Shown here: piece after piece, positions 1 through 64,000 of the stretch
Layout of the letters: the number at the start of each line of letters is the position of its first letter
How positions within the stretch are numbered: the stretch's first letter is position 1
Assembly: GCF_006345805.1 (NCBI RefSeq)
Contig: NC_043007.1
Location: 22,196,001-22,260,000 of the forward strand
Reading direction: 5' to 3'
DNA: 64,000 nt
Origin: Octopus sinensis
Taxonomy: Eukaryota
Notes under the pieces: generated by a model
Database searches by the model: none
What the model was told of the DNA's origin: nothing
What the model saw: the letters and a program-made list of their open reading frames with translations, nothing else
Translations under genes and position numbers: made by a program

Positions 1-149
1 GCCTGCATGGGGCAGAGTTTTCTGACTGGATGCTGCCCTTCCTGACATGACCTCCTCCCCAACTTGTTTCCAAGCAGGGAAATAATATCCTGGTCTATTT
101 GAACAACAAACATTCTGGACATTTTGATATCTACTTTATCAATGGAAAG

Positions 150-985
150 TGAAAGCACATAGCTTAGTGGTTAGGGCATTCAGTTCACGATTGTTAGGTT
201 GTGAGTTTGATTCTCAGCAGCGCACCATGTCCTTGAGCAACACACTTTATTTCATATTGCTTCAGTCGACTCACTAAACATAAATGAGTAGTACCTGTAT
301 TTCAAAGGGCCAGCCCTATTACATTCTCTGTCATGCTGAATCTTCCCGAGAACTATCGTAAATCCTCGAGTATAATCCGCACTTTTTTCTCCAAAATTTA
401 AAGGTCAAAATCCCTAGTGCATACTATATATGAGGTTAAAAATGAAAAATATTTTCTAAGCAATGTCCGAGTCTCTATTTGCTGTCTGGCAATGTTTTTA
501 TTTAGACGCATTTTGTGATGTCGGGCGTGAAAATACCTTAAGCTAAGCCTGAAAGCAATGAAGTCATAAAAGAATCATCCATAACTTGCAGTAAGCAACA
601 TTTATTAAAATAAAAGTATTCAGAACACAGAATAACATGAAACAAAAATAATTTGCAAACATATTTACATTCCCATATAACAGTTAAGAACATCACTATT
701 ATTGTATTACGCATGCGCGGAAGTGTTTGGTCGACTCGGTGCTGCTGGCTTAATTATGCATGACTCAAGTTAGAGAAGGGGTGCATATTATACACAAGGT
801 TTAGGTTTTCCAGAGGTACACCTCCTCTTAAAATCCCCTGCATATTATACTCAAGGGTGGACTATACTTGAGGATTTATGGTATGTTAAGGGTATGTGTG
901 TCTGTGGAGTGATCAGCCACTTGCACGTTAATTTCATGAGCAGGGTGTTCCACTGATTACATCAACTGGAACCCTTGTAACCAAT
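150..985 (+). mobile_element. tRNA-derived SINE (family C here), CpG-decayed, split by a TA-inserted MITE
   Basis: Colinear with the cleaner copy at 62092-62412 (A/B-box head, CORE-like GTCCTTGAGCAA...AAATGAGTA, same tail); interrupted at GAGAACTA|TGTTAAGGG. Confidence 0.8.
356..881. mobile_element. Tc1/mariner (pogo/Tc2-like) non-autonomous MITE
   Basis: TIRs (T)CGTAAATCCTCGAGTATA ... TATACTTGAGGATTTATGG; TA on both sides (354-355, 882-883). Confidence 0.8.
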
Positions 986-1375
986 GCTGTGCCAGTTTCA
1001 AAGAAAGCATGGAAAAGTAGATGTTAAAATAGTAATGATATATAAATTCTCAAATTAATTAGAACTTTTCTATTTAATTTATTTATTACAAAAAAACAAT
1101 GGATAATAAGAAAAAAAAATTATTCTTATATTTGGGAAGTGGTGGTGCCATGCTGTGCTGGTGCCACATAAAAAGTACCCAGTTCACTCTAAACTGGTTG
1201 GCATTAAGAAGGGCATCAAGCCATGGCAACCATACCAAAACAATGTCACCTGGTGTGGCTCTCTGTCTTGCCAGTTACTGTCAAACTGTCCAACCCATGC
1301 CAGCATGAAAAACAGACACTAAATAATGATGATTTCATAATTGATAACACCTACAAACATTCTTACTGATTCTTG

Positions 1376-1534
1376 CTTTACTCTTTTACTTGTTTCAGTC
1401 ATTTGACTGCGGCCATGCTGGAGCACCGCCTTTAATCGAGCAACTCGACCCCAGGACTTATTCTTTGTAAGCCCAGTACTTATTCTATCGGTCTCTTTTG
1501 CCGAACCGCTAAGTGACGGGGATGTAAACACACC
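1376..1534 (-). mobile_element. SINE family A, 3' fragment
   Basis: Matches the 3' half of the full copy at 35361-35775. Confidence 0.85.
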
Positions 1535-1689
1535 TTGTCTATATTTCATTTGCTTTTTCCAAAACAAGTTTATGTTGTCTCCAAAATATCTTTTTCTACA
1601 CCAATCTATACTTTTTCAATGGGTTGGAATTTAAAAAAAAATTTTGTTTCCAAATAATATTTTTACTGATAAATCTCCATAGTAGATTA

Positions 1690-2280
1690 AGGTGGCAAGC
1701 TGGCAGAATCGTTAGCAGCCGGGCGAAAATGCGTAGCCGTATTTCGTCTGCCGTTACGTACCGAGTTCAAAGTTTGCCGAGGTCGACTTTGCCTTTCATC
1801 CATTCGGGGTCGATAAATTAAGTACCAGTTACACACTGGAGTCGATGTAATCAACTTAATCTGTTTGTCTGTCCTTGTTTGTCCTCTCTATGTTTAGCCC
1901 CTTGTGGGTAGTAAAGAAATAGGTATTTCGTCTGCTGCTACGTTCTGAGTTCAAATTCCGCCAAGATCGACTTTGCCTTTCATCCTTTCAGGATTGATAA
2001 ATTAAGTACCAGTTATGCACTGGGGTCGATATAATCGACTCAATCCGTCTGTCTGTCCTTGTTTGTCCCCTCTGTGTTTAGCCCCTTGTGGGTAGTAAAG
2101 AAATAGGGATTTCGTCTGCCGCTACGTCCTGAGTTCAAATTCCGCCGAGGTCGACTTTGCCTTTCATCCTTTCGGGGTCAATAAATTAAGTACCAGTTAC
2201 GCACTGGGGTCGATGTAATCAACTTAATCCGTTTGTCTGTCCTTGTTTGTCCCCTCTATTGTGGGCAATAAAGAAATAAG
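1690..2280 (+). repeat. SINE family B (Meta-domain-like) head plus ~3 tandem ~184-bp units
   Basis: Repeated GCCTTTCATCCTTTCGGGGTCGATAAATTAAGTACCAG core; the Meta-domain resemblance is from recall. Confidence 0.85.
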
Positions 2281-2569
2281 AAAGCATGTAAGCTCATGAT
2301 AGTTTTGTTTATTTAAGCCTTGGGGGGAGGGTAGTGAAATATAGACAAGTAACAACTGCTGTGTTTATAAGCTTTATTAATTATAACTGGCTATAAATGC
2401 AGCTCTAGTTTTGAGGTAAGAAGTTTGCTGCCAGTTACGTGGCCATGCTATGCCTTCTGATACTGTTCTCAAGGATCAAACAATAACTGGCACTATCTTC
2501 ACCTTCTTCATTTTCCATAGTCGGGCTGGGTTGTATCTATCTGTCTATCTTTTTGCCTTCCTTCTTGAC

Positions 2570-2830
2570 TACTCATGGGTCAAAGGAGCATGCAGTGTCA
2601 ACTATGTAGCACATGTGGTGCACCTTGTCCACCACTGCTAAGTGTGGTCTGTTATGCTCTAGCATCTCATCTATTTGGATTGGGAAAATCCCAGAGGATT
2701 TTGTTAGTCTCCGACTCTGCCACACTTTGCAGTTTGTGCTTATACCATGTCTTGCCTCTCTCTAGCTCCAACTTTTTGCACAGTTTCCAGTGTAGCACTT
2801 TCACTGCCCGGTCATGTTGCCACAACTTGG
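2570..2830 (-). mobile_element. R4/Dong-like LINE 3' fragment
   Basis: HDRAVKVLHWKLCKK...WY...KILWDF, the same motifs as the LINEs at 13.6-19.5 kb. Confidence 0.75.
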
Positions 2831-3133
2831 GGGACATAAACAAACCAACATCAGCTATCAAGCAGTGGAGGTGGGCAGGCAAACACAAACACCCATCATC
2901 ATCATTATCACCACTTAATGTCTGATTTCCATGCTGGCAAGAATTGGACGGTTTGATCGGAACTGGTAAGCTGGAGAGCTACCCCATGTTCCAGTTTGAT
3001 TTGGCATGGTTTCTACAGCTGGATGCTCTTCCTTACTCCAACGACTCTAAGAGTGTAACAGGAACTCTTTAGGTGCCATTTATATGACACCAGCAACAGC
3101 CACGACTACAATTTCACTTGGCTTGATGAGTCT

Positions 3134-3383
3134 TGTGGGATGACATCAGCAGCTGGGGAGCTGACCGGAACTTGGGGCTGACCGGAAGGGATAGCGGTGA
3201 TGCACGTGCAGGATTCTGTCCTTTCGAGTCAGGTTGCTGAGCGGGTAAGATGGGTCATCACGTTGTTAAGGTTGGGGGAAGCAGCTGCTATCTCTAGCGT
3301 TCGGGTCGGGCTGTGTTGAAGGGTCTCCATCTGAGCGAAGAGAAGGTAGGTGCCTTTATTTCGAATCTCTTGCATACACCACA
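3134..3383 (-). mobile_element. Solo LTR (250 bp)
   Basis: TGTGG...CCACA termini; 5-bp TSD AGTCT (3129-3133, 3384-3388); AATAAA on the minus strand at 3355-3360. Confidence 0.75.
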
Positions 3384-3424
3384 AGTCTTCTACTCAAGCA
3401 CAGCATATTGCCAAAGGTCTCGGT

Positions 3425-4320
3425 TTTTGTTTTTTGTTTGATCCAACTCGAGCCATGCCTGGCTCATAAGGGCCGGTTTCCTTGGCGTATAGGTTCCCCA
3501 CCTGGACGGGACGCCGGTCCGTCGCAGGTGAGCTGCAAGATGCAGGAGGAAAGAGTGAGAGAAAGTCGTGGCGAAAGAGTCAGCAGAAGTTTGCCATTAC
3601 CTTCTGCCGGAGCCGCGTGGAGCTTAGGTGTTTCGCTCATAAACACACACATCATCCGGTCTGAGATTTGAACCCGCAATCCCTCAACCATGAGTCCGCT
3701 GCTCTAACCACTAGGCCATGTTCCTTCTCAAGCCACGCCTGGCTCTTAAGGGCTGGTTTCCCGGTTTCCTTGGCATATAGGTTCCCCACCTGGACGGGAC
3801 ACCGGTCCGTCGCAGGTGAGCTGCAAGATGCAGGAGGAAAGAGTGAGAGAAAGTTGTGGCGAAAGAGTCAGCAGAAGTTCACCTTTACCTTCTGCTGGAG
3901 CCGTGTAGAGCTTAGGTGGTTTCGCTCATAACACACACATATCTGTTTCTTTATTACCCACAAGGGAAAGTCGACCTTGGCGGAATTTGAACACAGAAAG
4001 TAGCGGCAGACGAAATACCTATTTCTTTATTACCCACAAGGGGCTAAACACAGAGGGGATAAACAAGGACAGACAAACGGATTAAGTCGATTACATCGAT
4101 CCCAGTGCGTAACTGGTACTTAATTTATCGACCCCGAAAGGATGAAAGGGAAAGTCGACCTTGGCGGAATTTGAACACAGAACGTAACGGCAGACGAAAT
4201 ACGACTATGCATTTCGCCCAGCGTGCTAATGTTTCTGCCAGCTCGTCCGGTCTGAGATTCGAACCCGCAATCCCTCAACCGCAAGTCCACTGCTCTAACC
4301 ACTAGGCCATGTGCCTCCAC
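3425..4320 (-). mobile_element. Dimeric tRNA-SINE (family E, V-domain-like tail) with a nested family B SINE (~3945-4247)
   Basis: Two tandem near-copies; 11-bp TSD AAGGTCTCGGT at 3414-3424 and 4321-4331. Confidence 0.75.
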
Positions 4321-4710
4321 AAGGTCTCGGTCATTTTTCATCACCTCCATGAGGCCCAGCATTTAAAGATCAGCCACGACGACGATTTCACTACACACAC
4401 AACAAGTTTCTTTTTTCTTTCAGGTCTCACCTACTAAATTCACTCATAAAAGCTTTGGCTGGCCCAAGGCTATGGCGGAAAAAACTTGACCAAGGTGCCG
4501 TGCAGTGGGACCAAACCAAAGATCACACGGTTGCGAAGTAAGCTTTTCAACCACACAGCCACGCTAAAAAAAAATATAGTACTCCTGCCAACGACTTCGG
4601 TTTCCTATTAACTTTCTTAAAATCTTTAAAACATGTTTTTGTAACAATCTTTCAAAAAGTACATTTTAGGTGTGTAGATAACAATTATGTCAAAGTTGCA
4701 AGAAAAGAAT

Positions 4711-5131
4711 GGCGATCTTTCGTCTCTAGTAGACCTTTCCGTCGATTTCCGTAAAAAAATTTTTTTTTTTACATATGGGCTTGCGGGAACTTTTGAAGTA
4801 ATATACATACATATACACATACACTGAGTAAAAAATTTCAGTTATCTCTTTCTTTCACACATTACTCTGTCTCTTCACACACACTAACAGAAGCACTTCA
4901 CTTACACAACATACTGTCTGTCTCCCACACCCCATCAAACACACACACACACACGTACATCAATGCGTCCCATGCACGGTAACTTCAAAAGAACTTCCCT
5001 CGTCATACAATCGCTTTCTCTTAGTCTCTTTCGCTCTCATTACTTCAAAAATTCCCGCAAGCCCATATGTAAAAAAATAAAAGTTTTTTACGGAAATCGA
5101 CGGAAAGGTCTACTAGAGAAGAAAGATCGCC
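4711..5131. mobile_element. MITE with ~90-bp TIRs, Merlin-like
   Basis: GGCGATCTTTC...GAAAGATCGCC termini; 8-bp TSD AAAAGAAT (4703-4710, 5132-5139). GG...CC ends with an 8-bp TSD fit Merlin. Confidence 0.8.
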
Positions 5132-6292
5132 AAAAGAATTTCTTTGGATGGGCTTCGGATAATTCTCTCCTCACTCTCCCGGCATGCATTACTTTCTTTA
5201 AAAAAATGCTTTTTCATGAAATTTTCCAGAGAGCTAAGTTTTCGACGGTGTAGATTACGATTATTATTGTTATTTTTTGTTTGTTTGTTTGTTACAAATA
5301 ATATCTGGATAATCGTAATCTACGCCCTCGAAAAAGTATCTTCGGAAAATTTCATTAAAAAAAAACGTATTTTAAAAACGTTGAAGAAAGTCGATGGTGG
5401 GACAGGACATACCCGTTTCCCCCACCCCCAATTAAAAAGAATTTTTTTTTTTTACAAATTTTATCACTTTTATCTGTATCATTTAAAATGCACCTATGGA
5501 AACTATCATTAGAATATATCATTAGGTATATTTTTCTTACAAAGTTGTGGGTGGAAACAAAAGTGGAGAAGGGGCCCAATTCTGTAGTTATGCCACAAAA
5601 GAGCACAGCGCATGTATATAATATATAATACAAAACCACATTAAAATACAAATCCTGAACAATAGTGCCTAGTTACGATTCTACCGTAATATGTTCTTAC
5701 AAAAGAAAAACCGAAGCGGGGAGGGTGGAAAAAAGAAAAAGGAGAGAAAAAAAAGAGAAGAAAGGTTTTTTTTCATTTTCTATGTGGTTCAGTAATTTAG
5801 CTGTGTTTGTGAAGTATTTCGAACAAAACCGATTACACGGGATTATAGTATTTATAACACTGCTTAACACATAAAGCGTGACGGGCCACGATCGTGGCCG
5901 TTCAGACACATGTCGATAGGCTACGATCGTGGCCAAGATAGATGCATTTATGAGCATTTGTTGGGGTCTAATGTGACTCAAATGCTCCGATACCCACCAG
6001 AAAGCAAGAGGACTAATATTTTAACTGACTTTTCAGATGATGTAAAACTTGCCACCATTATATACTAAGAAGATATTTTAAACTATTTTTTTTTGTGTGT
6101 GTGTGCATGGAGGTCTCATTTTCATAAAATGTGCTTAGCAGTCCATGCTATGTAAGTGCAACCCCCCAGCGCCTATGGGTTAAAGTAAATCAAGTTCAAA
6201 GTGTCAAAAGAAGATACTTTAGGAGAAAATTCTACAATATATTTTAGAACACGCAGAAAGCTTTTCGAAATTATGGTAACAAATTGGGCGAA

Positions 6293-6386
6293 GGTAAAGA
6301 ATACGCACACCACCCGTTTTCGGCGTGACCCTAACCGTAAACTTGACTCTAACCGCCGAAAACGGGTGGTGTACGAATTCTTTACC
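6293..6386. mobile_element. Tiny hairpin MITE (~95 bp)
   Basis: ~32-bp inverted arms GGTAAAGAATACGCACACCACCCGTTTTCGGC; a relative lies at 61979-62045. Confidence 0.7.
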
Positions 6387-6829
6387 TCCACCACAAGTTG
6401 TGTGTTGTAGGGGGGGGGGGGAATTTCGGTAAATTTCCTTTAATCGAAGGCACTTCAAAATCATATGTTTGATAAATGTATACATGCGAGTAAGTAAAAA
6501 GAAAAGCAACGGCCCTCTAAAATTTATATGAAGTACAGTTCACATTCTTTTAAAGATTTTTAAGATTTTCACCTCACATATTTCGTTCAGAAGAAATGAA
6601 AAATGTAAGTAATTGCTAGGAAGTAGGGTCCGACTACTTGAAAGGGTACTGTTTATGGTACCCTATAATTACATTTTATCAGGGAGATATATAGCACCGA
6701 ACGTCTTCGACACTGCTTAATGGTCATTGCTTTGTTTATCAATAGATAATAAACAAGACAATTAAAAACGTAATCTATGATATAATAAGGTAATTTATGT
6801 AATTTTAAGTCCCGAAAACACACACATAC

Positions 6830-6892
6830 CTTCCGAAGACGAAAAACGTGCGAGAGCTTTTCAGTTCCACCACTTCTCGGTGCCTTTACCAT
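6830..6892 (-). CDS. Candidate first coding exon of an unidentified gene (MVKAPRSGGTEKLSHVFRLRK)
   Basis: ATG at 6892, 21 codons, phase-0 donor AAG|GTATGT, in apparently unique sequence. No downstream exon found and the protein is not recognised. Confidence 0.4.
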
Positions 6893-8271
6893 AAACTGGA
6901 CTGACTGGCTCTACTGCAGCCAACTGTCGAATTGTTTGAGTTAACCTCTTATATAGTTGTTAAACTAACACAAACGCGATAAAATTCCGAAATATCTATG
7001 TATATTTGTTTACATGGCAAACATAGTGTGCGTATTTTAAATAATCTAATCTTTAGATGTAGGTTAATTTTGTAAACTGTAAAATCTCACGTAGGCATAA
7101 TTTCGGTCACGTACGGAGAAAATGAAAGCTAAGTCTAAAAATGTTTCTGTGGGAGTAAATTCATTTTAAAGTTTAACAGAAAGTAAACTTGCCAATTTGC
7201 TGAAGAATAAATAAATACGTAAAAATGTCAGAAAAACACACATTATTTTCAAACTTTATATTTCAATATACTTCTATCTTTTTGCGGAGATGTACTTGCA
7301 TAGCAAGTCATTTGATCTGAGATCGTGTGCTGAAACGAAAACAATTGCAGCGTGGAAGGTGTTTGTAAGTGAATCGAACGGCTTTTGTGTGTTTCTTAAA
7401 TGGCTTACAAACACCTTCCACACTGCAATTGTTGTCTATCTTTTTGATATCGATAAAATTAATGCTGTTTGTGTACTAGGCCTTTGTGCCTAGTAGGAAG
7501 GATGTAACCTTTGGACTGGAGATGTCTCGAATATTTGCAACAGCGTGGTGTTCCCTATTGGTTCTCATTGATTAAATGAAGGTATTAAACCAGTAACAGG
7601 ATCTATGGTTTAATAGTAAGGACTACTTCTTCGAAAAGAAAAAAAGAAAAAGAACATTTTTTTCTATAGTTCCCGTCTACAAAATTTCACTTACGAGGTT
7701 TTGATTGCTAAAGATACTGTATATTGCAATCTGACTGAAAGACCCGGCGCGGATCTTTTCTGGTTTGGTCGCCAGCATTTCAAAAATTGAAATTTATCGA
7801 AAATTTTAATATTTGGCACATTAAGGTAGTTTTCCAAGCTGAATTACTGGAGTTATTTCACTTTTTCCAGAAAAATGTTTTTAAAAAGTTATAGAGGTTT
7901 AAAGTGTGATTAATCATTTTCACATAAAAATCATTTTTCATCTTGTGCGTGACTGTACGTTTTGCCGTCCAATATCCTGAAAATAGCACATATTGTCAAT
8001 ATTTATATTCTACACGCGGAAAACGAGTGAACAACACGTCTTTTGTAGTTTTAAGCATTTAATATGCATTTAATGCAATAGCAGCAACTTTTAAGATTTA
8101 TCCAAAAACCGTTATTTAGCTGTTAATTTTTAGCACAAACTTGAATTGGATGACGAAGCAAGTCCTCTGCACATAGATGTTATAATCAACAGCTGTGCAA
8201 TGGCTCATCCCGAGTTCTTCAACACAAAACCGCACTGAAGTCAATTCCCTAACCAATGAGTAAAGGAAATG

Positions 8272-8682
8272 GAATCTTTTCGGTTTGACCGGCAGTTTTT
8301 TAAAAATAATTTCCACGTAACTAAACACTTTTAAACTTCGTATACTGGTAGAATGTGTTTATAAAACATCTTTTTCTCTTGGCTTTATTGAGAAAATTCT
8401 ATAGTTTGTAAGATATTTGTTGTTTTTGTTTCTTCAATTTCAACCAACCAATGACGTCTATTGAGGTGAACACATTCTGTGCCGTATGAATATGTCCCTC
8501 GTTTAAGAAACAGATTAGGTTTATTTACATTCGTGAAGAAAAAAAAGATACCCTTCCCGCCACTCCTAACCCTAACCCTAAAACAGATTGAAATGCAATA
8601 GATCGATACTAGGGTCATAATTATGGGTGACAATTTCATATGACACCGCTAGAAAAAACTGCCGTTCAAACCGAAAAGATCC
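8272..8682 (+). mobile_element. ~410-bp Merlin-like MITE
   Basis: TIR GRATCTTTTCGGTTTGA(A/C)CGGCAG; same family as 39850-40272 and 53312-53727. Confidence 0.8.
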
Positions 8683-9087
8683 TCATTTTCTTTTTGGGCC
8701 TTATAATGTAACACATTCACCGATAAAATTTCCACTTATTTCATATTTTTATTTTCCTAAATTTTTCGTTGCGTCTTGCAACATTTTCAATAGGCTTGAC
8801 TCTCATATTTCAGTATTAAGCATCTCAACATGTATGTATGGATTTCTACATGTAAATGAGGGAAAAGGGATGGTTATAGATGGGTACTCCTAAGCAGAAT
8901 CTGGGTGTTGTCTCCCCATTCGGATTTACGGTTGAGGGTGGGTTTGTATTCTTGTCTACAGACAGCTTCAGTGACTTGTCTCAGCATTGCATCAGTGGGA
9001 TGTGTAGATAAGATGTCTAACCCAAGTCGTCCGAAGGAGCCATTGTGGCAGTCTACAGCTTGCTGATAGAAGATATAGTTTGTTTTA

Positions 9088-9682
9088 TATTTCTTTATTG
9101 CCCACAAGGGGCTAAACACAGAGGGGACAAACAAGGACAAAGGGATTAAGTCAATTACATCGACCCCAGTGTGTAACTGGTACTTTATTTATCGACCCCG
9201 AAAGGATGAAAGGCAAAGTCGACTTCGGCGGATTTTGAACTCTGAACGTAGCGGCAGACGAAATACCTATTTCTTTACTACCCACAAGGGGCTAAACACA
9301 GAATGGACAAACAAGGTCAGACAAACGGATTAAGTCGATTATATCGATACCCAGTGCGTAACTGATACTTAATTTATCGACCCCGAAAGGATGAAAGGCA
9401 AAGTCGACCTCGGCGGAATTTGAACTCAGAACGTAACGACAGACGAAATACCTATTTCTTTACTACCCACAAGGGGCTAAACACAGAATGGACAAACAAG
9501 GTCAGACCAAGGGATTAAGTCGATTATATCGACCCCAGTGCGTAACTGGTACTTAATTTATCGACCCCGAAAGGATGAAAGGCAAAGTCGACCTCGGCGG
9601 AATTTGAACTCAGAACATAACGACAGACGAAATACCGCTAAGCATTTTCGCCCGGCGCGCTAAAGTGTCTGCCAGCTCGTCG
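9088..9682 (-). repeat. SINE family B head plus ~3 tandem ~184-bp units
   Basis: Reverse complement of the array at 1690-2280. Confidence 0.85.
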
Positions 9683-9974
9683 TTTTTTTCTCAATGTAGT
9701 TGTCCAGGTGTTCTTTGAACCTATCATTGATGCTCCTTTAAGTCTCGCCAATATATGACCCTGGGATAGTCGCGCAAGCTCCTTCTTGGCACTTAATCAG
9801 GAGGTCTTCAGTATTATCACATATATCTGCAGATATCTCTATTAAGGGTCGTAGGAATTGTGAAAGAAAATATTATATTTTGTGGTCGTTAGCATTGTTG
9901 GCACCACAAACAGGTAGGGTAGGTGGCCCAAGTACATGATCTGTGTAGCTCTTATGATCTTTTCGCAGGCCATA

Positions 9975-11740
9975 TATCAGGTCATTCCATAAGTTCTGTC
10001 CGATTTTACCTTCTTTAAAATTGAATGAAATTTAATAGTATTTTAGAATGTCTAATGGAATGAAAACTTATTTTTATGCATTTGTAACGGGAGAAATTGA
10101 TTTGTAAACGATATTATGAAATGTCGGAGTCAGCAGTTGTAACGATAAAAATTTGTTGTTATAATTGCATGTTGTAGGATATGAAAGATGAACAATGCAT
10201 GAAATTTTAAGGAGATATATATTTACCGATACGTTACAGTACCTTGCCTCGACGGGCAGGTTATGATAAATCCAAAAGCATGCGAAGTAAAGTTTGTGTT
10301 TGTCTCCTCTTCATTGTTTAGTAGTGATTACAGAGAGAGATAGAATGATGTAAGAGAACAGAATTAGAGCTAGTGAGAATTGTAGGGTGTTGTCTCACAG
10401 TTGCTGACGGTAAACTTCATTTCTCCCTTTGACCAAGGTTCTAGCCGGTCGGCCAGACTTCATTGTCCCTGAAGTGACTACCTGGTTGAGTGGTCGCCAT
10501 GTGACTGGACTCATTGAGTCGTCACCGACTGATTTTTGCTTGGGGTGTTCTTGTTTTTATAACTATCCAGAAGGACAGACATATCATTGAGAACAATAAA
10601 TTTAGTTGGTGGTCTTGTCATCTCTATTCTAGCCTTTGGCGAAGTAGAAGAGGTTAGAAAGGGTCAAGTGGTGAATATATTATTTCGGCCTAGCTAAAGG
10701 CATCTGGAAAATGTAAAACTGCTGTCAGAGAAAAAAAACAAAAAAAACATTGTTCCACCGTGGGAAAAGTTCTGTTGCAGTGTTAATTTAAATTTGGCTA
10801 TGGTGGATCGAATCCACTTCATGCTTGCAAGATCCACTACACATTTATGTACATTTAAACTAATTAAATATTATTTTACAGAATAATAGAATTAAAAATT
10901 CTTTGATTAAAATCCTTTCTAACATGGAAGTATCCAAAGAGCATTTGAGACACATAAAGGAAACTCTGCAGCCAAAGCGACTCGAAACATACACTCAGTT
11001 TATGGGAAAGAATGAAAGAACTTGCAGAAGATGGTTTGCAAAATTCAGAAGCGGAGATTTCAGCCTTGAAGATAAAGATCGAACAGGACGTCCAGTTGAG
11101 TTTGATGATAAACTCCTTGAGGCATTACTTAAAGAAAATCTTGCATTATCAGTTGAAGAATTGGCAATAAAGCTTAGTTCAAACCATACAACTGTTCATC
11201 GTCATCTTCAACAACTCGGAAAGATTCCTAAACTTAGAAAATGGGTGCCTCATGAATTGTCCGAAAGCAACCGCAAATCCCGAGTTGACATCTGCTCTTC
11301 ACTCCATTCTCGCAAACTCATTTCACCCTTTTTAGATAGACTTGTGACTGGTGACGAAAAATGGGTCTTCTATCGAAATGTTAAACGTCGTAAACAGAGG
11401 CTTGGTAAAAGGGAAAAAGCTCAACCACCCCCGAGAAGGGAATTTCATGGAAAAAATGTTCTTCTCTCTATCTGGTGGGATTGCAAAGGAGTAATTCACT
11501 TTGAATTGTTACCACATAATGCAACAATCAATGCTCAAGTCTACTGTCAGCGATTAGAGCATTTGAACCAAGCTTTGAAGAAAAAAATGACCCGCTTTAG
11601 TGAATCGAAAAGGAGTGATGTTTCATCAGGACAATGCGTGACTACACTGCAAAGATCACATCACAGAAGATCGAAGAACTTGGTTGGGAAAAACTTCCTC
11701 GTCCACCTTATTCTCCCGAACTTGCTCCTTCAGACTACTA
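9975..11740 (+). mobile_element. Mariner (DD34D) transposon relic, 3'-truncated; transposase pseudogene ~10924-11740
   Basis: Left TIR-like TATCAGGTCATTCCATAAGTTCTGTCCG; motifs WVPHEL, TGDEKW, HQDNA and YSPELAPSDY across frameshifts. Confidence 0.92.
10083..10841 (+). mobile_element. Solo LTR (759 bp, Gypsy-like) inserted in the mariner 5' region
   Basis: TGTAAC...CTACA termini; 4-bp TSD CATT; related sequence at ~35050-35880 and 37790-38039. Confidence 0.75.
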
Positions 11741-11869
11741 TATGGAACTCTGTCGATTGTGTGTGTGCATTTGTTCCCACCGGTTGAAAACCAGCGCTTG
11801 TTTGTATACACCTCTGTAACTTAGCGGTTCAACAACAGTTTGCACATAGAGACACGCACACACAGAACG

Positions 11870-11870
<1 letters not shown>

Positions 11871-11948
<78 letters not shown>
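11871..11948. repeat. (CA)n microsatellite
   Basis: Seen directly. Confidence 0.95.
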
Positions 11949-11952
<4 letters not shown>

Positions 11953-12626
11953 CGAATGCATGCATACCTATCTGCTGAATGTGATAGGGATTGACTGATA
12001 TTTTCAAGTAGAAGGAAATGTTTACAAGACTCATGATAAAGATGTTTCGCTAGGAGTGGAACGGACAAATTTACGCGAAAATCTTTACAATGAGGCTAAT
12101 TATTATTTTCTTACGACAACAGATTCTTTGGCACGGCAACAGATTCTTAACAGAAGAGGTGTGAGGCGTAGTAGTAATGCTGTCCACTCATGGATATGAT
12201 GTTGTTTACCATGTCGGGATTGAAAACAAAGTCGACTTCGGCGATATTCGAATACAAGATGCAAAATCCTGTGACAAATACCACTTTAACGACTCTGTCA
12301 ATCCACCACTGTCAATAATAATAAGAATGGTTTCAAATTTTAGCACAAGATTACTGCTCAACTGGTACTTTTTTTATCGACCCCTTAACCCTTTCGAAAC
12401 CAACCTGGCTGAAACCGGCTCTGGCTCTGTAGTTCAAATGTCTTGTCTTCAAAAGTTTTGAATTAAAATCTTCCACCAAACCTTCGTCACAATTTATGTC
12501 CCTAACACTAGCTGAATGATAACCAAGTTATTTTACTAAATTCTTTGTAATATTTAAAATTAATTGAAAGAAATACATTGCATTTCAAAATATAAACAGT
12601 AATGAAAGGGTTGAGGCTGGAAGGCA

Positions 12627-13230
12627 AAACCGAGCTTTCGGATTTTTTTTTCTTCTCTCACCGGATTCCTAGGTTTTCGATGATGGAGATTCTAAATATG
12701 CCAAAAAAAAAAAAAGATCGCGTTTTCAAAATTTTAAATTTCCGCACCCCCGCAACAAATTTTTTAATGTTTAACTTTTTTTCGAAATTTTGTTTTTCAA
12801 CCCACGTGGAAAAATACGGAGATTAACAATATGGCAAACAAAAAATTAATTAATTTCAAATTTTATATAAAATCACTTGTTTCAGTCGTTCATTTTCAGT
12901 GAGTTGTAGAGATTGGTGCGCATGCGCACTCTTTTTTTTGCTGGGTGGCAAGGAGTGTGTGGATCAAATTTGGAGTTTTTCTATAAAATTTGAAATAGAT
13001 TAATTTTTTGTTTGCCATAGTGTTAATCTCCGTATTTTTCCACGTAGTTTGAAAAAAAAAAAAAAAAAAAATTCGGAAAAACTTTAAAATAAAAGAAAAA
13101 TGTGTGTGTGTGTGAGGGCGGTAATTTAGAATTTCGAAAATGTAATTTTTTGCATATTCGGAATTTCTGTCATCGAAAACCTAAGAATCCACTGAGATGA
13201 AAAAAAAAAAAAATTCGAACGCTCGGTTTG
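12627..13230. mobile_element. Foldback/MITE with ~240-bp imperfect inverted arms
   Basis: AACCGAGC...CCACGTGGAAAAATACGGAGATTAACAATATGGCAAAC is mirrored on the right side. Confidence 0.75.
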
Positions 13231-13599
13231 TGTGTGTGTGTGTGTGTGGTGGGGATTGAATTCAGAACGTAGCGGCAGACGAAATAATTATTTCTTTACT
13301 ACCCACAAAGGGCTACACACAGAAAGGACAAACAAGGACAGACAAGGATGAAAGGCAAAGTTGACCTCGGCGGAATTTGAACTCAGAACGTAACGGCAGA
13401 CGAAATGCCGCTAAGCATTTCGCCCGGCGTGCTAACGTTTCTGCCAGCTCGTCGCCTTAATAACAACAACAGCAGCAGCAACAAGAACAAGAAGAACAAG
13501 AAGAAGAAGAAGAAGAAGAAGAAGAAGAACAACAACAACAACAAGAAAAACAAAAACAACAACAACAACAACAACAACAACAGTAATAATGATGATTAT

Positions 13600-15849
13600 G
13601 AGTAAAAAGATAAGCAGTTGGAAAGCAGCAGGACCTGATGGTGTATAGGGATCTTAGATAAAAAAAAAAAGAAGTTCAGTAGTTGCCATAAGTTGATCGC
13701 AGAACAATTTAATGCATTGATCAATGGAAATAAAATCGCGAGCTGGTTGACAACAGGACGAACGGTGTTGTGCCTGAAGGATACATTAAAAGGAAAATGT
13801 TGCTGACAATTACAGACCAATTTCCTGTCTCTCATTAATATGGAAGTTACTGTCAGGAGGAATTGCAGAAGAACTGTATAAATTTCTTGATGTGAACGAT
13901 ATATTACCGACGGAACAAAAAGGGTGTAGAAGGAGGTGCAGAGGTACCAAAGATCAACTGTTGATAGACAAAATGGTAATGCAAGATTGTAAACGAAGGA
14001 GAACAAATCTGGGAACGGCCTGGATTGACTATCGCAAAGCTTAGGATATGATTCCATATTCGTGGATCATCGAATGCTTAGATCTGTTTGGAATTGCGAG
14101 GACTGTAAAGTGTTTACCGAAGAGAAGTATTGTGGGATAGAAAACTGAAGTGACATTTTACGGAAAAACCTCGGGCACCCCGGGTATTAGAAGAGGGATT
14201 TTCCAGTGTGACAGCCTCTCTCTGTTGCTTTTCGTTCTCTGCATGATACCCCTGAACTTGGTACTCAGGAAAATGAACCTGGGGTACCAACTAAAGGAAA
14301 ACCCCAAACAATCAACCACCTCCTCTTCCTGGGTAATTTGAAACTGTATGGCAAAGATGAGATACAAGTGAGTTCCTTAATGAACACGGGCCACTGTCTT
14401 AGTACTGATATTAGAATGGAATTTGGACTCAAGAAGTACGGAGAAATCCACCTAAAAAGAAGTAAGGCACAATCCCTAGCAGAGATAGAATTATCGAACA
14501 GAGACTTAGTTAAGCAAATTGAAACGGAAGGATACAAATACCTTGGTGTACTAGGGTGCAACGAGATAACGGAAAAGGAAATGAAAGAGCAACTGAGGAT
14601 GGAGTATTTCCGAAGACTGAGGTTGGGGCTGCGCTCAAAAGTGACTGGATGCAATTAAATCCAAGCAATTAATACGTGGGCAATAGCATCACTTCGGTAT
14701 GGAGCGGGAATTATAAAATGGCAAAAGTGAGAAGTGAAGAAAATGGATACCAAGACCAGAAAACATGTTGGCAGTATACGGAGCTTTTCACCCTAAGAGT
14801 GACACCGATAGACTGTACTTGTCCTGAAGAAGAGGGTGGGAGAGGTTAGAATAGTTGCCAGGACTCTATCGAAGCAGAAAAAAAATGTTGTGAAGCCACT
14901 GTTGAAACACACGAAGAAGGCCGGCGCCATCAAAACTGAAAATTGTCTAATTAAAGAAAAATTTAAACAAGAGATGAACAAAAAAAAAAGAAAAGAAAAA
15001 AGAAAGAAAAAGCAGGGATGGGAAAAAATGTACGGTCAGTTTGCAAGAGATGTGAACGCCAAGACAGATACAGAGGAGCGGTGGATATGGATGAGGAGGA
15101 GTGACATGAAGATAGAGACACAAGCACTCATGCGCAGCTCAGGAACAAGTGTTAAGGACTAACTATGTGAAATGCAGAATTGACAACACTACCGATAGCG
15201 ACAAATGCAGATTGTGTGGTGAGAGGGGGTATGGCTCATCGTTAGCGAATGCCCGAAATTGGCACAACACGAATAGAAAATATGCGATGACAATGTGGCA
15301 AGAATGATTCATTGGGAGCTCTGTAGAAATCACAACTTACAAAGAGCAAAGACCGTGGTATGGACAAACTACAGGAGTCACCGTAAATGAGAATTGCAAA
15401 ATCCTGTGGGATGTAATGATCCAGTGCGATCACTTGACCAGACATAGGAAACCGGACACTGTTGTGGTAAATAAAAACAGAAAGAACATGTATGATTAGC
15501 GACATAGCATGCCCCGGTGACAACAGGATCAATGTGAAAGAAGAAAACATTAAAAAAAAACCCCAAAAACTACGACGATTTAAAGTGGGAAATACGAAGA
15601 TTGTGGTCAATGAAAAGAGTAGATGTGACACCAATAGTAATTAGTGTACTTGGAAGTATCAGCACTCAACTACCAACATGACCGAAAAAGTTCGGTGCAA
15701 GTGTGAAGGTGGATCAGCATTGCTTGAAACTGCAAGAATTCTTCATAGGGTTCTTGAAGCATGAGCAGTAAACAAGTGTCACCTTAGTCTGCTGGCAATG
15801 GACAGCTAGCACTTTCCATAATATCGAGCAAAATAAGCTCTGAGTTTTC

Positions 15850-15850
<1 letters not shown>
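13600..15850 (+). mobile_element. R4/Dong-clade non-LTR retrotransposon relic (RT + CCHC + restriction-like endonuclease), frameshifted
   Basis: [36 protein letters not shown] and RKPD motifs; lies between an (AAC/AAG/AAT)n tract and a (TAA)n tract. Confidence 0.88.
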
Positions 15851-15914
<64 letters not shown>

Positions 15915-15918
<4 letters not shown>

Positions 15919-17210
15919 AAGAGAAAATCAGGAAGGAATGTTATAGGAGAGTTCGTGCAGTCCTGAAATCTGAACTAAATGCACGTAACAAGGTGTTAGC
16001 TATAAATTCCTTAGCAGTTCCAGTTGTTACTTATAGCTACAATGTGTTGAACTGGAATATGAGTGAAGTAAAGAATATAGATAGAAAAATACGCAAGCTG
16101 CTGAGTTGTAATAGGATGCACCACCCAAAGGCAGACGTAGATCGCCTTTACCTTCCCAGAGCCCAAGGAGGTCGAGGCCTGATCCAATTTGAACTAGCTT
16201 ACAAAACAACCACAATTGGACTGGCCAAATATCTCGAAATATCGAATGACTGGATGCTAAAGCTCGTGGAAAATCACGAGAGACGAAAGAAGCTTCATTC
16301 TATCATAAAGGAAAGCAAAAAATTTGCTATTGATCTCGTGCAGGATACCCAAACTGAACAACTCGAGGGAAGTACGGCAACTATTGTTGCAAAGAAGGTG
16401 AAAATGATGGCAATGAAAAAAGCGCACGAGCAATTGGCTGATAGGTGGGAGGAGAAACCTCTGCACGGCAAATATGTGACCCGCAGCAAACAAGCTGATG
16501 TTGACCAGAAGCAAACCCATCAGTGGCTACGGAGCTCAGGGCTAAAAGCAGAGAGCGAAGGTTTCATCCTGGCTGCTCAAGATCAAAGCCTATTAACCCG
16601 GAACTACCAGGCCAATGTGATGAAAAATGGAGCAGACCCAAAATGCCGATTCTGCAACGACATGATTGAAACAGTGGACCACCTAATGTCTGGATGTAAA
16701 GTCTTAGCACCCGTGGAGTATAAATTAAGACATGACAGAGTTGGCCAATATCTCCACTGGCTAATAAGTCGGCATTACAATATCAAAACTGCCGACAAGT
16801 GGTATAATCACCACCCTGAGGCTGTAACTGAAGGAGAAAATGTAACCATTCTGTGGGACTTTCCAGTACATACACACCGAACCATCAAGGCCAATAAACC
16901 AGATATTGTTGTGAAAGACCAAAACAATAAAGTTTACTTATTGATCGACATGAGCATCCCCTGTGATCATAATATCTCAGCGAAAGAGTTTGACAAGCTC
17001 AGAAAATATAAAGACCTACTCATTGAAATTGAGAAAATGTGGCATCTCAAGGCGGTTACAATACCAGTGATCGTAGGAGCACTAGGAATGATCAAGAAGG
17101 GAACCGAAAATTATATGAGAATGATCCCTGGCTTACCATCCCTGCAAGAAGTGCAAAAGATTGTCTTAACTGGTACATCACACGTATTGAGAAGAGCATT
17201 GTCGATGTGA
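15915..17210 (+). mobile_element. 5'-truncated R4/Dong-clade LINE with an uninterrupted 431-aa C-terminal ORF (thumb, CCHC knuckle, PD-(D/E)xK endonuclease)
   Basis: CRFC...H...C, RHD, WDF, KPDIV...LIDM...K..KY motifs; flanked by (TAA)n at 15852-15915 and ~17380-17432. Confidence 0.92.
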
Positions 17211-17434
17211 GAACTGTTGCTGCTCATGTATTTTAATTTAACTTAAAAAAAAAAAAAAGAACGAACTACTGAGTTTGGTTTAATGGCCTACCAATGTATA
17301 CTATGAGTTTCTTTGCCCTAGGAGTCGGGAAGACACTCGGCAAGAAATGGAAGCAAATTTGAAAGAAGAAAAAAAAAGTAATAATAATAATAATAATAAT
17401 AATATAATAATAATAATAATAATAATAACAATAA

Positions 17435-19537
17435 TTTGGAAGATACTCATTGGAATTTGTGCGGCAAAGACATACACTTTCCTGGCACAGGAAGAAATAG
17501 TACCAAGTGGACAAAAAGGGCTGTAGGAAGAGTTCTCAGGGTAACAAGGGTCATCTGGTCGTCGATAAAACAGTTTTGAGGCATTGTGAAAAGCATCATA
17601 TAAATATGTCTATGGCTTGGATTGACTTTAAGAAGGCATATGATACGGTACCACGTTCTTGAATCGTTGAATACCTGCAGATGTTTGGTGTTGCTGACCA
17701 GTAGCCATCAGTGGCTACGGAGCTCATGGCTAAAGGCAGAGAGTGACGGTTTTATCTTGGTTGCTCAAGATCAGAGCTTACTGACCCGGAACTATCAAGC
17801 CAATGTGATGAAAAACGGTGAAGATCCATACTGCAACGATGGTATAGAAATAGTCGACCATCTAATCTCCGGATGTAAGGTTTTAGCACCTGTAGAGTAC
17901 AAATCAAGTACATGACAAAGTTGGCCAATATCTACATTCGATAATGCGTCGGCATTAAAAAATCAAAACTGCTGACAAATGGTACAAGCACCACCCTGAG
18001 GCTGTAACTGAGGGAGAAAATGTAACTATTCTTTGCTTTACATGGATGACCTGAAGCTTTTTAGTAAGAATGAAAAGAGATAGGTTCCTTAATACAGACT
18101 GTAGGACTCTCTAGCAAAGATATGGGCATGGAATTTGGCATAGATAAGTGTGTGATATTGGTCATGAGAAGGGGACAGGTAGTCAACAGTGAAGGCATCC
18201 AATTACCAGATGGCCAGATATTTAAAATCATTGAAAGGAGGAGAAAGTTATAAGTATCTAGGAGTATTAGAATTTGACAAGGTACTAATTACAGAAATGA
18301 AAACGAAAATTCAGGAGTACATCAGAAGGACGAGGAAGGTAATGAAATCAAAGCTAAACGGTCTGAATCTAGTGAAGGCTGTAAATACTTGGGTAGTATC
18401 ATTACTTAGATACTCGGCAGCTTTTGTAGATTGGACAAAAACTGAATCAGCAAAACTAGACAGAAGAACTAGGAAGGAGTTCAATATGAATGGAGGACTC
18501 CACCCAAGAGCAGGAGTAGCAATATTGTACCTATCTAGAAAGGAAGGTAGAAGAGGGTTAATATCAGTGGAAGACTACATGGAGTTAGCTGGAGTAGATA
18601 TAGGCTACTATGTAGGTGGCAATAGTGAAGAAAGTTTATTAAAAACTGATAGAGTCAGAGCAAGACATAGGTAAACCAAAACACCAAACTAACTCAAAAA
18701 CCAGAAAAAAGAACAGAAATTATCTGACTGGCAGGAGAAGGTGTTGCATGGTAGATTCCCAAAGATAGTTTCAGCAAATACTAGTAGTGAGACATGGTTA
18801 TGTCTGCAGAAAGGAAAGCTGAAGAGGGAGACAGAAAGTTTGTTAGTAGCAGTACAAGATCAAGCATTAAGGACTAATTGGATAAAAGCGAAGATATATA
18901 AAAACCAAGTAGATTCCCAATGTAGATTATGCAAATCAAAAGAGGAAAGCGTTACTCATATAGTAAGTAAATGTAGCATGATGGTACAGAATGAATACAA
19001 GAAAAGACATGGCAGTCTAGGGAGAGCAATGTACTGGGAGCTTTGTAGAAAGCTAGGATTTGAATATACTGATAAATGGTATGAACAGGAACCTAGTAAA
19101 GTACTAGAAAGTAAGAAATACGAGATACTGTGGGACTTTAACATTCAGACTGACAGAGTAATAGAAGCTAGAAGGCCTGGTTTAGTAGTAGTAGATAAAG
19201 AGAATAGAAGATGCCAGATAGTTGACTTCACAGTCCCAAATGATGAAAAAATTAATATGGGAAGTATAGAAAAAATATCAAAGTACCAGGACCTAGCTAT
19301 TGAATTACAGAGACTATGAAAAATGCAGGTAAAAATGTATCCCAGTAGTTATAGGTGCATTGGGTACAATCCCTAAAGATCTGAACAGATGGATAGAGGG
19401 AATAGGCATAAAACCAAATTTAGTACAACTGCAGAAGACAGTGTTATTAGGGACAGCTAAGATACTTGGGCGGGTTCTTGGCATCTAAGGCTACTTGTTG
19501 TAGCCCGATGTTGGGATTCTTTTCCAACAGTCTAATC
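17435..19537 (+). mobile_element. Third R4/Dong-clade LINE relic (chimeric); its 3' UTR resumes at 24345 after a hAT insertion
   Basis: AWIDFKKAYD, YMDDLKLF, YKYLG, CRLC and ILWDFNIQTD motifs; ends in (TAA)n at 24368-24428. Confidence 0.88.
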
Positions 19538-20326
19538 CATAGCTTCCCAAAGTAGGCGATATCGCCCACCGGTGGGGGATGGGCAAAATTCTAGAAAACG
19601 GTGGGCGATTTGAGATTTTGGTGGACGATATGAACATTTTGCGAGTGACAATGAATTTCTAGAAATTAAGTCTCCATTTACTTATATCTAGGCATGCCTA
19701 GAATAAGAATGCACTTTTATTGATTTGACTATTTGTATTAAACAAGCGAACTTGCTTATCGATCGAATATTTTTGTCGCAGTCATTGAGATAGTTGTGGC
19801 GCGTGATAAAATTAGCAGCCAAATAGGCCTAGGTCTTAAATCACACTCCATCACAAATGTTTTTTTTTATATACATAATCGTATGAAATCATGCGCATAG
19901 AATTCAAATTCGCGAAAATTTTCTGAAAACTCCGAAAAATGGTTTCATATCAAAGCACAAGGGCTGTTTTCAGGATGTTGACAAAATGTACAGTCACGCA
20001 CAAAATGACAGCTTTGAAATCGTGTTTCTTGACTGGGTGAAAATGATCAAAATTTAAACCTCTATAACTTATTAAAAACATTTTTCTGGAAAAAGTTGAA
20101 TAACTTTAGTAATTTAGCTTGGAAAGGCACATTAATGTGCCAAATTCTAAAATTTTCGATAAACTTTAATTTTTGAAATACTGGCAGCCAAACGAACTAG
20201 ATCCGTATTTGCTCCAGCAAAGACGCGTCATCTGACTCTGCTCTGTTGACTTCTTCGCTTTGGGAATATCATACTGCCTTTATGACGCTGTCTGTAGAAA
20301 TTCGTTTTCACATTTTCACTTTACCG

Positions 20327-20980
20327 ATGCATCCAGTCAAGCGAATTTGTCTACAGTACAGTAGTGATTATTTATCGTTTGCATTTATCCCTTCTCCTCA
20401 GAACTGTCAGTTACCAATGTGCCTTCTTTGCCATCAAACATTGACCAACGAAACAATAAAACCTTCACACTTGAAGTATCATTTTGAAGCAAAGCATTCT
20501 GGCAAGAAGGACAAGCCGTTATCATACTTTTTGCAACTGAGCTTCTCTTTCAAAAAGCAAATACAAACATTCAACATGCTACTCCAGGAAACTAGTAAAC
20601 AGGAGAATGAGGGGTTGATTGCATCGTATAACATTGCATTGCTTGTTACTAAGTCTGGGAAGTCTCAAACAATTGGAGAAACATTACTTCGCCCAGTTAG
20701 CGAAGAGGTTTTGTCAACCGTTATGCATGAAAAGCCCGATAATATTATGAAGAAGATCCCACTTAGTAATAACACAATTTCTCGACGCATCGATGAAATG
20801 GCCACCGATGTCAAACATCAGCTCATTAATATTCACCAGCGTTGTGAATTTTCTATACAAGTGGATGAGTCAACTGTTGTGGACAATCAATGTTTGATGA
20901 TGGTATATGTTCGGTATTTCAGCGAAGACCTTCAAACTTGTGAGGAAATGCTGTTCACAGAGAAATTGCCACTTGATTAA
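20327..20980 (+). pseudogene. hAT transposase N-terminal fragment (ZBED5/SCAND3-like)
   Basis: BED-like CxxC...H...H and FSIQVDEST; truncated by a MITE fragment at ~20983. Confidence 0.85.
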
Positions 20981-21436
20981 GGAAGGTAGATTCTGATCGA
21001 ATGTGTTTATAAAACCTCCTTTTCTCTTGGCTTTCTTGAGAAAATTCTGTAGTTTGTAACATGTTTGTTGTTTAATTTCTTGCATTTCGGCAATTTCAAC
21101 CACTCAATGACGTCTATTGAGGTGAATTCAATTTCTCCGTTAACATTTTCTGGCGGCGTCAAATGAAAATGTCCCTGTTACATATTACATATTCGTTTAA
21201 GAAACAGATTGGGTTTATTTACATTTCTGCATAACTAGTTTTCACATTCTCAAGTCTTTCCTTCTTGAACATAATACCCCGCTCAGTAATATTCTTGCCT
21301 GTACGCCTGATGGAGCTCCTTCGATGATAGGAAGATACAGAGGTTTTTCATCTCTCCTAAAGCGTGAAACATCCCACCCGATACTAACTTTTCATTGCTT
21401 GCCACACCGGCAGCATTTAGTTGTAAAAATATGAAC

Positions 21437-21842
21437 AGCAGGAGTGGCTGTGTGGTAAGTAGCTTGTTTACCAACCACATGGTTCCGGGTTCAGTCCCAC
21501 TGCGTGGCATCTTGGGCAAGTGTCTTCTACTATAGCTTCGGGCCGACCAAAGCCTTGTGAGTGGATTTGGTGGACGGAAACTGAAAGAAGCCCGTCGTAT
21601 ATATGTATATATATATATATGTGTGTGTATGTTTGTGTGTCTGTGATTGTCCCCCTAGCATTGCTTGACAACCGATGCTGGTGTGTTTATGTCCCCGTCA
21701 CTTAGCGGTTCGGCAAAAGAGACCGATAGAATAAGTACTGGGCTTACAGAGAATAAGTCCCGGGGTCGATTTGCTCGACTAAAGGTGGTGCTCCAGCATG
21801 GCTGCAGTCAAATGACTGAAACAAGTAAAAGAGTAAAGAGTG
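21437..21842 (+). mobile_element. SINE family A, near full length, nested in the hAT
   Basis: tRNA-like head (TGGCTGTGTGG A-box, GGTTCAGTCCC B-box), internal (TA)/(TG) tract, GTAAAAGA tail. Confidence 0.9.
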
Positions 21843-22252
21843 AAAGAGCAGATTGAATGATGCGCTACAAGACTGTGAACAAATTTAAGTCCAGTCCCTT
21901 GTCTGATCGAATGTTCCATCAACTCTGTCTGAGAAATGACGAGGACCATACCAAAGTGCGGTGGCTAACAAAAAACGCTTTGTTGAACTGTTTTATACAA
22001 TATCTTTTTCTTTGAAGCTAATCCAATATCCGCTTCATTAATGGCTGCATTTTTTCTTTGTGATATATTCACAAAATTAAATGATTTGAATAAGTTATTG
22101 CAAGGAAACAGAAAAAACTCGTTGATTATAAATCACTAATTTCATTTCAAAATTGGTGTTGTTTAAGACTAACATTTCAAAACGACAATTCCATCAATTT
22201 CCACAACTTGATTCTTTAAAAGATGAATAATTGGTTGATGAAGATTTAACTA

Positions 22253-23513
22253 TTAGGTCGTCAAGTATGAAATTTGTAGTAAGGTATATGGTAAACCTTG
22301 ACAGCTGTTCATTTTACACCGTTATTATATTTTGACAATCTTTATTTTTTGTTAGAAAGCTGACACATCTATTTCTTTATTCTAACTCATTTTGCGCTTT
22401 AAAAAGTATTTATAAATCGTTTTTTTGCTATTTTTGTTTAGAGATGGATAATTCGGAAATTCGTACAGTTTCTTGGTAATACAGCATCACAGACAGCTCG
22501 GAATATTAATGGAGCATTTCATTCTAATGTTACTACACAGCCGACAGTATCAAATTGTTTTGTAAAATTTCGTTCTGGTCACTTTGACCTCACAAATGAG
22601 CAACGCGGTCGACCAGAAACAAAGGTGGATAATGACGAAATGAAAGCCACCGTTGAGTCAGATCCATTTCAAAGTGCCTGTGAGTTATCGTTGTTGTTTG
22701 GTGTTAGCATGCAAACAATATTGACTCTCCTAGTTCAAATCGGCAAAGTGAAAAAGTTGGATAAGTGGGTTCCACATGAATTCAATGAAAATCAGAAACA
22801 GCAACGTTTGGAAGCCTGCATTATGCTACTTTCTCGTCATAAAATTGAATCGTTTTCGAATCGAATTGTAACATGTGATGAGAATTTGATCCAACACAAC
22901 AATTGTAAACGTCAGCACAATGGTTGAACAAAGACGAGCCACCAAAACACAGTCCAAAAAGCTAAATTCATCAAAAGAAGCTGATGGTGTGTGTTTGGTG
23001 GTCTGGCGCAGGTGTGATCCATTATGATTTCATTAAACCTAGCTCATCAGTCACGGCCGAAGTATACTGCAGCCAACTGGACCAAATGATGCAGAAACTT
23101 ACAAGGAAAAACAGCCTAGATTAGTCAACAGACCCACTCCTATTTTATTGCAAGACAACGCTAGACCACACATCGCAAAAATGACATTGGCGAAACTACA
23201 GGAATTGGAGTTGGAAGTTCTCCATCATCCATCATACTCACCTGATCTTGCCCCCACTGACTAACACTTCTTTCAGAATTTGGATAACTTTTTGATGGGA
23301 AAAAAATTAATTCCGACGATGCTATAAAACAGGCCTTCCAAGATTTTATTGACTCTAGATTGCCAGGCTTTTTTTCAGTTCCCGGCAGGACAAGCTACCG
23401 CTGAAATGGCATAAGTGTATTGACAATATGGGTGCATACTTTGATGAATAAAATTATTCTTTGTATTTATAAAACATTAGCAAACTTTTTTCTTTTCTAC
23501 AAATTTCATACTT
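22253..23513 (+). mobile_element. Mariner relic nested in the hAT
   Basis: TA + TTAGGTCGTCAAGTATGAAATTTGTAG left TIR; partial right TIR CTACAAATTTCATACTT; WVPHE, TCDE, QDNARPH and YSPDLAPTD motifs. Confidence 0.9.
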
Positions 23514-24386
23514 ATCGCAGCTATTTACAATCATTGCACGATGACATGGTGGAGCGATTTCAAGATGTTATTGCGCCGAATATTTCAAATTGGTATAGCA
23601 ATCCGTTTGAGGTTAATGCAGTCGATTGTAAGGAAGACGTTCGGGAGGAATTGATAGCATTACAAAATGACAATGAAGCCACAATGCGATATCGCCATTA
23701 TAGCAAAGGTTTGTAGCAGCATCAAAGTAGATTGAATTCCTACCTCAATCAGCGGTAACATCTGAAATTACTTTTGCTTGCCTTCCCTACTTCGCACCTG
23801 GTTGAATCTAGTTTTAGACATATTGGAACTTTACTTTCCCAGAATAGAATTGGACTGGATGTGACACAATGAGAAGACTGGCGTCTAAAGTTGACAAGTT
23901 TGAAACCGAATGTATCGCACCAGACTCATGGTTCTCATTAAAGAGTTTTATTCTTTTTCTTTATGATACAATCATTAATTATTTCTGCATCGGTAGTTCT
24001 GATCAATGATTCATTTGGGGAAAATGAAAATCAGTGTAAAAGAAAGCGCAAGTTTCCAGAAGTTAATCTGTCTGAAAAATATAGAACAAACGTTAGAATT
24101 TTATTTACATTAATGGCAAAAACTAAACCCACAATAAGGGATTTTTAAACTATGCATATTTAATTCAAACAGGGCAACGAGTCTACGACGTAGTGTGTGC
24201 GTCAAATGATACAGAGGGGTCCTAGGGGATTTTGTGTTGGAGTTGTGTCAGGTTTTTTTTTTTTACACAGGTGAGCGATGGAGCATATTTTGGCTGATAG
24301 GTGAGCGATATTGCAATTCGACGCGAAAAGTTTGGGAAACACTGGTCTAATCTGTTGAGTGTATATGAATAATAATAATAATAATA

Positions 24387-24429
<43 letters not shown>

Positions 24430-24781
24430 TGACCGACAGATTTAAAAAATAATTTTTTGTAACTAAACACTTTCAAACTTCGGACACTGGTAGAATGGTG
24501 TCATATAAAACATGTTTTACTCTTAGCACTTTTGAGAAAAACTTTTGAGAAAAAGAATCAACGGCAGTAATTTTATTCAGCTGAATACACGTCATTGATT
24601 GGTTGAAATTACCGAAATACGAGAACTTTAACGTGAAATACCTTCCTAAATATAAGCTTTTCTCAAAAACGCTAAGAGTAAAAGATGTTTTGTATGACAC
24701 GTTCTACCAGTGTCCGAAGTTTGAAAGTGTTTAGTTACAAAAAATTATTTTAAAAATCTGTCGGTCGAAAGGTAAAGATCC
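24430..24781. mobile_element. MITE with ~110-bp inverted arms, related to the Merlin-like family
   Basis: GACCGACAGATTT...CTTCGGACACTGGTAGAA mirrored; ends in AAAGATCC. Confidence 0.75.
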
Positions 24782-24951
24782 GAAGCATTTGTTATGGTAG
24801 TAGAAAATTTTGCACTTCGTTCAAAATTTGGATCTTGTGTTTGAAAAATAAAACTTGTAAAATTCGGGGTCTCGTAAAGCGAGTTATTATTGTATATCCA
24901 AATTGTGTGATAAGATTCTTCGAAATAATTGTAATCCAAATACTAACAGCA

Positions 24952-25014
24952 ATGATGATGATGGTAGTGATGGTGGTTGTGATGACGATGATGATGATGA
25001 TGATGATGATGGTA

Positions 25015-25043
<29 letters not shown>
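24952..25043. repeat. (GAT)n microsatellite upstream of the claudin-like start codon
   Basis: Seen directly. Confidence 0.95.
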
Positions 25044-25045
<2 letters not shown>

Positions 25046-25178
25046 CTTGATTTCCTTCAAAAATATTTCTAATGTGCCGGATATCCGATATTTGAACAGC
25101 ATTAAATAGGACCGTATTTAAGGAGAGGTTGGTACACAGTTTTCACAGTTGTGCTCTTCATTTCATTTAACAGCGAGA

Positions 25179-25332
25179 ATGGATATGCTTCAAATTGCCT
25201 ACGGTGTGCAGGTCGTCGGGTTCGTGGCTGATGTTATTGCCTTAGCTACAGTTGGCTGGTTGACGCAATATGATAGAAAAATAGGATTATTTAAGATGTG
25301 CACAAGTCTCAGATGTTATGATGTTACGTTCA
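25179..25332 (+). CDS. Claudin/PMP22/EMP-like four-TM protein, coding exon 1
   Basis: MDMLQIAYGVQVVGFVADVIALATVGWLTQYDRKIGLFKMCTSLRCYDVTF: TM1 plus the W-GL(W/F)-C-C signature; phase-1 donor GTAAGT at 25333; possible acceptor CAG at 25171-25173 implies an upstream UTR exon. Confidence 0.88.
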
Positions 25333-28300
25333 GTAAGTTTTGCATTTTATTTCATTCATTATTAAAAATATATATATTTAAAAAATGTGATATATTATTT
25401 CTAATTCTATAACTGCTTGCCGCAAATAATCGAGGGATCTTTTCACTTTGACCGGCAGATTTTTAAAATAATTTCCATGTAACTAAAAAATTTTAAATTT
25501 CGTATACTGATCGAATGTGTTTATAAAACCTCTTTTTCTCTTGGCTTTCTTGAGAAAATTCTGTAGTTTGTAACATATTTGTTGTTTAATTTCTTGCATT
25601 TCGGCAATTTCAGCCAATCAATGATGTCTATTGAGGTGAATTCAGTTTCTCCGTAAACATTTTCTGGCGGCGTCATTTGAAAATGTCCATGTTTTTTATG
25701 AGAAAAAAGATACCCTGTGGCCATAAACTGAGGGGTCACTCGTAAATAGAGCTGGATAACAAAACCGTTCCCTCTTTAGTGTCCACCCATAATTATGACC
25801 CTAATATCGATCTATTGCATTTCAATCTGTTTTAGGGTTAGAGTTAGAGTTTAAATTAACGTTAGGGGGTGGGGGGAAGGGTATCTTTTTTTCTGCAGAA
25901 ATGTAAATAAACCCAATCTGTTTCTTAAACGAATATATAATATGTAACAGGGACATTTTCATATGACGCCGCCAGAAAATGTTAACGGAGAAATTGAATT
26001 CACCTCAATAGACGTCATTGATTGGTTGAAATTGCCGAAATGCAAGAAATTAAACAACAAACATGTTACAAACTACAAATAATATACACGCACAAAGTTT
26101 TAGAACTGTTGTCATCGAAGAGGGCCTCTCAATGTAAAGGATGTCCGTATGCACCGCGGATATTTTAAAATATAATTTAAGACTTAAAAATCCCTATTTA
26201 TGCTAGTGCATCGAGAAAATCGAGTCGTTCATAATTTTGTTATACACAAAAATAATTTATAAAATCAAGTATGCAATAGCACCCTAAAATTTTTTCCATA
26301 TTACTTTAAAACAGTAATCTTTAAAAATAATTATTAGCGACAGAGGAGGCTCTTAGTAATAACAGTGTAGCAAAACGGCGGTCCATCAGCATCGTCGCAG
26401 CTCTGAGCTGAAACTAGAGAGAAAGAGAAACAGTATTAATACCAAAAGACAATATTTATTCCCACTTAAAAGTGGACGTTGAAAGGTGGCGAGCCGGCAG
26501 CAACGTTAGCACGCCGGGCGAAATGCTTAGCGGTTTTTCGTCTGCCGTTACGTTCCGAGTTCAAATTCCGCCGAGGTCGACTTTGCCTTTCATCCTTTCG
26601 GGGTCGATTAAATAAGTACCAGTTACGCACTGGGGTCGATATAATCGACTTAATCGGTTTGTCTGTCCTTGTTTGTTCTCTCAGTGTTTAGCTCCTCGTG
26701 GGTAGTAAAGAAAAAAAAAAGAAAACAAGTGGCCGTTGTATTATAGAACACAGTGTAGCGGGATGTGTAGGAAAAGATGTTGACGTAGCAGATGAAATAG
26801 GCATGTGGACATCAAAGTTAGACAATGGGAAAGCATCGGATTGTGGTTTAAATGATTTATTTAATCGACACTTGCATTTACGTGTTGTCTACAAATGGAA
26901 ATTCGCTACATGACATTACCAACTTGCTTCGAGTTGGCGAAGTAAAAATATTTCGTTTTGGGATTTGGTTTGCAAGATTCTTTATATGAGTTCGTGTGTT
27001 GAAGCATATTCTGTTGTGTCTGGGGAGAGTAATTTTCTTTTTGTGCCTTATTGAAAAGGTTGCAAGACGCAACGAAAATTTTAGGAAAATAAAAATAAGT
27101 GGAAATTTTACCGGTGCGTGTGTTACATTATAAGGCAAAAAAAGAAAATGACTCTCCCCAGACACAACAGAAGTAAAAAATGAACAGGAAAAATACTGTG
27201 TCGATGTGATGAGGTAGAACCGGGCATGTTTTGTGCCTGTGTGTGCGTTGGTTATTCGGTCGTGTCTGTTTATGTCCTGTGATTGCTACTGTGCTGGGTC
27301 GTTCTTGCTGAATATGTGGTTATGTGTTGGCTGCTTGGCTGGTGCAAGTTAACTGCTGTCTATCGACTGTTTGCCTTTGCTGGCTGTCTGATTATCTGTC
27401 GCGTATCTGACTGTATTTATAATGGTTATCTCAGCTAGGACAGACATACCACAGGCATAATTTCTACCTACGTAGGTCGCCTCCTATCCACTTGAACCTT
27501 AAATGACACAGCTCAGGTCAGAGGTCGAAGAGGAATCCATCCATCACTTTTTGATAGGAGAAAGAAATTTCTTTCGCGCCCGTTTGGCAAGTGGTGGATC
27601 AGACGAGTGAGAATCCTAAAATTCGGTTTCGAATCTCAGCTCGGAAAAAGGGAGTGTTAGTTTTTACAACAGTATACTGCGAAAAATATGCGCGACTCCC
27701 CCGTGGAAACTATTGCAGTATTGTGTGTTTTAAAACAGTAATCTTTAGCTTTCCATGCAATGTGAGAAGGTAACGAGCTGGCAGAATAGTTAGCACGTTG
27801 GACAAAATGCTTAGCGATATTTCTTTCGGCTGTTTGTGTTACGAGTTCATATCCCGCCCATGTCAACTTTCTCTTTCATCCCTTGGGGTTCAATAAAATG
27901 AAACATCAATCAGCTACTGAGGGTGATGTAATCGACTTGTCATCTCCCTTCAATAATCGCTGGCCTTGAATCCCACAACTGACAGGCGTCCAGTGGTATG
28001 TTGCAAGGCGGCGAGCTGGCAGAAACGTTAGCACGCCGGGCGAAATGCTTAGCGGTATTTCGTCTGCCGTTACGTTCTGAGTTCAAATTCCGCCGAGGTC
28101 GACTTTGCCTTTCATCCTTTCGGGGTCGATAAATTAAGCACCAGTTACGCACTGGGGTCGATGTAATCGACTTAATACCTATGTCTGTCCTTGTTTGTCC
28201 CCTCTGTGTTTAGCCCCTTGTGGGTAATAAAGAAATAGGTATGTTGCGATCTCAGACATACGGGAGACCTTGTAATCAGTCGATTATTCTGCTCGGTGCA

Positions 28301-28492
28301 TTGATAAAACGCTCTCTTCTTTTTCAATATAGTTTCTTCCCAAGCGAAGCATTTCAAGGGAGCAGATTTTCGAAATTGTAACGAATGCACCTATAGGGTT
28401 TCCGTCCGGAAATTCTTTGTTTATGAAATTAACTGACCATGACGTTTTCCTTTCTCTCTTTCTCTCTCCAGTTGTAGAGAACTTATTGATGG

Positions 28493-28873
28493 AAGCACTC
28501 CGTCGGTTACGACGACGAGGGTTCCGGTTGATCCGATCAACGGAACAGCCTGCTCGTGAAATTAACGTGTAAGTGGCTGAGCACTCCACAGACACGTGTA
28601 CCCTTAACGTAGTTCTCGGGGATATTCAGCGTGACACAGAGAGTGACAAGGCCGGCCCTTTGAAATACAGGTACAACAGAAACAGGAAGTAAGAGTGAGA
28701 GAAAGTTGTGGTGAAAGAGTACATCAGGGATCACCACCATCCCTGCCGGAGCCTCGTGGAGCTTTTAGGTGTTTTCGCTCAATAAACACTCACAACGCCC
28801 GGTCTGGGAATCGAAACCGCGATCCTACGACCGCGTGTCCGCTGCCCTAACCACTGGGCCATTGCGCCTCCAG
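28493..28873 (-). mobile_element. tRNA-SINE family D, full length
   Basis: Near-identical to 40484-40868; head GGAGGCGCAATGGCCCAGTGGTTAGGGCAGCGGAC. Confidence 0.88.
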
Positions 28874-29069
28874 AGAACTTATATTCCTCTGACTATTTGA
28901 GTCTCAGCACATTATAGGTGCGGAATCAATGGTCACTCTCTGACCGGCCATAACAATCACACCTGTAAATTTGCTACTTCTCTAATGTTTTTGAGTGTCC
29001 CTTTTTTTCTGATATATGAACTAATCACACACACACACATTGCTATTTAATACGAATTTATATTTTCAG

Positions 29070-29222
29070 CTGGGAGACTGAAGACCATGCAGGGTGCGGC
29101 CTGTCTTGGGTTCATCCTGCTATTAGTTGCTGTCATTATGGCAACTGTGTATATATTCAAACAAAATGTGAGAGCTAATAAAAAATATCGATGGGCAGTG
29201 GCAATACTGGTGTTATTAGGAG
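29070..29222 (+). CDS. Claudin/PMP22-like protein, coding exon 2
   Basis: Acceptor TTTTCAG, 153 nt, phase 1-1, TGRLKTMQGAACLGFILLLVAVIMATVYIFKQNVRANKKYRWAVAILVLLG; donor GTAAGT at 29223. Confidence 0.88.
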
Positions 29223-29694
29223 GTAAGTGTCCAAATTTTAAGTTGATTTTGACTAAGACAATATTATTATTATTATTGTTGTTATTATTGAGGCAGCGAG
29301 CTGGCAGAAACGTTAGCACGCCGGGCGAAATGCTTAGCGGTATTTCGTCTGCCGTTACGTTCTGAGTTTAAATTCCGCCGAGGTCGACTTTGCCTTTCAT
29401 CCTTTCGGGGTCGATAAATAAAGTGCCATTTACGCACTGGGGTCGATATAATCGACTTAATACCTATGTCTCTCCTTGTTTGTCCCTTCTATGTTTAATC
29501 TCTTGTGGGTAATAAAGAAATAGGTATTTCGTCTGTCTTTACGTTTTAAATTCAAATTCCATCGACTTTGCCTTCCATCCTTTCAGAGTCGATAAATTAA
29601 GTACCAGTTGCGCACTGGGGTTGATCTAATCGACTGGACCCCTGTCCCCAAATTTCAGTCCTTGTGCCTATAGTAGAAAGGATTATTATTATTA

Positions 29695-30040
29695 TTATTG
29701 AGTGAGAGAGCAGTGCATGCAATCTAAGCGACACTGGGGTAAAATATACGAAGCCCAGTACACCCACCATGACCACCTGTCTGATAAGGACACACCAGGC
29801 ACATGCATCACAACTATATGTGCGCGACATTGTGAATAAACAGCGCATGGCCTTGCAGATGAGGCCCAGTTAGAATTTTCTTCAGGTCGAGTAGCCCATC
29901 CCGCTCAAAAGGTCCCTGAAGTTTGTTTGAGGATGTTAAACGAAACACCCATGTTAGAGAGGTGAATTATTCAAACCCCAAAGAATTCCTCTCAACACAT
30001 GGCTGTGATGCTCCCCCACTACTTCTGCTCGTGATCAGTA
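29695..30040. mobile_element. Interspersed repeat family F fragment
   Basis: Matches 44535-45087 and, inverted, 57130-57470. Confidence 0.8.
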
Positions 30041-31315
30041 TTAGCGGTATTTCGTCTGCCGCTACGTTCTGAGTTCAAATTCCGCCGAGATCGACTTTGC
30101 TTTTCATCCTTTCGGGGTCGATTAAATAAGTACCTGTTAGGCACTGGGGTCGATATAATCGACTCCATCCGTTTGTCTGTCCTTGTTTGTCTCCTCTGTG
30201 TTTAGCCCCATGTAGGTAGTAAAGAAATAAGTATTTCGTCTGTCTTTACGTTTTGAGTTAAAATTCCGCCGTGGTCGACTTTGCCTTTCATCCTTTCGGG
30301 GTCGATAAATTTAGTAGCAGTTGCGTACTGGGGTCGACATAATCGACTCCATCCATTTGTCTGTCCTTGTTTGTCCTCTCTGTGTTTAGCCCCATGTAGG
30401 TAGTAAAGAAATAAGTATTTCGTCTATCTTTACGTTTTGAGTTAAAATTCCGCGGTGGTCGACTTTGCCTTTCATCCTTTCGGGGTCGATAAATTTAGTA
30501 GCAGTTGCGTACTGGGGTCGACATAATCGACTCCATCCGTTTGTCTGTCCTTGTTTGTCCTCTCTGTGTTTAGCCCCATGTAGGTAGTAAAGAAATAGGT
30601 TTTTCGTCTATCTTTACGTTTTGAGTTAAAATTCCGCGGTGGTCGACTTTGCCTTTCATCCTTTCGGGGTCGATAAATTTTGTAGCAGTTGCGTACTGGG
30701 GTCGACATAATCGACTCCATCCGTTTGTCTGTCCTTGTTTGTCCTCTCTGTGTTTAGCCCCATGTAGGTAGTAAAGAAATAAGTATTTCGTCTATCTTTA
30801 CGTTTTGAGTTAAAATTCCGCGGTAGTCGACTTTGCCTTTCATCCTTTCGGGGTCGATAAATTTAGTAGCAGTTGCGTACTGGGGTCGACATAATCGACT
30901 CCATCCGTTTGTCTGTCCTTGTTTGTCCTCTCTGTGTTTAGCCCCATGTAGGTAGTAAAGAAATAGGTTTTTCGTCTATCTTTACGTTTTGAGTTAAAAT
31001 TCCGCGGTGGTCGACTTTGCCTTTCATCCTTTCGGGGTCGATAAATTTTGTAGCAGTTGCGTACTGGGGTCGACATAATCGACTCCATCCGTTTGTCTGT
31101 CCTTGTTTGTCCTCTCTGTGTTTAGCCCCATGTAGGTAGTAAAGAAATAGGTATTTCGTCTATCTTTACGTTTTGAGTTAAAATTCCGCGGTGGTCGACT
31201 TTGCCTTTCATCCTTTCGGGGTCGATAAATTTTGTAGCAGTTGCGTACTGGGGTCGAGCTAATCGACTGGCACCCTCCCCAAAGATTTCGGGCCTTGAGC
31301 CTAGAGTAGAAAAGT
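30040..31315 (+). repeat. Tandem array of ~6.5 SINE-B-derived 184-bp units in intron 2
   Basis: Identical spurious ORFs 368 bp apart (30472, 30840) show the period and a dimeric higher-order pattern. Confidence 0.92.
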
Positions 31316-31846
31316 ATGTATATATCCGTTCTGCAGTTCTTTTTTAACGGTCACATCTTTGGTTTTCTGCTGTATCCAGTGTGGGAGGTCCAAGAAGCTG
31401 TGGTTGCCTACTTGTAACTACACAGGCACTTAAGACACCTAGTGAACGTATGGTACATGGTAGTATGCTCTTGTAGCATGCACTATGTTTGTATGGTCCC
31501 ACATATCCATTCGGCGATGCTATTTTACCTGTTCAACAGAACGATTTATGAAAAGTCAAAAGCGGCGAGCTGGACGAGATGTTTAGCATTATTTCGCCGT
31601 CGCTACGTTCCGAGTTCAAATTCCGTCGAGGTTGGTTTTGGTTTTCATCCTTTCGGTGTCGATAAATTAAGTACCAGTGAAACACTGGGGTCGATATAAT
31701 CGAATAGTCCCCTCCCCACAAATTTCAAGCCTTGTGCCTATTGTAGATAGGATTTATGAAAAGTCAATTATCATGCAGTTATCTTTCTCACTCTAATCTC
31801 AACTGTTCACACTACATAACAAAATGTGTATTTTTCTTGCTTTCAG

Positions 31847-31998
31847 GTATATTTGCATCTGTCGGTCCACTTTTTGGCTTCGGGGTTGCAGGCTATTCTC
31901 CAAGCTATTCGTTATTCATAGGTTTATTGGCGGGAATCCTGTCTATAGTTGCTGGTAGTTTGCACATAGTTGATGTGAAAAGAACAGTCTTCGAATGA
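31847..31998 (+). CDS. Claudin/PMP22-like protein, final coding exon
   Basis: Acceptor TTTCAG, GIFASVGPLFGFGVAGYSPSYSLFIGLLAGILSIVAGSLHIVDVKRTVFE*; the three exons total 459 nt = 152 aa plus stop. Confidence 0.88.
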
Positions 31999-32125
31999 GG
32001 ATATTTCCATTTCCAAGGTGTCAAACCAAGTACAACGTTTTTTTCCCGTTTAATTTGCACTATTAAAAAAAAAAAAAAATTGTAAAGAAAATTAATATTT
32101 TTCAAATTTTTTTTTTGTGTTTCAA

Positions 32126-32131
32126 AATAAA
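32126..32131 (+). promoter_or_regulatory. Likely polyadenylation signal of the claudin-like gene
   Basis: AATAAA ~130 nt after the stop codon, followed by a T/GT-rich tract. Confidence 0.55.
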
Positions 32132-32667
32132 CGATTTCATAAGTTTATTATTTGTGTCTTTGAGTTTTTAATATTTCTATCTATGAAAAACATTTGTTCG
32201 CCGGGCGAAATGCTTAGCGGTATTTCGTCTGCCGTTACGTTCTGAGTTCAAGTTCCGCCGAGGTCGACTTTGTCTTTCATCCTTTCGGGGATGGATGAAA
32301 GGCAAGCGTAACTGGTACTTAATTTATCAACCCCGAAAGGATGAAAGGCAAAGTCGACCTCGGCGGAACTTGAACTCAGAACGTAACGGCAGACGAAACG
32401 GCGGAACTTGTAATCGACTTAATCCGTCTGTCTGTCCTTGTTTGTCCCTTCTGTGTTTAGCCCCATGTGGGTAGTAAAGAAATAGGTATTTCGTCTGTCT
32501 GTTATTGAAAATTTATTGTTGGAGTGTGTTCGTAAAGTAAGTTTCTGTTAATTGTTATATCACTTGTTGTGCCTATTGTTGGACTTATTGTTTAAAAATT
32601 GTATTATAGTTTTCTCTCGAAAGCTATCTCTGGTTTTCCTCTGTGGGGGAAAACAATTGCCGGCAAG

Positions 32668-33554
32668 ATGCCGAAAAGTGTGTCTTCGTCGGGTGATGAT
32701 TCATCGACCGAGCGGGAAGCAAGGAAGATAGAAAGTTTAATTTTTGATAACATTTCTCGTGTTTCGGAAAGTGAATTCTCTGCATTACCTAAAGTTACGG
32801 GTACCAAAAGAAACAAAGAACATTCAAAATGAAGAAAGAAAAAGTTTTGCGTCAGCAGCTGGAAGTGGAACGCGACAGCTGTCAACTGACAAAGAAGAAT
32901 TACTAAAATACAAAGAAATGATAACAGTACGAGATGGAGTGGTAAAAGTGGAAATGCCAGAAGAACAATTAACGGTGGAAAAAAAGGAAAATTATTATTT
33001 TTAAGACATTCTGCTTAAAAGCTCGAAACATCGACAAGATATGCGAGCAAAAAAAATTGAAAAATGTCTAAAACCCATCTGGCAGGACATTACATATCTA
33101 GCCAGAGAGAAGAAGTTTGGAACCATCGTGGTGAGGTTCAAGAACGCAGAAACGACACAACAACACTCTGTAAAATCACTAGAGTGGGAAGACACAATAT
33201 TAATCCCAATTTACATGGGAATGAGAACATTTAAGGTTAGAATACCAAGAATTCCACCCGGAGTAAACCCTATGTACTTGATGGCGGTAGTCCTGGCAAA
33301 CAGGGAGGATAATATTCACCTCCTGCAGGCAACCGTCACAGAGAATACATAGTTGGACTGGACAAACGCTCATCCTGTTACTGCAGGCAGAGCAGAAACA
33401 TTTTAGAACAGCTCCCAGAAACAGTAGAAGTAGGGGAGGAAGTTCTCAATATCTCTGTTGAGGGGCGTACGCCCCGATGTTTCCAGTGTGGCCAACTGGG
33501 TCACATTAAAAATTATTGTAAAGAAGGTGAAGAAGAATAGGACGGTGAAGAGTG

Positions 33555-33607
<53 letters not shown>

Positions 33608-33700
33608 GAGAGAGAGAGACTGAAGGAAAAAATAAACAACAAAAGGAAAATGGAAGGCTCGAATTAGCAAAAGCAGAGCGAGCCGAGACTAAAAAAAACA
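32668..33700 (+). mobile_element. L1/Tx1-like ORF1 (gag-like) relic with a CCHC zinc knuckle
   Basis: GRTPRCFQCGQLGHIKNYC (CX2CX4HX4C at 33478-33519); broken upstream frames such as VRIPRIPP. The clade is inferred. Confidence 0.7.
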
Positions 33701-33749
33701 AACAAAACAGCCAAGAGAGACAGACCGAGGATGGCTCCACAACACATGC

Positions 33750-34060
33750 TAGAACCGCCTTCATAGCCGTTGGACCACTTTTGGTCTCGGTCGCCCAGAC
33801 CACCGCAACCAGTCTTCACATGCTAAGGGTATGCAAACCCTGGTTTATCACCGAAGGTTTCAAACCCGATAGCTACCCTCACCTACTTTAGTCGGCCTGT
33901 CAATGCTGTTGCCTGGGGTGTGACCACTTTTGCATGCAAACATCTACGAGGAACCAGAAATGAGAGCTGGAAGTCAAGTGGGTACCAAGGTGGGCGGACC
34001 AACCCTAAAAAGGTACGACAATATCCCCATCAGGTGCAACTCCCACCCGAATGTACCAGA
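33750..34060 (+). mobile_element. Possible RTE-type 5' UTR fragment
   Basis: GCTACCCTCACCT...GCCTGTC...GGGGTGTG...GCATGCAAACA resembles RTE leaders as I recall them; not verified. Confidence 0.35.
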
Positions 34061-34074
34061 CAATAGTATATATA

Positions 34075-34951
34075 CACAGGGTGGGTAAAAAGTAAGTAGG
34101 TATTAAAAATCGGTAATAAAACCCATATTCCGTTTACAAATTTATTGAGACAAATGATACATGTTCTTTTATTACTCGAGAAAATGAAAGTAAATCTTCA
34201 TATTTTAACGGCAGCATCGGTAGCGTCAACTAGTTTCCTCAAAGGGCCAGGGATGGAATGAACAACCTTCTGAAGAGTGTCGCCTGGGATATCATTGAGA
34301 ACCTCCTGAATCCGTGTCTCCAAGTCCTCCAGTGTGCAAGGTTTTATGTAACCCCACAGGTAAAAATCACAAGGAGTGAGATTTGGACGTCTTGGAGTTC
34401 TGGACATCTGCGGTCACAGTCTTCAGGTTTCAGCTCCTGCAAGCAATGGGGTCTCCACGGATGAAAATGCAATTCTTTATGCAAGACCGTGCGTATTGTG
34501 TGTCTTGTTAGTCCACTTTCACGAGCTGTTTGACGTTGATTTTTGCGGGCTTCGATTAAACATTTCTTGCACTGTTGCCACGGTCTCCACTGATCAGGAT
34601 GTGGCTGGACGGCCACTTCTTCTTGCATCGTTCACAGAGCCCGTGGTCATCAGATTTGCATGACAACTTTTTATTGTCTGCGGACATAGTGTTGCATGCT
34701 TACCTTTCCATGCGCGTCCCCGTCTCTGAACTAAAATAATCGGATTCCACACTTCATAAGCGTACTGCTATCTTAGCTCGCTCCTGAACAGCCAAGCGAC
34801 TGGCCATCTGGAAAATAAGAAATAAAACAATACGAAAATAAGAAATCTCCATTAGGGTCGTCTGTTTAGAAAATCTTTTCATCATGACTGCAGTGATACT
34901 AAAAATTTTATAAGCAATTTCTAATGCCAAGATAGTTTCCATCCACCCTCT
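34075..34951 (-). mobile_element. Tc1/mariner-superfamily relic (DUF4817-HTH type), internally deleted
   Basis: MASRLAVQERAKIA N-terminus; PRRPNLTPCDFYLWGYIK...LEDLETRI C-terminus; degenerate AGGGTGG termini. Confidence 0.85.
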
Positions 34952-34991
34952 ATGTGTGTGTATACACACACGCACACACAGACAAACACAC

Positions 34992-35037
<46 letters not shown>

Positions 35038-35360
35038 AGTGTGTGTGTGTGTGTGACGGCTTTTGACGGTGGGGTCACCAATTCTAACGGTGTTAGACAC
35101 CGGAGTCATCAATTGTAGCGGAGCGGTTACCAAAATGTAGCTGGTGTGATGTTGAAGAAGAGAAAGATGATGTAAATGTCGTTGTGTTGGGCTTGAAGGA
35201 ATAAGGACAGTGGTCCAAGTTGTAGATAACATATTTGTGCTGTTACATATAATCGTTTCCTAACCACGACGGGTAGGTGTGTATGAAAGCAATCCGGAAA
35301 GCATGCGAAGTAAAGAGAGTTATCGTTTCGTGTATAAATGGATAGCGTAAGATCTACATA

Positions 35361-35775
35361 GGCGCAGGAGTGGCTGTGTGGTAAGTAGCTTGTTTACCAA
35401 CCACATGGTTCCGGGTTCAGTCCCACTGCGTGGAACCTTGGGCAAGTGTCTTCTACTATATCCTCGGGCCGACCAATGCCTTGTGAGTGGATTTGGTAGA
35501 CGGAAACTGAAAGAAGCCCGTCGTATATATGTGTATATATGTGTGTATATGTGTGTGTTTGTGTGTCTGTGTTTGTCCCCCTAGCATTGCTTGACAACCG
35601 ATGCTGGTATGTTTATGTCCCCGTTACTTAGCGGTTCGGCAAAAGAGACCGACAGAATAAGTACTGGGCTTACAAAAGAATAAGTCCCGGGGTCGAGTTG
35701 CTCGACTAAAGGCGGTGCTCCAGCATGGCCGCGGTCAAATGACTGAAACAAGTAAAAGAGTAAAAGAATAAAGAG
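35361..35775 (+). mobile_element. SINE family A, full length, inside LTR-related sequence
   Basis: Complete head-to-tail copy; the flanks resemble the LTR at 10083-10841 (AAAGCATGCGAAGTAAA). Confidence 0.9.
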
Positions 35776-35920
35776 TATGTCTCGGGTCATTTAAGCAGCA
35801 GATGGAGAGAGTCAGAGTGATGTTGTAGAAGAGAAAGATGAGCTAGTGAGACAGTAAGAGGTGGGACGAGACAACTGTATTGTTGGTGAGTTCCCATAGT
35901 CGTCCTTCTGTGACGTTACT

Positions 35921-36853
35921 TCAGTTGAGACGGCGTTTCGTTGAGCCTGTCAGCCTACTCCCATGTGGGTCATGTTCTTGTACTTGTGACGGCGTTCTCC
36001 CAGGGCGGGTTGAGCCGGCTTCTCTTGTCCTGACGGCATCACGAACCATGGCGGACCATGCTCGACGGTCCTGTACGAGGTCACTGGAGATAGCGAGCCA
36101 TTCGCGGTTCCATCTGCACAGAACGACCACCTGTGGACCTGACAGTTCGGAGAGGTCCTCCTTTATCGTCGTTGCCCAGGTCTTCAGCTGCCCGCCCGTG
36201 TGTTTGCGCCAGTTGGGAAGTGGAAGTAAGAGGAGGATATCGCGAATCAGCTCACCCTCTGGACACCGGGCCGCATGACCGAACCACTTTAAGCGCCGTT
36301 GTAGAAGCACCGAAGGGAGGGGCCGGAGATTCAGACGATGACGAAGACCGGCTGTAGGAACCCGATCAATGCGTCGACAGCGAAGAATGCGGCGGAAACA
36401 GTCACTGTCGGACACCTCCAGCCTTCGCTGGTCGACTACCCCCATAGGCCATGTTTCACAACCATAGAGGAGGATAGTACGAACGACGGCCTGGTAGATT
36501 CGCCCTTTGGTCACCGAGGAGATCTCTCTTCTGTCCCAGAGGCACCGCTGGTGGCGCACGAATGCAGATCTGGCAGCACCTATGCGACGCTCGACCTCGG
36601 CTGCACCCTGGCCCGTTGGAACCACCGTTGAACCCAGATAGACGAAGGACTCCACATCCTCCGACTTCACGCCCTCGAGAACGATTGGCCGCCAGTCATC
36701 TGCTGCAATCAGAGACGTCATCACTTTGGTTTTGCCAGCATCGATCCGAAGACGAACAGCTGCCGTTGCCGCATGCACCTTTTCGAAAGCATCTTGGACA
36801 TCTGCCCGGTTAGAGCCCAAGAGCGCGATGTCATCTGCGTAGGCCAGGTCCAT
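35921..36853 (-). mobile_element. RTE-clade LINE, 5'-truncated RT C-terminal ORF (310 aa)
   Basis: LAYADDI, FVYLGS, LLYGCETW, RLKWFGH and QDRRAW motifs. Confidence 0.92.
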
Positions 36854-37112
36854 GTGGGTCGATTCTCACTAAGTGATATTTCACCACGGAATTCTAGTAT
36901 TTATAATTGTGCAGACTAGCTAGGAAAAGAGGTATACCGTTGTAACAATGGTTAAATTAATGTAGGTCACTCATTATTTATTTCAACTTTTCATGGCATA
37001 GAAAAGAGTCAAGTGGAAGACACATTCGTGCTTGACAATAGGCTGTATGGCTAAGGAGGATTTCTAGATTCGATTTCGAATCTCAAGTAAGGCCAAGTGG
37101 GGTATGTATATG

Positions 37113-37195
<83 letters not shown>

Positions 37196-37211
37196 TGTGT
37201 GTGTGTGTGTG

Positions 37212-37260
<49 letters not shown>

Positions 37261-37590
37261 GTACAACGTGAGATAGGGCTTATGAGTGGGATATCAGTTA
37301 TCCAATATACTGCCAGTGAAGTACCCAAAAGGCTAATACATAAATGCTTACAATTGCAATGCAATTATTTCATTTATTGTATTATATGTGCGAAGGTAAG
37401 ATGTGTTACCGCAAAATCATAATACAAATAAGAAAACGGAGGAACAGATTCCTCTCAATCATCAACTTACAGATATTACCAATTCATATTATTTATTCAC
37501 TACATAAACAGGTACATCCAAATCCAACAGAATAAAACAATATACATCAATAAGTAAGATAATACCATAAAAATAATACATATAAAATGG

Positions 37591-37718
37591 ATCTTACAGC
37601 TGTTTCAGCCTGTAGATAAAAATATCTCATTGTGCCTATATTAGTCATATGTATTGTGGTAATATGCACTTAAAAACGAGTTACTTATATATATATATCC
37701 CAAGGCCTCGTCAGAGAT
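37591..37718 (-). ncRNA. Type I hammerhead ribozyme motif (minimal palindromic stem III, ~90-nt stem II insert)
   Basis: AUCU CUGACGA GGCCU [91 nt] AGGCU GAAA CAGCUG UA^ AGAU. Confidence 0.75.
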
Positions 37719-37789
37719 TATAAAGTACAATTGTAAAAATATAAAATGCAAATATAAAGAACAACTATGGTATATCGCAAACGAAGCAG

Positions 37790-38039
37790 TTATTTCGTCC
37801 CACACTCTCTCGCTAGTTCACAACATCACTCTTACAACATCACTCTATCTATTTCTGTGGATTACTGCTAAGACAATGTGTACACACACTATACAAGAAA
37901 AATCAAGGTTTACTTCGCATGCTTTACGATTTTATCACCTGCTCGTCGAGGTAAGGTATTATATAATGTAACGGGTAAAAATATTTCCTTAAAACTTCAT
38001 GCATTGTTCATCTTTCACATCTTACAACTTGCCGTTACA
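37790..38039 (-). mobile_element. LTR 5' fragment related to 10083-10841
   Basis: Reverse-complement match to ~10160-10290 and beyond; starts TGTAAC on the minus strand. Confidence 0.7.
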
Positions 38040-38109
38040 AATTAATTCCAACCGTTACACAAAATTAATCTTTCATCCTTACACACACACACGCACGCAC
38101 GCACACACA

Positions 38110-38177
<68 letters not shown>

Positions 38178-38207
38178 AAAATAAGCAACAAAAATGACTC
38201 CGGTAAT

Positions 38208-38293
38208 TTGGTACAATCGTTTCGTACTACATCATTTTATTAAATGTTGTAAGTATTACAACAGTTTTAAAATGCTGAACACTCATCAGCCAA
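38208..38293 (-). ncRNA. Type I hammerhead ribozyme motif with a long paired stem II
   Basis: UUGG CUGAUGA GUG...UAC GAAA CGAUUG UA^ CCAA; stem II includes CAUUUUA/UAAAAUG and UGUUGUAA/UUACAACA. Confidence 0.82.
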
Positions 38294-38519
38294 TACAAAA
38301 GTTTTCAAATCAAGTGGCAACATTATAGAGAAGGTAGCTATACAGACAAAGATGTAGATTTAAATTTTAAGAACATATGAGGTAGTGAAGTCCTTCCACT
38401 GACTGACCAAGATATGGCTGTTCCTAACTGCTATAAGGTTAGAAGTAATAAAGATTTTTTAATTGTAGAAATGGGGTAAATATATATATACGCCACACTT
38501 GGTTGGCAATTATATGTTA

Positions 38520-38570
<51 letters not shown>

Positions 38571-38780
38571 TAGCAACAATCACTACTGTTGCTACCATTG
38601 GAACACAAGGTAACAAAAAAGCGGTTCCTTTTGATACCAGCAAGAAACAATAATGAATTTCTTCATTACACTCAACTGTAATATAACAATTATACCAACT
38701 ACCGATAAAACACCACCACATGGATTCTATTGAGAACAGTAAGAAACGATTATGAACTTTTCTATTGCACTTTTTATAAT

Positions 38781-38825
38781 ATTTTTGATAAGGTTCGTTT
38801 TTTTAAGAACCGAAACATGTAAAAT
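38781..38825 (+). ncRNA. Decayed minimal hammerhead motif (core CUGAUGA mutated to UUGAUAA)
   Basis: AUUU UUGAUAA GGUUC-loop-GAACC GAAA CAUG UA AAAU. Confidence 0.55.
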
Positions 38826-39143
38826 TCATAAGAAAATTAAAATTATCTAATATAGTGGCGTTTTCAAACTTCTTTTTTTACAAATATATATATATATATA
38901 TATATAATATATATATATATAATTAATTCTAGTATTATAATTGTGCAGACTAGCTAGGAAAAGAGTATACCGTTGTAACAATGGTTAATTAATGTAGGTC
39001 ACTCATTATTTATTTCAACTTTTCATGGCATAGAAAAGAGTCAAGTGGAAGACACATTCGTGCTTGACAATAGGCTGTATGGCTAAGGAGGATTTCTAGA
39101 TTCGATTCGAATCTCAAGTAAGGCCAAGTGGGGTATGTATATG

Positions 39144-39292
<149 letters not shown>

Positions 39293-39849
39293 ATAGTACA
39301 ACGTGAGATAGGGCTTATGAGTGGGATATCAGTTATCCAATATACTGCCAGTGAAGTACCCAAAAGGCTAATACATAAATGCTTACATTGCAATGCAATT
39401 ATTTCATTTATTGTATTATATGTGCGAAGGTAAGATGTGTTACCGCAAAATCATAATATATATATTTATAAATAAGGATAATATCGATATTTAAATATCG
39501 ATATTATCAAGTGGCCAGCATGGGAAAAATACCATACAAAGGTAATAATTTTTTTTACAACTAATGTATATATAGCGGTTGTATACTGTCAACTTAACGT
39601 GACAGTCCCGTAAAGGGAATCACACGACCACTATTTAGCCCTAGGAAGCATCGACGCTTCCTGTCGGCTTTGACACATTTCCTGTGTCCTTATATTTACG
39701 AAGGGGAGACAGTTAAGCACCAGTCAAATACTGGTTCGATGTAATCGGCATGTCTCCTAAAAGACTGTTGGCATTGAACCCTACAATGGACTGGCGTCTC
39801 GTTCGGTGAGGGGAGGTGCCCAGGTCACTTATACTCCATTGAAACTGGC

Positions 39850-40272
39850 GGATTTTTCGGTTTGACCGGCAGTTTTTTCTAGCGGTGTCATATGAAATTT
39901 TCACCCATAATTATGACCCTAGTGTCGATCTATTGCATTTCAATCTGTTTTCGGGTTAGGGTTAGGGTTAGGGGTGGGAGGAAGGGTATCTTTTTTTCTT
40001 CAGAAATGTAAATAAACCCAATCTGTTTCTTAAACGAGGGACATATTCATACGGCACAGAATGTTTTCACCTCAATAGACATCATTGATTGGTTGAAATA
40101 GCAGAAATTGAAGAAAAAAAAACAACAACATCTTACAAACTATAGAATTTTCTCAATAAAGCCTAGAGAAAAAGATGTTTTATAAACACATTCTACCAGT
40201 ATACGAAGTTTAAAATTATTTAGTTACGGGGAAATTATTAAAAAAAAACTGCCGGTCAAACCGAAAAGATCC
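39850..40272 (-). mobile_element. Merlin-like MITE
   Basis: Inverted copy of the 8272-8682 family. Confidence 0.8.
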
Positions 40273-40483
40273 AACTTTTCTGAAAATTCAAAAAATTAAA
40301 AAGCCAAGTGGGGTTATATGGAGTGCCTAAACAAAAAATCCGTGCAGTCGCACACACTTCCTTAGAACTGACACAAAGCTCTATTGTAATTACGGTTAAC
40401 TGCTAGTTTTTACCAACTGTTTATGATGTGAGCGCTCTTTACCGTATGTTGGCGAGGATGTTACGGACTACCTACAATTAGGG

Positions 40484-40868
40484 GGAAGCACTCCGTCGGT
40501 TACGACGACGAGGGTTCCGGTTGATCCGATCAACGGAACAGCCTGCTCGTGAAATTAACGTACAAGTGGCTGAGCACTCCACAGACACGTGTACCCTTAA
40601 CGTAGTTCTCGGGGATATTCAGCGTGACACAGAGAGTGACAAGGCCGGTCCCTTGAAATGCAGGTACAACAGAAACAGGAAGTAAGAGTGAGAGAAAGTT
40701 GTGGTGAAAGAGTACAGCAGGGATCACCACCATCCCCTGCCGGAGCCTCGTGAAGCTTTTAGGTGTTTTCGCTCATTAAACACTCACAACGCCCGGTCTG
40801 GGAATCGAAACCGCGATCCTACAACTGCGAGTCCGCTGCCCTAACCACTGGGCCATTGCACCTCCACT
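40484..40868 (-). mobile_element. tRNA-SINE family D, full length
   Basis: Near-identical to 28493-28873. Confidence 0.88.
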
Positions 40869-41639
40869 ACCGACAATAATTACTCCTTCGATCTAACCAC
40901 AAAGTCATATTCGAGTTACTTCCCCTAGTAATGATTTTTTTTTATAGTTATCTCCCTTGAACCAATTTTCTTATGAGTCTGCAACGACGCAACGAAAATT
41001 TTAGGAAAATAAAAATAAGAAAAAAGTGGAAATTTTACCGGTGTGTGTGTTACGTTATGAGGCACAAAAAGAAAATGACTCTCCCCAGACACAACAGAGT
41101 AATTTTTGCGGGGCCGTACTTTTCACATAACCTCCAGTGGACGGACTTAGCCATGTTATTGTGCCTCCTTTTGTAGTGCTTTTGGGCCAGCTTGCTACAC
41201 ACACTCACAGTAGAGGCGCAATGGCCCAGTGGTTAAGGCAGCGAACTCGAGGTCGGAGGATCGTGGTTTTGATTCCCAGACCGGGCGTTGTGTGTGTTTA
41301 TTGAACGAAAACACCAGAAGGTCCACGAGGTTCCGGCAGGGGGTGGTGGCGACACTTGTTGTACTCTTTCTCCCCAAACACAACACGAACTCATATAAAG
41401 AATTTTGCTAAACAAATCCAAAAGCGAAATATTTTTATATTGTTATCGAGCTTTAAAAATAAGGTATTCAAAAGATATTTTAATTTTACTACAGGTCAGC
41501 AGCTAGCTTTCTTATTGATTTTGTCGTAAATGAAATTCTAAAATGATTTTGAAAGATTTGAAATCTAATACAGTTATTAACAATCTTTGGTACTGCTAAA
41601 AATGCACTTCACTGCAGTTAGTGCTTTTACATCACATTA

Positions 41640-42030
41640 CTCTTTTACTCTCTTACTGGTTTCAGTCATTTTGACTGTGGCCCTGCTGGAGCACCGCCTT
41701 TAGTCGAGCAAATCGACCCCAGGGCTTATTCTTTGTAAGCCTAGTACTTATTCTATCGGTCTCGTTTGCCGAACCACTAAGATACGGGGACGTAAACACA
41801 CCAGCATCAGTTGTCAAGTGATGTTGAGGGGACAAACACAGACACACAAACATACGCATATATATATACATATATACGACGGGCTTCTTTCAGTTTCCGT
41901 CTACCAAATCCACTCACAAGGCTTTGGTAGACCCGAGGCTATAGTAAAAGACACTTGCCCAAGGTGATGTGCAGTAGGACTGAACCCGGAACCATGTGGC
42001 TCGTTAGCAAGCTACTTACCACACAGCCTT
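41640..42030 (-). mobile_element. SINE family A
   Basis: Reverse complement of 35361-35775. Confidence 0.88.
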
Positions 42031-42154
42031 TAGTACACATAGTACACAATATGATAACACAAGTGTGACTAAAACAAATTAAATGTTTTACAGTATTCAA
42101 CCAGAGATATATTGGCACAAGGCCAGCAATTTGGGGAGAGGATTTGAGGGGAAG

Positions 42155-42765
42155 GGATTAAGTCGATTACATCGACCCCAGTGCGTAACTGGTACTTAAT
42201 TTATCGACCCCGGTATTTCGTCTGCCGCTACGTTCTGAGTTCAAATTCCGCCGAGGTCGACTTCGCCTCTCATCCTTTCGGGGTCGATTAAATAAGTACC
42301 AGTTACGCACTGGGGTCGATATAATCGACTTAATCCGTTTGTCTGTCCTTGTTTGTCCCCTCTGTGTTTAGCCCCTTGTGGGTAGTAAAGAAATAGGTAT
42401 TTCATTTGCCGTTACGTTCTGAGTTCAAATTCCGCCGAGGTCGACTTTGCCTTTCATCCTTTCGGGGTCGATTAAATAAGTACCAGTTACGTACTGGGGT
42501 CGATATAATCGACTTAATCCGTTTGTCTGTCCTTGTTTGTCTTCTCTGTATTTCGTAACTGGTACTTAATTTATCGACCCCGTAACTACCTGTAACGTTT
42601 GTCTGTCCTTGTTTGTCTTCTCTGTATTTCGTAACTGGTACTTAATTTATCGACCCCGGTATTTCGTCTGCAATTACGTTCTGAGTTCAAATTCCACCGA
42701 GGTCGACTTTGCCTTTCATCCTTTCGGATGTTTAGCCCCTTGTGGGTAGTAAAGAAATAGGTATT
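42155..42765. repeat. Rearranged SINE family B cluster with mixed orientations
   Basis: Tandem units interleaved with inverted CGTAACTGGTACTTAATTTATCGACCCC pieces. Confidence 0.8.
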
Positions 42766-42949
42766 GTTTTCCTTTGATTCCTCTGAGCTATGTATGACCC
42801 ATGTAGTGATTTCATTTTCCAATTGTTTATTATTTATTCTTCATCTTGTTTCTTAAACGTTTGTGGTTGCATTACATTTTCAGTAGGTATTGTATTGTTA
42901 ATTTTAAACAACAGTAAGCAAGGATTCATTCGGCTATTTGATATACCAT

Positions 42950-44530
42950 CCAAGACTGTTCTCGGTTATTAATTTGGGTTGTCTCAGGATTGGTCTTATT
43001 CCTGGGAAGAATTATGTGGGTAGCGTGTTACTACCTGTAACCTTTGGTATCTACAAGTTTTCAGCAGTCTTTCAAGTGCCTAGAACCCTCCTGATAATCC
43101 TTGCTGTCCCTAAAAGGCAAACTTTCTGTAGGAGCTCTACCAGGCATTGTATTTCAATCTCCGCCAGCCATTTGTCTTTAACTTGATTAATTGTTCCCAG
43201 CGCACCAATTGTTACAGGCTCGACCTTTACTGTTCGCACGCTCCAAATTCTTCATTATTTCAAATTTTAGGGGATTGTATTTAGGGGATTATTTCTTTAC
43301 GATCCTGAAATCAAATGGGCACGATGTGTCGATAAGTAAGCAACTTCGCTTTTCCTAATCTACGATTATAATATCTGGTCTATTGTTTTTAACTTCTTGT
43401 CTGTTTGAATTGGAAAGTCCCACAAAATCTTACATTTCTCCGACTCTAATAATCTCCCGTCTTGATGATTGTACCATGTGTTTCCAGCCTCAAATCCCAA
43501 TCTTTGGAACAGTTTCCAGTATAAAGCTTTTACAATCTGGTCGTGTCTCCATTTCTTATGTTCTTCCTGCGCCAACTTGGGGCATTCTATCACAATGTGT
43601 GCCACTGTCCCATTCCACGTTCAACAGGCTCTACATGTTTCAAACACATTCTCTCCATATTCATTTTTTCACCAGTTGTTTGTCTTTATCGCTTGATCTT
43701 CGGCTGCATCAATTAGGCTCCCTGTTTCGTTTTTTAATTCCGCCCCCCTTTTTTTTTTAACTAAGCCAGGATTTTGTTCCACACATATCTTCAGTGGATC
43801 TCCAAAATTGGCCATGCAGAAGTTTCTCTTCGATCTATCTGAGGTGCTCTCTTTGTATTTCATTATTGTCCTTGTCTCCTTCATCACATGTCCTTTTTTA
43901 ACTACCTTTAGTAGTTTTTCTGTGCTGCTCTGTAAATACTCTACTAGAAAAATCCTAGTAGAGTATTTGCATCTGTACACATTCTTCTCGCCGAAACAGA
44001 TCTTCTACTAAGACGGCAAGCGTACAAAGGAGGCCAGAAGAAACGCTACAAGGACTCCCTGAAAACGAACCTCAAAAAGTGTGACATCGACTTCACTAAC
44101 TGGGAGGAAACAGCAAAAAAACAGACCACTCTGGAAAACCACCATCCATGAGGGAACGGCGACTTCCCTCTGCAGAGCTGGAGGAGAAAAGACGACGACG
44201 GAAGGAGCGCCAACAACAACCACGCGCGACTCTCCCTTCCGGCACTAGATGTCCGCACTGCGACCGATCTTTTCAAGCAAGAATTGGTCTTATCGGTCAC
44301 CTACGGACTCACCAGTAAATTTGCGCGAAGACCATCATCCTCGACCTTGAGGGATTGCCAAAAAAAAAAAACACATTCTTCTACGGCTTTTAAGCCTCTT
44401 CCACCCATGTTTCTCCTCAAGTACAGCCAGTTGATATCAACTTTCGGATGGTGGACTCCATACATCGTCAACAACTTCCTAGTTTTTCTGTCAAGTTTTA
44501 TTTCATTTCTGGTCCACTCTATTATCATTA
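42950..44530 (-). mobile_element. R4/Dong-clade LINE 3' relic, interrupted by an RTE insertion
   Basis: LDRKTRKLLTMYGVHHPK, AAEDQAIKTN, HIVIECPKLAQ..WRHD and KILWDFPIQTD motifs. Confidence 0.85.
43989..44370 (+). mobile_element. RTE 3' end with C2H2 finger and poly(A)
   Basis: GQKKRYKDSLK...CPHCDRSFQARIGLIGHLRTH*; 12-bp TSD ACACATTCTTCT (43977-43988, 44371-44382). Confidence 0.88.
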
Positions 44531-44534
44531 TTGT

Positions 44535-45087
44535 ATGAGAAAGCAGCGCGTACCACCAAAGTGACACTGGAGTAAAATATATGAAACCCCGTATACCCAT
44601 CATGACCACCTGTCTGATAAGGATACGCCAGGCACATGCACCACAACCATATGTGCGCGACATGGTGATCTCATATTAAGATAAACAGCACATGACCTTG
44701 CAAGTGGGGCCCAGTTAGAATTTTTTGCAGGCCGAGTAGCCTTCCCACTCAAACGGTCCTTGAATAAGGGTTGTTTAAGGATGTTGAACAAGACACACAT
44801 CTCCAGAAGTAAATTATTCAAACCCCAAAGAGTACCTTCCAATATATGGCTGTGATGCTTCCCCTCTACTTCTGCTCGTCATCAGAGATGCACATATCGT
44901 CTGCCACTAAGGGACATGCTCAACTGGTTAAGATAAAACAACAGACAGGCAAATCTGAGGTATTGAGCAGAATATTTGCTGTAGCCCATCTTTTACACCA
45001 AGACAAAACAATGTACATGATAACACTTCCAATCAGTTAAGAGCAGAAGCTACGAGAGCCAGTGCCTGGTATTGCACCAGGGCATCT
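44535..45087. mobile_element. Interspersed repeat family F, longest copy
   Basis: Shared with 29695-30040 and 57130-57470; flanked by (ATT)n-like sequence. Confidence 0.8.
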
Positions 45088-45127
45088 AATATTGTTATTA
45101 TTATTATTATTATTTTTATTATTATTA

Positions 45128-45176
<49 letters not shown>

Positions 45177-45384
45177 GCCGAGGTCGACTTTACCTTTCAT
45201 CCTTTCGGAGTCGATAAAATAAGTACCAGTTACGCACTGGGGTCGATGTAATCGACTCATCTCCACCTCCCCAAGCTGCACTTGTGACAAAAATTTGAAG
45301 TAATAATAATAATAATAATAATAATAATATAATAATAATACATGCCCTGATATATGTGTGTGTGTGTGTGGGCGTGCGCGTGTG

Positions 45385-45628
45385 CAGGCGCGTGGCTTAG
45401 TGGTTAGGGTGTCAGCATCATGATCGTAAGATTGTGGTTTCGATTCCTGGACCGGGCGACACGTTGTGTTCTTGAGCAAAACACTTCATTTCACGTTGCT
45501 CCAGTCCACTCAGCTGGCAAAAATGAGTAACGCTGTGATGGACTGGCGTCCCGTCCAGCTGGGGAACACGCCATAGAAACCGGGAAACCAGGCCCATGAG
45601 CCTGGCTAGGCTTTAATAGGGCGCATTA
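45385..45628 (+). mobile_element. tRNA-SINE with family C head/CORE-like body and V-domain-like tail
   Basis: Head matches 62092; tail GATGGACTGGCGTCCCGTCCAG...GAAACCGGGAAACC matches family E. Confidence 0.8.
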
Positions 45629-45637
45629 AATAAATCA

Positions 45638-45658
45638 ATATATATATATAATATATAT

Positions 45659-45724
<66 letters not shown>

Positions 45725-45810
45725 GTATGTATGTATGTATGTATGTACAGTATATATGTATGTACGTATGTACAGTATGTACAGTATGTATGTATGTATG
45801 TATGTAAGTA

Positions 45811-45861
<51 letters not shown>

Positions 45862-45864
45862 GTA

Positions 45865-45897
<33 letters not shown>

Positions 45898-45948
45898 ATG
45901 TAAGTATGTGTGTGTGTGTATGTATGTATGTATGTATGCATGTATGTA

Positions 45949-45979
<31 letters not shown>

Positions 45980-46142
45980 ATGCATGTATGTATGTATGTA
46001 CAGTATGTATGTATGTATGTATGTACAGTATGTATGTATGTATGTATGTATGTATGTATGTATGTATGTATGTACAGTATGTATGTATGTATGTATGTAT
46101 GTATGTATGTATGTATGTGTGTGTGTGTGTGTGTGCGTGTGT
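45638..46142. repeat. (TA)n/(TATG)n compound microsatellite
   Basis: Seen directly; it explains the spurious YVCM/HTYI ORFs. Confidence 0.95.
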
Positions 46143-46223
46143 AAATATATATCGTTGCGAGAGGCATTTGTGGACTCATCTGGTAATTTGATAAAATGAA
46201 CTCTAATCTAGGAAAACCAAACG

Positions 46224-46660
46224 TATTTGGTTGGTAATTAATTTGGTTTTTCGCAAATAGATAGAGTTATAATTTTTTTTTTTAAATTACTTTTGTCAAT
46301 GTTATGGATGTTTCCTTTTAACATTTGATAGCCGTTACTTTAGAAGCAAATTGCACATAATTTTGTTTACAGCTGTTAGTTCAGTGTCAATTTTGACGTG
46401 GAGTGCAAAAACGAACATTTTCGCCATATTTTGTTTTTATATTTCCGTAAAGGCAAGAAAGGTGCTGAGTCTTACAAAGAGACATGTGAAGTTTATGGTG
46501 TTGATTGCTTAATTGAACACACCGTCAGAAACGGTTTTAAAAATTCCGTTCTGGAGTTTTTTCACTCAAAGATGATCAACGTTCTGGTCGACCTACTGAA
46601 GTTGATGATGACAGAATCAAAGCCATAATTGAATCTGAGTGTCGTATAACTGTGCGAGGC
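46224..46660 (+). mobile_element. Mariner 5' fragment
   Basis: ECKNEHFRHILFLYFRKGK...CEVYG and RSGRPTEVDDDRIKAIIE HTH-region motifs. Confidence 0.85.
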
Positions 46661-47319
46661 TTCGAGACTTCAATGATGTGATTGGTTAACTTTAGAATGG
46701 CATTGCAGTGCAAGTGTGAGAGGCCGGATCTGGCCATAGTTTTGCGCACATGCGTATATCGATGCGAGTGTGCGCATCTGTACATGGGCGCGGACGCGCA
46801 CGTCTGCGCACATACACACGCTTGGACGAACACGTACACACATACACATGCATACGCACACATGCACACACATATACGCATACACGCACATGCGTATTCA
46901 TTCATATGTACACACGTACATTTGCATGCATGTACGCATGCATACCAGCGTGCGAGCATACGCGTGCGCATGTGCATCCGCACGCACGCGTGCGCGAGTA
47001 TATACGCATAAAAACAGACGCTGGTGATTGGTAAGCATTGGGAATTGGTAAATGGCGGTCCTACTCACGAGGATGGTTGGTAGCGGTGACCAACATCAAA
47101 CCACGACACCGCGTGACCTTCCTCGACCAATCGCAGCCCACCTTACGGTAATAACAATCAACTTCTGTCATTCAAATTCAGAATGGCAGACAACTAGCAT
47201 CACGCTTGAAACTCAAGAGAACCAATGAATTCGAATCAAACTGTTTTGATCCCTACATGTAACTCCCAATAAATACCTTTAATTCCCCATCTTTCGTTTG
47301 TCCACTGTGTGGCCCTCCT

Positions 47320-50300
47320 TGATTTTATTTCCGTATAACTTCCAGAAAAATGGATATTTTTCAATGAAATTTTCTACAAATACGCTTCAAAAATAATTCC
47401 TTGGTTGGGGAGAGGCGTTTCGGAGAATTCATACGAGTCGGCTTCACTTCCTTATAACTTCCAGAAAAATGGATATTTTTCAATGAAATTTTCTACAAAT
47501 ACGCTTCAAAAATAATTCCTTAGGTGGGGAGAGGCGTTTCGGAGAATTCATACGTGTCGGCTTTATTTCCTTATAACTTCCAGAAAAATGGATATTTTTC
47601 AATGAAATTTTCTACAAATACGCTTCAAAAATAATTCCTTGGTTGGGGAGAGGGGTTTCGGAGAATTCATAAGAGTCGGTTTCACTTCCTTATAACTTCC
47701 AGAAAAATGGATATTTTTCAATGAAATTTTCTACAAATACGCTTAAAAAATAATTCCTTAGGTGGGAGAGGCGTTTCGGAGAATTCATACGTGTCGGCTT
47801 TATTTCCTTATAACTTCCAGAAAAATGGATATTTTTCAATTAAATTTTCTACAAATACGCTTCAAAAATAATTCCTTGGTTGGGGATAGGCGTTTCGGAG
47901 AATTCATACGAGTCGACTTTATTTCCTTATAACTTCCAGAAAAATTGATATTTTTCAATGAAATTTTCTACAAATACGCTTCAAAAATAATTCCTTAGGT
48001 GGGGAGAGGCGTTTCGGAGAATTCATACGAGTCGGCTTCACTTCCTTATAACTTCCAGAAAAATGGATATTTTTCAATGAAATTTTCTACAAATACGCTT
48101 CAAAAATAATTCCTTGGTTGGGGAGAAGGGTTTCGGAGAATTCATACGAGTCGGCTTCACTTCCTTATAACTTCCAGAAAAATGGATATTTTTCAATGAA
48201 ATTTTCTACAAATACGCTTAAAAAATAATTCCTTAGGTGGGGAGAGGCGTTTCGGAGAATTCATACGAGTCGGCTTCACTTCCTTATAACTTCCAGAAAA
48301 ATGGATATTTTTCAATGAAATTTTCTACAAATACGCTTCAAAAATAATACCTTGGGTGGAGAGAGGCGTTTTGGAGAATTCATAAGAGTCGGCTTTATTT
48401 CCTCATAACTTCCAGAAAAATGGATATTTTTCAATGAAATTTTCTACAAATACGCTTAAAAAATAATTCCTTGGTTGGGGAGAGGGATTTCGGAGAATTC
48501 AAACGAGTCGGCTTTAGTTCCTTATAACTTCCAGAAAAATGGATATTTTTCAATGAAATTTTCTACAAATACGCTTCAAAAATAGTTCCTTGGTTGGGGA
48601 GAGGCGTTTCGGAGAATTCATACGAGTCGGCTTCACTTCCTTATAACTTCCAGAAAAATGGATATTTTTCAATGAAATTTTCTACAAATACGCTTCAAAA
48701 ATAATTCCTTGGTTGGGGAGAAGGGTTTCGGAGAATTCATACGAGTCGGCTTCACTTCCTTATAACTTCCAGAAAAATGGATATTTTTCAATGAAATTTT
48801 CTACAAATACGCTTCAAAAATAATTCCTTGGTTGGGGAGAAGGGTTTCGGAGAATTCATACGAGTCGGCTTCACTTCCTTATAACTTCCAGAAAAATGGA
48901 TATTTTTCAATGAAATTTTCTACAAATACGCTTAAAAAATAATTCCTTAGGTGGGGAGAGGCGTTTCGGAGAATTCATACGAGTCGGCTTCACTTCCTTA
49001 TAACTTCCAGAAAAATGGATATTTTTCAATGAATTTTCTACAAATACGCTTCAAAAATAATACCTTGGGTGGAGAGAGGCGTTTTGGAGAATTCATAAGA
49101 GTCGGCTTTATTTCCTCATAACTTCCAGAAAAATGGATATTTTTCAATGAAATTTTCTACAAATACGCTTAAAAAATAATTCCTTGGTTGGGGAGAGGGA
49201 TTTCGGAGAATTCAAACGAGTCGGCTTTAGTTCCTTATAACTTCCAGAAAAATGGATATTTTTCAATGAAATTTTCTACAAATACGCTTCAAAAATAGTT
49301 CCTTGGTTGGGGAGAGGCGTTTCGGAGAATTCATACGAGTCGGCTTCACTTCCTTATAACTTCCAGAAAAATGGATATTTTTCAATGAAATTTTCTACAA
49401 ATACGCTTCAAAAATAATTCCTTGGTTGGGGAGAAGGGTTTCGGAGAATTCATACGAGTCGGCTTCACTTCCTTATAACTTCCAGAAAAATGGATATTTT
49501 TCAATGAAATTTTCTACAAATACGCTTCAAAAATAGTTTCTTCGTTGGGGAGAGGCGTTTCGGAGAATTCATACGAGTCGGCTTTATTTCCTTATAACTT
49601 CCAGAAAAATGGATATTTTTCAATGAAATTTTCTACAAATACGCTTAAAAAATAATTCCTTAGGTGGGGAGAGGCGTTTCGGAGAATTCATACGTGTCGG
49701 CTTTATTTCCTTATAACTTCCAGAAAAATGGATATTTTTCAATGAAATTTTCTACAAATACGCTTCAAAAATAATTCCTTGGTTGGGGAGAGGCGTTTCG
49801 GAGAATTCATACGAGTCGGCTTTATTTCCTTATAACTTCCAGAAAAATGGATATTTTTCAATGAAATTTTCTACAAATACGCTTCAAAAATAATTCCTTG
49901 GTTGGGGAGAGGCGTTTCGGAGAATTCATACGAGTCGGCTTCACTTCCTTATAACTTCCAGAAAAATGGATATTTTTCAATGAAATTTTCTACAAATACG
50001 CTTCAAAAATAATTCCTTGGTTGGGGAGAGGCGTTTCGGAGAATTCATACGAGTCGGCTTCACTTCCTTATAACTTCCAGAAAAATGGATATTTTTCAAT
50101 GAAATTTTCTACAAATACGCTTCAAAAATAGTTTCTTGGTTGGGGAGAGGCGTTTCGGAGAATTCATACGAGTCGGCTTTATTTCCTTATAACTTCCAGA
50201 AAAATTGATATTTTTCAATGAAATTTTCTACAAATACGCTTCAAAAATAATTCCTTAGGTGGGGAGAGGCGTTCGGAGAATTCATACGAGTCGGCTTTAT

Positions 50301-52240
50301 TCCTTATAACTTCCAGAAAAATGGATATTTTTCAATGAAATTTTCTACAAATACGCTTCAAAAATAATTCCTTGGTTGGGGAGAGGCGTTTCGGAGAATT
50401 CATACGAGTCGGCTTTATTCCTTATAACTTCCAGAAAAATGGATATTTTTCAATGAAATTTTCTACAAATACGCTTCAAAAATAATTCCTTGGTTGGGGA
50501 GAGGCGTTTCGGAGAATTCATACGTGTCGGCTTTATTTCCTTATAACTTCCAAAAAATGGATATTTTTCAATGAATTTTCTACAAATACGCTTCAAAAAT
50601 AATTCCTTGTTGGGGAGAGGCGTTTCGGAGAATTCATAAGAGTCGGTTTCACTTCCTTATAACTTCCAGAAAAATGGATATTTTTCAATGAAATTTTCTA
50701 CAAATACGCTTAAAAAATAATTCCTTAGGTGGGAGAGGCGTTTCGGAGAATTCATACGTGTCGGCTTTATTTCCTTATAACTTCCAGAAAAATGGATATT
50801 TTTCAATGAAATTTTCTACAAATACGCTTCAAAAATAGTTTCTTGGTTGGGGAGAGGCGTTTCGGAGAATTCATACGAGTCGGCTTTATTTCCTTATAAC
50901 TTCCAGAAAAATTGATATTTTTCAATGAAATTTTCTACAAATACGCTTAAAAAATAATTCCTTAGGTGGGGAGAGGCGTTTCGGAGAATTCATACGAGTC
51001 GGCTTTATTTCCTTATAACTTCCAGAAAAATGGATATTTTTCAATGAAATTTTCTACAAATACGCTTCAAAAATAATTCCTTGGTTGGGGAGAGGCGTTT
51101 CGGAGAATTCATACGAGTCGGCTTCACTTCCTTATAACTTCCAGAAAAATGGATATTTTTCAATGAAATTTTCTACAAATACGCTTCAAAAATAATTCCT
51201 TGGTTGGGGAGAGGCGTTTCGGAGAATTCATACGAGTCGGCTTCACTTCCTTATAACTTCCAGAAAAGTGAATATTTTTCAATGAAATTTTCTACAAATA
51301 CGCTTCAAAAATCCTTAGGTGGGGAGAGGCGTTTCGGAGAATTGATACGAGTCGGCTTTATTTCCTTATAACTTCCAGAAAAATGGATATTTTTCAATGA
51401 AATTTTCTACAAATACGCTTCAAAAATAATACCTTGGGTGGAGAGAGGCGTTTTGGAGAATTCATAAGAGTCGGCTTTATTTCCTCATAACTTCTAGAAA
51501 AATGGATATTTTTCAATGAAATTTTCTACAAATACGCTTCAAAAATAATTCCTTGGTTGGGGAGAGGGATTTCGGAGAATTCAAACGAGTCGGCTTTAGT
51601 TCCTTATAACTTCCAGAAAAATGGATATTTTTCAATGAAATTTTCTACAAATACGCTTCAAAAATAATTCCTTAGGTGGGGAGAGGCGTTTCGGAGAATT
51701 CATACGTGTCGGCTTTATTTCCTTATAACTTCCAGAAAAATGGATATTTTTCAATGAAATTTTCTACAAATACGCTTCAAAAATAATTCCTTGGTTGGGG
51801 AGAGGGGTTTCGGAGAATTCATAAGAGTCGGTTTCACTTCCTTATAACTTCCAGAAAAATGGATATTTTTCAATGAAATTTTCTACAATACGCTTCAAAA
51901 ATAATTCCTTAGGTGGGAGAGGCGTTTCGGAGAATTCATACGTGTCGGCTTTATTTCCTTATAACTTCCAGAAAAATGGATATTTTTCAATGAAATTTTC
52001 TACAAATACGCTTCAAAAATAGTTCCTTGGTTGGGGAGAGGCGATTCGGAGAATTCATACGAGTCGGCTTCACTTCCTTATAACTTCCAGAAAAATGGAT
52101 ATTTTTCAATGAAATTTTCTACAAATACGCTTCAAAAATAGTTCCTTGGTTGGGGAGAGGCGTTTCGGAGAATTCATAAGAGTCGGCTTTATTTCCTTAA
52201 AACTTCCAGAAAAATGAATATTTTTCAACGAAATTTTCTC
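47320..52240. repeat. Satellite array, 119-bp monomer, ~41 copies
   Basis: CTTATAACTTCCAGAAAAATGG recurs at 47451, 47570 and onward; monomers are highly similar and have no unique spacers. Confidence 0.97.
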
Positions 52241-52564
52241 CATATACATTTCGAATGGTTTTGAGCAGGAGTCGGGGAACTCTTTCAACCAATTACCTCA
52301 AAATATATTTATTTATGCCGACGTTACCCACTTGATTTGAAAGGAAGAAAATCATAGATTCTTTTAATTCAAACCTTTTTGTGAATCTATTTGCAATATA
52401 ATCTATTATGAATATAAAAAGTATAAAACAAATGCAATAAAATAAATTAATATCCTCAGTATGATCCAAAAGGATTTTTCTAGAAACTTTTTCACTTCAG
52501 GTGTTGGAGAAATGATGTTTCGTTTCTTTTTTTTTCTTTTTCTTTATTCTTTCTTTCTTTTATT

Positions 52565-52964
52565 CTTTTACTTGTTTCAGTCATTTGACTGTGGCCATGC
52601 TGGAGCACCGCCTTTAGTCGAGCAAATCGACCCCGGGACTTATTCTTTGTAAGCCCAGTACTTACTCTATCGGTCGCTTTTGCCGAACCGCTAAGTTACG
52701 GGGACGTAAACACACCAGCATCGGTTGTCAAGCAATGCTAGGGGGACAAACACAGACACACAAACACACACACATACATACAAATAAATATACATATATA
52801 CGACAGGCTTCTTTTCAGTTTCCGTCTACCAAATCCACTCACAAGGCATTGGTCGGCCCGGGGCTATAGCAGAAGACACTTGCCCAAGATGCCACGCAGT
52901 GGGACTGAACCCGGAACCATGTGGCTGGTTAGCAAGCTACTTACCACACAGCCACTCCTGCGCC
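52565..52964 (-). mobile_element. SINE family A, full length
   Basis: Complete copy; same subfamily diagnostics as the 55799 copy. Confidence 0.9.
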
Positions 52965-53311
52965 TTTTTATTATTTTTTTTTTTGACAATTACATCAAAA
53001 TTGGGGCATTTTGATGCCTGAGCAATTTAGATATAGCCTTCGGGGGTCCAATTGATTTCGTTAAAGGGTTGAATTGGATAATAACTATTTGAATCGACTC
53101 AAAACGAAAACACGTATGTAATAGACGACTGACAAATATCTGTTTAGTCACTTGACAACGCTTAAGGAACCAAACTGTTTGTATTTCAAAATGACGTGAC
53201 GTCACTGAAGCCTGTCCATTACATCGGACAGATACGGTTCCGCTAGAAGAAAAATTTCTGTCGTAACAAGAAATACGTTTTTAAATATAATTTTTCCTTA
53301 TGTCTAATGAG

Positions 53312-53727
53312 GAATCTTTTCGGTTTGACCGGCAGTCTTTAAAAGAAGTTTCCCCGTAAGTAAACACTTTTAAGCTTCGTATACTGGTAGAATGTGTTTA
53401 TAAAACATCTTTTTCTCTTTGCTTTATTGAGAAAATTCTATAGTTTGTAAGATATTTGTTGTTTTTTTTCGTTAATTTCTGCAATTTCAACCAATCAATG
53501 ACGTCTATTGAGGTGAAAACATTCTGTGCCGTATGAATATGTCCCTCGTTTAAGAAACAGATTGGGTTTATTTACATTTCTGAAAAAAAAACAGAAAGAT
53601 ACCCTTCCCCCCATCCCTAACCCTAAAACAGATTGAAATGCAATAGATCGATACTAGGGTCATAATTATGGGTGACAATTTCATATGACACCGCTAGAAA
53701 AAACTGCCGTTCAAACCGAAAAGATCC
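53312..53727 (+). mobile_element. Merlin-like MITE with TSD
   Basis: ~24-bp TIRs; 8-bp TSD CTAATGAG (53304-53311, 53728-53735). Confidence 0.85.
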
Positions 53728-53890
53728 CTAATGAGTCTTCATTGCTCCCAAGAATTTCCTTTTTACCCCACTTAAGGTAATTTACTATAGTTCGCCGACC
53801 CCTAGAGTAGAGCATAATTATATCAGCATTTAATATGGTAAAAAAAAAGAGTAAATTGGTGAGCTCACACACATACATACTTGAGACACA

Positions 53891-54275
53891 TCTATATATA
53901 TATATATATTGTATAAAATCCGTTCTGTCTGTCTGTCTATGTGTGTGTTTTCTAGGATCTCGGGCATCCTCCATCCGATTGCGCTCAAATTTGATATGTA
54001 GATACCGACGGTATCAGGGCGTGTATAAGTCTTGAAAAAAAATTACAAAAGTCGATTCTAGGTGAGAATGCGATCAATAAAGCCGTGGGAACGTGCATTT
54101 GTACGCGGAAGTACATCAGTCGAAATCCGTTTTTTGCTGGTGTCTCAAATTTAGGTTAAATCAGTATTTCTCAAAGGGGGGGGGGGCTATGGGACGGTCG
54201 GACAAGTTGTTTTGAGAAAATTTGGTTTAAATGTTTGACAACTTAGCACCGTCCATTGGACGGGAGTTTTACTCG
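53891..54275 (+). mobile_element. Probable non-autonomous Helitron
   Basis: A|TCTATATATA...TAAAAT...(TGTC)n 5' end; 3' hairpin CCGTCCA-T-TGGACGG followed by CTCG (imperfect CTRR). Confidence 0.5.
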
Positions 54276-54282
54276 CTATACT

Positions 54283-54688
54283 CTTTACTCTTTTACTTGT
54301 TTCAGTCATTTGGCAGCGGCCATGCTGGAGCACCGCCTTTAATCGAGCAAATCGACCCCGGGATTTATTCTTTGTAAGCCAAGTACTTATTCTATCGGTC
54401 TCTTTTGCCGAACCGCTAAGTTACGGGGACGTAAACACACCTGCATCGGTTGTCAAGCAATGCTAGGGGGACAAATACACACACACACACACACAAACAC
54501 GCATGCATATATATACACATATATACGACGGGCTTCTTTCAGTTTCCGTCAACCAAATTCACTCACAAGGCTTTGGTCGGCCCGAGGCTATAGTAGAAGA
54601 CACTTGCCCAAGGTGCCACGCAGTGGGACTGAACCCGGAACCATGTGGTTGGTAAGCAAGCTACTTACCACACAGTCACTCCTGCGCC
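54283..54688 (-). mobile_element. SINE family A, full length
   Basis: Reverse complement of 35361-35775. Confidence 0.9.
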
Positions 54689-54921
54689 TAATATATATTT
54701 ACGAAATGAAACTTGAGATTTTGAAAAAAATTGAGATGTGTGTTAGTATTTTTTTTATTTTTTGTTTTTTTTCTCACATCCAATTTCAAGATAATCGTAA
54801 TCTGCACACTCTGAAAGGTATTTGCAGAAAATTTCGTTAAAAAAAAACAAAAAACACTCGTCTTTCTGCAAGATGTAAGGAAACAAAGCCGATTCGTGTA
54901 AATCTTTCCGAAACTCCCCCC

Positions 54922-54957
<36 letters not shown>

Positions 54958-55165
54958 CCTCTCCACCCTCGAAAAAAAAAATTCACTGCAAATTCCGATT
55001 TTTGCAGAAAATTTCATTAAAAAATCTCTATTTTTCTCAAAGTAATGATTAAACGCTGGTGGAGGGCACATTTGTGTAGATAAACCTGATATGCATTTGC
55101 ATATGTACATAGACACACGCATACATGCAAATATATATATATACATGTGTGTGCGTGTGTGTGTG

Positions 55166-55420
55166 TGGAGACGCAATGGTCCAGTGGTTAGGGCAGCGGA
55201 CTCGCGGTCGTAGGATCGCGGTTTCGATTTCCAGACCGGGCGTTGTGAGCTGGGGGTGGTGGTGGTGGTGGTGGCAATCCCTGCTGTACTCTTTCGCCAC
55301 AACTTTCTCTCACTCTTTCTTTCTGTTGGTCTGCTCGCTTAGCCAGCGGGGTGGCGTCATTTGAAGGCTAAAAACAATGCGACGCGCATTGTGACCAGCG
55401 ATGTGTAACAACATCTGATA
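55166..55420 (+). mobile_element. tRNA-SINE with family D head and a third tail type
   Basis: Head matches 28873/40868; tail GCTCGCTTAGCCAGCGGGG...GCGCATTGTGACCAGCG differs. Confidence 0.75.
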
Positions 55421-55752
55421 CAAACATGCATGCATACATACATTCATACATGCACACACGTAGGGTTTATTGGGGGGAGGAAACAGTACGAGAATGCCCT
55501 GCTCACTCCCACCTCTGCTGCAACTATTAGCTACGTAATCAAGTGAAATGACTTTTTATTCCTAAGCAAAATCCAAATAAATTTTCAAATTTCTTATCGG
55601 TCAACCAAGTGACTGTACCAGCAACCCATTGGGTCCCATGTAAAAGCTTAGACGAGGGCCAGATTGAAACCAACTGTAACCCTAAACAAAGACCAACGTC
55701 AGCGTAATTACCCCCTGGCGGCTCTTAATTAAATAAGAGCTAAATGCTGACC

Positions 55753-55795
<43 letters not shown>

Positions 55796-55798
55796 ATA

Positions 55799-56178
55799 GG
55801 CGCAGGAGTGGCTGTGTGGTAAGTAGCTTGCTTACCAACCACATGGTTCCGGGTTCGGTCCCGCTGCGTGGCATCTTGGGCGGGTGTCTTCTGCTATAGC
55901 CCCGGGCCGACCAATGCCTTGTGAGTGGATTTGGTGGACGGAGGCTGGAGGAGGCCTGTCGTATATATATATATATGTGTGTGTGTTTGTGTTGCTTGAC
56001 AACCGATGCTGGTGTGTTTACGTCCCCGTTACTTAGCGCTTCGGCAAAAAAGACCCGATAGAATGAGTACTGGGCTTACAAAGAAGAAGTCCCGGGGTCG
56101 ATTTGCTCGACTAAAGGCGGTGCTCCAGCATGGCCGCAGTCAAATGACTGAAACAAGTAAAAAAAAAGAGTAAAAGAG
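55799..56178 (+). mobile_element. SINE family A copy with an A-to-G cluster, inserted in a (TAAA)n tract
   Basis: Head and tail both present; (TAAA)n on both sides; ten A>G changes in 55857-55953. Confidence 0.9.
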
Positions 56179-57477
56179 TAAATAAATAAATCCACCCCTC
56201 CATCCATCCATCCATCCCTCCCCTCCTTCAGTGGCAGATGTAGGGGTAGGCAACACCCTTTCTAGCTGAACTGATGCAAATATAATATTTCCAGCAGTTT
56301 CGCAGCATTACCGTTTCATATTGCATACGGTCTGCTACAACAAAGTTAGAATACATAAAAATGCGTCCATTTGTTACGAATTGCGATTCCCACCTTATAT
56401 AGTTTTTTTTTTTTTTCGAAACATTTGGGCAACACCCCCAACAAAATCCTGGACCCCTCCTCCATCCATCCAAACAAGCAAAATTCATTTTTCTTCCAAA
56501 CTATTTCCCCAAACCTTACCCGACACGTAGCGTCATGCTTTCTAAATTTCATAGTGTCACTGCTTCCCTTAGAAAGCAGTAATGCTGAATATTTATAAAT
56601 AGACTGAAAATTAGACCTTTCTTGCAAGACATTCCCCTGATATCATCAAACACTATTTAATGCCTTTTGTAAGTTTAATATTTAACACGAAATAGTAGAG
56701 AAAACAATATACGCAAATGTTCACAGCAACAGCATCCCCGACTTCCTACGCAACCGCTGAGCCTGGATGCGCATTCATCCATCCGTCGATGCTCTTGGTG
56801 TCGGGGGTTGACCTGCTTTCTCTTCTGCGGGTCTTACGAATAGCAAAGGACCACGTATCGGACTTCTCTCTCTACGGACGAAGACCGCTTCGCTCAACAA
56901 ACAAACACACAGCAACAGCAAAAAGAAAGAAGAAAGCAACAAAAACAAACAAACGAAAGCAGAACAAAAACGCTAACTTTCATTACAATTTACTAATGAA
57001 AAACAAAAACACCCTGTTATTAGTTAACATAGACCCATTATACATCCAGCGTTAGAAAAAAAATGTCTGTGGTTCCCTTACCTTGCTTATGTAGGGACCT
57101 GTTATTCATGTGTTTTCATTTTGAGTCGCGCATCTCTCATCACGAGCAGAAGTAGTTGGGAGCATCATAGCCATATGTTGAGAGGAATTCTTTGAGGTTT
57201 GAATAATTCACCTCTGGAAACAAACACTTATTCAGGGACCTTTTGAGCGGGATGGGTTACTCGACCTGAAGAAAATTCCAACTGGACTCCACCTGCAAGT
57301 TCATGCGCTGTTAATCATGATCGGAGATGACCACCTCACGCACTTACGGCTGTGATGCATGTGCCTGGCATACCCTTATCAGACGGGCACTCATGATGGG
57401 TGTACTGGGCTTCGCAAATTTACTCCAGTGTCACTTTGATGGCATGCACTGGTCTCTCACTCAATAATATTCGTGCA

Positions 57478-58323
57478 TTCATACATACACACACACATAC
57501 ATACATTTATACATACATACATTTATACATACACACATACACACATTCATACATACATAGATACATACACACATACACACACATACATACATACATTCAT
57601 ACATACATACATACATACACACACACATACATACATACATTCATACATACATACATACATACACACATTCATACATACATACATACATACACACACACAT
57701 ACATACATACATTCATACATACATACATACATACACACACATACATACATACATATTTACACACACACATATATACATACATACATACATACACACACAT
57801 ACATACATACATACATACATACATACACACACACATTCATACATAAATACATACATACACACATTCATACATACATACATACACACATACATACATACAT
57901 ACACACATACACACATTCATACATACATACATACACACATTCATACATACATACATACACACACACATATATACATACACACATACATACATGCATTCAT
58001 ACATACGTTCATACATACATACATTCATACACACACACATACATACATACATACATTCATACATACATACATTCACACATACATACATACATACATACAT
58101 ACATACATACATACATACAGACATACATTCATACATACATACATACATACATACATACATTCACACATACATACATACATACATACATACATACATACAT
58201 ACATACATACATACATACATACATACATACATACATACATACATACATACATTCACACATTCATACATACATACATTCACACATACATACATACATACAT
58301 ACAGACATACATTCATACATACA

Positions 58324-58356
<33 letters not shown>

Positions 58357-58645
58357 TCATACATACATACATACATACATACATACATACATACATACAT
58401 ACATACATACAGACAGACATACATACATACATACATACATATATACATACATACATACATAAATACATACACACACATATATACATACATACATACATAA
58501 ATACATACATACACACATACACACACACATCCATCCATACATACATACACACACACACATACATACATACATACATTCATACATACATACATACATACAT
58601 ACATACATTCATGCATTCATACATACATACAAACATACATACGTA
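57478..58645. repeat. ~1.2-kb (CATA)n-type microsatellite
   Basis: Seen directly. Confidence 0.95.
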
Positions 58646-58923
58646 CATATATTTCTAAATACGCGCGCACGCATATACACACACGCACGTGAATGCGTGT
58701 GTGTGTTTATATTAGACGCAGGTATAGCTGTATGGTTACGAAACCAAGTGGTGCCGAGTTCAGTTCCTTTGCGCGGCACTTAGAAGGCAGGCGCTGTAGG
58801 CTGTCAATGCCTTCTGCATTTTGGCAGACGGAAACTGTAAGGAATCCTATCAAACATATACACATGCGCACACACATCCACGCACGCACACGTATAGAGA
58901 GGGAGAGTACTTTCAAGTACTTT

Positions 58924-59093
58924 CAGGAGTGGCTGTGTGGTAAGCAGCTTGCTTACCAACCACATGGTTCCGGGTTCTGTCCCACTGCGTGGAATCTTGG
59001 GCAAGTGTCTTCTATTATAGCCTCGGGCCGACCAAAGTCTTGTGAGTGGATTTGGTAGACGGAAACTGAAAGAAGCCTGTCGTGTGTGTATAT

Positions 59094-59127
<34 letters not shown>

Positions 59128-59173
59128 ATATATATATATATATAATATATATATGTGTGTGTGTGTATGTATG

Positions 59174-59207
<34 letters not shown>

Positions 59208-59865
59208 TGTATGTATGTATGTATATGTATACGTATATGTATGTATGTGTGTGTGTGTCTGTGTTTGTTTCCCTCAACATCGCTCGACAACCGATGCTGG
59301 TGCGTTTGCGTCCCCCGTAACCTAGCGGTTCAGCAAAAGACACCGATAGAATAAGTACTAGGCTCTCAAAGAATAAGTCCTGGGGTCGATTTGCTCGACT
59401 AAAGGCGGTGCTCCAGCATGGCCGCAGTCAAATGAACGAAACAAGTAAAAGAGTAAAAGAACATATATATATCTTTTTTATTTTTTACTTGTTTCAGTCA
59501 TTTTGACTGCGGCCATGCTGGTGCACCGCCTTTAATCGAGCAATTCGACCCCGGGACTTATTCCTTGTAAGCCCAGTACTTATTCTATCGGTCTCTTTTG
59601 TCGAACCGCTAAGTAACGGGGACATAAACACACCAGCATCGGTCGTCAAGTAATGCTAGGGGGACAAACACAGACGCACAAACATACACGCACATACATA
59701 TATATATACATATATACGACGGGCTTCTTTCAGTTTCCGTCTTCCAAATCCACTCACAAGGCTTTGGTCTGCCCGAGGCTATATTAGAAGACACTCGCCC
59801 AAGATGCCACGCAGTGGGACTGAACCCGGATACCATGTGGTTGGTTAGCAAGCTACTTACCACAC
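58924..59865. mobile_element. Two family A SINEs, tail-to-tail (58924-59460 +, ~59483-59865 -)
   Basis: Both match the family A copies; ~25-bp spacer. Confidence 0.88.
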
Positions 59866-60228
59866 ACACACACATATATTGTAGATACAGCGCACGCACA
59901 CGCGCATACGTTATGAGTATTGATATAAAGAAGTGCATATCTGAAATAGCTGATGAATGGAAAAAAATCAACGGACGTTGACGGGACAGCAAGAGCGAAA
60001 GAGAGAAAGAGAGGAGGGTGATGCGAGAGAAAGAGGAGGAGGAGGAGAAAGAGAAACGAATGCAATAAATAATAGTATATAAAAGAGAAATGAAAAGGAA
60101 GGCGCAAAATATTGAGTACTACAATTTGCTTTTTCTGTGACTTCCATTTTTTATTTTTATCTTGCGGCCGAAAATTATATACGTGTGCATTAATAACGTA
60201 TGGCTTTCTGCACATGTTGCCATCCTGC

Positions 60229-60271
60229 TGACGTCAGAGAAGGTGAGTCTTCGATACTCGTCGCTGATTGG
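60229..60271. promoter_or_regulatory. Candidate ASPG promoter motifs: CRE palindrome TGACGTCA and inverted CCAAT box
   Basis: TGACGTCA at 60229-60236 and ATTGG at 60267-60271, ~350 bp upstream of the ATG in unique sequence; motif match only. Confidence 0.4.
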
Positions 60272-60604
60272 CTGAAAGTCCTCTCCCACTTTAGTAGGAT
60301 GTTTAACGTTTTCGTTGAAGACATAAGGCGCTTGTCTCCAAGGACGTGTTCCACGCAGTGAAAAAGGAAGAACAGCTACAGGAAATATATCCATAAACTT
60401 TTACATGGACTACTAATATTCGGACAAACGAAAGCCCGTACCAGATTCAGTTTGTTAGCCAGAGCACAACCGCTGTTGATTTTCTTTTTCTTTTTTTTTT
60501 TTTTGCGTGTGTGTCCGGGATAATTACGCACCTACACACCTCTGTGTCATTTTTGACCTTACATACCTCACTCCCTGTTTCTCATATTTGAACGTAAGCG
60601 CAAC

Positions 60605-60719
60605 ATGTCTCTCATCCGAAATTTCAGCACTTCGTCTCAAGCAGAAGCGGACTCAAGCAAGAAAGTGTTGGTCCTCTACACTGGTGGAACCATTGGTATG
60701 AAACGAGACACGAATGGAA
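60605..60719 (+). CDS. ASPG: L-asparaginase / 60-kDa lysophospholipase, first coding exon (gene likely continues beyond the window)
   Basis: MSLIRNFSTSSQAEADSSKKVLVLYTGGTIGMKRDTNG contains the type I asparaginase catalytic-Thr motif TGGTIGM; CAAC-ATG context; upstream in-frame TGA at 60554; phase-1 donor GTATGT at 60720. Confidence 0.88.
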
Positions 60720-60910
60720 GTATGTTATTTTCTGTTTATTATCCGGTTTCACTATTTCTGTTGATTCATACTCCTACTCTTTCTCTTTCTCCCCCCCTCT
60801 CTCTCTCTCTTCCATTTTATGCCTATGTCTTTGATTGTATAACTGAGAAAAAAAATATACGCAATTATGTGAACGCACTCACACACATGTTCATTTATAA
60901 TGAGTAAACT

Positions 60911-60951
<41 letters not shown>

Positions 60952-62091
60952 ATAAGGATAAAAATCACGTTAATGATTATCAGGTAGCCAGCATGGAAAT
61001 TATGTATATATATATATAATACATCAAGTACAGGACGTATGTGTGTGTATGTGTGTGAACATTACATACAAATATAGCATGACATTTATTCTACAGTGCT
61101 AACCAGTTTACCGACCTATCCTGATTTTCTTTTAACGACTTGCATACACACGCACCCGCCTAAACCGCAACGAGGAAGTCTTTTTGCAGCCGCTCTACCT
61201 ACTAAAAGTAATAGATCTCCTTGAAATCACAATCTGTCATCTTAAAAGAAAAAGAAAGCCGTTGGATTGTATAGTCCGGTGAAGATATATTTCTTTACTA
61301 CCCACAAGGGGCTAAACACATAGAGGGGACAAACAAGGACAGAAAAACGGATTAAGTCGATTTACCTTCGCTGTATAAGTCCCAGGTGTATTTGAAAAGA
61401 GGCGGGATAATCACAATGAGAATTCCTTTTATCATAAGAGCTACCTGGTCAGGACTGTTCTCGGGCTAAACATACGCGCACTCATACATACATACGACTC
61501 TACACTGAAAATTGATTAGAATAGCTTTTGAAATAATCAGACTGAGCTTAACTTCCCTTTCTAGCCTTTTAAATAAAAAACAAACAACATAAAACGAAGT
61601 AAAATATGGAAGAAAGACGAAAATTGTAAGCTGTGGTCTATTCCCGAATTATTGATACAATACAAAAGAAAAAGCATTGCATGAAACGCACATTCAATTA
61701 CTGATAAATATAAAATCGATTTATAAAGGTGATATGAATCGTAAATGCCTACACATTTGTTAAATTTACATATTATTGAAGATAGGTCGAGCATAGCATC
61801 ACTGGCCGCGTATTTACGTCGAAGTTTGTTCTTAGAATCCACGCAACTAAATGTATGTATGGAGCGCTGTCATTGTTGGAATTCGCAAAAATTGAGTGAA
61901 TGATTAACACCTTCATGTATGTTCCATTACGTAATGCGTCGCGTGATGTCCGGCCATCGGAAAACAAACGCGGGCGAAGGTAAAGAATACCCACACCCGG
62001 TGTTTAGGGTTAGGCCGAAAACGGGTGGTGTGCGTATTCTTTACCCCGAATCTGTTAGGACTACGCGCGTCACACTGAAGATGTGAATATG

Positions 62092-62412
62092 TGAAGGCGC
62101 GTGGCTTAGTGGTTAGGGCATTCGGCTCAGGATTGTAAGGTCGTGAGTTCGATTCCCGGCGACGCGTTGTGTCCTTGAGCAAGACACTTTATTTCACGTT
62201 GCTCCAGTCCACTCAGCTGGCAAAAACGAGTAGTACCTGTATTTCAAAAGGCCAGTCTTGTCACACTCTGTGTCACGCTGAATCTCCCTGAGAACTACGT
62301 TAAGGGTACATGTGTCTGTGGAATGCTCAGCAACTTGCACGTTAATTTCACGAGCAGGCCGTTCCGTTGATCGTATCAGCTGGGACCCTCGTCGTCGCAA
62401 CCGACGGAGTGC
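62092..62412 (+). mobile_element. tRNA-SINE family C, full length
   Basis: A-box TGGCTTAGTGG, B-box GTTCGATTCC, CORE-like body, tail shared with family D. Confidence 0.88.
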
Positions 62413-62654
62413 TCCTATATGTTAGGACCCTATGTGAATGAGAACAAAAAAAAAAGAAAAGAAAATAGGAAAAACTGTTTCTCACCGACAATAGTGACGT
62501 CAATCAGCATTAGTTCACCTCTTCTCCAAACAATTAATTAATTCTTCAGCTATTGTCCTCTCTGGATTTCTGATGCAAAGGTTTCCAGTATCCTAATTCC
62601 ACTTCAATTGTTTGCACCAACAAATCAGTCATACTCTCTTTTTCTCTTTTATCT

Positions 62655-63059
62655 CTTTTACTTGTTTCAGTCATTTGACTGCGGCCATGCTGGAGCACCG
62701 CCTTTTAGTCGAGCAACTCGACCCCGGAACTTATTCTTTTGTAAGCCCAGTACTTATTCTATCGGTCTCTTTTGCCGAACCGCTAAGTAACGGGGACATA
62801 AACACACCAGCATCGGTTGTCAAGCAATGCTAGGGGGACAAACACAGACACACAAACACACACGCACACATATATATATATATACATACATATATACGAC
62901 GGGCTTCTTTCAGTTTCCGTCTACCAAATCCACTCACAAGGCTTTGGTCGGCCCGAGGCTATAGTAGAAGAAACTTGCCCAAGGTGCCACGCAGTGGGAC
63001 TGAACCCGGAACCATGTGGTTGGTAAACAAGCTACTTACCACACAGCCACTCCTGCGCC
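62655..63059 (-). mobile_element. SINE family A, full length
   Basis: Reverse complement of 35361-35775. Confidence 0.9.
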
Positions 63060-64000
63060 TCTTAACTCCTTTTCAAAGTCACACACAGTCTGAACGTGAG
63101 CTCTTATCCATATATACAGGAATTAGTCGTTGGATGGCTGCGAGTGTTTTACCAACTGTCCCTATGTGGCACCTTAAGTAAGTGACTTCCACGGCAGTCC
63201 CTGGGGTGGACTAATATGTTGCGAGTGAGTTTGATTGACGGAAAGTGTGTGTACATGCGTGCGTGTGATTGTATTGGTTTCTTAATGTTCCTGTAACTTA
63301 GAGGTTCACCAAAAGACTCCAGGCTTTAAAAAAATTACTGGAGCAGATTTGTTCGACCACGACCCTTCAAGCAAGTACTCCAGCATGGCCTTAGTCTAAT
63401 GACTAAAATAAGTAAAAAAAATTTCATTTCTTTCATAATTCACTTTTTTTTTTTGCACTCTAAAATATGATTTAACTACAGTTGAATAGCAAAGGTAAAC
63501 TGGACAGGCTTCCTTCTCTCCCTACCTGCTAATTACTAATTAAAGCTTATTGTAAAATTTCATCTTTTATCTTTTATCTTACTTGTTTCTGTTCTTAGAC
63601 TGCGGCCATGCTTTGGCACAGCCTTGAAGAATTTTTAGACCACGGCCATGCTAGAGCAACACCTTGAAGCTTTTTAGTCGAACAAATCGTCTCCAGTATT
63701 TTCCCATTGTTCCTCATTTGCTGAACTGCTAAGTTACAGAGACGTAAACACGCCAACACCCATTGTCAAATGGCGGTGGGAGACAAACAGACACAAAGTT
63801 AAAAACATAGATTTATACATACACACATACATACATACTTACACACATACATACATACATACATACATACATGTCATCATCATCATCATCGTTTAATGTC
63901 TGCCTTTTATGATGGCATGGATGGGATGATTTGACAGGAGTCAACCAAGCAGAAGCTTGCACTAGACAGCAAGCTGGCAGAAACGTTAGCACGCCGGGCG

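Follow-up and report, generated by a model that had tools for sequence, protein, structure and literature searches.

Hammerhead motifs and repeats at the locus

The 64-kb window, by which we mean the whole stretch of DNA analyzed here, lies within a 2.72-Gb genome and contains three type I hammerhead motifs: hammerheads A (37591-37718) and B (38208-38293) on the minus strand and hammerhead C (38781-38825) on the plus strand. Both strands of the entire window were scanned with a descriptor-based search, in which the type I motif characteristic of Penelope-like elements (PLEs) was defined by the core C3U4G5A6N7G8A9, G12A13A14A15, and an NUH triplet. Hammerheads A and B conform to this core exactly and are the sole strict matches, compared to a mean of 0.01 and a maximum of 1 per shuffled window in 100 local dinucleotide shuffles, and strict motifs are thus not as frequent in shuffled sequence. 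Hammerhead C conforms to the core through a compensated U3-A8 pair and surfaces only if two core mismatches are permitted, a setting that gives four matches in the window and 0.37 per shuffle (30 shuffles, maximum 2). It is weak on the pattern alone, and its reality is established by its membership in a repeat family. With the descriptor scan for A and B and the family copies for C, the three motifs are confirmed, at the level of sequence, at the coordinates given by an earlier sequence-only reading, which had also described A and B as minus-strand motifs with intact cores.

Hammerhead A contains a stem I of 4 bp (AUCU/AGAU), the core CUGACGA, and the palindrome ACAGCUGU as stem III. Its helix II is a 101-nt domain with a 5-bp closing stem (GGCCU/AGGCU) and a G10.1-U11.1 wobble. 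Hammerhead B has a 4-bp stem I (UUGG/CCAA), the core CUGAUGA, a helix II of 59 nt with a 5-bp closing stem, and ACGAUUGU as stem III, while hammerhead C has the core UUGAUAA, the stem II GGUUC/GAACC, and the palindrome ACAUGU. Cleavage is predicted at H17 after 37595 in A and after 38212 in B, and after 38821 in C. The 4-bp stem I, the small palindromic or near-palindromic stem III, the cut sites in A and B, and the spacing of 617 nt between them agree with what the sequence-only reading had claimed.

Each motif is located in a PLE 3' end. That of family A (37243-37758, minus strand) consists of a pLTR and a long tail and is 5'-truncated at 37758, a junction that is real, as it is bridged by contigs of two other runs (37701-38012 and 37706-38009) with no differences. 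It is followed by a fragment of an older, unrelated repeat of about 320 bp (37759-38075, plus strand), which is 70-74% similar to window positions 35814-35903 and 10159-10351 and to another locus, L037. A (CA)n microsatellite (38081-38176) marks the 3' end of the family B copy (38176-38480, minus strand), which is also 5'-truncated, and a (TA)n tract (38521-38567) separates the points at which B and C are truncated at their 5' ends. The 5'-truncated family C copy (38574-38890, plus strand) terminates in (TA)n. No insertion order and no target-site duplication can be read at the locus.

Several other repeats are present in the window. The 3' part of a LINE, which we take to be RTE-like, is located on the minus strand at about 35800-36865, with an open frame of 314 aa (RVT_1, E 1.3e-5), and is truncated where it adjoins an old repeat, here called repeat X. 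A tandem array with a 184-bp unit in about seven copies covers 30046-31310 and 42212-42695; the short repeat of which it consists has dispersed copies elsewhere in the window, too. A young short repeat at 39456-39564 (best copies 94-98% alike, 1417 candidates) includes a palindrome of 32 nt at 39477-39508; its parent element was not found. A Pfam search of 40 of the 82 ORFs in the window, in which short exons would be missed, revealed only transposase and RT-associated domains and no host gene. A possible fourth, decayed hammerhead on the plus strand at 37276-37330, inside the direct repeat described below, was rejected, since its core is absent from other family A copies and it is not listed in the relaxed scans.

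Three dispersed families of Penelope-like elements

Judged from its genomic copies, each motif is part of the pLTR, at the 3' end, in a 5'-truncated copy of a different dispersed PLE family, which supports the suggestion that PLE termini have piled up at this site. The copies in the window retain no ORF. The longer copies display the layout of EN+ PLEs, with a single ORF encoding an RT plus a GIY-YIG endonuclease at the C-terminal end upstream of the pLTR, as seen in L111 for family C, in L109, L113, and L158-L163 for family B, and in pieces in L105 and L106 for family A. A first look at the genome yielded 2885, 2193, and 1453 candidates for families A, B, and C, of which 40 were scored in each case. 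The best non-self copy per listed locus was 89-95% alike in family A, the best copies of family B were 81-92% alike, with one partial copy at 97%, and copies of family C were 88-98% alike. Patterns consisting of the core and the closing stems gave 245, 392, and 432 exact genome matches for A (CUGACGA form only), B, and C, and the reversed-pattern controls gave none. The core was intact in 19, 20, and all of the top 24 non-self copies, respectively. Near-identical segments occur at two or more places in the assembly (L055/L058, 99.9% over 3.3 kb; L084/L085; L146-L149), which suggests that haplotype or segmental duplicates inflate the copy counts somewhat.

The copies also show other traits of PLEs, namely 5' truncation, two fixed 3' end points (in the tail), and adjacent inverted copies. 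Most copies of family A stop at about 37420 and some at 37243 (query positions 335-340 in 17/24, 515-516 in 6/24, and 437 in 1/24). Out of 24 copies per family, the match ends run directly into (TA)3+ in 22 for A, 14 for B, and 16 for C, and inverted same-family fragments are present in 9, 2, and 2 of 24 loci, or 13/72 in total. The common end points just past the ribozyme, together with the truncation, the tail, and the inversions, match what is described for PLEs, and they also match an anole element, in which the RT has two internal start sites (PMC11167929).

In family A, pieces of the RT and the endonuclease are collinear with the motif in L105 and L106, and in L105 they lie 3.0 kb upstream, across a 3' UTR of about 3 kb (L105 5180-8227). 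This arrangement of the parent element was reconstructed by a chain of overlaps, with parts of L105 also found in L104, L106, L107, and L108. The endonuclease piece in L105 is below the Pfam cut-off (E 0.0017) and matches the family B endonuclease in a tblastn search (E 3.8e-17). In L006, an inverted RT piece, 96.5% alike, adjoins the A motif. The N-terminal part of the ORF, with the DKT site, is not among the recovered pieces. The linker, CNCRIKDNC, corresponds to CxCx5C, and by this motif family A looks tentatively Hydra-like. Helix II is closed by G-U in 13/13 aligned members, in 11 of which the search pattern had fixed that position. Across the subfamilies the core, the closing stem, and an inner 6-bp helix are constant, while the remainder of the insert of about 100 nt diverges. 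The A stems are 89.7% paired, with stem I paired in 77% across the 13 subfamily members and broken in several. The covariation of these stems is not above the control, as 70 of 500 shuffles scored as high.

The stems of family B appear to covary, in a check that the sequence-only reading had suggested and that was scored for families A and B. Here, 95% of the cells are paired, 4/15 pairs have two-sided changes, for example in stem I with UUGG/CCAA versus UCGG/CCGA between subfamilies, and 0/500 shuffles reach the score, although the signal comes largely from one divergent two-member subfamily and the shuffle control ignores relatedness. The window copy has lost 20 nt immediately upstream of the ribozyme, a deletion private to it, and its palindrome is weakened: most of the listed matches have the perfect palindrome ACGAUCGU where the window copy has ACGAUUGU. 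An ORF is present in L036, L113, and L109, and the GIY-YIG domain is located 577 nt upstream of the motif in the longer copies (E 7.6e-5 in L036). Relatives with 85-96% protein identity have open frames of 916-1124 aa, the longest of which lies in L160, with an ADKT motif, a CxCx5C linker (CNCRIRSKC), and no CxxC inside GIY-YIG. The ADKT motif was identified in 9/20 loci and in 4/6 extended loci, the remaining extended loci being truncated or unmatched by the scan. Long Asn-rich inserts separate the RT and the endonuclease in the ORFs of both A (L105) and B (L109, L158-L163). With the DKT motif, the CxCx5C linker, the lack of CCHH, and the (TA)n targets, family B looks, by its motifs, like a member of the Hydra clade.

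Family C (ORF in L055, L062, and L111) encodes an upstream frame with an RT, a Cx4CxxC linker, and a GIY-YIG domain (E 4.5e-6 in L055 and 1.4e-6 in L111), with a stop codon 905 nt before the motif. The linker is CGRPNCGIC, and the endonuclease contains YVLTCAGC...YIG with a CxxC, followed by two His. The Cx2-5CxxC linker and the CCHH endonuclease are those of Neptune elements, and the architecture appears to be of the Neptune/Nematis type. The third core had been described as decayed, which is refuted by the family. UUGAUAA is found in 24/24 aligned copies, and among the 448 exact matches to a pattern that allows either letter at positions 3 and 8, 432 are U3-A8, one is C3-G8, and 15 are mismatched. 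UUGAUAA is a family-wide covariant, in which the pair between positions 3 and 8 is kept as U-A. The sole C3-G8 copy (L114 1383-1546) is located where two inverted copies fold back on each other, the other arm being U3-G8, and may be accidental. A U3-A8 hammerhead variant with about 1,300 hits has been published for the Cercyon PLEs of S. mansoni (PMC4209133).

Some candidates were set aside. The open stretch upstream of A and the antisense open stretch in B were rejected as ORFs of the elements, since the ORFs are on the ribozyme strand. Two loci with pairs of same-strand motifs (L115 and L116), considered as full-length elements, and the inverted pair L117 contain only unrelated inserts or fragments. 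Hammerheads of other families were also observed: L099 has two identical copies on the plus strand (2473-2577 and 3070-3174), spaced by about 600 bp within a tandem duplication of 98% identity, which may be retrozyme-like or a tandem pLTR, and L017 has a type I hammerhead with a non-palindromic stem III (180-261, minus strand).

Origin of the cluster and the predicted RNA

We consider it very probable that the cluster consists of three 5'-truncated 3' ends of different PLE families, each with its own dimer-type hammerhead, which probably inserted separately into a single stretch rich in microsatellites. The family membership, the RT/GIY-YIG ORFs upstream in longer copies, the common 3' end points, and the position of the motif in the pLTR are observed in the copies, while the start and abortion of reverse transcription, the target preference, and the cleavage of dimers are drawn from established PLE biology. 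Target-primed reverse transcription would begin a short way beyond the ribozyme, at fixed sites, and would usually abort early, so that most insertions would be pieces of 300-500 bp with a hammerhead. PLE endonucleases would prefer AT-rich or (TA)n DNA, and the PLE ends, themselves being followed by (TA)n, could feed further insertion. In the tandem transcripts of parent elements, two same-family copies would pair through the palindromic stem III, each supplying the strand that the other needs for stem I, and such a dimer would cleave slowly, perhaps with help from a protein (PMC4209133; PMC6765202; PMC11167929). The solo copies in the window are likely inert, since they have no same-family partner in cis, and the locus is likely not a working unit.

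How unusual the site is can be estimated from the family loci. The three families occur together in 0/72 loci, two of them in 1/72, and an intact foreign hammerhead in 2/72. By chance, about 1.2 triples per genome of any three hammerheads within 1235 bp would be expected (0.002-57), a rough value obtained from two events, while 0.006 are expected for the specific A, B, and C triple under uniform placing. The site is uncommon, yet within reach of chance combined with a microsatellite bias. Counting against independent insertions are the rarity of the exact triple under uniform placing and a direct repeat of about 535 bp for which they do not account.

It is also conceivable, but unlikely, that the clustering was driven by a specific preference of PLEs for one another's ends rather than by chance and the microsatellite bias. 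According to a review (PMC6765202), PLEs tend to insert into or beside existing PLE copies. Pieces of other PLEs are present near the family copies in L108, L109, L111, L112, L159, and L163, and the young short repeat mentioned above starts, within (TA)n, exactly at the common 3' end point of A in the right-hand copy of the direct repeat. A preference of this kind is at odds with the low number of the 72 loci that contain a second of the three families or an intact foreign hammerhead, and with the unrelated 320-bp fragment that separates A from B.

The direct repeat flanks all three motifs, with a left copy at 36890-37424 and a right copy at 38925-39458, both on the plus strand. Outside microsatellites, the right copy lacks five single bases of the left one, each in a short run, and there is no substitution; two mismatches that were counted between them fall past the edge at 37424/39458. 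Such near-identical repeats raise the question of whether the 2-kb block forms a single non-autonomous composite with LTR-like direct repeats, which was moved or duplicated as a unit with its three ribozymes. This is very improbable, as the block is common to 0/72 loci and the repeat is itself a patchwork of the old repeat X, microsatellites, and the tail of A, with its right edge at the common 3' end point of A. Furthermore, the X part is near-identical only between these two copies, the 39 other listed matches being 69-91% alike, and every difference is the loss of one base from a short run, as also seen in long reads before polishing. The direct repeat may be an assembly artefact, or it may be a very young duplication. 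No hammerhead was found in any of six loci related to repeat X (36850-37100).

Another proposal of the sequence-only reading was that a minus-strand transcript cut in both B and A would release an RNA of about 617 nt that could circularize. The two H17 sites, 37595 and 38212, are indeed 617 nt apart, on the same strand and in intact cores. In a hammerhead dimer, each stem I is built across the two copies, with a 5' strand from one and a 3' strand from the other. The palindromic helix III would permit a same-family dimer in A, B, and C, with stem III energies of -11.1, -5.8, and -4.6 kcal/mol for full self-duplexes, compared to -1.5 for the cross duplex of A and B. The cross stem I of A and B has only 1/4 pairs, and the first pair fails both ways. 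Because the cross stem I fails, A and B are not predicted to form a dimer, nor could the ribozyme be expected to ligate the 617-nt piece. The piece is itself a patchwork of the B tail, (TG)n, the unrelated old repeat, and most of A, and it recurs in 0/72 related loci; the circle is thus unlikely.

For a circle to form, the locus would have to be transcribed, each of the two sites would need its own partner in trans, and a protein would have to ligate the piece. We regard it as highly doubtful that a minus-strand read-through RNA is cut at B and A, with same-family RNA completing each ribozyme in trans, and that the piece is circularized by a cellular ligase, such as RtcB, to form a composite retrozyme born from retrotransposon debris. 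Hundreds of intact same-family copies could serve as partners, and cleavage followed by ligation has been proposed for PLE hammerheads (PMC4209133, PMC6765202). However, in addition to the failed cross stem I and the single-copy block, the hammerhead folds of the window copies exceed the minimum energy by 8.0 kcal/mol in A and 6.5 kcal/mol in B, with a stem II probability of at most 0.02. In the predictions for A and B, the fold was not formed by two copies folded together either, and the B core is caught in a GCUGA/UCAGC hairpin that is also predicted in another family copy. The minimal hammerheads of PLEs are described as slow even as dimers (PMC4209133), and the available account of the anole PLE reports no reads at the cut site (PMC11167929). 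In contigs from 4 of 24 listed runs, compared over 37263-38075, neither a joint nor, among the loose ends listed (190 more lie outside the listing), an end at 37595 is seen; contigs cannot show RNA ends, so that this weighs on neither side. None of the runs listed for the locus is marked as RNA, and the two best are RNA only by guess. If true, the 617-nt circle would illustrate a route by which unrelated PLE ends give rise to retrozymes.

That all motifs are chance matches in AT-rich DNA is refuted by the family evidence and has a practically negligible probability: hammerhead families in Rfam, which had been suggested as a check, gave no match in the window at the gathering threshold and were absent from the 23 matches at 36800-39600 with E<=10, the window copies have weak z-scores for folding (-0.76, -1.88, and -0.80), and C by itself is close to the shuffle background, but set against this are the excess of strict matches over the shuffles, the hundreds of exact genome matches with empty reversed controls, the location downstream of PLE ORFs, the covarying B stems, and the divergent relatives L122 and L127 (z -3.26), which fold stems I and II at minimum energy.

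Comparison with known Penelope-like elements and retrozymes

The three PLE ends, likely inserted independently, represent ordinary retrotransposon debris, and the value of the locus is that it points to three PLE families that are abundant. Two of these resemble the thinly sampled Hydra clade and have an unusually long hammerhead helix II, in which the core and the closing stem are fixed while the inside diverges. The A and B hammerheads would provide handy natural substrates for learning what PLE hammerheads do and whether the protein of the element is needed. PLE hammerheads and nearby pairs from truncated PLEs are already known (PMC4209133), and PLEs have been annotated in Octopus vulgaris, with ribozymes unmentioned in the main text of that study (PMC13282606). 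A literature search of article texts found no paper on cephalopod PLE hammerheads or on helix II inserts of 60-110 nt, though such reports may be in print, as many variants are listed in the supplements of PMC4209133 and 10.1101/2021.04.23.441226. Minor novelty attaches to the length (59-110 nt) of the structured helix II in A and B and to the 3' UTR of about 3 kb in A.

Among described PLEs, the Hydra clade (10.1101/2021.04.23.441226) shares with family B the DKT in place of DKG, the CxCx5C linker, the absence of a CxxC inside GIY-YIG, the hammerhead, and the (TA)n ends, and with family A the CxCx5C linker. Hydra elements are described there as generally shorter than 3 kb, unlike the frames of 916-1124 aa with Asn-rich inserts in the relatives of B and the long 3' UTR of A. 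Family C resembles the Neptune clade in its Cx4CxxC linker, the CxxC within GIY-YIG and the two His, the C-terminal endonuclease, and the microsatellite-associated ends, but differs in its U3-A8 core.

The metazoan non-LTR retrozymes (PMC7229834; 10.64898/2026.07.22.740005) are similar to this locus in that they have type I hammerheads, are non-coding, and are related to PLEs. However, they are described as tandem monomers of 150-450 bp with one same ribozyme, whereas the locus contains three different, single ribozymes of families that carry ORFs. A retrozyme, as had also been suggested for this site, is therefore unsupported, since there are no tandem monomers here and each motif is single in the window.

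The closest parallels are the type I hammerheads, minimal or with a small palindrome, that have been described from the pLTRs of PLEs (Cervera & De la Pena 2014, PMC4209133) and share the 4-bp helix I, the palindromic helix III, the location in a PLE repeat, and the U3-A8 covariant. They are also mostly solo copies from truncated PLEs, with close pairs on opposite strands. Their helix II is 7-8 bp long, unlike the 101 nt of A and the 59 nt of B, and their conserved G10.1-C11.1 pair is kept in B and C but is G-U in A. The hammerheads described here also differ from them in that there is no extra base between positions 9 and 10.1 and in that three families are placed side by side.

Follow-up and report, generated by a model that had tools for sequence, protein, structure and literature searches.

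A type I hammerhead motif with a tandemly duplicated stem II hairpin in an abundant, probably Penelope-like repeat family

The window analysed here, a stretch of 64,000 nucleotides, carries on its minus strand a real type I hammerhead motif (38208..38293), whose self-cleavage is predicted only. The 59-nt stem II of this motif consists of a 28-nt hairpin duplicated in tandem. The hammerhead belongs to a very abundant, high-copy repeat family, and its long arm is a trait of that family. With moderate confidence, we propose that this type I motif lies near the 3' end of a Penelope-like repeat and that the doubled hairpin is tolerated baggage that weakens cleavage. Hammerheads have been described before in Penelope-like elements (PLEs).

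The hammerhead motif

Three helices surround the core of the motif, and stem I is open, as type I requires. Its parts are the following:

38290..38293, minus strand: 5' strand of stem I, UUGG, which pairs with CCAA (sequence)
38283..38289, minus strand: catalytic core CUGAUGA (sequence)
38224..38282, minus strand: stem II domain, 59 nt, either a rod (22 bp) or twin hairpins (folding)
38220..38223, minus strand: core GAAA, G12-A15.1 (sequence)
38219-38214, minus strand: CGAUUG, followed by U16.1 (38213) and A17 (38212) (sequence)
38213..38220, minus strand: stem III, an 8-nt near-palindrome, 2 bp in the monomer and 8 bp in the dimer
between 38212 and 38211, minus strand: expected cleavage site, 3' of A17 in the GUA triplet (from the hammerhead consensus)
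38208..38211, minus strand: 3' strand of stem I, CCAA (sequence)

Stem I has 4 bp; CUGANGA and GAAA of the core, the NUH triplet and the A15.1-U16.1 pair are all present. The basal helix of stem II has 5 bp (three Watson-Crick, two G.U) with the closing pair G10.1-C11.1, the middle helix (7 bp) and the distal helix (8 bp) are entirely Watson-Crick, and the rod totals 22 pairs. Both the canonical core with its G10.1-C11.1 closing pair and the stem II of about 59 nt with three named helices (5, 7 and 8 bp), described in the original prediction, are present in the sequence on the minus strand, a strand that the prediction left unnamed. By analogy with a lizard Penelope-like element (below), an open reading frame beginning at the AUG within the core was considered and dropped: it ends after 18 codons (read by eye).

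A hammerhead descriptor designed after the motif was seen, allowing a stem II of up to 150 nt, gave two matches in the 64-kb window, and the same two under five relaxations; among 600 resampled windows it gave one match (six when relaxed), i.e. about 0.002 expected per window. With a general long-arm pattern, matches to the core only were found at no fewer than 121 metagenome loci (21 of 64 parts scanned) and 13 viral loci; none of these 134 combines a stem I of at least 4 bp with a stem II of at least 4 bp, and none is a convincing hammerhead. Rfam returned no hammerhead match at the gathering threshold (0 matches), nor was there any among the ten matches up to an E-value of 10.

Duplication and folding of the stem II arm

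Most of the stem II domain is taken up by two similar units:

38253..38279, minus strand: duplication unit 1, 27 nt, self-complementary together with the preceding 3 nt
38224..38251, minus strand: duplication unit 2, 28 nt, identical to unit 1 in 21 of 28 columns

The alignment score of the two units was reached by 0 of 2000 dinucleotide shuffles and by 1 of 2000 shuffles that preserve the rod; Tandem Repeats Finder does not report the duplication. Each unit is a hairpin by itself. Doubling a hairpin is enough to let it pair as a rod, and good pairing of the arm is therefore no sign of selection. The same applies to the closed interior of the rod, which is more stable than its shuffles (z -4.2, 1/1000): the duplication yields this value, so selection is not needed for it. 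Divergence after the duplication did not favour the rod either, since 92 of the 128 possible reassignments of the seven differences between the units favour it no less than the actual sequence does. Selected structure is not supported by the good pairing, which tandem duplication explains, and two-sided changes in stem II were not seen (below).

Only the rod sets G10.1-C11.1 beside GAAA; the twin hairpins leave GAAA about 29 nt off. For stem II alone, the energy model favours the twin hairpins (-11.7 vs -10.6 kcal/mol), with near-equal ensembles of rod and twin hairpins (-12.1 and -12.6 kcal/mol). The expected "well paired" stem II thus holds in that 22 pairs are possible as a rod, but not in that the rod would be the lowest-energy fold. 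In the whole motif, too, the rod is not the lowest-energy fold: the probability of the G10.1-C11.1 pair is 0.002, the free fold hides each half of the core inside a local hairpin, and the energy model gives an active monomer a probability of about 2e-5.

Arms of a single unit (30-31 nt) score better for the active dimer than the doubled arm: the energy of the dimer minus that of the free fold is -4.4 and -3.6 kcal/mol for the former and +0.8 kcal/mol for the latter; the respective probabilities of the 10.1-11.1 pair are 0.35 and 0.04 vs 0.002. An arm of 5 bp with a tetraloop scores worse (+3.6 kcal/mol), so shortening is not simply better. A double hammerhead joined through the palindrome lies within 1 kcal/mol of two free monomers, and the best free fold of two strands about 9 kcal/mol below the double hammerhead. 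These differences of 1-5 kcal/mol come from an energy model that omits tertiary contacts, Mg2+ and protein. On this model, the doubled arm is predicted to weaken self-cutting, not to improve it, and the continued activity thought possible in the original prediction would require dimerisation.

The repeat family and variation among its copies

Contigs of four public sequencing runs were aligned to 38176-38500 for a survey of the family. Three runs yielded 1146, 1420 and 438 matching contigs and the fourth only one; summed contig depth was not taken as copy number. Five of the contigs listed cross the whole 59-nt stem II without a gap, with 12-19 other letters. No contig joint skips any part of stem II and no single-unit (pre-duplication) copy was seen among the family contigs, which drop rare variants, as a short form might be. 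The long-stem-II variant family that had been predicted is therefore real in the sense that high-copy contigs keep the long arm. A family-specific pattern had 0 matches in metagenome contigs.

Ten sites of the motif vary at 3% or more, with pairing kept at eight and broken at two; in stem II, five of seven variant sites keep pairing, and no two-sided (compensatory) change was found among the sites varying in family contigs. Among the 40 of 42 variant rows listed, no core position varies at 3% or more, with lower cover over CUGAUGA; this invariance is weak, as ten variable sites would miss the 13 core positions among 86 by chance about once in five (hand estimate). At stem III site 38215, the majority letter (82-85% of depth) makes the palindrome perfect (self-duplex -10.0 vs -5.8 kcal/mol); within stem III, a second letter (13-17%) would produce a different perfect palindrome, provided that the changes are linked, linkage being invisible in contigs. 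C11.1 is replaced by U in 11-34%, which turns its pair into G.U. No variants are listed for G12, which belongs to the same CpG, or for the CpG at 38201-38202, so this looks like differences between subfamilies rather than decay. Taken together, the pattern weakly favours a function of the core and stem III, not of the arm.

In run X3, two contigs connect 38223 with 38294 across opposite strands, a layout that inverted Penelope-type junctions might produce. Run X1, guessed to be RNA, does not cover the motif at 38208..38293.

Copy boundaries and the link to Penelope-like elements

The copy that holds the motif, and its tail, are delimited as follows:

38176..38480, minus strand: repeat copy holding the motif, apparently 5'-truncated at 38480 (alignment of contigs)
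38176..38211, minus strand: 3' tail; family copies stop near 38178 in varied AT-rich flanks

This copy sits between a short TA run and a (TG)n tract at 38081-38175. It seems 5'-truncated because the loose ends of other copies run past 38480. At 38178, loose ends of 16, 11 and 7 contigs gather in three runs (agreement 0.56-0.69; TA-rich), which places the common 3' end of the family some 35-40 nt beyond the predicted cut. According to the available text of PMC8557442, Penelope-like elements have a tail of 30-40 bp and microsatellite targets, and those of the Hydra clade prefer (TA)n targets; in four Hydra-clade consensi of the same source, counted by hand, the distance from cut to end is 36, 46, 47 and about 97 nt.

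The repeat shares the palindromic stem III of PLE hammerheads, the position of the site near a 3' end with a tail of 30-40 bp and the microsatellite-type targets. None of the 14 open reading frames tested near the motif, from 48 listed, encodes a reverse transcriptase or GIY-YIG domain. With no such frame attached, it is the end signature that carries the Penelope link; in a 5'-truncated copy the absence of these frames says nothing about the family, which is not classed here as a member of the Hydra clade. Tandem units of the retrozyme type (150-450 bp, each with a hammerhead) were looked for, and the window holds one copy only. Judged from sequence, the family is likely a Penelope-like element or a non-coding derivative of one.

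The second hammerhead and the neighbourhood

The other descriptor match lies on the same strand:

37591..37718, minus strand: second type I hammerhead (descriptor match), 575 nt from the first
37714-37708, minus strand: CUGACGA
37707-37607, minus strand: stem II, 101 nt
37606-37603, minus strand: GAAA

It has a perfect 8-nt palindrome and a GUA triplet, and its cut site can be covered by pairing with the 3' strand of stem II. Matching contigs number 618, 729, 453 and 16 in the four runs, with high depth from 37431 to about 37731. The two hammerheads of the window do not align as relatives, and the second belongs to a separate, unrelated high-copy family; a heterodimer of the two was rejected, as their palindromes differ. 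No internal duplication was found in the 101-nt arm (1152 of 2000 shuffles reach its score), nor is the arm more stable than shuffles (z -0.4). Among the 40 of 56 variant rows listed, three G.U pairs of this copy become Watson-Crick with the majority letters, and one frequent change disrupts a pair. In one contig, 37611 is linked to 37684 by bases of unknown identity; this may represent either a short arm or an arm that has diverged. A tandem junction was looked for in this family and not demonstrated. Run X1 contains near-identical contigs over 37435-37860, spanning the second hammerhead.

Both hammerheads are flanked by a direct repeat:

36890..37430, no strand assigned: left copy of a direct repeat of about 540 bp
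38925..39464, no strand assigned: right copy of the same repeat

Outside microsatellites, the only differences between the copies are five insertions of one letter each in the left one, and the copies represent either a very recent duplication or an assembly artefact. Examined as pseudo-LTRs, they contain neither hammerhead. They enclose a 1.5-kb pile of repeat fragments and adjoin a truncated reverse transcriptase frame (35921-36865); a perfect 32-bp palindrome (39477-39508) lies just outside the right copy. An identical 16-nt motif occurs in three diverged repeat fragments, at 37909-37924 (minus), 10276-10291 (plus) and 35299-35314 (plus). At 37760-37812 (minus) and 35862-35915 (plus), a hairpin and a potential NUH come after GGGAC-GAAA/GAGA, with no CUGANGA stem II to match; this may be an eroded permuted hammerhead. 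Elsewhere the window contains a 119-bp satellite of 41.5 copies (47324-52247), a 184-185-bp unit in four arrays (1739-2259, 9088-9636, 30047-31268 and 42212-42553), a likely asparaginase exon (60557-60907, plus), a mariner-type transposase fragment (10864-11787, plus) and a LINE 3' fragment (15837-17210, plus).

Evaluation of possible explanations

In the explanation that we favour, the hairpin of an ancestor with a stem II of about 30 nt would have doubled before the family spread. The doubled arm would fold as a rod (active) or as twin hairpins (inactive), and the monomer is predicted to stay in the off-folds. Cleavage at 38212/38211 would need the rod as well as dimerisation via the stem III palindrome, perhaps with the help of a protein, and would be slow because of this double requirement. 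Slow cleavage would cost little: since insertions keep the tail past the cut, their template was probably RNA that was uncut or had been rejoined, used by a Penelope-type enzyme at TA-rich targets. For the lizard Penelope-like element PAc, the available text of PMC11167929 reports uncut RNA as the main substrate and a ribozyme that needs protein. Several findings speak against this explanation. The neighbouring unrelated family is also long-armed, without duplication, and eight of ten variant sites keep pairing, both of which fit selection for long arms; moreover, no pre-duplication copy turned up among the family contigs, and in one Hydra-clade consensus about 97 nt separate the cut from the end.

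As long arms arose at least twice, explanations by selection stay alive. It is rather unlikely, in our estimate, that the duplication was selected as a damping switch, in which the choice between rod and twin hairpins throttles cleavage, so that more uncut, tailed RNA reaches the Penelope enzyme, and that this drove the success of the family. The two folds within 0.5 kcal/mol of each other, the buried core halves, the hairpin over the cut site in the second hammerhead and the lack of single-unit copies among contigs would all suit such a switch; near-equal energies, however, are expected of any hairpin duplication, and fixation could be a founder effect. Slightly less likely still is a rod maintained as a structural arm of an active ribozyme, e.g. 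as a platform for the Penelope protein or through a tertiary contact with stem I. The z-score of the closed rod interior, the pairing kept at most variant sites of stem II and the long arms of two unrelated families argue for it, as do the majority letters of the second family that make three G.U pairs Watson-Crick (shares 0.48-0.63, about 0.9 and 1.0). On the other hand, that z-score follows from the duplication, stem II has no two-sided change, most reassignments of the unit differences are as good, and the second arm does not exceed its shuffles in stability and has one pair broken by a majority-level change.

We regard as improbable, and slightly more so than these two, that the duplication killed the ribozyme and left the motif as a passive relic at the end of an element no longer needing it. 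The minute predicted share of active monomers fits this, ribozyme mutants still inserted in vitro (PMC11167929, available text), and conservation may reflect common descent in a family that looks young; but subfamily-level changes avoid the core, variation affects C11.1 (to G.U) and spares G12 of the same CpG, stem III switches between palindromic forms and the dimer lies within 1 kcal/mol of free folds. A chance assembly of motifs in AT-rich DNA has a post hoc descriptor and the silence of Rfam in its favour, and is refuted by two observed matches against one in 600 resampled windows and by the family-wide core, palindrome and common end. A broader proposal joins two claims: that the hairpin duplication is a natural two-state switch, selected to hold back cleavage until a dimer forms or the Penelope protein binds, and that long arms of several origins mark a large class of animal retroelement ribozymes unseen by descriptors and Rfam. 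As a whole we consider it rather unlikely.

Both motifs of this window (2/2), and with them entire high-copy families, escape published descriptors and Rfam, and hammerhead counts in animal genomes are therefore likely to be low. The doubled and the single-unit arm, or the rod and the twin hairpins, offer a natural test pair for the question of whether elements gain from slow cleavage. They also advise caution, as a long, well-paired arm can arise by duplication alone.

Comparison with known systems

The min-HHR descriptor of 2014 (PMC4209133, Fig. S7) sets stem II at 3-7 bp, loop 2 at 3-10 nt and the 3' part at 'gaaannuh'; the present motif falls outside it through its 59-nt stem II domain and through six nucleotides, instead of two, between GAAA and UH. 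Craig et al. 2021 (PMC8557442) searched with a spacer of 7-17 nt, and the available text remarks on half-cores 35-50 nt apart. The suspicion that length-limited searches could miss the motif was thus justified, as the stem II and loop 2 limits of the former and the spacer of the latter exclude a 59-nt arm.

The Hydra-clade PLE hammerheads of Craig et al. 2021, as far as the available parts of PMC8557442 describe them, are likewise of type I, with a short stem I, a stem III of at most 4 bp and often A17; their elements also have (TA)n targets, and in three of the four consensi counted end 36-47 nt after the cut. They differ in a stem II of at most 26 nt (our own count, File S2), in a stem III loop of 1-3 nt and in the coding frame, linked there and not here. 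The octopus family Hydra-1_Obim belongs to these elements, but its 3' end is another sequence (by eye). The metazoan PLE min-HHRs of Cervera and de la Pena 2014 share G10.1-C11.1, the 4-bp stem I and the palindromic stem III, and Saccoglossus(2) is the nearest in layout; in the alignment rows of PMC4209133 their stem II domains reach about 23 nt, and the present motif departs from them in loop 2 and stem III length. They are described there as dimer-dependent and of low activity, and PLE hammerheads are reported, in the text available, to be without the tertiary contact that joins loops 1 and 2 in canonical hammerheads.

A long loop 2 is also found in the spike-moss PLE-X1 hammerheads of PMC8557442 File S2 (35 nt, with a domain of about 53 nt, and 29 nt), so arm length alone is not new; these, however, come from a plant, are marked as deviating from canonical, and no duplication is described for them in the rows of that file examined. 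Metazoan non-LTR retrozymes (PMC7229834; bioRxiv 10.64898/2026.07.22.740005) are similarly non-coding and high-copy, carry type I hammerheads and are proposed Penelope derivatives, according to the parts available; solo monomers are common among them. They differ by tandem units and a helix II of 4 bp, in contrast to the single copy seen here and to a family most of whose copies end just past the ribozyme. A literature search, with some supplements and two key 2017 papers outside its scope, found no duplicated stem II and no long-arm animal hammerhead. The motif is best read as a Penelope-type hammerhead with a stem II doubled by tandem duplication, in which the PLE hammerhead is known and the duplicated arm is new.

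Follow-up and report, generated by a model that had tools for sequence, protein, structure and literature searches.

Three described systems come close to the locus reported here, as far as the excerpts of the source texts go. In retroviruses hypermutated by ADAR, clustered A>G changes stand in reverse-transcribed DNA and affect nearly half of the As of a limited region, as they do here (PMC12925331); those viruses are infectious and one case lies within an inverted repeat, whereas the present element is a non-autonomous Pol III-type SINE inherited in an animal germline. The LTR retroelements of vertebrates that were DNA-edited by APOBEC enzymes offer the same picture of a deaminase burst on a retroelement intermediate, with a strand-biased cluster that is fixed in one copy and polarised by the subfamily consensus (PMC4866542). 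Those clusters, however, consist of G>A changes due to cytidine deamination of cDNA and were absent from 19 invertebrates, whereas we deal with A>G changes in an invertebrate SINE; the excerpt of that text carries no mention of ADAR. The third system is the A-to-I hyper-editing of repeat RNA known from inverted Alus, octopus and squid, in which the type of change, the clustering and the tendency against a 5' G are the same (PMC5625713, PMC9068888, PMC9989829). Such hyper-editing is normally transient in RNA, whereas here the changes stand in DNA.

Octopus RNA hyper-editing was the strongest in a multi-species survey (PMC5625713), the ubiquitous editing of squid targets repeats (PMC9068888), and SINEs dominate octopus repeats (PMC5625713, PMC9068888 and PMC9989829 as a group), according to excerpts of these reports. 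One assay detected no A-to-I change in the L1 RNA of human cells overexpressing ADAR2 (excerpt of PMC8677026), and the role of ADAR in Alu subfamily evolution was called undetermined in part of a 2016 review (PMC4982230). Our search of the open-access literature turned up no description of a germline SINE copy in which ADAR edits had become fixed. The octopus hyper-editing survey is said to have spanned 21 species. Editing of reverse-transcribed elements is known from retroviruses; within the literature searched, the germline SINE case would be new.

The locus lies in a 64-kb stretch of octopus DNA (the window), in which blastn and alignment identified nine full-length copies of a repeat of about 400 nt (family A), including the copy under study (the target copy). 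The features that describe this copy and its closest relatives are as follows.

55799..56178, + strand: target copy, a full-length tRNA-derived SINE of family A with head, body, central (TA)n(TG)n tract, 3' domain and tail (blastn and alignment with the eight other full copies in the window)
55785..55797, + strand: left copy of a candidate 13-nt target-site duplication, within a (TAAA)n run (low-complexity DNA, only suggestive)
55809..55819, + strand: A-box-like Pol III motif, unaltered (sequence read by eye)
55852..55861, + strand: B-box-like motif, with the A>G change of 55857 at a purine position (sequence read by eye)
55857..55953, + strand: A>G tract, with changes at 55857, 55863, 55882, 55883, 55936, 55943, 55944, 55948, 55950 and 55953 (alignments and short-read contigs)
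55961..55991, + strand: central microsatellite in shortened form; after it, 23 nt present in the sister copy are deleted (alignment)
56065, + strand: further A>G change, with a 5' T, in the 3' half (A in all nine other alignment rows)
56150..56178, + strand: A-rich 3' tail with AAAAGAG(T) repeats (sequence and alignment)
56179..56191, + strand: right copy of the candidate 13-nt target-site duplication (low-complexity DNA, only suggestive)
52560..52964, - strand: unedited sister copy of the same subfamily, used as reference, with 55893G, 55902C, 55915T and 55957T (alignment)
54268..54688, - strand: nearest inverted family copy, 1.1 kb upstream, with neither a T>C nor an A>G cluster (blastn and alignment)

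The family is a dispersed, high-copy, non-coding SINE with a tail and a candidate target-site duplication, and its summed depth in short-read contigs reached 1e7. The target copy begins at the family's first base and ends in the usual tail. Full-length anatomy of this kind is expected from target-primed insertion of a Pol III-type transcript, and the precise 5' start, the tail and the candidate 13-nt duplication are in agreement with such a retrotransposition. The A-box-like and B-box-like calls were made by eye against the consensus sequences; ARAGORN and Rfam matched no tRNA or RNA family to the SINE head. The initial annotation had placed one of the changes inside the B-box, and 55857 does lie there, though at the position that we take to be the purine R57 of the consensus GTTCRANNC; since G fits this position, the change need not weaken the promoter. 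The target copy presumably resembles the Octopus tRNA-derived SINEs OK, OR1 and OR2 in its tRNA-like head with A/B-box-like motifs, length of about 400 nt, repeat tail and very high copy number. An excerpt of one report lists OR2 of Octopus as a CORE-SINE (PMC4758252). The family motif was found at 0 loci in metagenome, viral and prokaryote collections.

Several other repeats were observed in the window. A second tRNA-like head with A/B-box-like motifs, probably of a different SINE family, lies 400 nt upstream of the target copy (about 55168-55400). Pfam scanning of 57 of the 147 filtered ORFs returned seven matches to mariner, reverse-transcriptase or zinc-knuckle families, that is, transposon domains only and no host gene; remains of mariner transposase and LINE-like reverse transcriptase occur at 10864-11787, 15837-17210, 22442-22927, 35921-36865 and 46380-46625. 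A direct duplicate of 540 nt (36890-37430 and 38925-39464, 2 kb apart, the second copy between TA-rich runs) shows differences that are mainly single-base deletions, a pattern resembling either leftover errors of long reads or a duplication made during assembly. An apparent second run of ten A/G differences between these copies (36890/38925) was rejected as a misalignment of (TA)n with (TG)n. A second repeat family forms tandem arrays and short inverted pieces; its 18 copies of at least 120 nt contained no A>G cluster and had no Rfam match.

30047-31149, 1739-2257, 9088-9635, 42213-42553 and others: sites of the repeat family with a 184-nt unit

All ten A>G changes listed in the initial annotation were confirmed by alignment, with G in the target copy and A in the sister copy 52964(-) at each site. 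The claim that the tract has almost no other change was likewise borne out, as the 5' half contains no other private change. Between the target and 52964(-), 12 aligned sites differ over 55799-55962, namely the ten A>G sites and two others at which the target carries the family majority letter, indicating that those two changes belong to the sister copy. Four departures of the target from the family majority (55893, 55902, 55915 and 55957) are common to the sister copy and mark the subfamily. The direction of change is certain, since the family has A and the copy has G on the SINE sense strand; the APOBEC hallmark, sense-strand G>A, is thus not what this copy carries. Within 55857-55953 (97 bases), 10 of 22 As were changed; elsewhere in the element the figure was 1 of 65 (56065; Fisher 1.5e-6, for a tract chosen after the fact). 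Compared with each of the eight other full copies in the window, the target 5' half showed 10-13 A>G changes; those copies had 1-4 each over the whole element. Among the nine full window copies, we counted one A>G cluster and no T>C cluster on the sense strand. Two of the ten sites are not private to the target: at 55936, copy 21438 likewise has G, as do about 267 copies in run X2, and at 55882 the same letter is found in copy 59866.

We then estimated how often such a tract would be expected. The eight other full copies provided a background of 21 A>G changes among 786 As (145 substitutions in total), at which the probability of at least 10 changes among 32 As was 7e-9. The A>G count alone would be unremarkable genome-wide if this rate were doubled (0.8-4 copies expected). 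With rate multipliers of 0.5-4 for copy age and an assumed family size of one million half-copies, however, at least ten A>G changes accompanied by at most one other change were expected at most 1e-4 times per one million half-copies, and at most 0.008 times when the two non-private sites were dropped and only 8 of 30 were counted. It is therefore the purity of the tract (at most one other change), not the A>G count, that excludes chance.

The 3' half of the target copy differs from the 5' half. As read from the assembly only, it has substitutions of several kinds (56039 G>C, 56050 G>A and 56086 T>G besides the A>G at 56065), a C inserted near 56055 and, after 55991, the 23-nt deletion relative to the sister copy. 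The contrast between these mixed changes with the deletion (55991-56086) and the A>G-only 5' half possibly reflects a chimera or a later conversion.

The Gs were next sought in reads. A search of sequencing runs matched 24 runs, three of which contained at least half of the words (X1, 0.77; X15, 0.70; X2, 0.63). We matched contigs of four runs to 55846-55962 at 100% likeness; at 96% likeness, the signal was swamped by the SINE family. The following stretches were recovered.

55852..55893, + strand: four-G stretch, identical to a 42-nt X1 contig (depth 82.9, against 56.1 and 81.9 in the flanks)
55920..55962, + strand: six-G stretch, matched without a difference by a 61-nt X15 contig (depth 32.8, against 30.8 in the flank)
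55918..55949, + strand: the four Gs 55936/43/44/48, present about 2-4.5 times per genome (short-read contigs of runs X1, X2 and X15)

All ten Gs thus stand in short-read contigs (library types are not on record, X1 and X2 being guessed to be DNA), which makes an assembly artefact very unlikely. The six-G contig of X15 lies at the depth of its flank and so behaves like a fixed DNA letter. Because X15 differs from the window at 55618, it is probably from another animal. A 34-nt contig of X1 departs from the window sequence at 55950 without a branch, suggesting that the animal of X1 probably lacks that G; the G at 55950 may be polymorphic between animals. In X2, only multi-copy pieces carried the two pairs (57/63, 82/83) and the set 36/43/44/48. 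No contig of X1, X2 or X15 joined the two G groups or reached the flank, no piece joining 55863 with 55882 was found in the 80% of X2 and 76% of X15 that were read, and X1 and X2 yielded no piece over 55950-55962. Run X8, from a different organism (C), had nothing over 55846-55881 or 55946-55962; as the subfamily is nearly absent from it (depth 4.9e3 versus 1-2e6 at 55894-55901), it is not a matched control. Raw reads from about 3% of run X21 gave three matches, none over 55879-55965 or the flanks, which says only that the G version is not high-copy.

Many identical copies would have pointed to a single edited or mutated master. This was not borne out: the full ten-G pattern is about single-copy, and no large edited master was found. 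Pairs of the changes (57/63, 82/83) are present in 2-10 copies, numbers that, by a rough estimate, chance in a huge family can explain. In terms of rough depth ratios, and in a comparison that mixes runs, the G set 36/43/44 was present in about 7 copies (X15) and the set 36/43/44/48 in 2-4.5 copies (all three runs); from the approximately 267 X2 copies that have 36G, 0.19 and 0.005 copies, respectively, would be expected. The four Gs are common to 1-3 copies besides the target, and A>G clustering in this SINE family extends beyond the target copy. Either these sites are editing hot spots that were struck independently in several copies, or a source already edited gave rise to a small lineage, and the ten changes may accordingly not all stem from one editing event. 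Together, these results establish that the tract is real and inherited, that its changes are all A>G on the sense strand and that the insertion is low-copy, in short-read data that probably come from more than one animal.

ADAR disfavours a 5' G, according to excerpts of two reports (PMC5625713, PMC13015580). The count given in the initial annotation, nine of ten sites without a 5' G, was correct, but its reading as an ADAR preference did not reach significance: a 5' G preceded 1 of 10 changed and 6 of 12 spared As in 55857-55953 (p = 0.059), and the avoidance weakened to p = 0.19 over the 5' half and p = 0.27 over the element (Fisher, one-sided throughout). On the 3' side, T was found at none of the ten sites (p = 0.068), G at five (p = 0.11) and a purine at eight. 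The 5' neighbour was A or T at six sites and C at three. Prime ADAR contexts were spared, including the TAG at 55898 and all ten As of 55804-55843. The direction of the neighbour bias agrees with the published rule, ten sites being too few for proof.

We also looked for a double-stranded substrate. With the edits in place, the sequence adopts a long hairpin (55879-55960); in the fold of the 5' half, C is the partner of six of the ten new Gs and of no spared A, which resembled the preference of ADAR for A·C mismatches. This structure, as a hairpin with A·C mismatches serving as the ADAR substrate, was rejected after negative controls. The outer hairpin had a probability of about 0 before editing, its stability was ordinary (364 of 500 shuffles were as stable), and so was the number of restored G-C pairs (5 of 8 in the control; as many in 1681 of 4000 random A>G sets). 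Folding energy was as low in 119 of 10035 random A>G sets for the hairpin (beating 98.8%, in a region chosen after the fact) and in 181 of 2292 for the 5' half (beating 92%). Key hairpin pair probabilities in the 5' half were 0.02-0.05 with four Gs, 0.2-0.9 with six and about 1 with ten. No stable duplex over the tract was found within the element's own unedited fold, and the partner would therefore most likely have been another molecule, such as antisense SINE RNA, or, at the source locus, an inverted copy; sense-antisense pairing is documented in several metazoans in an excerpt of one study (PMC9989829).

The initial annotation had proposed that a hyperedited SINE RNA was retrotransposed. 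This proposal withstood two checks, the Gs being present in short-read contigs and the whole pattern not being that of a many-copy subfamily, whereas the neighbour motif was not significant and the self-hairpin failed its controls. In our view, the probable origin of the tract is germline retrotransposition of a SINE transcript that ADAR had edited; ADAR as the enzyme, a timing before insertion and the partner strand are what we infer. A SINE transcript paired with complementary RNA, most likely antisense SINE RNA, or with an inverted copy at the source locus, would have been A-to-I edited by ADAR over about 100 bases. A LINE reverse transcriptase would then have copied the edited transcript into a germline chromosome, reading inosine as G and leaving ten sense-strand A>G changes in the DNA. 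The four shared Gs would be editing hot spots, or the source copy itself may already have been edited.

An unlikely but best-surviving alternative is that the ten changes were acquired stepwise, the target belonging to a small sub-subfamily whose source had G at 55936/43/44/48 and gaining the rest later; the changes would then not be one event, and each round may still have been ADAR-made. The copy numbers are nested as such descent would have it, from about 267 for 36G through about 7 for 36/43/44G and about 2-4.5 with 48G added to 1 with 50/53G added, X1 seemingly lacks the G at 55950, and successive Gs progressively favour the hairpin in folding. Yet every one of the six further changes is still A>G, a uniformity that ordinary mutation does not explain, and short contigs cannot tell the kinship of the copies that share Gs.

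A burst of polymerase errors without ADAR is a rather improbable source of the tract. Reverse transcriptase placing C opposite A under nucleotide imbalance, or gap-filling by an error-prone polymerase of the eta/iota type, yields one-directional clustered changes and does not require double-stranded RNA, and the 3' G at five sites and the 5' A or T at six would suit it. The error densities of such enzymes, however, lie far below the 45% of As that were changed here without an indel or other substitution; a 5' C at three sites and the recurrence of the same sites in other copies also speak against it.

It is more improbable still that an insertion without edits was altered in place. Here a read-through transcript would have paired the target with the inverted copy at 54268-54688, and the edits would have been written back into DNA, whether through RNA-templated repair, through cDNA recombination or because ADAR edited the DNA strand of an RNA:DNA hybrid directly. 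ADAR can edit DNA in hybrids in vitro (excerpt of PMC12925331). The inverted copy is 1.1 kb away, and the 5' half has no other private change and the 3' half several, as if the 5' half were younger. Against this, the inverted partner has no cluster (3 T>C among 19 changes), the Pfam-scanned ORFs (57 of 147) gave no host gene, and such a route is not known to be established in germlines.

Chance accumulation or an assembly artefact is largely refuted and scarcely credible: the window is one of very many scanned, long-read-like single-base deletions occur elsewhere in the assembly and the 3' half changes are seen in the assembly only, but the expectation is at most 0.008 per million half-copies, the short-read contigs that carry the Gs have the depth of a single copy, and the known systematic trace error runs G-to-A (excerpt of PMC2873906). 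Two further candidates were rejected. Quasi-palindrome template switching does not apply, as read from the sequence, because the 3' arm is no copy of the complement of the 5' arm and the changes are A>G only. Retention of an ancestral CpG at 55857/63/82 was dismissed because other copies have CA rather than a mix of CG and TG (with one CG at 55882) and the Gs occur in few copies only.

Taken by itself, the target copy is a small case of ten sites with a weak motif; its value lies in its read support, its full-length Pol III-type anatomy and the hint of G sets common to a few copies. A wider reading, which is speculative and which we think doubtful, is that ADAR editing acts as a recurrent heritable mutagen of octopus SINEs: edited inserts would become sources, new Gs would favour a hairpin that invites more editing, and small subfamilies would be founded and driven in this way. 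The nested copy sets that share the 55936/43/44/48 Gs would then be such an RNA-editing-driven lineage in progress. If retrotransposition of an edited transcript is the true origin of the tract, a transient RNA modification became a germline mutation, the edited SINE RNA was still able to insert, and ADAR was active in germ cells or early embryos when the element inserted. The very high copy number of this octopus SINE makes it directly testable whether ADAR shapes SINE subfamilies.
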